A DNA stretch of 64,000 bases from a virus (taxonomy: Duplodnaviria > Caudoviricetes): the IMG/VR virus record IMGVR_UViG_3300028805_000075, positions 1 through 64,000 of that record; one strand, 5' to 3'. The stretch's first letter is position 1. Every line of letters begins with the position of its first letter. Both the position numbers and the translations under genes were made by a program. The notes under the pieces were generated by a model. That model searched no databases. It was not told the DNA's origin and saw nothing but the letters and a program-made list of their open reading frames with translations. Shown here piece by piece: positions 1 to 64,000 of the stretch.

Positions 1-7048: not shown

Positions 7049-7131
7049 TGGTGCGCGAGGCGGGATTTGAACCCGCAAGCTTTCGCCGACAGATTTTAAG
7101 TCTGTTGTGTATGCCGTTCCACCACTCGCGC
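7049..7131 (-). tRNA. tRNA-Leu(UAA)
   Basis: ACAGA-CTTAAAA-TCTGT; variable arm; A73, CCA. Confidence 0.92.
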
Positions 7132-7135
7132 ATAG

Positions 7136-7212
7136 TGGCGGGGGAGCTGGGGTTCGAACCCAGACATGACCGATTTTAGAGACCGGCGCCTTCCCAATTT
7201 GGCTACTCCCCA
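7136..7212 (-). tRNA. amber suppressor tRNA (anticodon CUA), Gln-type
   Basis: TGGGGAGTAGCCAAATTGGGAAGGCGCCGGT-CTCTAAA-ATCGG...CTCCCCCGCCA; U1xC72 mismatch, G2-C71, G3-C70, G73. Confidence 0.92.
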
Positions 7213-7254
7213 ATAGAAGAGAGAATATTTTATTCTCTCAAATCTTATGTAAAT

Positions 7255-7283
7255 ATTATATCAAAATTTTAAAAGAAAATCAA
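7255..7283 (-). promoter_or_regulatory. sigmaA-like promoter directly upstream of the suppressor tRNA
   Basis: TTGATT-N17-TATAAT, extended TG. Confidence 0.75.
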
Positions 7284-7287
7284 AATT

Positions 7288-7743
7288 TTACTTTGCCAAT
7301 TCTTCAATATGATCGAAAGTTTTGTCAATAAAAACTCCCAACTTGTCAAGAGTCTTATTTACATCACCTAGAAACTCTCGCATTTCATAATCAAAATCAG
7401 AAAGAAAAATAAAGGCAGTATTTGCAATCTTTGCATCCATACGATCTGTGGCGATATATCTACCAAGAGTTTCATCAAAATTATCGCCATCTTCGTAATT
7501 GCATTTAGCCACTGTTACAATACTTTTTTCGGCTGAACGACTTTTAGTCCATCTTTCAAAGAAGCTTCTAACCCAATCTTCAAAAAAGTTGAACCAGGTT
7601 ACGCCTCCAAGCATTGTATTCTGGTATTTGTTCAAAAGTTTTCGCATCGCAACATTAAAGACCTCATCATAAAAGGCCTTCCGCGACATCTTCGCTACAA
7701 CCACGCCAAGCGGCTCATTTACATAAATTTCATACTTACTCAT
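7288..7743 (-). CDS. hypothetical protein
   Basis: 151-aa ORF, translationally coupled to the upstream ORF. Confidence 0.7.
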   Translation of the reverse strand: MSKYEIYVNEPLGVVVAKMSRKAFYDEVFNVAMRKLLNKYQNTMLGGVTWFNFFEDWVRSFFERWTKSRSAEKSIVTVAKCNYEDGDNFDETLGRYIATDRMDAKIANTAFIFLSDFDYEMREFLGDVNKTLDKLGVFIDKTFDHIEELAK

Positions 7744-8023
7744 TTTCGTTCTCCATTTCTTTCATTTCTTTAATTTTATTCCAATATTTACACCGCGCGC
7801 AGTCTACATTATAGCATTTCGCGCATTCAATACCATCAGGTCGAATACCTTTATTCAAAAAAGGATCGTGCTGACCACCAACAAGATCGGTAATTTTAAT
7901 ATGCAAAGCATCCTTTAAATTTTGGTCGAGGACTGAAATAAACTTTTGATAAAATCTATCTTGTTCTGCCAAACTCAATTCATCAAATCCAAATTCCACC
8001 TTATAAGTTGCCTGCTTCGCCAT
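7736..8023 (-). CDS. hypothetical protein with CxxCxxxxCxxC motif
   Basis: 95-aa ORF, AAGGAG RBS, promoter at 8055-8083. Confidence 0.7.
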   Translation of the reverse strand: MAKQATYKVEFGFDELSLAEQDRFYQKFISVLDQNLKDALHIKITDLVGGQHDPFLNKGIRPDGIECAKCYNVDCARCKYWNKIKEMKEMENENE

Positions 8024-8093
8024 TTAACTAATCTCCTTTTCATTTTCTATATATATTATATCATAAAATTTGAAAAATTGCAAATTTACTCTG

Positions 8094-8285
8094 TTAATAA
8101 CTGCGCGAAGCTAATGCACGCACTTCTTCTGGAGATTCTTCTACTTCATATGTAGTATTATTTACTAAAATAATAGTATCCATATCAAATGTACTGGATT
8201 TCCATATTGCACAAATATGAGAGGGACGCACATAAATTGGCTTCCCTCCTCCAAATCTTTGATGAAGTATAATAAAATCTTCCAT
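8094..8285 (-). CDS. FlbD/SwrD-like small protein
   Basis: MEDFIILH...KPIYVRPSHI...DTII...YEVEESPEEV resembles the FlbD family pattern. Confidence 0.45.
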   Translation of the reverse strand: MEDFIILHQRFGGGKPIYVRPSHICAIWKSSTFDMDTIILVNNTTYEVEESPEEVRALASRSY

Positions 8286-8286
8286 A

Positions 8287-9780
8287 TTACACCTTAGTAA
8301 TAACCTTATCATACATCGGATTCATAAGCACCGTAAGCATAGCATCATATGCAGACTTACAATTCAATGTACTGATAAGATCACGAAATACTGAAGCAGA
8401 AGAACCACTAAGATATTTAACTCCTTCGCGCGCAGTACCAATATAAGTATTCGCACGTGCTTCCACGTTCCAAAAAACGAGCTGCGGAATTTCATATCCA
8501 GCTTCTTGGAATTTGCGCTTCCACTTAGTTACAAAATCAAGATTAGAATTGGCTCGCATATAACAGTCAATCTCCATATCTGAAATTACAACAAGCGCGC
8601 GGGGCATATCTTCTGCCGGAACGTTATTACGAACCGCAGTATTATATACCAGCTCAAAAGCTTTATCAAGATTAGTATTGTACCCAACATCAGTAAAAGC
8701 CTTCTCGCACATGGACTGAAGAGTTTCATACGGTTTTACCTTAATATATTTCGGATTATGCGTGAAAGTAAGATACAATCCCGCAAACTCACCATGATTA
8801 CGCTGTGCAAAATAATTTGCAAGTCCAATCGAAGTAGCCATTGGCCGCCCAGCCATAGAGCCACTAACGTCTGCCATAACAAGCACATTCGCGCCGTCTT
8901 CAATGTAATTAGGCAAAGCCTTCCACTGCTGTTCAGTCAATTCATCGTACTTAAAGCTTATGCTCCAGGCAGAATTTGTAGAAATCTTTTCTACAAGATC
9001 ATAAGGATACAATGTACTCGCATTAACCTTAACACCCTTTTCGTTATTCTTAAGAGCATTAAGATACTGATTCCAACGATCAAAATCATGCTTTGCAAAT
9101 GCAGAACCATAGTTCTTAATCGCATAAGCCGGAACTTGAGAATAATTAATCTTATTCCATTCCTGCGCGCTCATCTGATGTTCAGTAACATTAAGATACT
9201 CACGCATGCGCGCGAGCACTTTACGATACTGCTTTTCAGACTTAAAACCAAGCCCCTTCATGGTTCTGCGCGCGAGCTTACGAGATTCTTCACTAGCAGT
9301 ATTAATGGACTTCATCCATTTTGCAAGAAGAGAAATCGGCTTATGAGCAAGCATCTTCTCATAATCGTCATTAAGTCGCGCAAACATCCAACTCCACATT
9401 TCTGCTTCTGCCGGAGTATCAAGATACTCATAAAGATCATCAAATCTGCCAAATTCCACTACATTAGGAATATTAGCAATAGCAAGAGTAGGATTATTAT
9501 TGCAAAGCCAATTAAGCATAATGCGAAAAGTTCTACGTTCACCAAGGCCACCGCGCGCATTACGTGTATAAAACATAAGTCGCATTGCCAATGCGCGATC
9601 TTCATTAAAAGCTTCTGCAAAAGCGTCACTAATTTCTTTTTCGGTTCTGGTACGCATAGCACCTACAATACCAAAAAGGTCAAGCAAAGCTCCACCATTA
9701 GTAGTATTATAAGCAAGCGCGCCATTTTCAGTTAACTTACGGGAGGACAATTCATTAGCTGATTCAATAAATTTATTCAT
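8287..9780 (-). CDS. DUF2828-family protein (helical N-terminal domain + vWA; Ro60/TROVE-like architecture)
   Basis: TENGA, RNARGGLGERRTFR, LLAKW motifs; vWA MIDAS DVSGS and ISDME; VFWNV; ATG 9780 after AAAGGAG. Confidence 0.85.
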   Translation of the reverse strand: MNKFIESANELSSRKLTENGALAYNTTNGGALLDLFGIVGAMRTRTEKEISDAFAEAFNEDRALAMRLMFYTRNARGGLGERRTFRIMLNWLCNNNPTLAIANIPNVVEFGRFDDLYEYLDTPAEAEMWSWMFARLNDDYEKMLAHKPISLLAKWMKSINTASEESRKLARRTMKGLGFKSEKQYRKVLARMREYLNVTEHQMSAQEWNKINYSQVPAYAIKNYGSAFAKHDFDRWNQYLNALKNNEKGVKVNASTLYPYDLVEKISTNSAWSISFKYDELTEQQWKALPNYIEDGANVLVMADVSGSMAGRPMATSIGLANYFAQRNHGEFAGLYLTFTHNPKYIKVKPYETLQSMCEKAFTDVGYNTNLDKAFELVYNTAVRNNVPAEDMPRALVVISDMEIDCYMRANSNLDFVTKWKRKFQEAGYEIPQLVFWNVEARANTYIGTAREGVKYLSGSSASVFRDLISTLNCKSAYDAMLTVLMNPMYDKVITKV

Positions 9781-9792
9781 ATTAACTCCTTT

Positions 9793-9837
9793 CAAGATGT
9801 TTTTAATTGCGCCTTTTATATTTGCTGCTCACATCTT
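9793..9837 (-). promoter_or_regulatory. CAGCAA-motif stem in the 5' leader of the DUF2828 gene
   Basis: AAGATGT-GAGCAGCAA...ACATCTTG between promoter (9850-9878) and Shine-Dalgarno. Confidence 0.7.
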
Positions 9838-9849
9838 TTTTCTATATAT

Positions 9850-9878
9850 AGTATAGCAAAATTTTCAAAAAAAATCAA
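9850..9878 (-). promoter_or_regulatory. sigmaA-like promoter of the DUF2828 operon
   Basis: TTGATT-N17-TATACT, extended TG. Confidence 0.7.
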
Positions 9879-9973
9879 AAAAAGAAAGACCTAAATTTTA
9901 GATCTTTCTCTTCATATTATTTATACGCGCTCGCGTGCGCGTAAATATATTATTTTTTTAAAAAAGTCAAATT

Positions 9974-10387
9974 TTATTCTTTTTCTTCGGAAATTGGTAC
10001 ATAAATATCCTTTACAGAATTAACTGCACTTTCAAGATAAATGTTAACATAATTTTCAATAGAGCCATAAGCTGCTTCTATAGCATATTTTGTTGCTTCA
10101 GTTATCATTTGCTTAAATACTTCTGTCGTATCACGACGAGCTTTCGCAGCTTGCTCTTCAGTTAAACTACCATTTGCTAATTTTATGGCTTCGACCCAAA
10201 TCTGATTTGTGGTGCGCGCGGCTCTTGCAAGAATCTCATAAGCCCCATCAACGAGTGCAATTTGTTCTTTAGAAGCATTATTCTTAACCAAAACTTGTCT
10301 AATTGCTATACCAATTACAATAATAGCTACTGGCACTAATCCTTCTAATAATTGCGCTAAAATCTTCATCCAAAAACTACTATCCAT
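9974..10387 (-). CDS. putative holin
   Basis: N-terminal TM helix, LL-H-holin-like 'YLESAV' tail; downstream of the endolysin. Confidence 0.6.
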   Translation of the reverse strand: MDSSFWMKILAQLLEGLVPVAIIVIGIAIRQVLVKNNASKEQIALVDGAYEILARAARTTNQIWVEAIKLANGSLTEEQAAKARRDTTEVFKQMITEATKYAIEAAYGSIENYVNIYLESAVNSVKDIYVPISEEKE

Positions 10388-10710
10388 TAATCAACAGGTT
10401 CCTCCTCTATATCGCCAAGACGTAAGCTAGCGACTTCATAATAAAGTTCTTTATTTTCATCTTCTGGTATTATTTCTTCGTTTTCAGTATTAGCTGCTAA
10501 ACGAAGTGTTTTTTCTTTTTCTTTTCGATTTTTTATCATACCGCATACTGAATATTCACCAACACAAGCAGCAAATACCGCAGTAATAAGTATATCTGGA
10601 GTCTGCCCATAAAAACAAAATACGACAATCATTCCAATAGTAAAAATAAAAAGAAAAGTAAACATTAAAATTAATACTTTTTTTATAAAATCATCTTTTA
10701 CTTCAGTCAT
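10387..10710 (-). CDS. two-TM membrane protein (lysis cassette)
   Basis: Two hydrophobic helices; overlaps neighbours. Confidence 0.6.
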   Translation of the reverse strand: MTEVKDDFIKKVLILMFTFLFIFTIGMIVVFCFYGQTPDILITAVFAACVGEYSVCGMIKNRKEKEKTLRLAANTENEEIIPEDENKELYYEVASLRLGDIEEEPVD

Positions 10711-11638
10711 ATTTTAATAGCTCCTTAAAATTCCAATAATCTTCCCAAGGTGAAAAAGTGTGCATTTTTCGTTCAATAAAATTCCAAACTCTTCGCTTAT
10801 CTCGTGCAGTTAACTAGCAACCATACGCGCCACCTACAAATTCAACAACATATCCACCACCAACGTAAGTACCAATATGGCCAGGACGATGAATAAAAGT
10901 GCCAGGAAGGGCTTCTTCTTTTGTTGTTTGTACAGAGTACTTTTTACTAGCAAGCGCTGTAGAATTAGCATCAAACGTATTAGATGTTAACTTAAATTTT
11001 CTTAACCAGCCTACTTCACATCCAGAGCAATCAGAGCCAGGAAGCTTGGAGTTTTTTGCTACTTGTTCAAGCATCCATTCCTTTCTACCACCATCATAGT
11101 TTGTAGGATATTTTTCGGCGCCGCGCCGTATCATCGCAGCAGTTGCATAATTTGGTTCTAACTTTTTATTATATAAATTTTCTGCCCACATATAAAGCGC
11201 GCGAACATCTCCTTCACGGTATTCAGGATCATACGCCCAATTAAGTAAATCCAATACTATATTGCGACGAAGCTCACTTACTTTAGAAAGATCCGCTTCA
11301 ATTAACTTACGTTTCTTTGGACTAATCCAAGTACATGAATCAAGGAGACCTTTTGTTGGAGTTGGTACAGGCGTTGGGATTGGAGTTGGGATTGGAATTG
11401 GCTGGCCATCCGCTGCGGCAACTATCATATCCCAGCATTCTTTATATACTGTACCAGTTATATTAATTTTATATTCTTTTTGAAATTTTTTCGTTGCTTC
11501 AACACTATCTTGTCGAAATTTATTATTGGTAATTTTTTTAATTCTATCAGAATACATTCCGAGAGCAAATAATTTATTTTTAATATATAGAACATCATTA
11601 CCAGACATACCTTTAATTATAGTACGTTTAAATTCCAT
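10703..11638 (-). CDS. endolysin: PG-binding domain + PT linker + NlpC/P60-like catalytic domain, 311 aa, one TAG
   Basis: GMSGNDV...FQ PG-binding motif, DCSG and GHIG motifs; continues past the TAG at 10814 to TGA at 10703. Confidence 0.8.
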
Positions 11639-11740
11639 ATTAATTCCTCCATATATTCCTATATTATAAGTTACGTTTTTGTTTGAAAAATCTCATAATT
11701 TGCGTTTATTTGAAAAATATGATATAATATAAATATAAAG

Positions 11741-12163
11741 ATGGAGGAATTATTTATGAATGAAAAATTAATTGACCAAATTATTGGTAACGTTTTTATA
11801 AATATGTGGGGTTATGCAAATAGAAATAATGGAATTATTGAAATTAGAGAATTAGATTTAAATAAAAATGATGATTTTATTTGTTTAACTATTGCAAATA
11901 TGGCAAGTTCGTTATATGGATGTAAAATTAAAGTAAATATGAATTTGTTTCAATATTTAAAATATCTTAAAGAGAACAAAATTAAATTATTTAATAAAAC
12001 CTATATTTGGAGTCCATTTAAGAAAGGATACCTTCCACATAAATGGCTTTATGATGTAAGTGAAGCCTGCGGGCAAGATAAAAATTTTTGGAGTGAAGTC
12101 TATAACTATTTAAAAGAGGACGGAATTAATGAATCAAATAATACCGAAACTAATGAAAAATAA
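11741..12163 (+). CDS. hypothetical protein
   Basis: ORF after promoter 11700-11728. Confidence 0.65.
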   Translation: MEELFMNEKLIDQIIGNVFINMWGYANRNNGIIEIRELDLNKNDDFICLTIANMASSLYGCKIKVNMNLFQYLKYLKENKIKLFNKTYIWSPFKKGYLPHKWLYDVSEACGQDKNFWSEVYNYLKEDGINESNNTETNEK

Positions 12164-12623
12164 AATTTCCATTTATACTGATGGTGCTACACGCGCAAAT
12201 GGAACCTCTAAGGCGCGCGGTGGTTGGGGCTGGTGTATTGTTAATGAATATGACACTATTATACAAAAAGGAAATGGTGGCAAAAAGAACACTACAAATA
12301 ATAGAATGGAACTAACTGCCGTTTTAGAAGGACTGCGCGCGGCCTATGAGTTAGATGATATAGATAATTGTTATATTGACTTATATAGTGATAGCGCATA
12401 TTTTATTAATTGTTATACTCAAAAATGGTACGAAAAATGGCTTCAAAATGGTTGGGTAAATAGCAGTAGACAACCAGTTGCTAATAGAGATTTATGGGAA
12501 CAAATAATTCCTTATTTTAATAAAACAGAAATAAGTTTTTATAAAGTAAAAGGGCATGCAGGGAATACTTACAATGAATATGTAGATAAACTCGCGTGTC
12601 AAGGAGCAGATGTATTAATATGA
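12153..12623 (+). CDS. rnhA: ribonuclease HI
   Basis: IYTDGA, TTNNRMELTA, YSDSAY, NRDLW, KVKGHAG...NEYVDKLA. Confidence 0.95.
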   Translation: MKNKISIYTDGATRANGTSKARGGWGWCIVNEYDTIIQKGNGGKKNTTNNRMELTAVLEGLRAAYELDDIDNCYIDLYSDSAYFINCYTQKWYEKWLQNGWVNSSRQPVANRDLWEQIIPYFNKTEISFYKVKGHAGNTYNEYVDKLACQGADVLI

Positions 12624-13165
12624 GAGTTTTTTGTGTTAATGGGCAAAGAGAGTCTGGAAAGACTACTTTTGAATAGTTTTGTTTTGCTTTAAATCCAATA
12701 TATGTACGTAGTTATTCTTCTATTGATTTTATAAAATAGATCGCGCGCGGAATTGGATGGGATGGAACAAAAGGTGACAAAGATAGAAAGTTTTTAGGAG
12801 ATTTAAAGTAGCTTCTAATTGAATATAACGATCTTCCTTTTAAAGATGTAAATAACTATATCGTAAGATAGATATAGTGGGCTGCAAATAGAGATTTAGA
12901 TTTTGATAAATTGATCTTTTTTATAGATGTGCGCGAACCTGAAGAAATAGAAAAATTGCGCCGCGCGCATAAAGCGTAGACAATATTGTTAAAAAGAGGT
13001 AACAATAAGGAAAGTCTTAGCAAAGGAGATAATACCGAAGATATTTTAAATTATCAGTATGATTACATTATAGAAAATAGCGGTAATTTAGAAGATTTAA
13101 AAAGGGCTGCTTATGAATTTATGGATACAAATGGATTAATTTTAGGTACAAAAAAAGACGCTTAA
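12620..13165 (+). CDS. P-loop deoxynucleoside monophosphate kinase-like protein, 181 aa, several TAGs
   Basis: MRVFCVNGQRESGKTT...GWDG.K..KDRKFL..LK...FIDVREPEEI; missed by the ORF track because of TAGs. Confidence 0.7.
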
Positions 13166-13180
13166 TAGCGTCTTATTTTT
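13150..13180. terminator. bidirectional intrinsic terminator
   Basis: AAAAAAGACGC-TTAATA-GCGTCTTATTTTT between convergent genes. Confidence 0.7.
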
Positions 13181-14359
13181 TTACCAAGTTCCACCATCTA
13201 AAGTTTCTACTGTTTGCGCGGCCCACGCGCCACTTACGACTCTTAAAAATTTTCCATTATCAGAAGTAGTTACACTTGGTAAACCAGTTATCGCAATGTT
13301 ACCACTTCCGAGAAGAGAGGTACTATTTATTGTCTTTATATTAGTACCTGAAACGAGTGTCGCTTGTCGGCTTGTATCTGTTGGATGAATATGGTCTTCT
13401 TTTGCATATTTAGAAGAAGAACCAACAGCGGCAGTGCCATCCATTTTTGGACTAGTAGTGGCGGCACTGGGCACGGTAGGAATAACTCCAGAAGCTAAAT
13501 CTGAAGCCGGTATACCAGTACTAGGTTTTGTATATTTAGTGTTTAAAGCGGTTGTTATTACTTTATTTTGAACAGGATTTTCTGAAGTCGTTGATAATTT
13601 ATTATCTACTGTAATTGCCGCGGGAATAGTAGGTTTATCATTTAAATCATTATAGCTGCCCGATGTTGCAACTGTTGCTAATCCATCTATTGCCCCAGTA
13701 ACATATTCAATATCACCATCTATGGTATCTAAACATGAATTTAATGTTCCAGATAGAGTTCCACCTTCAACACTTATATCATCTCCACCAAGTACAATAT
13801 CTGCCGATAAAGCTTTTCCATTAACTTTGCGAGTTGTTGGAACTCGACTCGTATCACTTGGGTGAACGTGATCTCCACGTGACCAAGCACCAGAAGAACC
13901 AGCTGAACCAGTCCCGTTCATCGCTGGAGTTGAGGTATATGCGGATGGAACAGTTGGAATTACGCCACTTGCTAAGTCGCTCGCAGGAATACCAGTATTT
14001 GGCTTCGTATATTTTGCGTTAAGCGCAGTATTTATAACTTTATTCTATACAGGATTCTCGGAAGTTGTAGAAAGCGCGTCATCTATTATAACACCTTGTG
14101 GAGTTGGTGCGTATAATTTTGTTGAGGAACCATTAATAGAAATAGTCCCAATTTCTGTGCCACTTGTTAAATTTTGAGTTATTGAAATAGTAGGAATCCC
14201 TGTAACACTTAAAACTCCCGTACTACTATTTATCTCTAAATTAGTTCCGACTTTTATTCCACCAAGAGTAGAAGAAGAGGCAATAGGCAAATCAAATTCT
14301 GGAATAGAATACGTATTTCCGCCTATTGTTAAATATTTCATTTCACCAATTAAAGCCAT
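13181..14359 (-). CDS. tail fibre/structural protein, 392 aa, TAG readthrough
   Basis: Repeats LSTTSENPVQNKVI, GIPASDLASGVIPTVPSA, DHxHP motifs. Confidence 0.75.
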
Positions 14360-14371
14360 TTTTCTTTCTCC

Positions 14372-16759
14372 TTACTCCATTTTTCTATAATTTATTCTTG
14401 TATCAAATAATTCACTCCAAGTAGAAGAATCCTATTCAACCCAAGAACCATTAATTTTTTTATAAACTTTTGAATATTGAGTCCAGCTATTACTTTCTTT
14501 TATATAAATTTTCGGCTAACTCCCGCCAACTGCAACAACTAACGTGTGCGCCGCAGTAATATTTGTTAACTTATATATGTAATTTACAACAGTATTTCCA
14601 TATTTATCTGTTCCACTTTCATATTCAAGTAACGAAGTTCTATCAACATTATTATCTTTTAGTGTCACAGTTGCATTAGCATCATTAGGTACTATTCTTA
14701 AAAGATATGAATCTCCCTCAAGTTTTACAACCTACCCATCAGGATATAATTTTGAACTATTTCCATTTGAAGTAATAAAATAATAATTAACATTACCAAA
14801 AATAAAAACTAAACTATGTTTCTAATTTATATTATTTAAAGTATAAGTATAATCTCCACCCGCGCTTGTCGCTTCAACTGAAGTAACTTTCCACTAAAGC
14901 GAATCATTATTACTATTAGATGCATCATCTTTACCGTATTTAATATCAATAAAATGCTCTCCCGCGGGAACTGAATAAGTTACAGTCTATGTACTTGAAC
15001 TATTATTACACTTAGCAATTTGATAATTACTTGTTGAATCTGACGGCGTTGAACCACCACTTCCAGCAGTTAATCCGTCCGTAGCAACCTCAGTGTCTAA
15101 TTTACCAAACATTCCATAGTCATAATCTTCTTCCGCATAATTTATATACGTAATAGTTACAAGACAATCACTTTCAAAATCTAAATTTAATCGTGCGACT
15201 GAAGCTGATTTATTAACTCCATTATTAGTAGATACATAATATCCTGTAGAACTATTTAAATTAAATCCATAAGACGCGCCACTTACTTGAGTAGTAACTG
15301 TATATGTATTTTCTGGTGCGCTGCCAACGAGTTGACTTGTAATATCAACTCCATTATCTAGCGCGAGCGTTAACTATGGGTCGATAGGACTAATCGTAAT
15401 TACTTGATTCGTTCCTTCTTGTACTCGTGTTGTCCCATTTGCGGGAGATGTGGTCGCATTAATAGAAGAAATTGTAATTGGGTAATACGTATATTGCGGG
15501 TCTTCTTCAGGTGGTATAAACGCACCGGCCTCATTAATTACAATTATATGGTCAACACTTATATTAGTTAACGTATATGTATAATAATAGTCTCCTCCGG
15601 ATGAAGGAACGCTATAAGTAACTTCCCAAGTAATACCAACAACGAGGCCACCATAATAACCAATTGTAAAACCTACTCGCGCGTCATCTTTAAGTTGAGC
15701 AACCGTCCAAGTACCTGGAGAAATTTCTTTAATCGTATTACTTGTTGAGGTGTATGATACTGTAGTTCCTTTAGCGGTTGTCCCATAGTAGGTATTGAGT
15801 TCTGCAACTTCACTTGAATTAGAAGTACTTTCTAAGTGGCCGCAGGCGCGCACGCTCATAGAATCAATAGTTGCATTTTCTGGTATATCATCAAAATTAA
15901 AATGATAATAAATTGTGGCCGTACTACCACTACTACCACAATAATCATTACCCGTCTAGCTTGATGGATTTTCTGCACTATAGCCTATTGCAGACTAATA
16001 ACGAGTACCACTAACGCTACCACTAGTTGTATACGAAGCAGGGGTCTAAGAAATTGTGCCTCCTGTAGGTACCGCATGTTGTTCCAACTGATTAGTAACA
16101 TCAACATCATTATCAGTAACAGCTATATTATCTATTGCGTCTGTGTAAATAGTAATGGTTGCATCTTCACCTCCCATAACTTCTTGGGTGGAAGGCTCTA
16201 CGGTTGTACCGCTTACATTACTTGTCGCGCCAATTGTATAAGCTATTCCATTTACAGAATAATTTATAGTAAGAGTCGCGCCATAGAAATATAAATACGC
16301 CGCACGAGAAGTTTGTGATGTGCCTCTTTTACCAGTTAAACGCACTTGTATATTACTAATTTCCGCGCGAGTCCAGGAACCGGTATTACTTATGCTGCGC
16401 GCGGTTGCTGAAGTAGAGTCCGCAGAAGTAGAAGAACCTTTTGCAGTAGAGCCGCTATATAACTAAATAGTAGAAGCGGTTAAATAATTGGTTGAACTAA
16501 CCCTTGATTTAACTGAACAAGCAACCGAATCAATCGTGGCTTCTTCTGGAATTTCTGAAACATTAAAAGTATATGAAATATGTGATTCCGCCTGAGAACC
16601 CGTATGACAAGTAATATACGCATAAGAAGTACTTGACGCATCGGTATATCCATTTGAAATTGGATAAGAACCACTTACACTTGAATAAGATGAATTTGAA
16701 CTATCGTAACCACTAGGATGAGTGGTTAAAGTATCAGATATATCTATAATTCTTGACAA
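14372..16759 (-). CDS. Ser/Thr-rich virion/fibre protein, ~795 aa, many TAGs
   Basis: Track fragments 16463-16759, 16046-16345 and 15374-15859 are all in one frame, separated by TAG. Confidence 0.7.
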
Positions 16760-19144
16760 TTAAACCACCCCTTACTACTAAAGATATAAATCTCCATTCT
16801 AACCTAATGAGGCAGTCGGCGCGGAACTACCAGTATAGTAATTTTGTAAAACTACATTACCAGTTACACTTGCAACACAATCATCATCAGAACTATCTCC
16901 AACTTTTATCGTTACGCCAGAAACTATATTACTTGCGCTTAGATTTGAAGTAGTTACTGCCGCAATCGTTTGCGCGCCAGTTAAATAGGTGCCACTAGAT
17001 ATAGATTGCGCGGTTGTGGATGGATGATAAGTTGTGGCGGCTTTTGTGACAACAGAAGCAGTTAAGCTTACTGAGCTATTTCCTGCTGTACCAGAACTTA
17101 TATAACCAGCAGATACTGTTGGCGTAACACTAATCGTTTTAGAAAGAGTAAGTGTATTTGTTCCCGTAGTAACAGTAGCAGAACTTCCGCTTATACTTAC
17201 CGGCGCAGTTGTGCTACCAGTTGCAACATCTTTAGTGGTCTACGTTGTATAATATCCAACTGGAATAGTAACAGTTTTTCCACTGGCCGTAGGGGTTGGA
17301 TTGACTGCAACTGATGCAGTAAGTGCTACTGTCGCAGTTGAAGAAGTCGCACTAGACACATAGCCCGCACTCACTGTAGGAGTCGTAGTAATTCCCGTTT
17401 TTGTTAAGGTAATGGTATTTGTGCCTGTACTTATTGTTGCGCTTGAACCAGATAATGAGGAAGGCCCAGTCGCACTTCCATTAGCTACTGCGCTTATTTT
17501 ATAATATCCACCTGCTGTATTATAACCTGTTGGAATATTTATATATTGGTCAGAAGTAGAACGAGAAATAGTCGCCTTAGAAGTATATCCCGATGTAGCA
17601 GACGCTGCCGCGCTGGTTGGCAATGTCATTGTACTAACTGATTTACTCGCAGCTTCTTCATAATAACCAGCAGGTACAGAAACCGTTGCTCCAGAGGCAG
17701 TTAAATCAGTAGAATCATTTCTTGTAATCCCGCTGCCAACATAAGTAGAACTAATCGCACTTACTGTAACTGGTTTATAACCATCTACACTAGAACTATT
17801 AAAGGTCTACTCACTTTCAGAGGGGGTAACACTTAAACTATTTATAACCGGCGCTCCGCCACTTACACTAACATCTACACTAGCATAATTAGTTACATCA
17901 ATCCCAGTACCGTTTGTTGTAATGGATTTGGTTCCACTAACTAATTCAGAAGCACTAACTGTTACAGCAGTACCAGTTTTTGTACTCCCAGTAATATAAC
18001 CAGTAGTATTGGTAACAGATGGCGTTATAGATATAGAGTGATTTGATACCGTTCCCTTTGAAGCAGTCGGTGTACCGGCAGTACCAGATGGCATCGCATT
18101 TATCTATACGCTAGTTAAATATTTCCCCGAAGTCGGAGTAATAGTTTGAGAAGAAGTAGTCGGACTAATATTTGTCTTTGCTTCTGTCTATATCTCTTCA
18201 ACTGTAACAATACCGAGGCCTGTATATCCTTGCTCTGCATCAAAAGTTATTTCCTATTTAGAAGTCGTTGGGGTAACTGATTTATCCTAATTATTTATTG
18301 TTGAACCAGTAGGAACCGCGACATTAACTGCCGCATAATTAGTTACATCTATACTAGTTCCATTAGAAGTAATTGACTTCGTTCCACTTACAAGTTCAGA
18401 AGCTGATACGCTAACTGCAGTACCATTTTTAGTACCACCAGTTATATAACCAGTTGTATTTGTAACGCTTGGCGTTACAGTAATACTATGATTGCTAACT
18501 GTTCCTTTGGTCGCAGTTGGAGTTCCAGCCGTACCATTTGGAACCGCGCTTATTTTATAATAAACTCCTGTACTATTATATCCAATCGGAATATTTATAT
18601 ACTAATCACTAGTAGAACGAGAGATAGTTGCTTTTGAAGTGAAACCTGAAGTCGCACTAGCCACCGCAGATGTAGGCAAAGTCATAGAACTAACTGCACT
18701 ACTTGCATCAGCACTATAATAACCCGCCGGCGCAGTAATACTATTTCCACTAACTACTAAATCAGATGAATCTTTCCGCGCGATTCCTGTACCCACATAG
18801 CTAGAAGAAATCGCATTAATAGATACAGTACCAAGCCCTGTATACCCGCTATCATAAGTTACTATTTGCCCACTCTCTGTAGGAGTAACTGACTTATCCT
18901 AATTATTAATAGTAGAACCAGTTGGAACATCAACCACAGCAGTTGCGTATTGCGTTACATCATAAGTATTATTACTTGTAATATTCAAAGTACCGGTAGG
19001 AATAATTCCACCGCCACCACTAATTGTTAAGATAGCAGGCGCCATCTAGGAAGGTAAAAAAGTAGCTGAACTTAATCCAGTTTTTTCTCTAATAGCGTCT
19101 GCTATATCTTCTAAATATTGCTCTGTAATTGCTACTTTTGCCAT
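16760..19144 (-). CDS. repeat-rich tail fibre protein, ~794 aa, many TAGs
   Basis: Single frame; internal repeats GTAGTPTA.KGTVSNHSI and TSKATISRSTSDQYINIP; IPxGYY motifs. Confidence 0.75.
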
Positions 19145-19146
19145 AA

Positions 19147-19308
19147 TTAATACTCCGTACTATCTGCGTCTCCTAATGAGCCAACAGTTAATATAACAGT
19201 TTTTGTATTACTATTATAGGTAGAAGTTATACCAACATTTTCATCTTGAAAAGAATAAGTATCTCCATTTGGTAAAGAAATTTTTGAAATTGTACCTGTT
19301 TCTGGCAT
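19147..19308 (-). CDS. small structural protein
   Basis: 53-aa ORF MPETGTISKISLPNGDTY... with GAGG RBS. Confidence 0.6.
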   Translation of the reverse strand: MPETGTISKISLPNGDTYSFQDENVGITSTYNSNTKTVILTVGSLGDADSTEY

Positions 19309-19330
19309 AATTTTCACCTCTATTTTAAAT

Positions 19331-19375
19331 TACACGGCGCGAATTGTATATTTTTTATTAAATTCGCGCCGTATA
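19331..19375 (-). terminator. hairpin/terminator
   Basis: ACGGCGCGAATT...AATTCGCGCCGT inverted repeat. Confidence 0.5.
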
Positions 19376-19393
19376 AACAAAATTTATATCTTA

Positions 19394-20947
19394 TTAAGAA
19401 CCTTTAGTAACACTAACATCAGTAGTATCCTTAAGAACTGTAACACTATCCTTATTATTCCAAGCAGTATTTGCTCCACTAGCAGTCGCCTTAACATAAG
19501 TAGTAGTCGGTGTAACTGTAATAGTACTACCAGTACCAAGAACTGTATCAGTAGTTGGAGTGCCCATAGCAGTAACCGCATCACCAGTTCCATCAGCTCC
19601 AACTGCTGTGCCACTAGCTGAAGCACTTAAATATCTTGTTGTAGCAGCCCCAATACCGGTCGCTACTGTAATATCGCCCGTAGTACCACTAGCTAATGTG
19701 ATTGTTGGATCGGTGACATTAAATGTAGATGCTGTACCCAATACTGTATCAGTAGTTGGACTTGCATATCCAGTAACAGCATTAAAAGTATCACCAACAG
19801 CTACATCTGTAACTACATTCGCGCCACTACCACTTACACCTACAGCACCAGTGGCGACTGTTGTCGCAGATGTAGAAGCTACGGGTACTGTTATAGTGGT
19901 AGGTGCGTTAGCAGAATAAGTTGTCTAAGTTTCGAGAGTCGCCGCACCAATAGTTAATACACCATTACTTACACTAACACCCTTTAGCCAATCAGTATTT
20001 GTTGTACTGGCAGTGCCACTACCGGTTGCTGTTGTCTAATCTGTGCGTCCTTGTACAACAGATGGCGTAGAACTCCCCTTAATACCCATAATAGTAGTCG
20101 TAACTAACTTCTTAGTAGTTGGTGTTACAGACTTTACAGCTGCTTCTGTACTTGGTGTACCGAGTGCAGTAATAGCGGTAACATTATCACCACTTGCACT
20201 AACTGCACCACCACTCGCGCTTGCTGAAACTTTAGTCGTTTGAGCAGCACCTTGAGCTTGAACGTAAGTAATTCTACCAGTTGAAGTAGTTGTATTAGCA
20301 GTTAAACTAACTGTTGGCTAAGCGGTAACTTTAACACCTTTTAAGAATGTATCAGTACTAGGTGTGCCAAGACCTGTAACAGCAGTAACACTATCACCAC
20401 TCGCGCTTGCACTCGTAATACCAGTAATAACCTGTACTTTTCCAGTTCCACTTGTTGTATCAGTGGCTAATGTAATTGTAGGTTGTGTAATGGTAAATGT
20501 CGCATCAGTACCAATAACTGTATCTGTCTATTTTGTAAGACTAACACCAGTTACAACATTTGTTAAATCAATTTGAGTATCGCCAATTTTTTCCCAAGTT
20601 TTACTACCTGAATCACCAACAGGAACATACTCATCATATTTATCAAGTGTGCCGCCTGCTTGCGTTGCAGATCTAACTAAATAAAAAGCACCAGGTGTTG
20701 CTGAATTAGCCGATAATGTACCAGTATATTCTGTACCATCATAAATAATTACTACACCAGCAGGAATATTAGCCACTACGGGAGCTGCAGTTCCATCCCA
20801 TGCAATGACATAAGACACACCACCAGCAATAGCTTCACTTAATGTTTCAACAACATCTCTAATTTCTCTATCCGCGATATAATAAGTATTACCGGATGGT
20901 AGAGTTATTCTATCAATTACGGGGATATTTACATCAACGTATGCCAT
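19394..20947 (-). CDS. Thr-rich structural/fibre protein, 517 aa, TAG readthrough
   Basis: 20528-20947 and 19394-19741 are in the same frame; repeats TAVT.LGTPSTDT. Confidence 0.7.
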
Positions 20948-20959
20948 AATTTTATCTCC

Positions 20960-21319
20960 TTAATTTCTATTAAAAATTAATGCTTCATTAACTACTTCAG
21001 AAGCATCGTTTACATTTAATTTATTATTCCAAAATAATTTCTCAGCCATCGTTACATGAATTTCTGGATTACTTATATGATTTAATAATTGATCTCTTAA
21101 ATCATCATTTACAAACGGTAAATCTTGTACATAAGCCCTACCATCTCCAATTTTAATAGCTGGTACTTTTATAATTTTTTCTTCTCCATTAATTATTTTT
21201 TTAGTAGTTGTATAGTCATTATATACAATTACTTCTCCTTCTAATGGAATCATGCCGCGCGCGGAATCCCAATTTTGAGTCGTATCGCGCTTAAATTTTA
21301 TTCTAGCAGTAGCACTCAT
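20960..21319 (-). CDS. Mtd_N/hyaluronidase-N-like tail protein
   Basis: RIKFKRDTTQNW...LEGE...KIGDG...DLPF motif. Confidence 0.7.
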   Translation of the reverse strand: MSATARIKFKRDTTQNWDSARGMIPLEGEVIVYNDYTTTKKIINGEEKIIKVPAIKIGDGRAYVQDLPFVNDDLRDQLLNHISNPEIHVTMAEKLFWNNKLNVNDASEVVNEALIFNRN

Positions 21320-21330
21320 ACCATCACCTC

Positions 21331-21660
21331 TTATAAGACTGTAGTACTTGTACCACAATCAATCAATAACTATTCTTCAAATTTACCATCAACATATTCT
21401 ATCGTTGCATAATCTGCGCCGTCTACTAAATCACTAACATGCAAATTATCTAATCTTTCAATAATTTCTTCTATTTCTTGATTTGAATCTAGATATTTTA
21501 AATTAGACCAACGATCTTTGCCATTACCAATTTTTAGTCTCTAAATATCATAAGAATAAGCGGGTTCTCCTAATGCTAAAAGTGGATTGTGTTCTATCCA
21601 TTCAGCTTCTGTAGCGCGGCGTATCTAAAATATGGTTTTAATTCTCTTTCTCGTAACCAT
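21331..21660 (-). CDS. Mtd_N-like tail protein, TAG readthrough
   Basis: F(Q)IRRATEAEW...NPLLALGEPAY...LKIGNG...WSNLKY. Confidence 0.7.
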
Positions 21661-21823
21661 ATACGTCACCACCATCATAAATTATTATTTCATCAAGTTC
21701 AATATCATCCCCACGATTATTTATTTGATGAAATTGTGTATTAAAAGTATTTTCCGACTTTTCTCCATAATATTTAGGATTAAAGCTATTTTCTTTTGTA
21801 TATATCTTTTTAGATAATGCCAT
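21638..21823 (-). CDS. hypothetical protein
   Basis: 61-aa ORF coupled to neighbours. Confidence 0.55.
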   Translation of the reverse strand: MALSKKIYTKENSFNPKYYGEKSENTFNTQFHQINNRGDDIELDEIIIYDGGDVYGYEKEN

Positions 21824-22142
21824 CTTTTAATACATCTCCTACTCGTTCTTTCATAACCTCAGAAACCCAACATTCACCATCTACTAACTTAGTGCGAATT
21901 TGAATTAAAACTAAACTATCTCTAGTTTTATCTAAAAAGGTATATTTTTCAAAAGCTAAAGTTTCTTCTTGGGTAATTTGTACTTCTATAGTACTATTAA
22001 TTTCATCAAAAGTAACATCATCTAAAGTTTTTTCAAAAATAACTTTTCCTTTTTGAAAATAAGTTATATATAAAACTTCAACTTTATCTTCTGTAAACGG
22101 AAAAGAAAAAATATGTATTGGTGTTGTTCCTCTATAAATCAT
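21810..22142 (-). CDS. BppU-N-like structural protein
   Basis: MIYRGTTP...ITQEET...IQIR...VLKDG pattern typical of phage baseplate-upper-like proteins. Confidence 0.55.
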   Translation of the reverse strand: MIYRGTTPIHIFSFPFTEDKVEVLYITYFQKGKVIFEKTLDDVTFDEINSTIEVQITQEETLAFEKYTFLDKTRDSLVLIQIRTKLVDGECWVSEVMKERVGDVLKDGII

Positions 22143-22326
22143 TTTATTCTCTCCCTTTTTGCTATAATACTCTATTATAAAAGTAGGAAATTTTTTCGTA
22201 TGCTCTATTTTTTTACTGCAATATAAAAAATTTGAAAAGTTTCGGAAAATCTGCTATAATAAAAGAGTAAAGAAAAAAGTGTAATATAATAATATACATT
22301 AAAATTATAAATAAAGGAGTAATATA

Positions 22327-23409
22327 ATGTATAATTTTCATGACTTAGAGGCTCAAAAATACTGGTCGTTTAGCGCGAACGCAAAAGTAGATCCAAAAGC
22401 AGAAATTAAAAATATGATTTTTAGCGGCGATTATATTGGATCACGAAAAATGGATGGCGCATTTTATAAATTTTGGAAAGATGAAAATGGGAATATGGAA
22501 CTCCTTGGCCGTTCTAAGGGAGTTAATGGAGATTATCTTAATAAGATCGATTGGGTTCCACAACTTCAATCATTTTTCCAAGCAATTCCGAATGGTACTT
22601 GCTTAATTGGAGAAATTTATTTTCCTAAAAATGAAGGAAGTAATAAAGTGACCTCTATTATGGGATGTCTTAAAGATAAAGCAATTACTCGCCAAGAAGC
22701 TGGAGAAAAACTTCATTATTATGTATTTGACGTACTCGCATGGAGTGGAAAATCTACCTATCAATTAAATATTGAAGATAGACTAAATTATTTAGATGAT
22801 GTTTCTTATGTTAAAAATGAATACGTTGAAATTGCTCAATATTACGAAGGCAAAGAACTTTGGGATGAGCTTCAAAAGATTCTCGCTTCTGGCGGAGAAG
22901 GAGTTGTAATTACAAAGAAAGGTACTTGTTACCAGCCTGGTAAACGCCCAGCGCGCCAAACGGTTAAAGTTAAACGAGAATTATCAGAAACTCTTGATTG
23001 CTTTTTTACTGGACATATCGCTTCGCCAACTCGTCTTTATAGTGGAATTACTCTTCCAAGTTGGCAATATTGGGAGAATGTAAAAACTGGAGAAAAATTA
23101 CAAGGGCAACTATATACTCAATATATGGATGGAGAACCGATCGAACCAGTAACAAAACCTTATTATTTTGGTATGGCTGGTAGTTTAGAAATTGGAGTAC
23201 TTCGTAATAATAAAGTTGTTTCGCTTGGATGGTTAAGTGGATTAAGTGATGAAATTAAAACGAACTATAAAGACTATGAAGGTAAGTGTCTTGAAGTTGG
23301 AGCCATGCAATTCACAGATGACGGCGCGCTTCGTCATGCAAAAATGATTCGCTTACGTCCGGATCTAAATATTAAAGATTGTACTTGGGAGAAAGTTTTT
23401 GGCGAATGA
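22327..23409 (+). CDS. ATP-dependent DNA ligase
   Basis: KMDG adenylation motif, GEIY, FDVL, EGVV, KVK, LRH..M..LRPD. Confidence 0.85.
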   Translation: MYNFHDLEAQKYWSFSANAKVDPKAEIKNMIFSGDYIGSRKMDGAFYKFWKDENGNMELLGRSKGVNGDYLNKIDWVPQLQSFFQAIPNGTCLIGEIYFPKNEGSNKVTSIMGCLKDKAITRQEAGEKLHYYVFDVLAWSGKSTYQLNIEDRLNYLDDVSYVKNEYVEIAQYYEGKELWDELQKILASGGEGVVITKKGTCYQPGKRPARQTVKVKRELSETLDCFFTGHIASPTRLYSGITLPSWQYWENVKTGEKLQGQLYTQYMDGEPIEPVTKPYYFGMAGSLEIGVLRNNKVVSLGWLSGLSDEIKTNYKDYEGKCLEVGAMQFTDDGALRHAKMIRLRPDLNIKDCTWEKVFGE

Positions 23410-23783
23410 GTAGTTCATACGAAGAAAAAATTATCAAAATTCTTCAAAAAGCACATATAAATTTTCAAAGAGAAAAAATATATTCTGATTTACGAAATGG
23501 AAAATATAGATATGATTTTTATATTCCATCTTCGAATACTTTAATTGAAGTAGACGGCCAATATCATTTTTTTGAAATTAGAGGGCGCGCGGCGTTTAAA
23601 AAACAACAAGAGCATGATCGATAGAAAAATGCTTACGCACTCGCGCACAAAATTAAATTATATCGTATACCATATTGGGAAATAGATAATAATTTAATAA
23701 ATACTACATATGATATTTTTACAAATAACCATCTTGTTAATTCAAAATGGCATAATGATAAATTGACTATTCCAAAAAAATAA
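23406..23783 (+). CDS. PD-(D/E)XK/DUF559-like endonuclease, 125 aa, one TAG
   Basis: YDFYIP...IEVDGQYH...HDR(Q)KN.YA...LYRIPYW. Confidence 0.75.
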
Positions 23784-23827
23784 AGTTGTAGTAAAATACT
23801 TCTACTTTTATTTGAGGTGATGGCCAT

Positions 23828-24310
23828 ATGTTTGAAAAAATAACTCCTTCATAGTGGGCCGAAATTATTGGAGGTCTTTTTATATTTATATATTTCCTTA
23901 TTTAGGTAATTGAAAAAACTATTAATCATACTAAATGGGGTAAAGAGCGCAAACAGGAAAAAGATAAAGAGAAAGAAAAACAAGCTCATGAACAATATAA
24001 AAGATTTACAAATGATTTTGTAGAGTCATTTGTTCCACCATTAATTAAGTAGTTCACAGAACAAGATGAAAAGTTATTAGAAAAATTAGATAAATTAACT
24101 CAATCTTCTAATGATTTATTAAGAAAAGACATGACTGATATATATTATAAGTATTTGCCATATAGAAAAATTTTATAGTATGATAAAGAAAGTTTTCTTA
24201 AATTATATCATGACTACGCGGCGCAAGGTGGTAATACTTACATAACAGATGTGTATAACGAATTAAAAGATTGGGAAGTAGTTTTAAGAGAAGAAGATTT
24301 ACATTGGTAA
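23828..24310 (+). CDS. membrane-anchored phage protein (holin-associated type), 160 aa, TAG readthrough
   Basis: N-terminal TM helix; C-terminal LLR.D...Y...GGN.Y motif. Confidence 0.6.
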
Positions 24311-24387
24311 AGAAAAAAAGAAAGTCATAATTTGACTTTCTTTTTATTTTATGTTATAATAAATTTATAAAGAAAAAGGAGAATAGT

Positions 24388-25446
24388 ATGGAGTCATTAT
24401 AGTATATTATAATTGGACTTATTATACTACTTCTTATATTTATCACTTTATTTATAATATAGAATAAAAAGAATAGAAGAATAAAACAATTAAAATACGA
24501 AGAAATAGATAAAAATTTTAAAGAAAGAAAGGATAATTTAGAAGAATAGTATAATAAGACAGAAGAAAAATTAAAACAAAAATATCAAAAATTAAACAAA
24601 GAATTAGAAGAAGAACTTTCAAATAATATTGAAAAAATAAATTTTGAAATTTCTCAATATCATGAGCAATCTGAATCTAATAAAGAAATTATATCTAATC
24701 AAATAAAATAGAATTTAGAAATAACTAAAAAATTAGAAGAAGAAAAAATTAGAACTCAATTAAATGAATTTAAGAAAACTGAAGAGAAAAAAATAAATGA
24801 TGAATTAAAAACGGCGCAGGAATGGACACAAAAACAAATAGAAGATTTGTAGAAGTCGAAAGAAGAATATGAAAAAGAAACTAATGAAGCTGCTTTTGAA
24901 TATGTAGATATATTAGAATTGCTTGAAGACTTTCGTGCTCGCCGTGAGGTAGTTAATTCATAGATTTTACGAGAAAAAGCTTTATAGGAAGAAACAGATT
25001 TTTATAGAATTTGTTTAACAGATAATGAAATTGAAGATTTATAGATTATTAAAGATATAGAACATAAATTTAATAATAAAGAAGTCTTACATCGCGCGGC
25101 CTATGATTGTTATATAAAGCGGCCATTATAGGAAATGGAAAAAAGAGTTCTTAATGGTAAAAAGCCAAGTGGAATTTATTGTATTACTTATATTCCAACT
25201 GGAGAAATTTATATAGGCCGCTCAACCGATATAAGTAATAGATGGCAAGAGCATTGTAAATCCGCTTACGGAGTTGGCACAATAGCTCATAGCTCTTTAC
25301 ATACTAAAATGGCGCGTGATGGTATTTGGAATTTCACGTTTTAGGTATTAGAAGAAGTACCAAAAGATAAATTAAATGAAAGAGAAAAATATTGGATTGA
25401 TGTATATGGCGCGCAGACGCTTCTTAATCAAAAAGCTGGTGGCTAA
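24388..25446 (+). CDS. TM + coiled-coil + GIY-YIG nuclease domain protein, 352 aa, many TAGs
   Basis: N-terminal hydrophobic helix, long E/K coiled coil, SGIYCIT...YIGRS...RW.EH; promoter 24332-24360. Confidence 0.75.
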
Positions 25447-25613
25447 TGAAAGAAAAGAGAAGAAAACAACGTCCTGAACCACCTAAAATATTTTGGCTTG
25501 ATACAGATTGTTGTTGGTTTTGTACTGGTGCAAAAAGAAATGGCTGCGGTGGTTGTAAAGTTTTAAAAAAATATAATAAAGAATATGGAAATAAAAAATA
25601 TGAATTTAAGTAA
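25446..25613 (+). CDS. small Cys-rich protein
   Basis: 55 aa ...DCCWFCTG...GCGGCK. Confidence 0.5.
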   Translation: MKEKRRKQRPEPPKIFWLDTDCCWFCTGAKRNGCGGCKVLKKYNKEYGNKKYEFK

Positions 25614-26652
25614 AAAGCAAAAAGAAATTGTTAATTCCGAATATTCAAAAATAGTAGTTTGCGCGGCGGCGGCTTCAGGAAAAACTGCCTGTATAACTGA
25701 AAGAACAAAAACGATGCTCGCGCGCGGTGTGCGTCCGGAACGAATGGTTGTTATTACTTTTACAAACGCAGCCGCAGACGAAATGAGCCAACGTATAGGA
25801 AAAGTAGAAGGTCTTTTTATTGGTACAATTCATTCTTATGCCTATCATTTACTTTGTGCTGGTGGATATTTTGATTTAGCAAAAAAATACGCTGACGAAG
25901 AAAAATTTGATAATCTTTTTCAATTAGTATTGTTACATCCACAATGTTTAAAGCAAATTGATTATCTTATTGTGGACGAAGCGCAAGATTGTTCAGAAAA
26001 TCAATGGAGATTTTTTGAATTGTTAAAACCAACTGGATTTTTTTATTGCGGCGATCCTCGTCAATCAATTTACACATGGCGTGATGCTAAACCAGAAATG
26101 TTCCAGTACATAATGTATCAAAAGGACGTAATGGTGTATTCTTTAAATGAAAACTATCGTAATGGACGAAATATTCTTAACTTTGCCAAATCTATTATTT
26201 TAAGACAAAAAAAGGGTATAGAAGATGATTCTATACCGATGAGATCTCGTAGTGGTTCTGTAGAATGGATTGAATTTAATATAAATCTAATTCCTTCTAT
26301 TATTGAAAATGAAAAAGTGCCATATGGTGATTGGTTTGTTCTAACAAGAACTAATGACCAAATAGAACAAGTGCAATACGTTTTAGATAAATTTAATATA
26401 CCAAATATTACCTTTAAACGTGGTGGAAAAAGCTTCGATGAAATGAATGAGTTAATCCATACTGATAAAGTAAAAATTCTTACGGTTCATACAGCAAAAG
26501 GTCTTGAAGCAGATAATGTTATTGTTATTGGTACTAATATGTGGCGTGACGAAGAAATTAGATTATCATATGTCGCCGCTACTCGTGCGCGCAATAAACT
26601 TTTTTGGATGAAAAATAAAAAAGTAAATAAGAAAGTGAATAATTGGGAATAA
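25600..26652 (+). CDS. UvrD/Rep-like SF1 helicase (compact)
   Basis: AAAASGKT, TFTNAAA, VDEAQD, GDPRQSIY, NYR, TVHTAKGLE, YVAATRA. Confidence 0.9.
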   Translation: MNLSKKQKEIVNSEYSKIVVCAAAASGKTACITERTKTMLARGVRPERMVVITFTNAAADEMSQRIGKVEGLFIGTIHSYAYHLLCAGGYFDLAKKYADEEKFDNLFQLVLLHPQCLKQIDYLIVDEAQDCSENQWRFFELLKPTGFFYCGDPRQSIYTWRDAKPEMFQYIMYQKDVMVYSLNENYRNGRNILNFAKSIILRQKKGIEDDSIPMRSRSGSVEWIEFNINLIPSIIENEKVPYGDWFVLTRTNDQIEQVQYVLDKFNIPNITFKRGGKSFDEMNELIHTDKVKILTVHTAKGLEADNVIVIGTNMWRDEEIRLSYVAATRARNKLFWMKNKKVNKKVNNWE

Positions 26653-26828
26653 TGTTTAATGCAAGATATATACCTACTGGAGAAATTTTTCAAGTTTTAG
26701 ATACTACTGTAGACCCAAAATTTGGTATAACTCATTTTTTAATTTGGAATAATGGTGGCTGGCGATGGTATAACGCAAAAAACTTTGTTCCACCAAATTG
26801 GAATTATGAAGAGAAGTCAAAGATTTGA
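26652..26828 (+). CDS. hypothetical protein
   Basis: Small ORF coupled to the helicase stop. Confidence 0.5.
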   Translation: MFNARYIPTGEIFQVLDTTVDPKFGITHFLIWNNGGWRWYNAKNFVPPNWNYEEKSKI

Positions 26829-26884
26829 CTTCTTTTTTAATTTATGATATAATATATATAGAAAATAAAAATGGAGTATATCGC

Positions 26885-28741
26885 ATGAGTGAGAATTATG
26901 GAATCGACGAAATTAAATCTTTAAGTTTTAAGGAAGCAGTTCGCGCGAGAATCCAAATGTATCTTGGTACTGCCGATAATGAAGGCACTTACCAAGCACT
27001 TAAAGAAATAATTAATAATAGTACAGACGAGGCACTTTGCGGCTTTGGTAATCAGATTGATATTTCAGTAGATGAAGAGAATAATACTATTGAAGTTCAA
27101 GATTATGGTCGCGGTGTTCCTTTTGGTGTACGCGATGATGGAGAAAATGTACTTGTTTCCATCTATTCTAAATCACATACTGGTGGTAAATTTGAAGATG
27201 GCGCGTATAAAAACGTGTCGGGCCTCAACGGTATTGGCGCTAAATGTGTATGTCTAAGTTCTCTTGACTTTATGGTAGAAAGCTGCCGCGATGGTAAGAT
27301 GGCGCGCGCCATGTTCTTTAAGGGTGAACTTGTTAGTTATAATGAATTTGATACTAAACACGCTAATGGCACTCTTGTTAAATTTACACCAGATCCCGAA
27401 GTTTTTAAAGATGAAAAAATTCAATATGATTACGAAAGAATTTGTAATGATATAAAGAATATTTGCTATCTTTATAGCGGGATTACATTTAATGTTTATA
27501 ATCTTAAAACCGGCGTAAAGAAAACATATTCCGCGCGCAATGGTATTAAAGACTTTATCAAAGATAATTTAAGCGCGCCGCTTCATAAAACAATTCAATA
27601 TGCTACTGCTACTGATGGTGAAGATAAAATTGAAATTGCTTTTCAATGGGGTGCGAAGCGCGAAACTTCTTACGTATTTGTAAATGGTCTGCTTTGTCCA
27701 GAGGGTGGTTCACCTATTACTGGCGCGAAAACAGCTATTACGCGCACGTTCAATTCACTTTCAAAGCAAGATTTTGATGGTGATGCAATTCGTGGAAATT
27801 TATTCTATGTAATTAATTGCTCTGTTGCGCATCCATCATTTGCAAATCAGACAAAATCAAAAATCAATAATGCTAATTTGCGTACACTTGCTTCTAATGC
27901 TTTTAGTGATGCGTTGAAGTCAATGAAAATTAAACTTCCACAAGAGTTTGATACAATCGTAGAATTATTGAAAAAAATCGCAAAGGCAGAAGCTGCGGCA
28001 GAAAAAGCACGTCAGCAAGTTCTCAATGCTTCAAAAGAAATTGAAAAGAACCAAAAGAAAAAGGTTTTTGCTTCTGATAAATTGAAAGATGCAGAATTTC
28101 TTGGACAAAATTCAACTCTTCTGATTGTTGAAGGTAATAGTGCTATGGGTGGTATGGCACAGGCACGCGATTATAAGAAGTATGGTATTCTTGCTATTCG
28201 TGGTAAAATAATTAATTGTTTATCTAACCCAGAAGAAAAGATTTTTGAAAATGAAGAAATTAAACTTCTTTTGAGTGCGATGAATATTGTGCCGGGAAAA
28301 TATAATAGTTCAAAACTTCGTTACGGCCGCCTTGCAATCTGTACCGATGCTGATAGCGATGGATACCATATTGGTTTGCTTATTATGGCAGCGCTTACTT
28401 ATCTTGCACCGCAGTTTATTAAAGAAGGTCGTTTGTGCTGGTTGCGCTCGCCACTTTATATTGTTAATAATGGCAAGCAGGAAAGCTATTATTTTGATGA
28501 CGCAGAGTTTAACGCTGTACGCGGTAAGATTAAGGGTGAAGTAACGCGCGCAAAAGGTCTTGGTGAATTACCAGCTGAAACTGCGCGAGCATCTATGTTT
28601 ACTGAACAGTACCAACGCATGGAAGCTATGGAATATAGTGACGATGCACTTGGTATTTTATACGATTTGATGGGCGAAGACGTAAAACCAAGAAAAGAAT
28701 TTATTTTTAATAATATTGATTTTTCGGAGATAACAGAATAA
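26885..28741 (+). CDS. gyrB: type IIA topoisomerase subunit B
   Basis: EIINNSTDE, DYGRGVP, HTGGKF, GLNGIG, VEGNSA, RGKIIN, DADSDG, KGLGE. Confidence 0.93.
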   Translation: MSENYGIDEIKSLSFKEAVRARIQMYLGTADNEGTYQALKEIINNSTDEALCGFGNQIDISVDEENNTIEVQDYGRGVPFGVRDDGENVLVSIYSKSHTGGKFEDGAYKNVSGLNGIGAKCVCLSSLDFMVESCRDGKMARAMFFKGELVSYNEFDTKHANGTLVKFTPDPEVFKDEKIQYDYERICNDIKNICYLYSGITFNVYNLKTGVKKTYSARNGIKDFIKDNLSAPLHKTIQYATATDGEDKIEIAFQWGAKRETSYVFVNGLLCPEGGSPITGAKTAITRTFNSLSKQDFDGDAIRGNLFYVINCSVAHPSFANQTKSKINNANLRTLASNAFSDALKSMKIKLPQEFDTIVELLKKIAKAEAAAEKARQQVLNASKEIEKNQKKKVFASDKLKDAEFLGQNSTLLIVEGNSAMGGMAQARDYKKYGILAIRGKIINCLSNPEEKIFENEEIKLLLSAMNIVPGKYNSSKLRYGRLAICTDADSDGYHIGLLIMAALTYLAPQFIKEGRLCWLRSPLYIVNNGKQESYYFDDAEFNAVRGKIKGEVTRAKGLGELPAETARASMFTEQYQRMEAMEYSDDALGILYDLMGEDVKPRKEFIFNNIDFSEITE

Positions 28742-28742
28742 A

Positions 28743-28925
28743 ATGTTAGATAGAGATTATTATAAAATAGCAAAAACCGCTTATTGTACTGAAGGAGACC
28801 AATGGGATTGCAGAGATTGCGAATTAATTGACGTTTTCACTAAAAAGAAATGTAATGCAGCTGAATGTAGAACTTTTTTAATAAGAAAATTGGTAGAAAC
28901 AATAGAGGAATTAAAAAATGAGTGA
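28743..28925 (+). CDS. small Cys-rich hypothetical protein
   Basis: 60-aa ORF between the topoisomerase subunits. Confidence 0.55.
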   Translation: MLDRDYYKIAKTAYCTEGDQWDCRDCELIDVFTKKKCNAAECRTFLIRKLVETIEELKNE

Positions 28926-31272
28926 ATTAAAACCAATAATCGAACAATCTTTCGCGCAGTACGCGGGCATGGTAATTCAATCCCGCGCGCTTGTTGACGC
29001 GCGCGATGGACTTAAGCCTTCAGCGCGCCAAATCTTCTATTCAATGCTTCTTCATAAACTCACCCATAATAATCCTTATAAGAAAACCGCTAATGCTGTT
29101 GGCATGGCTATGGCAGACTTCTATATTCATGGTGATTCAAGCTGTGAAGGAATTATTATGCGCGCCGGTCAGAATTTTGCTATGCGCTATCCACTTGTGG
29201 ACGTAAAAGGTAACTCTGGTTCTCTTATTGAAAGCGGTAACTGGGCTGCTATGCGTTATACAGAAAGTCGTTTATCTGCGCTTTCTAATGTTCTTTTTAC
29301 AGATATTGATAAAGATACTGTAACAGAATGGCGTGATAGTTATGATAATACTAAACAATATCCTGCGGTTCTTCCATCGAAAGGTTTCTATAATCTTTGT
29401 AATGGTTCGCAAGGAATTGCAGTAGGTCTTGCAAGCTCTATTCCACAGTTTAATTTAAATGAACTCAATAATGCGCTCATTAATCTTATTCAAAATCCGG
29501 ATTGTGATTTTGATGATATTTACTGCGCGCCCGACTTTGCAACTGGCGCGATTCTACTTAATGCAGATGAAGTAAAAGAAAGCCTGCGTACAGGTAATGG
29601 GCCGGCATGCAAATTGAGGAGTGTTGTCGAATTTGATAGTGGCGAGCGTTGCTTTGTAGTAAAAGAAATTCCTTATTCTGTTTATACGAATACTATTTGT
29701 AAGCAGCTCGAAGAACTTGTAGAATCAGAAGAGAATCCTGGAATTGAACGCTTTAATGACTTAACTGGCGCAACTCCTTTAATTAAGATTTATCTTACAA
29801 AGAAAGCAAATCCAGATAAGGTATTGAAATATTTGTACAAAAATACATCACTTCAGTACTACTATGGTATTAATCTTACTATGCTTGATGGCGGTAAATA
29901 TCCTAAAGTATTTACATGGCGCGAAGCTCTTCAGGCGCATATTGACCATGAAAAAATTATATATCGTCGTGGCTTTGAACACGATCTAAATAAGATGAAA
30001 TTCCGTGTTCATATCATCGATGGTTTGCTTATTTGTATCGCGCGCATTGAAGAAGTTATCCAGACAATTAAAACTTCTTCTTCTACTTCTGAAGCAAGTA
30101 TCAAACTGCAAAAAGAATATCTTCTTGATGCTGACCAAGCAAAGGCTGTACTTGACCTTAAATTAAGCAGGTTGGCGCATCTTGAAGTAACTAAGCTGAA
30201 CGGCGAAAAAAATGACTTGCTTACGAAAATTGGTGCGATCGAACAAATTTTAAATAATGAAGAATTGTTCAACAACGAGCTTATTAAAGGTTGGCGCGAA
30301 GTAGCAAAGAAATTTGGCGACGCGCGCAGAACAAAAATCTTAAATATTAGTGTTAATGATGAAGATGAACCAACGGAAGTAAAGAATCTTATTATTAACT
30401 TTACTAACAAAGGTGGCTTGTTCGTATCAGAAAGCTCAAGTCTTTATACTTCAAGACGTGGTGCAGTCGGCACTAAACTTAAACTTGAAAAGGGTGAGTA
30501 TATTGTTGGTACAGAAACTGGTGATAATACCGATGTGATGTTGTTCTTCTCTGATAAGGGCAACTTCTTCCAAGTTAAAATGAGCGACTTACCGATTGGA
30601 GAGAAAACTTATATCACACAATTCGTCACAACAACTGCAACCGAAAATATTTGTAATGCGGCTATTTATTCAAAAAACGAAAAGAAGAATATATACTTTA
30701 TTACAAAGAATGGTTTAATGAAGAAAACTCTTCTTTCTGAATATTATCTCAAACGTGGTAATAGCGCGAGAGCTATTGCACTTGATGATAATGATACTAT
30801 CGTATCTATCTTCTTTGGTGATGATGATACTGATTGTGGTATTCTTACTTCCGATGGAAATTATGTTATGTTTAAGACAGATGATATTCGTGCGATAGGA
30901 CGCATCGCGCGCGGTATTAAATGCGTAAAACTTAATGATTCTGCTTACGTACAGTGCGCGCGAGCGATTCCGAAAAATACTCAATCAATCATTTCAGTAA
31001 CCAAAAAAGGTTTAGCAAAGCGCACGAAGTTTAGTGAATTTAGTTTTACTAATAAAGGAACTAAAGGTAATAAAATTCAAAGTCTTACAGAGGATGACCA
31101 AGTGATTTCATTCCAACCGCTGTGTGATGGTGATGAAATTATAGTTACATCAAATGTTTCTCAAATTAAATTGTCTATCAATGACATACCATTGTTATCA
31201 CGCGTGACTCAAGGCGTAAAAACAATTAAATTAAAACCTCTGGAACAAGTGGTAACGATCGAAAAAATTTGA
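28918..31272 (+). CDS. gyrA: type IIA topoisomerase subunit A
   Basis: DGLKPSAR, HGDSS, AAMRYTE catalytic Tyr, C-terminal beta-pinwheel repeats. Confidence 0.93.
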   Translation: MSELKPIIEQSFAQYAGMVIQSRALVDARDGLKPSARQIFYSMLLHKLTHNNPYKKTANAVGMAMADFYIHGDSSCEGIIMRAGQNFAMRYPLVDVKGNSGSLIESGNWAAMRYTESRLSALSNVLFTDIDKDTVTEWRDSYDNTKQYPAVLPSKGFYNLCNGSQGIAVGLASSIPQFNLNELNNALINLIQNPDCDFDDIYCAPDFATGAILLNADEVKESLRTGNGPACKLRSVVEFDSGERCFVVKEIPYSVYTNTICKQLEELVESEENPGIERFNDLTGATPLIKIYLTKKANPDKVLKYLYKNTSLQYYYGINLTMLDGGKYPKVFTWREALQAHIDHEKIIYRRGFEHDLNKMKFRVHIIDGLLICIARIEEVIQTIKTSSSTSEASIKLQKEYLLDADQAKAVLDLKLSRLAHLEVTKLNGEKNDLLTKIGAIEQILNNEELFNNELIKGWREVAKKFGDARRTKILNISVNDEDEPTEVKNLIINFTNKGGLFVSESSSLYTSRRGAVGTKLKLEKGEYIVGTETGDNTDVMLFFSDKGNFFQVKMSDLPIGEKTYITQFVTTTATENICNAAIYSKNEKKNIYFITKNGLMKKTLLSEYYLKRGNSARAIALDDNDTIVSIFFGDDDTDCGILTSDGNYVMFKTDDIRAIGRIARGIKCVKLNDSAYVQCARAIPKNTQSIISVTKKGLAKRTKFSEFSFTNKGTKGNKIQSLTEDDQVISFQPLCDGDEIIVTSNVSQIKLSINDIPLLSRVTQGVKTIKLKPLEQVVTIEKI

Positions 31273-31411
31273 AAAGTATAAACGAAAATTTGAAAATATT
31301 TAAAAATTTTGCTATAATATATATAGAAAGTGAAAGAAAGATCACTTAAATGGTCGCCATTCCAAAAATAAATGGCAAATATAATAAAAAAATATTTAGG
31401 AGAAAAAAATT

Positions 31412-31672
31412 ATGAAGTTGACAGAAAGACAGAACGAAGTTTACAATTACATTAAGGCGAATGGTGGTCGCGTTTCTATGGACGAGCTTTGCGCAGCTCT
31501 CGGTTCTGATGCGAAGCATCTAAATCCGGTTGTTACTACTCTTGGTGTTAAGGGTGAGCGTGCAAAGGGTCTTGTGGATTACGAGAAGGTTGATGTTGAA
31601 GGCGCAGATAAGCCTGTTAAGTATGTTTTCCTTACTGAAGCTGGCAAGACATTTGTTCCTTCTGAGGACTAA
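31412..31672 (+). CDS. winged-helix DNA-binding protein
   Basis: LTERQNEVYNYIK...LTEAGK; strong promoter 31290-31318. Confidence 0.6.
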   Translation: MKLTERQNEVYNYIKANGGRVSMDELCAALGSDAKHLNPVVTTLGVKGERAKGLVDYEKVDVEGADKPVKYVFLTEAGKTFVPSED

Positions 31673-31694
31673 TTACTAATATAAAGAAATCTTG

Positions 31695-31722
31695 GAATGG
31701 GAGATTTCTCCCATTCCTTTTT
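31695..31722 (+). terminator. intrinsic terminator
   Basis: GGAATGGGAG-ATTT-CTCCCATTCC followed by a T-tract. Confidence 0.8.
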
Positions 31723-31752
31723 TAAAGAACCAAATAAAAAGGAGAAAATAAA

Positions 31753-32682
31753 ATGTTGAGACAAGCAGAAAATAAAGTAAAAATTGAAGGTATTTTATCA
31801 GAAATTAATCTAGAAAATGGTTCTTATGAGAAGAACGGTAAGCAAATGGAAACCGTTCGTGGTTCTATTAAAGTATTGGTTCAGCAAAATATTAATGGTA
31901 GACCTGTGGACAATGAGATCCCAGTTTAGATGTTCGCTAATAAATATACAAATGCCGGTAAGCCGAATCCTGCGTTTGAATCTATTATGAGAATTAAGAA
32001 TGAATTTGTTTCTATCGCGGCAGCTGGCGGCGAAGAAAATGCTGATCGTATTAGAATTACTAATGCAGATATTCGCATGAATGAGTTTTATGATACTAAT
32101 GGCAATCTTGTATCTTATCCGCGCGTAAACGCATCTTTTGCTTCTAAGATTAGAAAAGAAGAGTGCAGACCAGAAGCAACTTTCGTGATTACTATGGTAG
32201 TTGGTCAGCAGGATTATCAGTATAATGCTGAGGGAGAAATTGTAAAAGATTTCTTTGGTAATGATAAGTATGTTATTACTGGTCTTGTTCCTCAGTATGG
32301 TGGTCGCCTTGATAAGATGACTTTTGTATGTTCCAATGAAAATGTTGTTAATGCAGTTCGTAATTATTGGGAAGTTGGTTCAACTGTTAAGGCAAGTGGT
32401 CGTTTGAATTTTAGTTCAACAACTGAAACAACTAAGGTTGAACAGGGCTTTGGTGAACCGATTTATCATAATCGTACTATTATTGTTAATGATCTTGTAA
32501 TTACTGGTGGTTCAGAGGCTCCTCTTGAGGGTGAAATGGCTTATGAACACTCTGAAATTCAGGAAGCTCTCGCAGAACGTCAGGCTAGACTCGAAGCAGA
32601 AAAGAATAAGCCAAAGACTCGTACCGCGCCCGCTCCTATAACTGATACAAGAAAGGCAACCTTTGATGGTCTTGGCTTCTAA
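31753..32682 (+). CDS. single-stranded DNA-binding protein (phage type), 309 aa, one TAG
   Basis: MLRQAENKVKIEGILSE... OB-like; acidic/aromatic C-terminal tail (FDGLGF); location in the replication module. Confidence 0.65.
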
Positions 32683-32693
32683 GGAGGCCTCCT

Positions 32694-33659
32694 ATGGCTA
32701 TTGATATTTTAAATTTAAAACCAACAGTCATTAGTCGTGATTTAAAAGGTAAATTTGTTTGTATTTATTCATTACCTAAGGTTGGAAAAACCAGTTTGGC
32801 TTGTCAATTTCCTAAGAATTTACTTCTTGGATTTGAACATGGCTGGAATGCGATCGCAGGAGCTATGGCAATTGATATAACGAAATGGGCGGAGTTTAAA
32901 ACCGTTTTACGTTAGCTTGAAAAGCCAGAAGCTAGAGAACTATATGATACTATTACAATTGATACCGTTGGTATTGCTTGGGAAATGTGTGAGTAGTTTA
33001 CCTGCGCGCAGAATGGTGTTCAGAAACTTGGTGATATTCCTTGGGGCGGCGGATATAGCGCCTGTAAAAAGGAATTTGAGAATTGTCTGAGACGTATTAC
33101 TCAACTTGGTTACGGTCTTGTAATTATCGCTCATGTAGAGCGCAGAATTGAAAAAAGAGCTGATGATTCTGAAGTTGAAATTCTTGGCCCAGCAATTCCA
33201 AAAAGAGCTTATGAAATTGTAAATCAATTGGTTGACATTATTGGTTATATTGATGTTACATGGAACGAAGATGGAACGACTGAACGTTGGTTATACACAA
33301 GAAAGACTCCTACTGTAATGGCAGGAAGTAGATTTAAATATCTTGCACCAAAAATTAAGTTTGGATATAATGAATTAGTAAATGCAATTGCCGATGCTAT
33401 AGAGAAGTCAGAAAAACTTGATGGAGCAACAGTTGTTGATAAAATTGAAAACACTGTTGAAGAAAAGAAAGACTTTTCTAAAGTACGCGCAGAAGCTAGT
33501 GACTTATGGGCAAAACTCGTAGGGAACAATCCAGAAAATGCCGACATAATTTTGAAAAAAGTCGAAATTATTATGGGACATAAAATGAGACTTTCTGAAT
33601 TTACAGAAGATCAAGTTGATTTACTTGCACTAGTTGTTGATGAAATGCGAGAAATGTAA
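32694..33659 (+). CDS. AAA_24/Sak4-like ATPase (recombinase), 321 aa, two TAGs
   Basis: YSLPKVGKT Walker A, ITIDT Walker B, IIAH, VDIIGY, AGSRF. Confidence 0.8.
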
Positions 33660-33674
33660 ATAGTCTTAAAGAAG

Positions 33675-33702
33675 AAGAGCAGATCAGTCGGTCTGCTCTT
33701 TT
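33675..33702 (+). terminator. intrinsic terminator
   Basis: AAGAGCAGA..TCTGCTCTTTT hairpin. Confidence 0.75.
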
Positions 33703-33763
33703 AAATTTGACAAAAATTCTATTTTATGGTATAATATAATTAGAGAAAAATAGGAGTAAAAAT

Positions 33764-34297
33764 ATGCCGATTTGTAGAGTTTGTAAGCAAGAAATAGATA
33801 AGTCTTTAGATAATTGGATAATGCCGTCACGCAATCATTATTTCCATAAAACATGTTATGGTCGTTTTAAAGAAGAAAAAGAAATAAAAACAGATAAAGA
33901 TTATATTCCATTGATTTTTGATTATATTGCGCGCGACTTAAAAGTTTCTTATGATTATTATAAAGTTAAGGCACAAATTAATCAATTTGTAAAAGACGGA
34001 ATGACTTGTAAAGGGATATTATTTACTTTAAAATATTATTATGATAAATATGGTAAAGAAAATTGGGAACGTGGTTACGGCGGAATTGGTATAGTTCCTT
34101 ATTGTTATAAGGAGGCTACAGATTATTGGGTAAATATTGAAATTAAACGTAAAGGTAGTTGTGAGAAAATAATAGAATCAATTCAGCAATTACAGGTAAA
34201 ACCAGTTAATGAAATAAAATTAAATGTAGCTCCAAAAAAGAAAAAAGTAGAAATAAGTTTTGATGATATATTAGGAGAAAGCGAAAATGATAATTGA
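33764..34297 (+). CDS. Zn-finger replication-associated protein
   Basis: CxxC...HxxC; GIGIVPY motif; upstream of DnaB. Confidence 0.65.
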   Translation: MPICRVCKQEIDKSLDNWIMPSRNHYFHKTCYGRFKEEKEIKTDKDYIPLIFDYIARDLKVSYDYYKVKAQINQFVKDGMTCKGILFTLKYYYDKYGKENWERGYGGIGIVPYCYKEATDYWVNIEIKRKGSCEKIIESIQQLQVKPVNEIKLNVAPKKKKVEISFDDILGESENDN

Positions 34298-35855
34298 TAA
34301 AGGCTGTATCCAACAAGTTTTGGGTGGTATAATTAAAAATCCAAATATATTAACTGAAACTGAAAAGTATAATTTGAATATTTCAGATTTTAATTCTACC
34401 TTTGAAAAGTTATTATTTAGAGCAATTAGTGGTTTATATGAGCAAGGCGCGCGCAGTATAAATATTATTGATATAGAAAATTCTTTAAATGCGGACGCTG
34501 TTGCAAAGAAAATTTTTGAATCTAATAATGGAATAGAATATTTACAAGATATTGAAGATTTTGTAGATAAAGATAATTTTGATTATTATTATAATAAATT
34601 AAAAAAAATAAATTTATTAAGAGATCTACAACATCAAGGAATTAATATTTCTCAATTTTATTGTGAAGATTTAACAAACGAGAAAGCTTTTGAAATTAAT
34701 AGTAAATTTGAAACATTAACTATCCAAGATATTGTTGACGAGATAAAAAGAAAAGTATTAAATCTTGAAACTTCATACATAAAAAATGATGTAACTGAAA
34801 CTCGTAGTGCATATGATGGAATAGATGAGTTAGTAGCACATATTTCAGATGGATATTCTGGTATTGGTATGCCGATTCAAGGAATCATTTATAATGAAAT
34901 TATAAGCGGCGCGCGCAAAGGTGCGTTTTATATTCGTAGTGGTGGTAGTGGCGTATCAAAAACTCGTCAAGCAGTTGGTGATGCATGTTATTTAGCATAC
35001 CCAATAAGATATAATCAAGAAACTTGTAAATGGGAACAAGTCGGCAATAATGAAAAAGTATTGTTTATTGCAACAGAGCAAGATTTTTCAGAAATACAGA
35101 AAATGATCTTGGCTTATCTTACTGGTATTAATGAAGATAGATTTAAGTATGGACACTTTAATGAAAGAGAAACTGAAATAATTAAAAATGCCTTATGGAT
35201 TATGGCAGAATATAAAGATTATTTTCAGATCGTTCGTATGCCAAATCCAACTATTGCTCTTGTAAAGAATATTATAAGAGAAAATTGTTTAATTAATAAA
35301 GTAGAATATGTATTTTATGATTATATTTTTATTGGGCCTTCATTATTAAGTGAATTTAAGGGATTTAATTTAAGAAATGATGAAGTATTGCTTATGTTTG
35401 CTACTGCATTAAAAGATTTAGCAGTTGAACAAAATATATGCGTTATGACTTCTACACAGTTAAACGCGCGCGGAGATGATAATCAAAACATAAAAAATGA
35501 AGGTGCGCTAGCTGGTGGTAGAGCGACAATTAATAAAGCTGATGTTGGTGCAATAATGTCAAGACCAACTAAAGAAGAAAAAGAAGTACTTAAACCAATT
35601 TTTGCTAATTTTCAAAATGAACCAAATATTGTAACAGATATATATAAAATTAGAAGTGGCGCTTACAATCAAGTAAGGATATGGTCTTATGTCGATTTAG
35701 GTACATTAAGAAAAGAAGATATGTTTTTAACAAATAGTCAATTAGAAATAGTTGATTTTAATAACCACGGAATTAATTATATAACTAATTGGGAAGATGA
35801 TAATTATAAAAAAATAAATGAATTAGTAAAGAAGCTGAATAATAATGGATTATAA
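34287..35855 (+). CDS. dnaB: replicative DnaB-like helicase
   Basis: SGGSGVSKTR Walker A, YDYI, STQLN, KIR. Confidence 0.85.
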   Translation: MIIDKGCIQQVLGGIIKNPNILTETEKYNLNISDFNSTFEKLLFRAISGLYEQGARSINIIDIENSLNADAVAKKIFESNNGIEYLQDIEDFVDKDNFDYYYNKLKKINLLRDLQHQGINISQFYCEDLTNEKAFEINSKFETLTIQDIVDEIKRKVLNLETSYIKNDVTETRSAYDGIDELVAHISDGYSGIGMPIQGIIYNEIISGARKGAFYIRSGGSGVSKTRQAVGDACYLAYPIRYNQETCKWEQVGNNEKVLFIATEQDFSEIQKMILAYLTGINEDRFKYGHFNERETEIIKNALWIMAEYKDYFQIVRMPNPTIALVKNIIRENCLINKVEYVFYDYIFIGPSLLSEFKGFNLRNDEVLLMFATALKDLAVEQNICVMTSTQLNARGDDNQNIKNEGALAGGRATINKADVGAIMSRPTKEEKEVLKPIFANFQNEPNIVTDIYKIRSGAYNQVRIWSYVDLGTLRKEDMFLTNSQLEIVDFNNHGINYITNWEDDNYKKINELVKKLNNNGL

Positions 35856-36897
35856 ACAAATTATTGAAAATTTAAGCTTTGATTCAGTCATAAAATTAAT
35901 GCAAAAACTTGGAGCAGATAGATATATAGAACGAGATAACTTTATAATTTTTCCAACTATCTGTCATAATGAAGATGCAGCTACTGCCTCAATGAAATTA
36001 TATTTTTATAAAGATACTAAACTTTTTATATGTTATACAGAGTGCGGTTCTATGTCAATATTTAAGTTTCTTAAACAATATTATGAAACAAGAAACATTG
36101 AATATGATTGGTATAATGACATTTATCAAGTTGTAATAGATTGCGCGAATATAAGATTTATAGATGGATTTGAAAAGCCTAAATATGAAAAATTAAAAGA
36201 TAGATACCGCCCGCAAAAACAAGATGTTATATTACCAAAATATCCCAATGGTATTCTAGATACTTTTACTAAGAAATATCCAGTAGAATGGCTTATGGAT
36301 GGAATTACAAAAGAAACTATGGATAAATATAATATCTGTTTTTCAATTAGTCAAAATAAGATAATTATTCCACATTATGATATTAATAATAATTTAGTTG
36401 GAATCAGAGGGCGCGCGCTGAATGAGTGGGAAGTAGAAAATATAGGTAAATATATGCCAGTACAAATTGAAAAGAAATGGTATACTCATCCACTTGGATT
36501 AAATCTATATGGATTGAATCAAAATAAAAATAATATTAAAAAATATGGCATTTGCTATGTTGGAGAAGCAGAAAAATTTGTTTTACAAATGGAAAGCTTT
36601 AGTTTTCCGAATTGCGGTGTAGCAGTTTGTGGTAGTCAATTTAATAAATATCAATTAGCTTTACTTATGAAAAATTGCCACCCAAGAGAAATAGTTATTT
36701 GCTTTGACCAAGAAGAAAAAAAGAATGAAACTAGCTATTTTGATAAATTATATAAGCTATGTAGTAAATATAAGAATTATTGTAATTTTTCTTTTATTTA
36801 TGATACTCAAAATTTATTAAAATTAAAGGAAAGCCCAACAGATAATGGCGAAATAATCTTTAAAAAATTATTAGAACGGAGAGTTTTTGTAAGGTGA
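35845..36897 (+). CDS. dnaG: DNA primase
   Basis: TICHN...CYTEC Zn finger, IIIPH, GIRGR, LYGL, TOPRIM EAEK / FDQE. Confidence 0.8.
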   Translation: MDYKQIIENLSFDSVIKLMQKLGADRYIERDNFIIFPTICHNEDAATASMKLYFYKDTKLFICYTECGSMSIFKFLKQYYETRNIEYDWYNDIYQVVIDCANIRFIDGFEKPKYEKLKDRYRPQKQDVILPKYPNGILDTFTKKYPVEWLMDGITKETMDKYNICFSISQNKIIIPHYDINNNLVGIRGRALNEWEVENIGKYMPVQIEKKWYTHPLGLNLYGLNQNKNNIKKYGICYVGEAEKFVLQMESFSFPNCGVAVCGSQFNKYQLALLMKNCHPREIVICFDQEEKKNETSYFDKLYKLCSKYKNYCNFSFIYDTQNLLKLKESPTDNGEIIFKKLLERRVFVR

Positions 36898-38633
36898 GAT
36901 ATGAAGTAAGAGATACAACAAAAATAGATAAGAATTTTGGATATAACTTATTGCGCGCGCGAGGCATTGAAGATGTAGAACATTTTTTACATCCTACAAA
37001 AGAACATTCACTATAGGATTGGAGAGATTTAGATGGTATATTAGATGCAGTAGAAATATTAGTAACTGCGTTAGATTGTGATACTCCTAAATTTGCATTA
37101 ATAGTAGACTGTGATGTTGATGGATTCACGTCTGCCGCGATTCTATATTAGTATATAAAAGATATAAAGCCAGAAGCTGAAATAGACTACTATCTACATA
37201 GCGGCAAACAGCATGGATTATCAGATTTATGCGATACTATTATCGATAAAGACGTTCATTATACGCTTTGCCTTGTGCCCGATGCTGGTAGTAATGATTG
37301 TGAATTTATTGAAAGATTAGGAGAGCTATCCACTCCTACGCTGGTTCTCGATCATCATATTATAGAAGATACAACAAAAATTAGTGATTGGTGTGTAATT
37401 GTAAATAATCAAAATTCTCCGAAATATAAAAACAAAGATCTTTCCGGCGCGGGCGTTACTTATCAATTTTGTCGTGCGCTTGACTGGAAGCTTGGGAAAA
37501 ATTTTGTAAGTAAATATATTGATCTTGCCGCGCTTGGTATTTGTGCTGATATGATGAGCGCGCTGTCCGAAGAAAATCAATATTTTTGGCATGAAGGTTT
37601 CACCCATATAAATAATTATTTCTTTAAAGTTTTATGTGAAAAACAAGACTATTCAATGGGTAGCAAAATAAACCCAACTACAGTTGCTTTCTATATTGTT
37701 CCACTTATTAATGCTATGGTAAGAGTTGGTTCAATGAGTGAAAAAGATCGTATGTTTCGTGCCTTTATTAATGGAGAAGAATTAGTACCGAGTAATAAAC
37801 GCGGTGCAAAAGGGACAATGGAGAAAGTAGCTATTGAAAGTGCGCGCGAATGTACAAATGCAAAAGTACATCAAGATAAAGAAAAGCAAGCTATTGTAGA
37901 TCGTCTTGAAATTAAGATCCATAATAATAATCTTTTAGATAATAAAGTATTATTTATTCGTTTAGATGATGATGATGATTTTCCCGCCGAATTAAATGGC
38001 CTTGTGGCTATGTAGTTAGCTTCTAAATATAATCGTCCAACTATTGTCGCGCGGCTCAATGATGAAGGATATATTCGTGGTAGCGCGCGAGGACTTAATC
38101 AAAGTGAATTAGCCTCTTTTAAAACTTTCTTAAATGATACTAATTTATTTGAATATACAATGGGGCATGATAATGCTTTTGGTATTTCAATTAAAAATTC
38201 TTATTTGGCTGAATTTCATAAAATCGCAAATCAAGAGTTGAATAATATTGATTTTGGTGAAAATGTATATGTTGTTGATTTTGAAAGATATATTACAGAT
38301 AATTTATATGATTTAATTTGTGATTTAACTAATTATGAGAATGTCTGGGGTCAACAAAATCCCGAAAGTACAATAGCTGTAAAAAATATTATAATTCGTT
38401 CTAATGATATTCAAATAATTGGAAGAAATTCAGATACTTTAAAAATAGAAAAAAATGGAATTGTCTTTATAAAATTTTTTGCAAAAGACCTTATAAAAGA
38501 ATTAAAACAATTTGAAGAAATGGAATTAACTATTATCGGAACACCAAATTTAAATGAATGGATGGGTAAAGTTACTCCACAATTATTTATTAAAGATATG
38601 GAGGTCAAATAGGTTAGTAATTTAACCTTCTAA
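36894..38633 (+). CDS. recJ: RecJ-like DHH ssDNA exonuclease, 579 aa, four TAGs
   Basis: DCDVDG, HG, PDAG, DHH, SGAG, ADMM, GSARG, GHDNAFG. Confidence 0.9.
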
Positions 38634-38703
38634 AATAAATAATTTGAAAAAATTTTAAATTTATGATATAATAAATATATAAGAATAGTAAAGGAAGGTA
38701 GAT

Positions 38704-41700
38704 ATGGAATATACAGGAAGCTTACATACGCATACTGATTATAGTAATATTCGCCTCCGCGATTGTATTATAAAATTAGAAGATGGAATTTCATATGCAG
38801 AACAACTTGGACATAAAGTAATTGCAATAACAGATCATGAATTTACTGGTTCGTGGATAAAAGCCAAAAGAATTGCTAAAAAGCATCCTAATATAAAAGT
38901 AATTCTTGGTAATGAAATTTATCTTTGTCGTAACGGTTTAAATGCGCAGAACTATAATAGAGAATATGATAGATATTATCATTTTATTCTTTTGGCTAAA
39001 GATCGTGAGGGCGCGCGTCAAATAATGGAAATTTCAACTCGTGCGTGGAAGCGGTCTTATATGGCGCGCGGCATGCGCAGAGTACCAACATATTATCAAG
39101 ATTTAATTGATATAATTGGTAAAAATCCAGGGCACGTAATAGGAAGTACAGCTTGTTTAGGCGGCGCGCTGCCGACTCAATTACTTAGGTATAGAGATTC
39201 AGAAGATGAAAGATTAAAAGAAAAGATCGCTATTTGGCTTGGTCAAATGAACGATCTTTTTGGTGTTGGCAATTTCTTTTTAGAAATGCAGCCAAGTAAA
39301 AATAAAGATCAAATATATGTAAATAAAAGAATTTTAAATATTTCAGAAAATACAAAAATTCCTTATATTATTACAACCGACTCTCATTATCTTAAAAAAG
39401 AAGATAGAACTATTCATAAGGCTTATCTTAATGCTCAAAATGGTGATAGAGAAGTAGATGAGTTTTATGCTACTACTTATATGATGGGAACCGAAGAACT
39501 CGAAAGTTATTTTAAATATTTAACGCGTGAACAACTTGATACAGCATATAGTAATATTGAAAATATTATGAATATGTGTCAAGAGTATTCACTTGAAAAA
39601 CCGTTGCGTATTCCTAATTTAAAATGGCATGGTTTTCTTTCGTATAAAGATGAATATCCAAAATGGTTTGAACTCATTCCAGCTTTGGAAAAGTTTAATA
39701 AATCACAATACCCAGCAGATAGACAATTAGTCGCAGCAATTATTAGCGGTATTAAATCACATCCAGATGTACAAAATGAAGAGGCATATAAAGAAATAAA
39801 TCTTTGTCTTGAAGATACATGGGTTTCATCTGAGGTTAACAAAGCACAATGGAGCGCATATTATCTTAATCTTCAAAATATTATTGATGTATGTTGGGAA
39901 GCAGATAGTATTGTAGGTCCAGGTCGTGGTTCGGGTGTAGGTTTTATCTTATTGTATGTATTGGGTATAACTCAAATTAATCCGTTGCGTGAAACAACTA
40001 AATGTTTCCGATGGAGGTTTTTGAATCCTGCGCGTGTATCTGTTCTTGATGTTGACTTTGATATTGAGGGTTCAAAGCGCGCGCAAGTATTGTCAAAGTT
40101 TAGAGAAGTATATGGAGAAGATAGAGTTGCAAACGTTGCAACTTTTAGAACTGAAAAATCTAAATCTGCGATTCTTACTGCCGCCCGCGGCCTTGGTATT
40201 GACGTAGATATAGCTCAATATATAGCTTCATTAATTCCCGCAGATCGTGGATTATTGCGTTCACTTGACCAATGTATGTATGGTGACGCAGAAAATGACT
40301 GGAATCCAATAAAGCAATTTGTACATGAAATGACTGAAAATTATCCAGAACTTTGGAATGTTGCTCATGGTATTGAAGGATTAATTTGTGGTAGTGGTAT
40401 TCATGCTGGCGGTGTTATTTTTGTAGATGAACCTTTTACGGAATCTACCGCATTAATGCGCGCGCCGGATGGTACGATTTGTACACAGTTTGAATTACAC
40501 GATGCAGAAGCAGTTAGTCTTATTAAATATGATGCATTATCAGTTGAAGCGATGGATAAAATTCATAACTGTATTAATCTTTTATGTGATTACGGTTATG
40601 CAGAAAGAAAGAATACATTAAAAGAAACGTATGAAGATATAATTGGCATTTATAAAATTGAACGAAATGATCCTAAAATGTGGAAAATGGTTTGGAATCA
40701 TGAAATTCAATCGTTATTTCAAATGGAAAAACAATCGGGTATTCAAGGAATCGCTCTTCTTAAGCCGACTTCTGTAGACGACTTAGCTACATTGAATTCT
40801 GTTATTCGTCTAATGGCGCAAGAGCGTGGCGGTGAAATGCCAACTAATAAATTAGCGCGTTTTAAGCAAAATCCAAAACTTTGGGATGCGGAAATGGAAA
40901 AATGGGGTTTATCAGAAGAAGAACGCAATATTCTTCATAAAGAACTTGATACTTCTTATGGTATTTGCGAATCTCAAGAAGGTTTTATGCAATTAGTACA
41001 ATTATCACAATGTGGTGGTTTTAATCTAACTTGGGCAGATCGTTTAAGAAAAAGTATTGCTAAAAAGAATCCTAAAGAATTTGACCAGCTTACTGAAGAA
41101 TATTATAAAAATATTGAAGACAAAAAACTTAGTTATAATCTTTGTAACTATGTTTGGAAAGTATTGGTTGCATATAGTCGTGGATATGGTTTTAATAAAT
41201 CTCATACTCTTGCTTATAGTCTTATTGCTCTTCAAGAAATGAATCTTGCATTTAAATATCCGATTATTTTTTGGAATTGTGCTTGTCTTATTAATGATGC
41301 AGGTGGAGAAGAATTAGAGGAAAATGAAGAAAATGAAGACATTTTAAATGAGACAACTTGGGAAAATAATATTGAAATTTTTTCTTTAGAAGAAGATGAC
41401 GAAGAAGACGAGGATGAAGATGAAGAAGAAACTGTAAAAGAAACAAAAAAGAAAAAACAAAAAAAAGTTAATTATGGTAAAATAGCTTCAGCTATTGGAA
41501 AAATGAAAATGGCAGGAATAGAAATTGCACCGCCAAACATCAATAGCTCAACTTATACCTTTTCTCCAAATATTGAACATAATACAATTTTGTATGGTTT
41601 AAGTGGCATAACTGGATTAGGAGATGATAAGATTAAAGAGATTATAGCTTCTCGTCCTTATATGTCGTTAAATGATTGTATCAATAAAGTTAAATTAAAA

Positions 41701-42666
41701 AAACCACAAGTTATTAATTTAATTAAATCTGGTGCTTTTGATCAATTTGGAGACAGAGAAAGAATTTTAAAAGAATACGTTGCAGAAATTTGTGGCGCGA
41801 AACAGCGAATTACAATGCAAAATATGCAAATGATGATAAACTACAATATGATTCCAAATAAGTATATTTTGCAACAAAAAGTATTTAATTTTAATAAATA
41901 TTTAAAGAAATTTAAAAGTACAGATGGAAAATATTATAACTTAGATGAAAATGCTTTTAGATTTTATTCTGAACAGTTTGATATGGATAACCTGTTACCT
42001 TCAGAAGATGGATATTTATTTTCAATTAAGCAAATGACATGGGATAAAATTTATAAAGATCAAATGAATATTATTCGTCCATGGGTAAAAGAAAACGCAG
42101 ACAAACTATTAAAAGAACTTAATGGATATTTAATGGACGAAACTTGGAATAAATATTGTAGTGGTAATATCTCTAAATGGGAAATGGATAGTGTTTCTTG
42201 CTACTTTCATGAACATGAACTCGCGCGAGTATATGATTTTGAAGATTTCTTTGAGCTGCCTTCTTCACCAGATATTGAAAGAATTATTCCTATAAAAGGA
42301 AAAGAAATTCCAATTTTTAGGTTAAGTAGAATAGCTGGGACTGTTTTAGATAGGGATAAGAATAAAAAAATGGTTACTCTCTTAACCACAACTGGTGTAG
42401 TAACCGTTAAAATATATGGAGATGCTTTTACTTATTACGATAAGCAAATTTCAGAGCGCGGGCTTGATGGAAAAAAGCATGTTATTGAAAAATCAGTATT
42501 TAGTCGTGGTAATAAAATAATTGTAACTGGGATTAAACAAGAAGATAGTTTTCTTGCTAAAAAATATAAATCAACTCCTTATCATTTAGTAGAAGTAATT
42601 ACCAATGTTGCAGAAAATGGTGAAATTACTACGAAAGGTGAAAGAGCGGAGGCGACGGAGCATTGA
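38704..42666 (+). CDS. dnaE: DNA polymerase III alpha subunit (C family)
   Basis: PHP domain (HTHTDYS, TDH), GRGSG, DVDFD, HAGG, GFNKSH. Confidence 0.95.
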   Translation: MEYTGSLHTHTDYSNIRLRDCIIKLEDGISYAEQLGHKVIAITDHEFTGSWIKAKRIAKKHPNIKVILGNEIYLCRNGLNAQNYNREYDRYYHFILLAKDREGARQIMEISTRAWKRSYMARGMRRVPTYYQDLIDIIGKNPGHVIGSTACLGGALPTQLLRYRDSEDERLKEKIAIWLGQMNDLFGVGNFFLEMQPSKNKDQIYVNKRILNISENTKIPYIITTDSHYLKKEDRTIHKAYLNAQNGDREVDEFYATTYMMGTEELESYFKYLTREQLDTAYSNIENIMNMCQEYSLEKPLRIPNLKWHGFLSYKDEYPKWFELIPALEKFNKSQYPADRQLVAAIISGIKSHPDVQNEEAYKEINLCLEDTWVSSEVNKAQWSAYYLNLQNIIDVCWEADSIVGPGRGSGVGFILLYVLGITQINPLRETTKCFRWRFLNPARVSVLDVDFDIEGSKRAQVLSKFREVYGEDRVANVATFRTEKSKSAILTAARGLGIDVDIAQYIASLIPADRGLLRSLDQCMYGDAENDWNPIKQFVHEMTENYPELWNVAHGIEGLICGSGIHAGGVIFVDEPFTESTALMRAPDGTICTQFELHDAEAVSLIKYDALSVEAMDKIHNCINLLCDYGYAERKNTLKETYEDIIGIYKIERNDPKMWKMVWNHEIQSLFQMEKQSGIQGIALLKPTSVDDLATLNSVIRLMAQERGGEMPTNKLARFKQNPKLWDAEMEKWGLSEEERNILHKELDTSYGICESQEGFMQLVQLSQCGGFNLTWADRLRKSIAKKNPKEFDQLTEEYYKNIEDKKLSYNLCNYVWKVLVAYSRGYGFNKSHTLAYSLIALQEMNLAFKYPIIFWNCACLINDAGGEELEENEENEDILNETTWENNIEIFSLEEDDEEDEDEDEEETVKETKKKKQKKVNYGKIASAIGKMKMAGIEIAPPNINSSTYTFSPNIEHNTILYGLSGITGLGDDKIKEIIASRPYMSLNDCINKVKLKKPQVINLIKSGAFDQFGDRERILKEYVAEICGAKQRITMQNMQMMINYNMIPNKYILQQKVFNFNKYLKKFKSTDGKYYNLDENAFRFYSEQFDMDNLLPSEDGYLFSIKQMTWDKIYKDQMNIIRPWVKENADKLLKELNGYLMDETWNKYCSGNISKWEMDSVSCYFHEHELARVYDFEDFFELPSSPDIERIIPIKGKEIPIFRLSRIAGTVLDRDKNKKMVTLLTTTGVVTVKIYGDAFTYYDKQISERGLDGKKHVIEKSVFSRGNKIIVTGIKQEDSFLAKKYKSTPYHLVEVITNVAENGEITTKGERAEATEH

Positions 42667-43730
42667 GCATAGGCTTATGGGATGCTGACTTTATGACATA
42701 TAAGCAGCCATTTTTCAATTTAGAAATAATGAAAATGGCTGCTTATTATAAGCAGCAAAACGAATTAGTTAAATTAACAACAGTTTTAGAACCAGAAAGA
42801 TACACTAAATTTTTTGTTAGAAAAGATTACGATGATGGTATTTATCCAAAAGAATTTTTTTTACCAAATGTAGTTTATGGTGGAAAAGCATTTAATTATT
42901 TATATTAGCCAATGGATTTAAAAATAGAAAAAACTAAACCAGACAGCTATATATATGAAAGATTTAAAAGAAAAAATTTTAAAGACGAAAGTGCCTATAT
43001 TACTATGTTATCATGTGCACATGCAAGACTTACTCTAGATGGAAAAACTGTTTGGGAAGATTTTTTAGAACCAATAGAAAAACAAAGAACTTGTAGTATT
43101 ATTTTACATGATTACGATATAGGAAAAATAAATTAGGGTTTTGATGCAATTCAAGATTTAATAAAATATATTGATAGAAAAGATAAAGTTTTTATTGGTA
43201 CTAAGTTTCCTATAGAAATTTATAATTCTGCCGAGTTAGATAAATGGCTTACCTTAAATCCTTTAAAGAACTTTTTTTGGATTAGATATTTTGGTTTATT
43301 AGATGATAACACTTTTAGAGAAATTATAAAAACTAAAATATCAATGTAGAAAAATATAGAATATTACGTTACCTATTCATGTTCCGATGAGGATCATTTC
43401 GTCAAAGAACGACTACCAATAATTTTTAATTAGGTCTTAAATTTTTAGATGAACGAAGCATTAATTGTACTTAAGTATGAAGAAGATTTTTTCAAAGACA
43501 AAAGATGGGAAAGAATCCTTGATTTCTTTAATTTTTACATGAGAGCAAGAAAAACTAAAGGTAGAAAAAAAACTCTTTATAAGTTTACAAAAGATTTATT
43601 TTTATTGAAACGTCATGCAAAATATGAATTTGAAGTTGAAGAAATTAGAGAACTTTTTCAATTTGTTAGAGAAAAAAATTACGAAGTCTTTAAAATGTTT
43701 TATGAATAGATAGGAGAAAAATATGACTAA
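42663..43730 (+). CDS. hypothetical protein, 355 aa, TAG readthrough
   Basis: Three track fragments in one frame; IGLWDAD...NLEIMK N-terminus. Confidence 0.65.
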
Positions 43731-43920
43731 TTTAGAAATCAAGCAAAGGATTGATGCGAATAATAAAATAATACAAGATGCCTTCAGTCCTAACCAATTC
43801 ATTCTTAATAATGTAATTAAAGATCTATTAAAGGAGAATGAAGATCTCCAAAAACAATGTACACATAGTTTTGTTGATGGCTATTGTGAATATTGTTATA
43901 AGGAGGAAAAAAATGATTAA
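43723..43920 (+). CDS. hypothetical Zn-binding protein
   Basis: CTH...CEYC motif. Confidence 0.6.
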   Translation: MTNLEIKQRIDANNKIIQDAFSPNQFILNNVIKDLLKENEDLQKQCTHSFVDGYCEYCYKEEKND

Positions 43921-44110
43921 ATTATATAGCACACATTGCCCGAAATGTAAAGTTCTTACAATGAAATTACAAGCAAAAAATATTGATTTTACTGAAATTG
44001 ATGATGTAGAAGTAATGAAAGCTTTGGGCTTTAAGAGCGCGCCGATGCTTAGTGTAAATGGAACATTGTTAGACTTTAGTGCGGCTTTGAATTGGGTTAA
44101 GGAGCAGTAA
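43913..44110 (+). CDS. nrdH: glutaredoxin-like NrdH
   Basis: MIKLYSTHCPKC...SAPML. Confidence 0.8.
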   Translation: MIKLYSTHCPKCKVLTMKLQAKNIDFTEIDDVEVMKALGFKSAPMLSVNGTLLDFSAALNWVKEQ

Positions 44111-44111
44111 C

Positions 44112-46031
44112 ATGAATATTAATATAAAACTTGATAAGAATTTTACTACATAGTTTAATAAATTGCAAGAAAAATATGGCGAAGAATTTGCAAAACTTAA
44201 TGGTTTAAGCGATGATCAACTTAGTTACACCGATTTTATTTCTAACTTTATTGAGGCTGAAACTGTGGCAGATGCATCTGTGGATAGTAATGCGAATGTT
44301 GGACATAAAGACATCGTAACACTTCTTAATGAAATGCCAAAGCCTCATCGTAAATTACTTGCACTCCGTAAAATTTATTACGAAATGAATAAAGCTTATG
44401 GGTTTAAAACAGCTAATGACTGGCTTGAAAAAGAATGGTCACGCGCGCTTTATATGCACGATGCTGATACTTCTACTTTTAAACCTTATTGTTATGCTTA
44501 TGATCTTCATGATTTAGCTGAGCGCGGTTTATTCTTTCTTGAAGGATTTAATGCGGAACCACCAAAGCATTTGGGTACTTTTATTGATTTTGTAAAAGAA
44601 TTTATTAGTTATAATGCAAACAGAACTTCTGGCGCCTGCGGGCTTCCTAATTTAATTCCTTATATGTATTATTTTTGGAGCCGTGATGTGGCAAATGGGT
44701 ATTATACTCGTGATCCAGAAAGCTATGCTAAGCAACATATTCAAAGATTCATCTATGCCGTAAATCAGCCATGTGTGCGCGATGGTATGCAAAGTGCATT
44801 TACAAATACGTCCATTTTTGACCATGAGTATTTAATGGCTCTTTTTGGCGGTTCTATTTTCCCTGATGGAACCTTTATGGTGGATGAAATTGAAGGTATT
44901 ATGGACTTCCAAAAACTTTTTATGGAAGTTATGAGTGAGATTCGTGAACATAATATGTTTACTTTCCCAGTTAATACAATTTCTCTTTTAAAAGTAGATG
45001 GAGAATTTAAAGATGAAGAATTCGCGCGCTGGGCATGTAAGCATAATATGAAATGGAATGACAGCAATATTTTTGCAGATAGTAGTGTAAATTCACTATC
45101 AAATTGCTGCCGTTTAAAAAGTAATATTGAAGATTTGGGTTATTTTAATTCAATCGGCGGCGCAGCTTTGCGCGTTGGTAGTGTCAAAGTTTCAACAATT
45201 AACCTCGCGCGTATTGCTTATGAAAATAAGACAGAAAAAGAATATCTTAAAGCTCTACAAGAAATTACTGAATTAGATCTTAAAGCTTTGGATTGCGTTA
45301 GACATATTATTGAAAGAGATATTCAAAAAGGTCTATTACCAAATTACTGTGATGGATTAATTGATATTAATACGCAATATAATACAATTGGAGTGCTTGG
45401 CGTCTATGAGACAATGCGCGCCTTTGGATATACAAAGCAAGATGACTTTGGCAATACTTTTTATACCGAGGAAGCATATAAATTTGGTGAAAAGATTTTC
45501 AAAGTTATTCATAATACCAAGGACTTATTTGGCATTGATAAAGACTATAAAATAAATTGTGAAGCAGTTCCGGCCGAATAGGCTGCTGTAAAAATGCAAA
45601 AAGCAGATGAAATGCTTTATCCAGATTCAGTTATTACTGATCTACCGCTCTATGGAAATCAATTTATTCCGCTCGGTATTAAAACAACCTTGCAAGAAAG
45701 AGTAAATATTGCGAGCGCGTTTGATAATTATTGTAATGGTGGTTCTATACTTCATGTTAATATTGAAGCGCCTTTTAATAATTTTGACCAAGCTTGGAAA
45801 ATGTTGAATTATATTACTGATGCTGGTGTAACATACTTTGCTTTTACTACTAAAATTCAAGCTTGCAAACATAATCATGCCTTTTTTGGTAAGGTTTGCC
45901 CAATTTGTGGTGAACCAGTTGCTACAGAATATAGTCGAATCGTTGGTTTTTATACTCCGGTTAGAACTTATTCAAAAGAAAGAAAAGCTGAATGGTCTAT
46001 GAGAGAATGGGAGAATGTAAATGAAAATTAA
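44112..46031 (+). CDS. nrdD: anaerobic ribonucleoside-triphosphate reductase, 639 aa, two TAGs
   Basis: TFPV, SNCCRL, PAE(Q), GGSILH, C-terminal CxxC and RIVGF glycyl-radical motif. Confidence 0.9.
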
Positions 46032-46536
46032 AGGCTTAGATGAATGCGATTTTGTAAATTACAAAAAGCCTTCTATGTTTATTGCTTTTAATAGTTGTAC
46101 TTGGAAGTGCGGGCGCGCCGATTGTCAGAATAGCGCGCTTGCACTATCTAAAGATATTGAAATTTCTAAAGAAGAAATTTGTGAAAAATACATCAAAAAT
46201 CCTATAACAGAAGCTTTCGTTTTTGGTGGATTAGAGCCATTTGATTAGTTTTCTGAATTAATTAGTTTAGTAGATTGTATTAGAAATAAATATAATATTA
46301 AAGACGATATTGTTATTTATACTGGATATACAGAAAGTGAACTTTTTTATGGAGATTATGTAAAGTCAGACACTGAAGTCGGCGCGCATAACTTTAAATT
46401 TTTAATTACTAATTATCATAATATAATTATCAAATTTGGTAGATATTTACCGAATCAAGGTACCCATTTTGATAGAGTATTGGGAGTAAAATTAGCTAGT
46501 GATAATTAGTATGCTTTGGAGTTTAATAAAATATGA
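46021..46536 (+). CDS. nrdG: RNR activating radical-SAM protein, two TAGs
   Basis: CTWKC...CQN, GGLEPFD(Q), YTGY, KFGRY, LASDN(Q). Confidence 0.85.
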
Positions 46537-47750
46537 ATGAATATATTAATACCATACTTGAAAAAGAACACGGATATTTAAATGAGTTGTTAAAATAGGA
46601 ACAACATCGGCAAGATAATAATGTTGAACTTATTGCTAGCGAAAATTATGCTTCTGATGCTGTTCGTGCGGCAATGGCTTCTTGTTTAACAAATAAGTAC
46701 GCTGAAGGCTACAGTGGTAAAAGATTTTATGGTGGATGCCAATATATTGATAAGATAGAAGAATATTGTAAAGAAACTTGGCAAAAAGTTTTTACTACTA
46801 ATTATGCCGTAAATGTACAACCACATAGCGGAAGTCAAGCAAATGAAGCAGCATATGCAGCTGTTTTAAAGCCTGGTGATACAATTCTTTCTCTTGATTT
46901 GAATCATGGCGGTCATTTATCACACGGCGCGCCTGCAAATTTTAGCGGCAAATTATATAACGTAGTTTTTTACGGAGTAGATGAAAACGGTTATATTGAT
47001 TATGAGGATTTGGCAAGTAAAATTTCTCGTTATCATCCAAATTTAGTCTTAGCTGGCGCGAGTGCATATCCTAGAGAGATAGATTTTAAACGAATTAAAT
47101 TCTATATTGATGAGGTTTCTAGAGTAGATTATATTCCTCATGAAGTGTATTTTATGGTAGATATGGCACATATTGCTGGATTGGTCGCAGCCGGTGAACA
47201 TATCAGCCCGTTTGGTTATGCAGATATAATTACAACTACAACACATAAAACACTGCGCGGGCCACGCGGTGGATTAATCTTTTGTCGTCCAGAATTAGAA
47301 AAAAAGGTTAATAGCGCTGTTTTTCCAGGAACCCAAGGTGGCCCATTTGAACACATTATTTTGGCAAAAGCGATTTGCGCGGAAGAAGCTTTAGAGGAAG
47401 ATTATAAAAAATATATTCGTAAAGTAAAGATAAATGCAAAAGCTATGGCTAACACTTTTATTCATTTAGGATATGATTTAGTAACCAATGGAACTGATAA
47501 TCATTTATTACTTATTGATTTTTCTAAAACTCATCCAGAACTTACGGGGCGCGCGGTGCAAGAAGAATGTGATAAATTTAATATTACTTTAAATAAGAAC
47601 TGTGTTCCAAATGAACAACGTAGCCCATATGTAACTAGTGGTGTAAGAATTGGAACGCCAGCTATGACCACAAAGGGTTGGGGTGCATCAGATTTTGCAT
47701 ATTGCGCTACAAAAATAGATAAAATAATTAAAAATTTGACTAATAAATAA
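46533..47750 (+). CDS. glyA: serine hydroxymethyltransferase, 405 aa, one TAG
   Basis: LIASEN, NKYAEGY, HSGSQAN, GGHLSHG, DMAH, TTTHKTLRGPRGG, SGVRIGT. Confidence 0.95.
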
Positions 47751-47785
47751 AAGTGTGATATAATATAATTATAAGGTATGGGAAT

Positions 47786-48583
47786 ATGATTAAAGTAGAT
47801 AAAATAGAAGTTTCTAATTTTGAAGGTGCATTTCGCGGATTACGTAATCCAATGAATAGTTGGAATAAGAGTGACAGTTATTTTGGTATTACTCCTGAGG
47901 ATGGGGATTGTCGAAATATCGTTTGGGCTTGGGTAGAGTAGAAAAATAAAGAGTTAAATTATACAGTTAATAGTAATAAATATTATGAACTTTTTGACTA
48001 CTTTTATAACTGGTTACTTTCTAATAGTGAATTTTTAGATTGGCCCGATGATTGTATGATTGCTAGATTTATTGGTCCAAATGATATGCAACTCGCGCAG
48101 CGTATGATTGGCGGCGGTACTGAAGAATCTAAATTTATGCGTTAGATTTTTGTTACTATGGATATAGATGCGCCGTTATTCTGGTGGAAAGAAATGGATA
48201 CTTACAAAGTTGGTACAGTTGCTAATAGCTGTTCTACAATGCACAAAATTACTTCCGCGCCGATAACAATGGATAATTTTTCATTTAGCCCATATACTGA
48301 ATTTTATCCTATGTATGAAAAAATTATAGAATATTGTGAAGATTTAAGACAAAAATATCTTGAAACAAAAGACAGACGATACTGGCGCGCGCTTATTGAA
48401 ATCTTGCCAGAAGCTTGGAACCAAAAACGTACATGGACTGCTAATTATCAAGTTTTACGTAATATTTATTTTCAGCGCCGCTATCATAAACTTGAGGAGT
48501 GGCATCAGTTTTGTGATACTATTGAAAAACTGCCTTATGGAAAAGAACTTATATGCTATGAAAAAAAGAAAGTAGAAGAATAA
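47786..48583 (+). CDS. divergent ThyX-like (flavin-dependent thymidylate synthase-related) protein, 265 aa, TAG readthrough
   Basis: RGLRNPMNSW, KFMR(TAG)I, APLFWWKEMDTYK, STMH, QRRYHKLEEW; located next to glyA and dut. Confidence 0.6.
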
Positions 48584-48602
48584 CTTCTAAAAGGAGAAAA
48601 GA

Positions 48603-48932
48603 ATGACTTTTAATTTTAAAAATAAACTTGTTGTTCTTCATTCATCTAATACATTTACAAAAGAAGATCTTATAGAATTAATGAATGAAGCTTATAATTT
48701 AGGTTATAAAGAAGGATATGATTGTGGATATGCAGCCGGAAAAGCAAGTCCTTCATGGTGGACAACAACCATTCCATCAATTACATATACTAATACTTCA
48801 ACTGGCGATATTTAGCCATCTAATCCAATTACTATTACATCTAGTAATTCATCTAACCCTATTTCAATTATGAGTGATAAACCTTCAAAAAAAGATATAT
48901 TGGAGTTTAGATACAATGGAACAGAAAGATAA
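48603..48932 (+). CDS. hypothetical protein, one TAG
   Basis: 109 aa with readthrough. Confidence 0.55.
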
Positions 48933-49821
48933 TAAAACAGTCAATCCTATCGCAGATGCTTTTAATGCTCTCGCAGAAACACTTAATATAAATGAAGCTG
49001 CTGAAGATGGTACTGCGTTATTCGGCGCGCTTCTAAACATGCCTGATGAAGATTTTAAATCAGTTAGTCCAGTTATTTTAGATGAAATTAATAGATCTTT
49101 AAATAATCCTAACGATAGATTTACTTTAGTATCTTTAATGGCTTCTTAGGGTTATAAAAGTGATGATTTAGTCAATATTTTTACTGAACTATGTGAACAA
49201 ATAGATACTCAACTTACTGATATTAGTCAAATTAAACGAGATTGGATTAAATAGTTAATGGGATTAATAATTAATGCCATTAATGAAACAGAAGGAATTT
49301 CTAAGAAATTTGTTCGTATTCCTTTTGAGAAATGTCATCAAAACGCTAAAGTACCAGCTTATGCTCATGAAACTGATTCAGGTATGGATGTATATGCACT
49401 AGAAGACATTACTCTCGCGCCTGGTGAACAAAAAATTATTCCGATTGGTATAAAAGTCGCGCTGCCCGCGGGATATGAATTGCAAGTAAGACCAAAGAGT
49501 GGTATTAGTGCAAAAACAAAACTTCGTATTGCAAATGCTCCAGGTACTATTGATGCTGGGTATAGAGATGAAATTGGAATAATTGTTGAAAATACATCTT
49601 ATCCGATTGAATCTTTTGAATATGAATTTAATGATGATGGTAGTGTAAATGTAAATTCTATCTCGGTTGTACATGGAAAGTCTTTTACTATTGGGAAAGG
49701 TCAAAAATTTGCACAACTTGTTCTTGCAGAAGTACCAAAAGCAATTTTATATGAAGTAGAAAGCGTAGGTGAAATTGGCGAAAACCGAAATGGTGGTTTT
49801 GGCTCTACGGGATTACAGTAA
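48916..49821 (+). CDS. dut: dUTPase with N-terminal extension, 301 aa, two TAGs
   Basis: SGMDV, RPKSG, GTIDAGYRDE, FAQLV, RNGGFGSTG. Confidence 0.9.
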
Positions 49822-50549
49822 TGGCAACCATTACGATAGATACTATTTAGTAGAATCTACCAGAAAATTGGAAACTTATAAGCACTTCATATAAAAACTT
49901 AGATACAGAACTTGAGTTTACTTGTCCTGTTGGACATAAAGTATATAGCACTTGGAAACGTATGAGAACGCGCGCGGAGTGCCCACTTTGTAAAGAAAAA
50001 CAAACTCTTTCTGAGAGTAAAATAGTTCCTAAAGCAAAAGGAGTTTATCGCACAATAGCAATAGATCAAGCTACTCATATAAGTGGTTACTCTATTTATG
50101 ATGATAAGAAACTAATTAAATATGGAACTTTTACGGCGCGGCTTGATAAAGAAATTGAACGTGATGACGAAATTAAAATGTGGCTATGTTCATTAATTAC
50201 AAATTGGCAACCAGATTTAATTGCCCTTGAAGGAATATAGTTACAAACAGAAGGAAAAATGCACTCAATGGGTGTTACTACCTTTGAAACACTCGCGCGA
50301 TTATAGGGCATTTTAATGGAAGCTTGCTTTGAATAGAAAGTAGCCTTTGTTATATGTCCAACAAATACTTGGCGCGCGCATTGTAAGGTAAAAGGATAGA
50401 CGCGCGCAGATAAAAAAGCTTCAATGAAATTACTGGCTAAATAGTGGCATGAAGTTATTGTATCAGAGGATGAAGCAGATGCAATCGGTATAGGTAAATA
50501 TGCTTCAGAAATTCACGGCGCGCGCCATCAAATTTCAAATTGGGAATAA
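49821..50549 (+). CDS. Zn-ribbon + RuvC-like Holliday junction resolvase, 242 aa, many TAGs
   Basis: CPVGH...CPLC; IAIDQ, ALEGI, DEADAIGIG. Confidence 0.75.
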
Positions 50550-50582
50550 AAAGAAGAGGCCATAAAATATGACCTCTTTTTA
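50550..50582. terminator. bidirectional terminator
   Basis: AAAGAAGAGG..CCTCTTTTT between convergent units. Confidence 0.6.
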
Positions 50583-50584
50583 AT

Positions 50585-50860
50585 TTAGAATTTTTTAATT
50601 TTATCCTTCATTTCCATTGACCAACTAGTTATATGGTCATCCATTAATTCTTTTAACATACTATCTTCATCTTTCATCATATCCATAAACATTTTTTTCG
50701 TCTCTGGGAAGGATTTTTCTAAACGATCATTAGCAGAAGAAATCAAAAATTTAGCCACTTCAGGACTTTCATCTTTCATTTCATTCGCCCACTCTATCCA
50801 CATACCAGCATCTTTTAAATCATCCATCATTTTGCAATAAATAGCTTTGTATTTTAACAT
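50585..50860 (-). CDS. hypothetical helical protein
   Basis: 91-aa ORF. Confidence 0.65.
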   Translation of the reverse strand: MLKYKAIYCKMMDDLKDAGMWIEWANEMKDESPEVAKFLISSANDRLEKSFPETKKMFMDMMKDEDSMLKELMDDHITSWSMEMKDKIKKF

Positions 50861-50861
50861 A

Positions 50862-51281
50862 TTAATCTACATAGAAAACTGACATATGCGGAGTTGTAAA
50901 TGTAGCATCCGCGCCAGTAGTCCTAACTGTTATAATACCTGTATTATCAATTGCGCAGCAAGATGGTCTAATTGGGATGATAGTTGTAAATGCAAGATTT
51001 ACATCTGTGGTATTGGTAGCTGATAATGCACTTGCAGTAGCACCAGGAACTTCTTCACCATCATTAAATAACTAAACAGTTATTGGCGCAGTTTCGGTAG
51101 CTTCTGTCGCTGCCGCAATTGTATTAAAAGAAACATAATAGTAGCCCGGTCTAACTAAAGTTACCGATGGCGTTCCAGCTACATGACGTGAGCTGCAGCT
51201 GGAAGCCACACGGTTAGTATCGAAACTAATATTAGAACCGGAAGTTAACACCTAAGGCGCCAAACTAACAATATCTAACAT
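50862..51281 (-). CDS. BclA-C-terminal-like beta protein, 139 aa, TAG readthrough
   Basis: SNISFD...PGYYYVSFN...V(Q)LFNDGEEVPGA. Confidence 0.55.
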
Positions 51282-51311
51282 ATTTTAGTTCCTCCTTATA
51301 AAGAGTTTTGA

Positions 51312-52025
51312 TTACGCACCAAAACCGCCACAACCGCAACCGCAACTAGAGCCATAGCCATAGCCATATGGGTTGATTGAAGCATAAGGAGAAGTAGTAA
51401 GATACGCTGGACGAGAAATTGGGCGTAAAGTATCAATAAGTCCAGCTGTCTATTGCTGCTGGCTAATCTCGAAATTGGCTGCCTGAAGCGCACGATCGCG
51501 ATCAGCGAGTCTGTCACGCAGATCTTGAAGAGTGTTAGCAGTGATAAGAGAACGAGTAGCTTCTGCTTCATTATGAATTGCAGTAGTTATCTCGCAAGTA
51601 TTTTTATATGCCTCTGCTTTAACACTATCAATATTGCGCTCAATGCCGCAATTAGCGAGCTGCTGAGCATAGCGATTTTCAGCAATCTGTTGTCCGAGTC
51701 CACAAAACCCATCAAGCATATCATAACGGACATTACCCCAAGCAGAAGTAGCTTCACGTTCAAACTGACTAATTTCTTGTTCAATCTCACCAAGATTGCG
51801 GAAAGTATCCTGGGCATTATTTGCTTCATAAAGCGCGGAACGAGTTAAAGAACCTTCTACAGAAGGATTATTTCCACCGTAAGCACCGCCCCAATTACCG
51901 AACATTCCGCCGCCACCTAAAAGGGCTAACCAGACCAAATAGATAAAAGGGTTGTTTATCCAATTATCTGTACCACCATCTTTTGTTAAGGCCATTACAT
52001 CGGCCGCAGATAAACCATTATCCAT
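51312..52025 (-). CDS. conserved Bacillota-phage protein with GCGCG C-terminus, 237 aa, one TAG
   Basis: ISQQQ(TAG)TAGLIDTLRP...PAY...GCGCGGFGA. Confidence 0.75.
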
Positions 52026-52078
52026 ATTAAATTGTCCTCTCTTGTCTTTTTATTTTAAAACTCTAGCTAGAAGTTTTA

Positions 52079-52282
52079 TTACATTTTTTTAATTATTTCC
52101 ATTCCCTATTGAATGTCCTATTCTGAAATACCTTGAAGGCGTGCGCGCTGTGCAAGTTGAGAAAGTAAACCGTCATTTAAGTTATGCGCGAGAGCTTTAA
52201 ACCTTGCTGGGTCTATTTTCTACTGCTGCTATTGCATTTGACGAAACGGCGCGGGTGTGGGAAAATTATTGTAATAATTCAT
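52079..52282 (-). CDS. small Gln-rich protein, TAG readthrough
   Basis: CAA ATG CAA TAG CAG CAG TAG poly-Gln run. Confidence 0.6.
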
Positions 52283-52625
52283 TTATTTTTCCTCCAAGTT
52301 CTTCCATTTTCTTTTCTAATGCCCCAATTTTTGATAATAAAAAATCCTCAGAAGACTTTTCATCTACTGAGGACTTTGAATCATTATCTTTCTTTTCATA
52401 TGGGGCTATACTATAAACCATAAAGTTTGGCGTACCATTCTATAGTGACTTAATATACATTAAACCTTCGTTTAAGCATAATGCTATAGAAAGGCCATTA
52501 TTCATTGGAACATTTGCCACTTCCAAAGAGCTACCAATCAAGTAAACGCTTCCATGTGGCTAAAGGAAAAATGCGTTTGGTTGATAAGATACGGGTTGCG
52601 TACCATAATTATAGCCAGTTGCCAT
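52266..52625 (-). CDS. hypothetical protein, 119 aa, TAG readthrough
   Basis: GAGGAGG RBS; MYIKSL(Q)NG motif. Confidence 0.65.
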
Positions 52626-52698
52626 ATTCAATTGTCCTCCTCTTGTCTTACACTTATAAGTGGGATTAGAGATTGACAATTATAATAAATTGGAAATT

Positions 52699-53490
52699 TT
52701 AGGAATATTTAATTAAATTTGTTCCACTTACTATATAAGGAGTGCATGGAACAAGAGTTGTGCCATCTGTATCTACTACATATATTTTATACTAATCTAA
52801 ATTGCTTCCATTGACTATTCGGATAGAATTATTCAATACATATGTAATTGTCGCTCCGGTAATACGTGCATAATTAGTACCAGTTAAGGTTTGACTTGTT
52901 GGTGTAATCATAAGCCAATAACGACCAACATCTAAACAATGTTTAAATTGATCTGTAACAGTTACTGTATAAGTTGCTCCAGCAGTTCCAGTACCTGTAA
53001 AACTAGTTTTTGTTGAATAGTATGACGAAGTGTTAGCTGGATTTAAATACGAAGTTGGATTTGATGAAGACGTATTCGGCCCGCAGACATACCCATTAAA
53101 CCCTGTTCCTACAGTATCAGCTGAATTTGTAGTAAAAGTTAAAGTAGCACTAGAAATTTCAGAAGATTTTAACCCAGTTGGAATTGTGAAAGTACATTTA
53201 GTTTGAGAATTATATTGATTCTAAGTAGCTTCCCAATCTGCCGTAAAAGGACTGGAAGATGTAACACCAGTTATTGTGACTTCTCTTGCTTGTTGCTGTA
53301 CGCCAAAACGTGTGCCTAATCCAGTATCTGAAGTATTAGCCCAACTGCCCCAAGTTAAAGTGGCACTATTACCATCTGTTTTAGCATTAGCAGCTGCAGT
53401 TGACGCATTAGTACCAGTTGCTGTGCCTGTTGCCGTACCAGTTCTTTTTCGTGAATAAGTGGTAAAAGTTGAAATTGTAATACTAGGCAT
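52699..53490 (-). CDS. tail-associated protein, 263 aa, TAG readthrough
   Basis: Paralogous to the N-terminus of 55542-58835. Confidence 0.65.
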
Positions 53491-53498
53491 ATTTTACC

Positions 53499-54737
53499 TC
53501 AAGCTTTTACAAGAACTATATCATTTGTTACAGCGCCACTTGGAACGGTAGCAGATGTGGTAACATATACATGACGTAATGTACTATCTCCGCAATACAA
53601 GACCTCTTTATAATCAGTACCTGTTGTACTTTGTACTTGTAATCTTCCATTATTACTTGAATCAATATAGAATCTTATTCCACGAACTAATTCAGCAGAT
53701 GTATTTTTATATAAATCGAAATACAATGTATTTGCTATAGCAGCAGTTCCTGTAGCAATAGTGGTATGAATATCAGAAAGCAAATTATTATTTGAGTCTA
53801 CAACTTTTAAGCCGCCAGCGTACATAGCATTCTAATAACTCGTACCCCTACTAACACTTGTCGCTCTTTGTGTAATAGCTGGGTGTCCAGCATATTGTAG
53901 AACTATTGCGTTATTAACATGTAATTGACTTCTAAATAATGCAGTAGCATCAATAATTGAAGAATCATTAGGTGTCAATTTAACAGTAAAAAGATCCCAA
54001 GATGAGGTTGTACCTGGTTTTGTCATAAATAGATCAAACAAATTATCATTAGCTGTTGTGATCTATTGACGAATAGCACCTGCCTAGCTACCATTTTTAT
54101 CAAGAAAAGTAATACGATTACCAACAGCAGAACTAGGAGCAGTAGAAGAATTAATATCCATTGAACTATGCTTCAAATAAAGAAATGGTTCACTTTTATT
54201 AATAGTTAAGTTACCTGTAAGGGTGCCTCCACTTAGAGGAAGGTAAGTATCAGTAATTACATTACCATCTCCATCTTGAGTTGCACTTGTAGCTGTATCA
54301 GCACTTGTAGCAGTAGTCGCGTTACCATTAAAATTATTAACACCCGTAGCTAAACTAGAAATTATCGATTTATTATTTGTATAATCATATAGATACCAAC
54401 TATTATTACCATTGGCAAATCCTGCCCAAATAGTTCTAGTATCAGTACTATCATTCAACTTACTTATCCAATATACACGCTTACCATTAACGATATCAAC
54501 CGTTCCCATAGTTAAATCATCCGTAAGGGTTAACTTACCCGTAAGAGTGCCACCAGTTAATGGTAAATAACTATCTAAATCATCACTATTGGCAATTGGA
54601 AAAATACTATTACCGCCATTTCTAAAATATAGTCTATTATTTCCAGTATTTAAACCAAGTTCATAAGTATTTAAACTACTTGTAGTAGGTACAGTAGATC
54701 CATGACGTAATGAAAATCTTATTGCCATTTTATCCAC
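53499..54737 (-). CDS. tail fibre protein, 412 aa, TAG readthrough
   Basis: YLPLTGGTLTG / YLPLSGGTLTGNL repeats, GNATTAT. Confidence 0.75.
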
Positions 54738-54755
54738 CTCCCATTAATAAGATTA

Positions 54756-54989
54756 TTAATCTCTTCCACTTTCACTCTCAACTTCATCTTGCTTATGATA
54801 AAACTTAGAATCAATTAAAGAACCATATTCATCGACAAAATAAGCACCATGAACTGGAAGTGTGCGGCGCGCGGCATAAGATAAAATATTGTAATAAGAG
54901 CTTTCAGCTAAGGATTTATCTTCAAAAGCGTTTACTAAAGAAGGATAAGTTCCATCTTCTAATTTCTAAATTTCAATAACGAAATACAT
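54756..54989 (-). CDS. small hypothetical protein
   Basis: 77 aa MYFVIEI(Q)KL...; GGAGG RBS. Confidence 0.6.
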
Positions 54990-55019
54990 AAATATTTCCT
55001 CCAATTTTATAAAATAAAA

Positions 55020-55047
55020 CGTGAGGCGCCATGCGTGACGCCTCACG
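55020..55047 (-). terminator. intrinsic terminator
   Basis: CGTGAGGCG/CGCCTCACG hairpin followed by T-tract on the minus strand. Confidence 0.65.
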
Positions 55048-55087
55048 AAGAGCGCACTTTTAAACCTAATTAAAAGTAAAAAATCTT

Positions 55088-55471
55088 TTATTCTTCTTCA
55101 ATAAATGGCATCAATTGCTCGAATTCTGCATAAGAAAGTTCAAGAGCCTCTAATTCGTCTAAAGTAAATTTTCCATTAAAATCTAACTCAACTTCTAAAT
55201 TATTAAGCTCTTGCATTTCTTTCATACACTCAGCATAACGAGATTCATCAATCACAACACCGCTCTTATCTTCAAGAAGTACAAAGTCTCCATTTTCATC
55301 TCTCTTGCCATAAGTTTGGACAAGACGATTAATATTTTCATCAAAAAAAGTAGTTTCTTTTGTAACTTGCGCAAAGAGCTTTGAAAATTTATAAGCTGTT
55401 TTAACAGACATCTTCTTATCTTTTACTTTAGTTTGAATTTTAGACAATTCGATAACTTGTGATAATTTCAT
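55088..55471 (-). CDS. hypothetical protein (tail-assembly-associated type)
   Basis: 127-aa ORF with its own sigmaA-like promoter at 55507-55535. Confidence 0.7.
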   Translation of the reverse strand: MKLSQVIELSKIQTKVKDKKMSVKTAYKFSKLFAQVTKETTFFDENINRLVQTYGKRDENGDFVLLEDKSGVVIDESRYAECMKEMQELNNLEVELDFNGKFTLDELEALELSYAEFEQLMPFIEEE

Positions 55472-55541
55472 AAATATATAAAATCTCCTTTATATTTTCT
55501 ATTTATATTATAACAAAAATTATATTAATTGTCAAATTTTA

Positions 55542-58500
55542 TTACCATGAGCCGCCATCTAAATATAAACCATCTGAATTTATTGTGAAAGTAGTTTCAC
55601 TTCCATCTTCACCTATATAAATAACTTTTCTATTTTTATATGGACGAATAACCAATAATTGATTGCCAACTACTTCATTATCAATTTTTTTCGGCGCGCT
55701 GGCGTTCATTACGAAGAAGTTTTTACCATATAATAAATTTGGAACCGTCGCGTAGTAAACACACTTATTAATAATATCAAATTCATACTAAGTTTTTGTA
55801 GTTTTTGGAGTATAAGTATCAATTTTTTCTAAATTGGGTTCAAGAGTAATTCTTGCACCAATGTAAGCTACATCAACGTTGGTTACGTTACTATTAATAA
55901 AACCATTAGTGCTTTGAACAGTTGTTCCTGTAATAGTGAATTCATCATCAATTACAGTACCTATTGCCTTTGGATCTGAACTATAAGCAAATTTAATTAT
56001 TTTTTTACTATAATTATTAATATATGGTACGCTACCAACGCTTCCTAAATCTGAAAAAGTAACTTTTATATCAGTATTACCATTTTTCTCTACTAAATTA
56101 AAAGTTAAATTATTTATAATAGCATTTGAATCAATTCGAGCAAAATAATTATTTTGAATACTTTTATCTATATGCGTAGTATTTTCAGCAGTAGTAACTA
56201 TTGAAAAAGTGACTGTTTCATTTGATCTACTATTAGTACCAGTAACATAACGAGTAATTGCTGGAACCGTATAAGTTAATATAAGATCATTATTGTACTA
56301 ATATTTATGTTTACTTCCAGATACAAGACCCCAATTACTACTATTGTTTGCTATTGTTCCAGTAACAATTTTATTATATCGATTATCTTTTAATGTAATT
56401 GTTACTTTTTGCCGGCCATAGACTCGTAAAGTTCCGCTTGGCAAAACAAATCTTAAAGTTTCTCCTTCAAAGAAAGTATAATTATTTGGAACATTTACAT
56501 AAGAATTATTAGTTGTTAAAATCTTAAGTCCCCAACTAGTTGAACCATTAAACTCTATATTTTCAACAAAGTTTAAATTTATTGTTTTAGAACTAGAGAA
56601 AGTTACACCTGTAAATAAAGTTTTTATTTCAACAACCAAAGAAGCAGTTTTTTGAACACATGGTTCAATTGATAAATTAAAAAGATTTTTCCACTAAGTA
56701 GTGGTAATGTTACTTAAATTTGGCTAAATAGTTACTGTGCCAGAGCTATTACTATAACTACAACTTAAAGATAAAGTATTATTTCCATTTTTAAAATAAA
56801 CATTGTATGCTTCACCAATGGTGCTAGTTACATCATTAGTACTACTAAAATCAGTCGGCTATCCAGTAATTTCGATCAAAAAATTAGTAGCCGTATAAGG
56901 TTTTATAGTAGATGAAGAAGCAGAAGAAAATACTGGAGTATAATTTTTAACTCTTGTATAAATTTTTGAAGTAGCTGTACCACTTCCTATTGTTGCGTAT
57001 ACTTCTTTATTTCCATACTAATATAAAACTCTTAATGTATAACTTTTCCCATAATCTGCTTTACTAGATAAGTTAGCTTCATAATTTTGTCCAGTTATAA
57101 TAACATCATTTGCTAATCCCTTTAATATTCGAGTAAATCCAGAAGTTGCGCTCTCTTCAACAATATATAAATAATTACCAAAATGAGAAGTATTACCAAT
57201 ATTATTATAAGTATTACCACTTTTATTATTGTAAATATTTACAGTTGGAACTGTTGGTAGACTTATTGCTGCGGTCTATGAAGTTACCTATTCTCCTAAA
57301 TCGTCAGTAACTTCTAATTTTAAATATATTGACTATCCAAGATTAAAAATATTTAAAGCGCTAACATTATAACTTGTCTAAGTAATTGTCGAAGTCGCTG
57401 AAAGATTATTCCCATTTTTAAAATTAGTATTATTACTACCACAATAAAAATACCATTTATAGGAAAAAGTCCCACTACCTTTAGTTATCTTTGCATTACA
57501 ATTAATAATGGCATAATTATTACCGCTTGCTGTCATTGTATGCGAACTTATAGATGGTTTTACATTTACAGATAGAACTTTGCTATTGATGGAGTTATTA
57601 TATGCTGAATCTGAGCCACCATCAGCAACCTTTATCCATATTTTTCTATTAGTACTATTTGCAGTTAAACTAAAACTCTTACTTTTTTCAGTCCAATTAG
57701 TAGGAGTGCTGGCATCAGTAGTAGTTAATGCGTAATAATATTTAATATTCTAATTACTATTATAAGAAGTATCAACAGTTACATTAATAGTCGTATTTCC
57801 ACTAGTTTTTACTCTTGACGAAGAAGTAGTAAAAGATGGAATCGCTGGCGTGTTATATGTCTTAGCAATTGCCTAAGTTGAACTTATATCTGAATAGTAA
57901 CTTGATCCTGCACTACCTTTAGTAACAACTTTAAAATAATAAGTAGTACCACGAGTAGATGGCATCTAAAAACTATAAGAAGCAGAACTATTTGTACTAG
58001 AAATTTCGCTTTTTCCAGTATAACTTGACGTAGTTGGCGCGCTGCCACTTTTATAATATAAAGTATAGCCAGTTATAGAATTGTTAGTTCCACCACTCGC
58101 GCCACTCCATGAGATAGTAACATTATTTGATGGCAGTACAGAGGAAGTATTTACGTTTATAGAACTTGGCGCAGTAGCTTTCGTATAACTAAGAGTATAA
58201 GTTAAAGTTACTTCAGTAATTCTAGCATAATTTTTACCAGTTAAATTGGTTTCGCTTGGTGTTACAACTAACCAATATTTACCTGTAGATAAACACTACT
58301 TAAAGCGATTTGTAATTGTAAAAGTATAAGTTTGACCGCTAGCTCCAGTACCTGTAAATTCAGTTTTTGTACTTTGGAATAAAGAGCTATCAACGTTGGT
58401 AAAGTTAGTTGGCTCATTTGAAGAACTACTAGCTGGAGAACATACTAAAAAACTTATGTTAGTTGATAAAGCATCAGCTGAATTTGTTTTTATAGTTAAT

Positions 58501-58835
58501 GTAGCACTTCCTAAATTAGAAGCATTAATTTCTGCTGGCTTTTCAAATGTTAGTAAGACCTATGACTAATATGCAGTATAAGTACTACTCCAATCTGCAT
58601 TCCAACTACCTTCTTGAAATGGTATCGAGCTATATGTCCTTTCTGTTCTATCAACACCAATTCTTTTATCATCATAAACGTTAGAATTACTCCAACTGCC
58701 GCCAGCAAGATTAGCATTACGCGCTGTTGTTAAACCAGCCTGAGATGCTAACTATGAGCTTGGATAATCATATACAGTTCCACTTGCACTAAAAATTTTT
58801 CTTTTTGTAAAAGTATTCTTAATTGTAAGATTCAT
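55542..58835 (-). CDS. large tail/receptor-binding protein with Fn3/Ig-like repeats, ~1097 aa, many TAGs
   Basis: Single frame from ATG 58835 to TAA 55542; SWSGASGGTNNSITGY Fn3-like segment; ends LDGGSW. Confidence 0.7.
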
Positions 58836-58846
58836 ATTTCCTCCAT

Positions 58847-61800
58847 TTAGCTAACATAAAGACAATAATAATTATTATTAACTTTATAATTTAGCTACTT
58901 AGCGTTTGTGCCAGAATGATTTTCGCGAATAAAGACTTCTCCTTCATTAATAACCTTTCCGCCAAACAAATCTACTCCATCTGAATTTATTAAAATACCT
59001 TTTGTGTTTTCATATTCTCCACCTGTGGTCTACGTTTCATTACCATAAGATAGCTATAATTCACCGCCAACATTATTTTCATTTTGACCGACCAAATATA
59101 TACGAGAAAAATAGTCAGTAGTATTATTAGATTTAGAAATTATTTCTGAGCCAGACCAAGATACTGAACCAGTTTTATATTGTGTTGCGGTTATGTTAAT
59201 ATTACTATTAGAAAACTAAATAAATGGATTATTATTAAAATTATAATAATAAAACCCGTCAGTTTTTATTCCAAGTACTTTAACATCATCAGTTTCATCT
59301 GGTCCTTCATCTATATTATTCTATAGTTGATAAAATACTATACCGCCTTTATTTTCATCACCAGTATCATAGATCTTTAAACTTGGATCATTACCAGTGC
59401 CATAAATAGTTGGCGTTTTAATAATACTTTGAGTAATTAAAGAATTAGCTAGTACCGCACCTCTGAATTCACCGCTGCGCGCGAATATTCTTCCTTTATC
59501 TGTTACAATAAATGGAGCTTTTTGAACGTTAATTTCTTTCGTTCCTTGCGCGCCGCCCCAGAAAATGATTTTATCATCTTCAATATCTTCTTCAACTTCA
59601 GCATTTGCCCAATTATTATAATTAAAAGATATGTTCTAATGAGTATTAATACCAGCATAGGTTCCTTCATTATTTGCTGTAACTAAGCTACCATGTAAGA
59701 ATACGTTATCAGCATAAAGGCCATACCCACTAAGATAATTATATTCAGGGCCTAATGTCTCGGCTAAAATACTTAAATCACCTAATAATAAGTTAGTTTT
59801 ATATGTAAGATAACCAGTATTCGTAGTATCAGAAGACTACAAATCTGAAAAATGTTCCATTATTAAGGCTTTTCTTGGTAAGATATTTCCAGCAAAATTG
59901 TTATCAGAATTAATACCTATTAATAAGTCGCTTTCAGAGTATCCAAAAGAAGTTAAAGTATAATAATTATTATTTAAAACTTCATTATAATCTAAATTGC
60001 TAGTTAATTGTACATCTAAATAAAATTCTTGTTTTTTTGAATCGCTATAATTAATTACTTTACCATAACGAATATTTTTTTCATTAGAGAAAGCAACTAT
60101 TCTTCTTGAACTACCAGATTCTTCTAAAATTACAGATACTACATTTTCTGGACTAATTTTATTTTCGGGTAGATCTCTGTCATCCCAAGCTCCTTTGTTA
60201 ATTATTATTTTCATTTTTGAACAATTAGCCGGAACTGTAACTGAAGTATTATTATTAACAGTCTAATAAGTAAGAAATTCATTATCTGAATTATAAAAAT
60301 AGGTTCCAAAAGTACTCTAATTTGATATATCTGCCGCGACCCAGGTACCAATTAATTTATAAGTCTAACTTGGAATTACATCTAAAAATGTTTTAGTACG
60401 AATTCTACTTTCTGCATCTATTAGTCTTGCCTAGCCTAAATTGTATCCATACCAAGTCGTGGCTTGGTCTCTTTCTTGGACTACTTGTTCTAACTAATTA
60501 CAATCATTGAGAACTATTGAATTATTTGTTTTTACGCTAAGTCTAAAAACAACAATTGGATACTCTTCTAAACAAACGAAGGGTATCTAAATTCTAGACC
60601 AATCATCAGATTTAGTAATCGTTATTTCAGAATTACCATAAAGATGCTCATAGCCAGAACCATCCTTACCCCTAGTTTTTCTTCCCCAAATAGCTAATTT
60701 AACGGTAACTTGCTCTGTCGCTGAATTATTAGAAACTCTTACATAACTAGAAGCAACATATTTAGCATTAGCATCTAATTTAATTTGACCTATATTACCA
60801 TTATCTCCTCCTAAAAAGACATAAGCGTCATTATCAGAAGAATTTACTGAAGTATTAGCCAAACGTAAGCTATTTTTTCCGGCGCGCGAGCTACCTGTGA
60901 TTATCTCAGCAGTAGCATAACCACTTTTATTTGTCCAAACATCCGTTATATTTTCAAAACTATCATAATACTCATATAAATTGCGCCCAGCAGAACCCAT
61001 AACACCCTACTCAAAGGAAGAAGAATTAAGAGAATACACTTGATTATTAAAGTAAGTCTCATTTGGCTTTGCGCCATTAGCTTCTTTCAAATATACTCTT
61101 AACTAATCTGCGTCTAATTCTTGCGCGGCCTCAATTCGCTCAATCTCAAAAGTTGGCTTAAAAATAAAACTGCCGCCCATTGAACGAACATTTTCAGTAG
61201 TAAAATTAGCAGCATTAATAGTAGAAGCATTAATAATACTAGCATTAACTTCACCCTAAAATGTACCATCATGTGCATGAATGACACCATCAAAAACACC
61301 ATCGCGCGCGTAGATTACGCCATTAAATACGCCGTCTTCTGCTTCTAAAATATCAAAATGAGCAACAACATTATCATTAATCTTTTTAATGTACCAATTA
61401 CTACCTTCTATATATCCTTCATTGGTAAGAGCAAACATTCTCTAACCTTCATTATCATAAAGACGTAAAATATCAATCGCGCCTTCATGTACTGGATTAT
61501 ATCGATCTTCACCAGTATATTCAGGATTAAATAATAATAAGTTTCCAATTTCTAAATATTCAGTAATTTTTGCGCCATGCCCAATTTCAATATTTTGAAC
61601 TTTTATAAAGGATTCTCTATTTGTTCCACTAGACTATAAAATTAATCCTTCTGTTTCTAAAGTAGTCTCTGTAATTGTAAAACCACCAATTGTGCCACTT
61701 TTAGCTTCAAGTCCATTTATAATAATATTATTTGTTATTAATTGTTGAGTTTCTACATCGAACCAAAAAATAGCATTTCCATTAGCGTCTCTTATTGTAA

Positions 61801-62491
61801 AATTACCATTAGTAATTTCTAAACCATCTTGACTAAATTTTAAACTGGTACTATTAATTATTGAAAAAATCGACTCTTGGTACATTAATAAACGCAAAGC
61901 GTTCTATTCTGTTGCATTTGATAAATTAAGAAATCGACTTAACATTCCATACTAAGTACTATATACTTGTACTTCTAATGTTACCGGCGCGTCGGTTTTA
62001 AATACATCATTCTTCCAAAAATCTTTTATATCTTGACTTATGTCTTCTAATATAGAATCATTCTCTAATAAAGCCGTACATAAATCTCCGATGTTAAATA
62101 ACCAGACATCAGTATATACTTGATTAGACCCTTCTCCTACTGTTTCGCGATGTAAAAAAGTATTACCTATATTCCCAAAGTCAGTAAGGAAATTATGCGT
62201 TCCTTTTTCTGCTGTATTTACTATTATTCCAACTGTAAAATTGTCCGCCGCGGCAATTTTATAACTTTTATCTTTTTCATCAAAAGATTCTACGGATATT
62301 CTTAAGGTATTAGGAGAGCAACGAAAAACGTATGGCTCTCCTTCAGCCTTAATACCATCATTTGCTTGTGGAAATTTATATATATTATCAACATTAGTAT
62401 TAATTCGGTTAAGATTACTACTATCTCTACCATCGCGGACTTTTACAAGATTAATTCTATTACTTGTTAATGATATAACATTCTATTCCAT
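58847..62491 (-). CDS. large tail protein with carbohydrate-binding-like domains, ~1214 aa, many TAGs
   Basis: Four track fragments in frame; SGTIGGFTI and GVFNGVIYARDG repeats. Confidence 0.7.
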
Positions 62492-62495
62492 TTTG

Positions 62496-64000
62496 TCACC
62501 CCGCGTTCATCTAAACTTCAAAATACATCTATACGCCACTCCAAGGATTCTAATTCCAATCATTATATTTTAATATAAAAGTAGTTATGGGTGGAGTAGT
62601 ATGTCCTTCTACCAATTCTATAGGAGAAGTTGGCGTAAGATTATCAAAATCTATTTCAGTAAAATCTCCACTATCAAATTTAATATACCATTTTATACCA
62701 ACAATATCATTGGTAACTTCTAAATTATTTTTATATACATGACCAGTAATTGTGGTCTAAGTAGATAAATCAGAAGAATTAATAGTATAACCCTAAGAAC
62801 TTTCAATATTAAAACTATAAGCATCTGCTGCTCTTCCATCTAAAGACAATTTGATGCTCATCATGCTATTCATACTGTTAGTAAGAAATTTATTTAATGT
62901 GCATCTTATATATATTAATCCATCACTAAATAAAGAAGAAACATCAGTATAATTTAACTAATAATCTGGATACTAATTACCAACTTTTTGAATTGTTGTA
63001 GAAACGCTATTTGTAAAATTGGCATTATCAGCATATTCCCAAATAACAGATTGAATATCTGAATCATCTAAACCTGTAGTAAAATTAAATAACAAACTTT
63101 CCGGATTTGGATCACCAAATTCATCAATTCTAAAAGTATCTCCTTTTTTAGCTACCAATCTTACTCCAATGGTTTCTGGCAACTTAGCAATACTCATGCC
63201 TCCAATTGTACCAGATGGGAAATTTACACCATCAAGCTGCATTTCACCATGTCCCATAATAAATCCATCTTCAAACACTATAAATCTATCGATATTAGTA
63301 CCTCTGCCGGAAGGAACGCTAGTAGTATCATCATATTCTCCATGAACTGAGATGACTTTATATCCATGATTACTGCCAACTAAAGCAATTTCATCTGCGG
63401 TAGCTTGCTTACCAACACCAATATAAATCTAATTTCCAGTTTGTGTACCAATATCCATCTAAGACTTCAACCATAAAGTACCAGTAGACTTCGTTTCAAC
63501 AGTAGCAATACCATTCTCATCATAAAGCGCGAGTCCATAGATTTCTTCGCCATCATTACCAGTTGCTAATAAACCAAATTTACCACGTTTTATTGCAGTA
63601 CTTAAATTAGAACCAGTATTATCTAATTCGTAGATGCCTTTGTCTTCATCAACTGCAATTTCCGCAATATAATTATATGGCTCATTCGTACATTGGACAT
63701 ATATATTATTAGCATCTTTATAATAATAATTGCCAGGTGCTATGGAATAAAGATTTATAAAGTCTTGACCATTGACTTCAACATAGTCATAAGTTTCACC
63801 ATATTCATCAACTACTGTTTGGACTTCTGCATTTACTCGTTTAAATTTATTATCACCATAGGAATATAATGTAATATCATCATTAGGACTAATACTTACA
63901 TAACCATTTCTATAACTATTTCTAATAAACAAACCATTCCAAGTCAACGCAAACATCGCGCGCTGCTCTACTTCGTTTACTGTGGTGAAATTCGGCTCAG
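62496..64000 (-). CDS. large tail protein (3' part; starts beyond the window)
   Basis: Fragments 63459-63956 and 62973-63278 in frame through TAGs to TGA at 62496. Confidence 0.7.

What the first reader, a model, noticed from the sequence alone, without database searches (positions are those of the whole stretch)
9781..9878. Probable translational autoregulation of DUF2828 through its own RNA motif
Seen: the CAGCAA helix begins a few nt after the predicted TSS, and its 3' arm ends immediately before the SD (AAAGGAG). Inference: free protein binds its own leader and represses translation, keeping protein stoichiometric with the decoy RNAs, as many ribosomal proteins do.
Basis: inference. Interest (0 to 1): 0.7.

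Follow-up and report, generated by a model that had tools for sequence, protein, structure and literature searches.

The report
Ro60-like gene leader mimics partner RNA
The short leader in front of a phage gene for a Ro60-shaped RNA-binding protein (DUF2828) is a stripped-down copy of the small RNAs that travel with this protein in many phages. It sits right against the ribosome-binding site, so the protein could switch off its own synthesis, but this has not been tested.

Summary
On the minus strand, a promoter (9878-9850) is followed 5-6 nt after the predicted start by the helix AAGAUGU/ACAUCUU (9837-9831 / 9800-9794). The helix encloses CAGCAA (9827-9822) and ends 1 nt before AAAGGAG and the ATG at 9780.

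The fold alone is not special (z 0.34), but comparison shows the element is real:
- The motif lies within 130 nt upstream of 62 of 82 fetched DUF2828 homologues.
- The helix is paired in 99% of cells, and all 7 pairs show compensatory changes.
- All 140 covariance-model hits are on the DUF2828 strand.
- In whole phage genomes (Tsamsa, A511, LeBron) hits occur only beside the gene.

The protein model best matches Ro60 structures. This phage has four longer copies in its tRNA arrays, which earlier notes of this scan on this window also read as partner RNAs.

For autoregulation:
- Payload-less copies (48 nt or less) are almost confined to the leader position.
- They abut the SD or an SD-pairing hairpin.
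- Leaders of this clade have weakened CAGCAA boxes.

Against autoregulation:
- No binding or reporter data exist.
- Felix O1, LeBron and others lack a leader copy.
- Upstream Y RNA genes are normal for Ro60 operons.

Verdict: a real protein-binding leader. Autogenous translational repression is the best-supported reading (about 0.45) but is unproven.

The parts
9879..9913 (-). Terminator-like hairpin plus T run closing the upstream gene, so the DUF2828 gene starts its own transcription unit
   Evidence: 16-pair stem, T tail; the same arrangement is seen in L001
9850..9878 (-). Sigma-70-type promoter: TTGATT, 17-nt spacer, TGcTATACT (extended -10). The start is predicted near 9843.
   Evidence: one of six copies of promoter repeat family D1. 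The start is not measured.
9831..9837 (-). 5' arm of the handle helix, AAGAUGU
   Evidence: compensatory changes in relatives
9822..9827 (-). Unpaired CAGCAA box just 3' of the 5' arm, preceded here by G instead of the usual A
   Evidence: CAGCAA in 102 of 121 model hits
9807..9813 (-). GGCGCAA box in the loop. GGCGC is kept in all 8 leaders of this clade and is absent from the free-standing copies.
   Evidence: it may be a remnant of the 3' junction of site B (weak)
9793..9800 (-). 3' arm ACAUCUU plus the conserved following G
9786..9792 (-). Shine-Dalgarno AAAGGAG. It starts 1 nt after the handle and is unpaired in the predicted and consensus folds.
8290..9780 (-). DUF2828/DUF7788 gene (497 aa) with a Ro60-like fold: HEAT-repeat ring plus vWA domain
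   Evidence: Pfam. AF2 model pLDDT 76.7. Best Foldseek matches are phage, Xenopus, Deinococcus and human Ro60, E 7e-7 to 4e-4, over the full length.
2643..2771 (-). Free-standing copy (site B) between tRNA-Asp and tRNA-Pro. Same handle (AAGAUACGU / ACAGCAA / ACGUAUCUUG) carrying a permuted tRNA elbow.
   Evidence: R2 29.7 bits, E 1e-4; Rfam YrlA 39 bits, below the gathering score of 69; sequence
1354..1444 (-). Free-standing copy (site A). Same handle (AAGACGCAU / ACAGCAA / AUGCGUCUUG) carrying an anticodon-arm-like hairpin and a T arm.
   Evidence: R1 29.8 bits (not in the seed); R2 43.7 bits; sequence

Best explanation
The 5' untranslated leader of the DUF2828 mRNA is a payload-less copy of the 'CAGCAA handle'. 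The handle consists of a helix whose base is A-G-R paired with Y-C-U, an unpaired (A)CAGCAA on the 5' side, and a 3' UG. The phage's tRNA-like small RNAs carry this same handle. Shown: the element is conserved, covaries, is always on the DUF2828 strand and lies next to DUF2828 genes in many phage families, and the protein model has a Ro60-like fold. Inferred: the DUF2828 protein binds the handle, as Ro60 binds the stem of Y RNAs. Inferred further: when protein exceeds its partner RNAs it binds the weaker leader copy. That copy ends 1 nt before the Shine-Dalgarno sequence, so binding keeps the 30S subunit off and limits the protein's own synthesis. This would be autogenous translational repression by target mimicry, as in ribosomal proteins and ThrRS. 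The RNA alone leaves the SD free, so repression would need the protein.
For: Anatomy.
Conservation upstream of homologues: 62 of 82 loci. RNAalifold predicts the helix independently in the 7 leaders of this clade, with 4 compensatory pairs and the SD unpaired.
Covariation: 99.1% of cells paired, 7 of 7 pairs with double changes, score 0.576 against 0.223 for shuffles.
Specific association with the gene: 121 of 121 and 140 of 140 model hits are co-oriented with DUF2828. Whole-record scans of Tsamsa (5 hits), A511 (2) and LeBron (1) hit only within about 3 kb of the gene. In the own genome there are 5 copies.
Ro60 fold.
Features pointing to an operator:
- Elements of 48 nt or less are in leader position in 9 of 11 cases, from about 6 lineages (Fisher p 5e-5, not corrected for relatedness).
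- The gap to the SD is 0-3 nt in 21 of 45 distinct leaders.
- In two other lineages an SD-pairing hairpin abuts the handle (z -2.5 and -3.2).
- Leaders of this clade have degenerate boxes in 6 of 8 cases, while 8 of 8 free-standing copies in the same loci are canonical.
- In KVP40-like phages the 3' arm would be the start codon itself.
Against: - There is no binding, reporter or transcript-end data. Binding by DUF2828 rests on association and on the fold.
- The hairpin is thermodynamically ordinary.
- 24 of 45 distinct leaders sit 9-52 nt from the SD.
- In many relatives the SD-proximal copy is a full-size member of a tandem array. Closeness to the SD may then only reflect compact packing.
- Felix O1, LeBron, phiAS5, Klebsiella phi1 and Staphylococcus S-CoN_Ph11 have copies only downstream or none in the leader.
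- In L124 and L126 a gene of about 300 codons is inserted between the leader and the DUF2828 start, so close coupling is dispensable there.
- The canonical-box difference over all lineages is marginal (p 0.047).
- The KVP40-like helix is weak and shows no covariation.
Confidence: 0.45

Rival explanations
1. The leader is simply one more partner-RNA gene, a minimal Y-like RNA transcribed with the protein gene and cut out of the 5' UTR. It lies upstream because Ro60-type operons are built that way, and it exerts no feedback on translation.
For: In M. smegmatis, YrlA and YrlB lie upstream of rsr and are processed from one precursor. Thermus phage phiLo has Yrl1 and Yrl2 upstream of its Ro60 gene (papers PMC4201824 and PMC12135203). 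In relatives the upstream copies form arrays of 2-5 full-size elements, the last next to the SD. The median length of proximal copies equals that of other copies (59 against 61 nt).
Against: The leader of this clade has no payload module, its own promoter and a clade-specific GGCGC box. It lies 7 kb from the other copies. Payload-less copies are nearly confined to the SD-proximal position. No terminator or tRNA-type processing site separates it from the SD.
Confidence: 0.28
2. The 5'-proximal hairpin, alone or with bound protein, stabilises the mRNA or enhances its translation. Regulation would then be positive or neutral rather than repressive.
For: The helix starts 5-10 nt from the predicted 5' end in this clade and in L149, L156, L168 and L197. 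By established knowledge, 5'-terminal stem-loops protect mRNAs from RNase E and RNase J.
Against: A stabiliser needs no conserved CAGCAA or A-G-R/Y-C-U base, yet these are shared with the free-standing RNAs. Hairpin stability is low.
Confidence: 0.12
3. The handle is recognised by another factor, such as a host or phage tRNA-processing or repair enzyme. DUF2828 is merely a neighbour, so the leader is not an autoregulatory site.
For: Four of the five copies in this phage lie inside tRNA arrays and carry tRNA-like modules. There is no direct evidence for DUF2828 binding.
Against: In A511, CP30A, Enterococcus iF6 and Staphylococcus S-CoN_Ph11 no tRNA gene is annotated between the copies and the DUF2828 gene, or near them. 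Genome-wide hits in Tsamsa, A511 and LeBron lie only beside the gene. The protein model has an RNA-binding Ro60 fold.
Confidence: 0.1
4. The leader is a chance hairpin or a decaying relic of a partner RNA with no function.
For: MFE z 0.34. The CAGCAA box is degenerate in several leaders of the clade.
Against: The helix is kept through compensatory changes in five different arm versions among 8 leaders. The GGCGC box is invariant and the position relative to promoter and SD is fixed.
Confidence: 0.05

Closest known systems
Autogenous translational repression by target mimicry (E. coli thrS operator mimicking the tRNA-Thr anticodon arm; ribosomal proteins L1, S8, S15, L20; phage T4 gp32/RegA; MS2 coat-protein operator)
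   Same: A binding site resembling the protein's primary RNA ligand lies in the protein's own 5' leader next to or over the SD or start codon. The leader copy is reduced and its sequence weakened relative to the primary ligands.
   Different: Nothing here is tested experimentally. The protein is a Ro60-fold phage protein, for which I found no report of such control in the papers searched. The SD is outside the helix, so repression would be by steric hindrance.
Ro60 (Rsr) with Y RNAs, especially YrlA/YrlB (Rfam RF02553; Chen et al. 2014, PMC4201824) and Thermus phage phiLo Ro60 with Yrl1/Yrl2 (PMC12135203)
   Same: A ring-plus-vWA protein fold. Small RNAs are encoded within a few kb on the same strand, often upstream. 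They have a closing stem as the presumed protein handle and tRNA-like modules (site B hits YrlA at 39 bits).
   Different: The protein belongs to Pfam DUF2828/DUF7788, not TROVE, and a sequence profile finds no Ro60 in the PDB. The handle is A-G-R/Y-C-U plus ACAGCAA rather than the GNCGAAN0-1G motif. The leader copy has no tRNA-like module and gives no Rfam hit.
Bas63 (Felixounavirus) gp130, a Ro60-like protein upstream of tRNA genes that counters the Ppl defence (PhageMaP preprint, PMC11482910)
   Same: It is probably the DUF2828 orthologue. Felix O1 ORF86 is DUF2828, is followed by tRNAs and is shared by 251 related records. The authors guessed that some 'tRNAs' there are Y RNAs. I find CAGCAA-handle elements between the Felix O1 tRNAs.
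   Different: I did not verify the identity of gp130 with DUF2828. Felixounaviruses have no leader copy, so this says nothing about autoregulation.

Membership tests
CAGCAA-handle RNA associated with DUF2828 (family defined here; not in Rfam 15) | A closing helix of at least 6 bp whose base is A-G-R paired with Y-C-U, followed by U/A-G | tested here: met
   AAGAUGU/ACAUCUU-G. R1 38.1 bits (seed member) and R2 37.8 bits. Pair statistics.
CAGCAA-handle RNA associated with DUF2828 (family defined here; not in Rfam 15) | An unpaired (A)CAGCAA 0-4 nt after the 5' arm | tested here: met
   gagCAGCAA at 9830-9822. The preceding base is G, not the usual A.
CAGCAA-handle RNA associated with DUF2828 (family defined here; not in Rfam 15) | Lies within a few kb of a DUF2828 gene on the same strand | tested here: met
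   It ends 13 nt before the ATG of the gene. Family-wide, 140 of 140 hits are on the gene's strand, and genome-wide hits lie only near the gene.
YrlA / Y RNA (Rfam RF02553, RF00019) | Scores at or above the Rfam gathering threshold | tested here: not met
   No Y RNA or YrlA hit on 7000-12000 even at E <= 10. Only site B reaches 39 bits against a gathering score of 69.
YrlA / Y RNA (Rfam RF02553, RF00019) | A tRNA-like module (T arm, D arm, acceptor-like hairpin) | tested here: not met
   The leader loop is 30 nt with no such arms. Aligned to site B, about 77 nt holding the tRNA elbow are missing.
YrlA / Y RNA (Rfam RF02553, RF00019) | Bound by a Ro60 orthologue | not testable with these tools
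   Only the Ro60-like fold of the neighbouring protein is shown.
Autogenous translational operator | The site lies in the regulator's own mRNA, overlapping or abutting the SD or start codon | tested here: met
   The 3' arm ends at 9794 and the SD spans 9792-9786. The gap is 0-3 nt in 21 of 45 distinct leaders.
Autogenous translational operator | The site resembles the regulator's primary RNA target | tested here: met
   It shares the handle with four payload-bearing copies in the same genome. That these copies are the protein's targets is inferred.
Autogenous translational operator | The protein binds the site and lowers translation of its own mRNA | not testable with these tools
   This needs EMSA, toeprinting and reporter fusions.
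Ro60 / TROVE protein family (for the gene product) | Matches the Pfam TROVE domain, or Ro60 sequences by profile | tested here: not met
   Pfam gives DUF2828, DUF7788 and a weak VWA_2 only. The profile search of PDB sequences finds no Ro60.
Ro60 / TROVE protein family (for the gene product) | HEAT-repeat ring plus C-terminal vWA fold | tested here: met
   The 12 best Foldseek matches are all Ro60 orthologues, aligned over the full length, TM 0.43-0.56. Model pLDDT is 76.7.

The most novel reading that the evidence does not exclude
A widespread phage branch of the Ro60/Y-RNA world (DUF2828 plus CAGCAA-handle RNAs) uses a payload-less Y-RNA handle in the protein's own leader as a translational operator. 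This has arisen or been kept in at least six lineages. It would be the first autoregulatory loop described for any Ro60-type particle, and it would define the minimal RNA needed for protein binding.
Probability: 0.4. Interest if true: 0.75.

Novelty: new variant of a known kind. Interest (0 to 1): 0.6.

Why it matters
Ro60 and Y RNAs are studied from bacteria to human autoimmunity, yet little is known about how the amount of protein is matched to its RNAs. I found no report of feedback through a Y-RNA mimic. If the leader is an operator, it gives the minimal binding site (about 45 nt) of a large, uncharacterised phage protein family. That family occurs in 708 phage records, including Felix O1, A511, Tsamsa and KVP40-like phages, and a likely member counters a bacterial defence. 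An operator would also make the protein-RNA contact testable with a simple reporter. Even if the feedback idea fails, the leader shows which parts of the partner RNAs are the protein 'handle' and which are payload.

Tried and rejected
- A pattern scan of viral contigs for GCAAATAT-N3-8-GGCGCAA was non-specific. Of 115 loci only L001 and the window encode DUF2828.
- A loose descriptor (AGR helix of 6 bp or more, plus CAGC) has a background equal to the observed count in the window (5 against 4.55 in shuffles). I therefore used only the stringent form and the covariance models.
- Rfam at gathering and E-value thresholds gave nothing for the leader.
- The profile search of PDB sequences did not reach Ro60; the link rests on fold comparison.
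- The literature search for DUF2828 gave only plant and tardigrade mentions.
- The search for Ro60 autoregulation gave nothing relevant.
- I considered pairing of CAGCAA with a downstream segment and found no complementary partner in the three window copies.
- KVP40-like leaders, where the start codon would lie in the 3' arm, were kept only as a weak hint (E 0.14-0.25, no covariation, weak fold).
- Guessing the Bas63 accession failed (one search returned Bas27), so the identity of gp130 with DUF2828 is inferred from the Felixounavirus core gene.
- Pfam on ten neighbouring ORFs gave no RNA-repair partner.

Full report
**What is there**

The gene is on the minus strand. A 497-aa ORF (8290-9780, ATG at 9780) matches Pfam DUF2828 (5e-36) and DUF7788 (1.5e-30), with a weak vWA signal. 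Upstream, in order:
- a terminator-like hairpin that closes the previous gene (9913-9879)
- a promoter, TTGATT-17-TGcTATACT (9878-9850)
- the helix AAGAUGU (9837-9831) / ACAUCUU (9800-9794), enclosing gagCAGCAA (9830-9822) and a GGCGCAA box (9813-9807)
- G 9793, then AAAGGAG (9792-9786) and five bases before the ATG

The promoter is one of six copies of a phage promoter repeat, which puts the start near 9843.

The hairpin alone is unremarkable: -7.9 kcal/mol, z 0.34, with the SD unpaired. The CAGCAA hexamer is not enriched in the window.

**It is one member of a repeated RNA element**

The composite pattern AAGA-N2-8-CAGCAA occurs six times against 1.26 expected. Three occurrences are on the minus strand, at 1428, 2755 and 9822. 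Read on the minus strand, the other two have the same closing-helix architecture with different, complementary arms:
- AAGACGCAU...AUGCGUCUUG
- AAGAUACGU...ACGUAUCUUG

Both carry tRNA-like payloads. Site B (2643-2771) matches Rfam YrlA over the full model at 39 bits, below the gathering score of 69. Site A (1354-1444) carries an anticodon-arm-like hairpin and a T arm.

A covariance model built only from 12 short leaders of relatives (R1) finds site A at 29.8 bits. A second model (R2) run with filters off scores site A at 43.7 bits, the leader at 37.8 and site B at 29.7. Nothing else in the 64 kb scores below E 0.05.

The whole 121-kb phage record holds two further payload-bearing copies at 119028-119103 and 120055-120116, next to more tRNAs. 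The phage therefore has four payload copies in its tRNA arrays and one minimal copy in the DUF2828 leader.

Earlier notes of this scan on this same window read sites A and B as partner RNAs of DUF2828. I reached the same reading from my own calls, but those notes are not independent evidence.

I fetched 1 viral and 80 metagenomic loci encoding homologues of 78-43% identity; with the window's own locus that makes 82. In 62 of the 82 loci (51 distinct sequences), a helix plus CAGC motif lies within 130 nt upstream of the start codon.

Counted from the helix base over 46 distinct leaders:

| Position | Pairs seen |
|---|---|
| 1 | A-U in 46 of 46 |
| 2 | G-C in 45 of 46 |
| 3-8 | switch among AU, GC, CG, UA and GU |

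On 121 model hits the helix is paired in 99.1% of cells. All 7 pairs show changes on both sides, and the covariation score is 0.576 against 0.223 for shuffles. With partners slid by 1-3 columns, only 29-55% of cells pair. That alignment is fitted to the model, which favours pairing. However, RNAalifold on the seven unfitted leaders of this clade predicts the same helix, with four compensatory pairs, and leaves the SD unpaired.

**Association with the gene**

- All 121 R1 hits (E <= 0.5) and all 140 R2 hits (E <= 0.05) lie on the DUF2828 strand.
- In cultured phages that were not in any seed, R2 finds copies next to the gene. They lie upstream in Tsamsa, A511, CP30A and Enterococcus iF6, on both sides in Synechococcus B3, and downstream in LeBron, Staphylococcus S-CoN_Ph11, Felix O1 and Klebsiella phi1.
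- Whole-record scans hit only next to the gene: Tsamsa (169 kb, 5 hits), A511 (138 kb, 2 hits) and LeBron (73 kb, 1 hit).
- No Rfam family other than tRNA and sub-threshold YrlA covers these elements.

**The protein**

An AlphaFold2 model (pLDDT 76.7) has Ro60 orthologues as its twelve best PDB matches, aligned over the full length:
- Thermus phage phiLo (9kop, E 7e-7, TM 0.53/0.56)
- Xenopus Ro60
- Deinococcus Rsr
- human Ro60

A sequence profile does not reach Ro60. This is therefore a Ro60-like fold outside the TROVE sequence family.

Published Y RNAs were sought only near TROVE-annotated proteins, and their handle motif is GNCGAAN0-1G (PMC4201824). A preprint reports that Bas63 gp130 is Ro60-like, lies upstream of tRNAs and counters the Ppl defence (PMC11482910). 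It is probably the Felixounavirus DUF2828 orthologue, but I did not verify this.

**Operator or just another partner RNA?**

For an operator:
1. Among 134 distinct R2 hits, elements of 48 nt or less (no payload) make up 9 of 33 leader-position copies but only 2 of 101 others (Fisher p 5e-5, not corrected for relatedness).
   - The nine come from about six lineages: this clade, L197, L149, L173, L137 and L192.
   - One of the two exceptions, L124, is the same leader separated from the gene by an inserted ORF.
2. These minimal leaders lie 1-3 nt from the SD, or are followed directly by a hairpin whose 3' arm pairs with the SD (L137 z -2.5, L149 z -3.2).
3. In this clade 6 of 8 leaders have a weakened box (CGGCAA, CAGCAG, CAGCGA, CAGCAT), while all 8 free-standing copies in the same loci read ACAGCAA. 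A lower-affinity operator would look like this. The leaders are not decaying, because the helix covaries and a GGCGC box is invariant.
4. Aligned with site B, the leader looks like site B with its tRNA elbow deleted. This similarity is modest.

Against an operator:
- There is no experimental evidence of binding or repression.
- 24 of 45 distinct leaders are 9-52 nt from the SD.
- In many relatives the SD-proximal copy is a normal member of a tandem array.
- Several lineages have no leader copy at all.
- In L124 and L126 a 299-codon ORF, open only if TAG is read as a sense codon, separates the leader from the gene.
- Upstream, co-transcribed Y RNAs are normal for Ro60.

**Verdict**

| Claim | My estimate |
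|---|---|
| The leader is a real, conserved member of a DUF2828-linked RNA family | about 0.95 |
| The DUF2828 protein binds it (well-founded inference) | about 0.7 |
| It mediates autogenous translational repression (leading hypothesis, unproven) | about 0.45 |

The main rival is a co-transcribed mini partner RNA without feedback (about 0.28).

Noticed in passing
L124:1946-3003 (also L126): In two close relatives the same promoter, minimal leader and SD are followed by a roughly 1-kb insertion instead of the DUF2828 ATG. The insertion holds a 299-codon Cys-rich ORF with 13 in-frame TAG codons, open only with TAG read as a sense codon. It is possibly a homing endonuclease. A second SD precedes DUF2828. 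This is a natural uncoupling of leader and gene.
   Followed up: partly
G000 119028-119103 (-) and 120055-120116 (-), outside the window: Two further payload-bearing CAGCAA-handle copies (32.3 and 39.3 bits) lie beside six more tRNA genes at the other end of the linear record. They are probably contiguous with the window's tRNA array on a circular map.
   Followed up: partly
L143:2896-2960, L169:2923-2983, L170:2896-2959, L139:492-561, L152:2893-2962: Many leader copies in more distant gut and bioreactor relatives carry a hairpin with the 7-nt loop CUUUUAA. This matches an anticodon loop of tRNA-Lys(UUU) with U33 and A37. Site A of the window has CUGUAAA (Tyr GUA-like). The payloads look like anticodon-arm mimics.
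   Followed up: no
L202:1165-1205 (Vibrio phage ValKK3), L205:1466-1505 (Vibrio phage 1.081.O): In KVP40-like phages a single minimal element starts at the predicted transcription start, holds the SD in its loop, and its 3' arm would be AUGUC, the start codon. The model scores are weak (E 0.14-0.25), there is no covariation, and the fold is weak.
   Followed up: partly
L138:1657-2266: Nine tandem copies of 50-52 nt (two alternating types) lie directly downstream of a DUF2828 gene, spaced about 10 nt apart. This is the densest array seen.
   Followed up: no
L198:2953-3700 (Salmonella phage Felix O1): Four AGAAGACC...CAGCAA elements are interspersed with the annotated tRNA genes downstream of ORF86 (DUF2828). 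Some overlap small annotated ORFs on the opposite strand, which are therefore doubtful.
   Followed up: partly
window 2310-3570 (-): A long non-coding, GC-richer stretch lies behind its own promoter copy, with no Rfam hit. It contains one GAGCAGCAA (2936-2944). The handle models do not score it.
   Followed up: no
window 7136-7212 (-): A tRNA with anticodon CUA (amber suppressor) lies in the array, and many ORFs of relatives need TAG read as a sense codon. The DUF2828 gene itself has no in-frame TAG.
   Followed up: no
window 13154-13176 (+): The hairpin AAAGACGC-N-GCGUCUU has the handle-like helix but no CAGCAA box (E 1.1-1.8). It is probably chance or a terminator.
   Followed up: no
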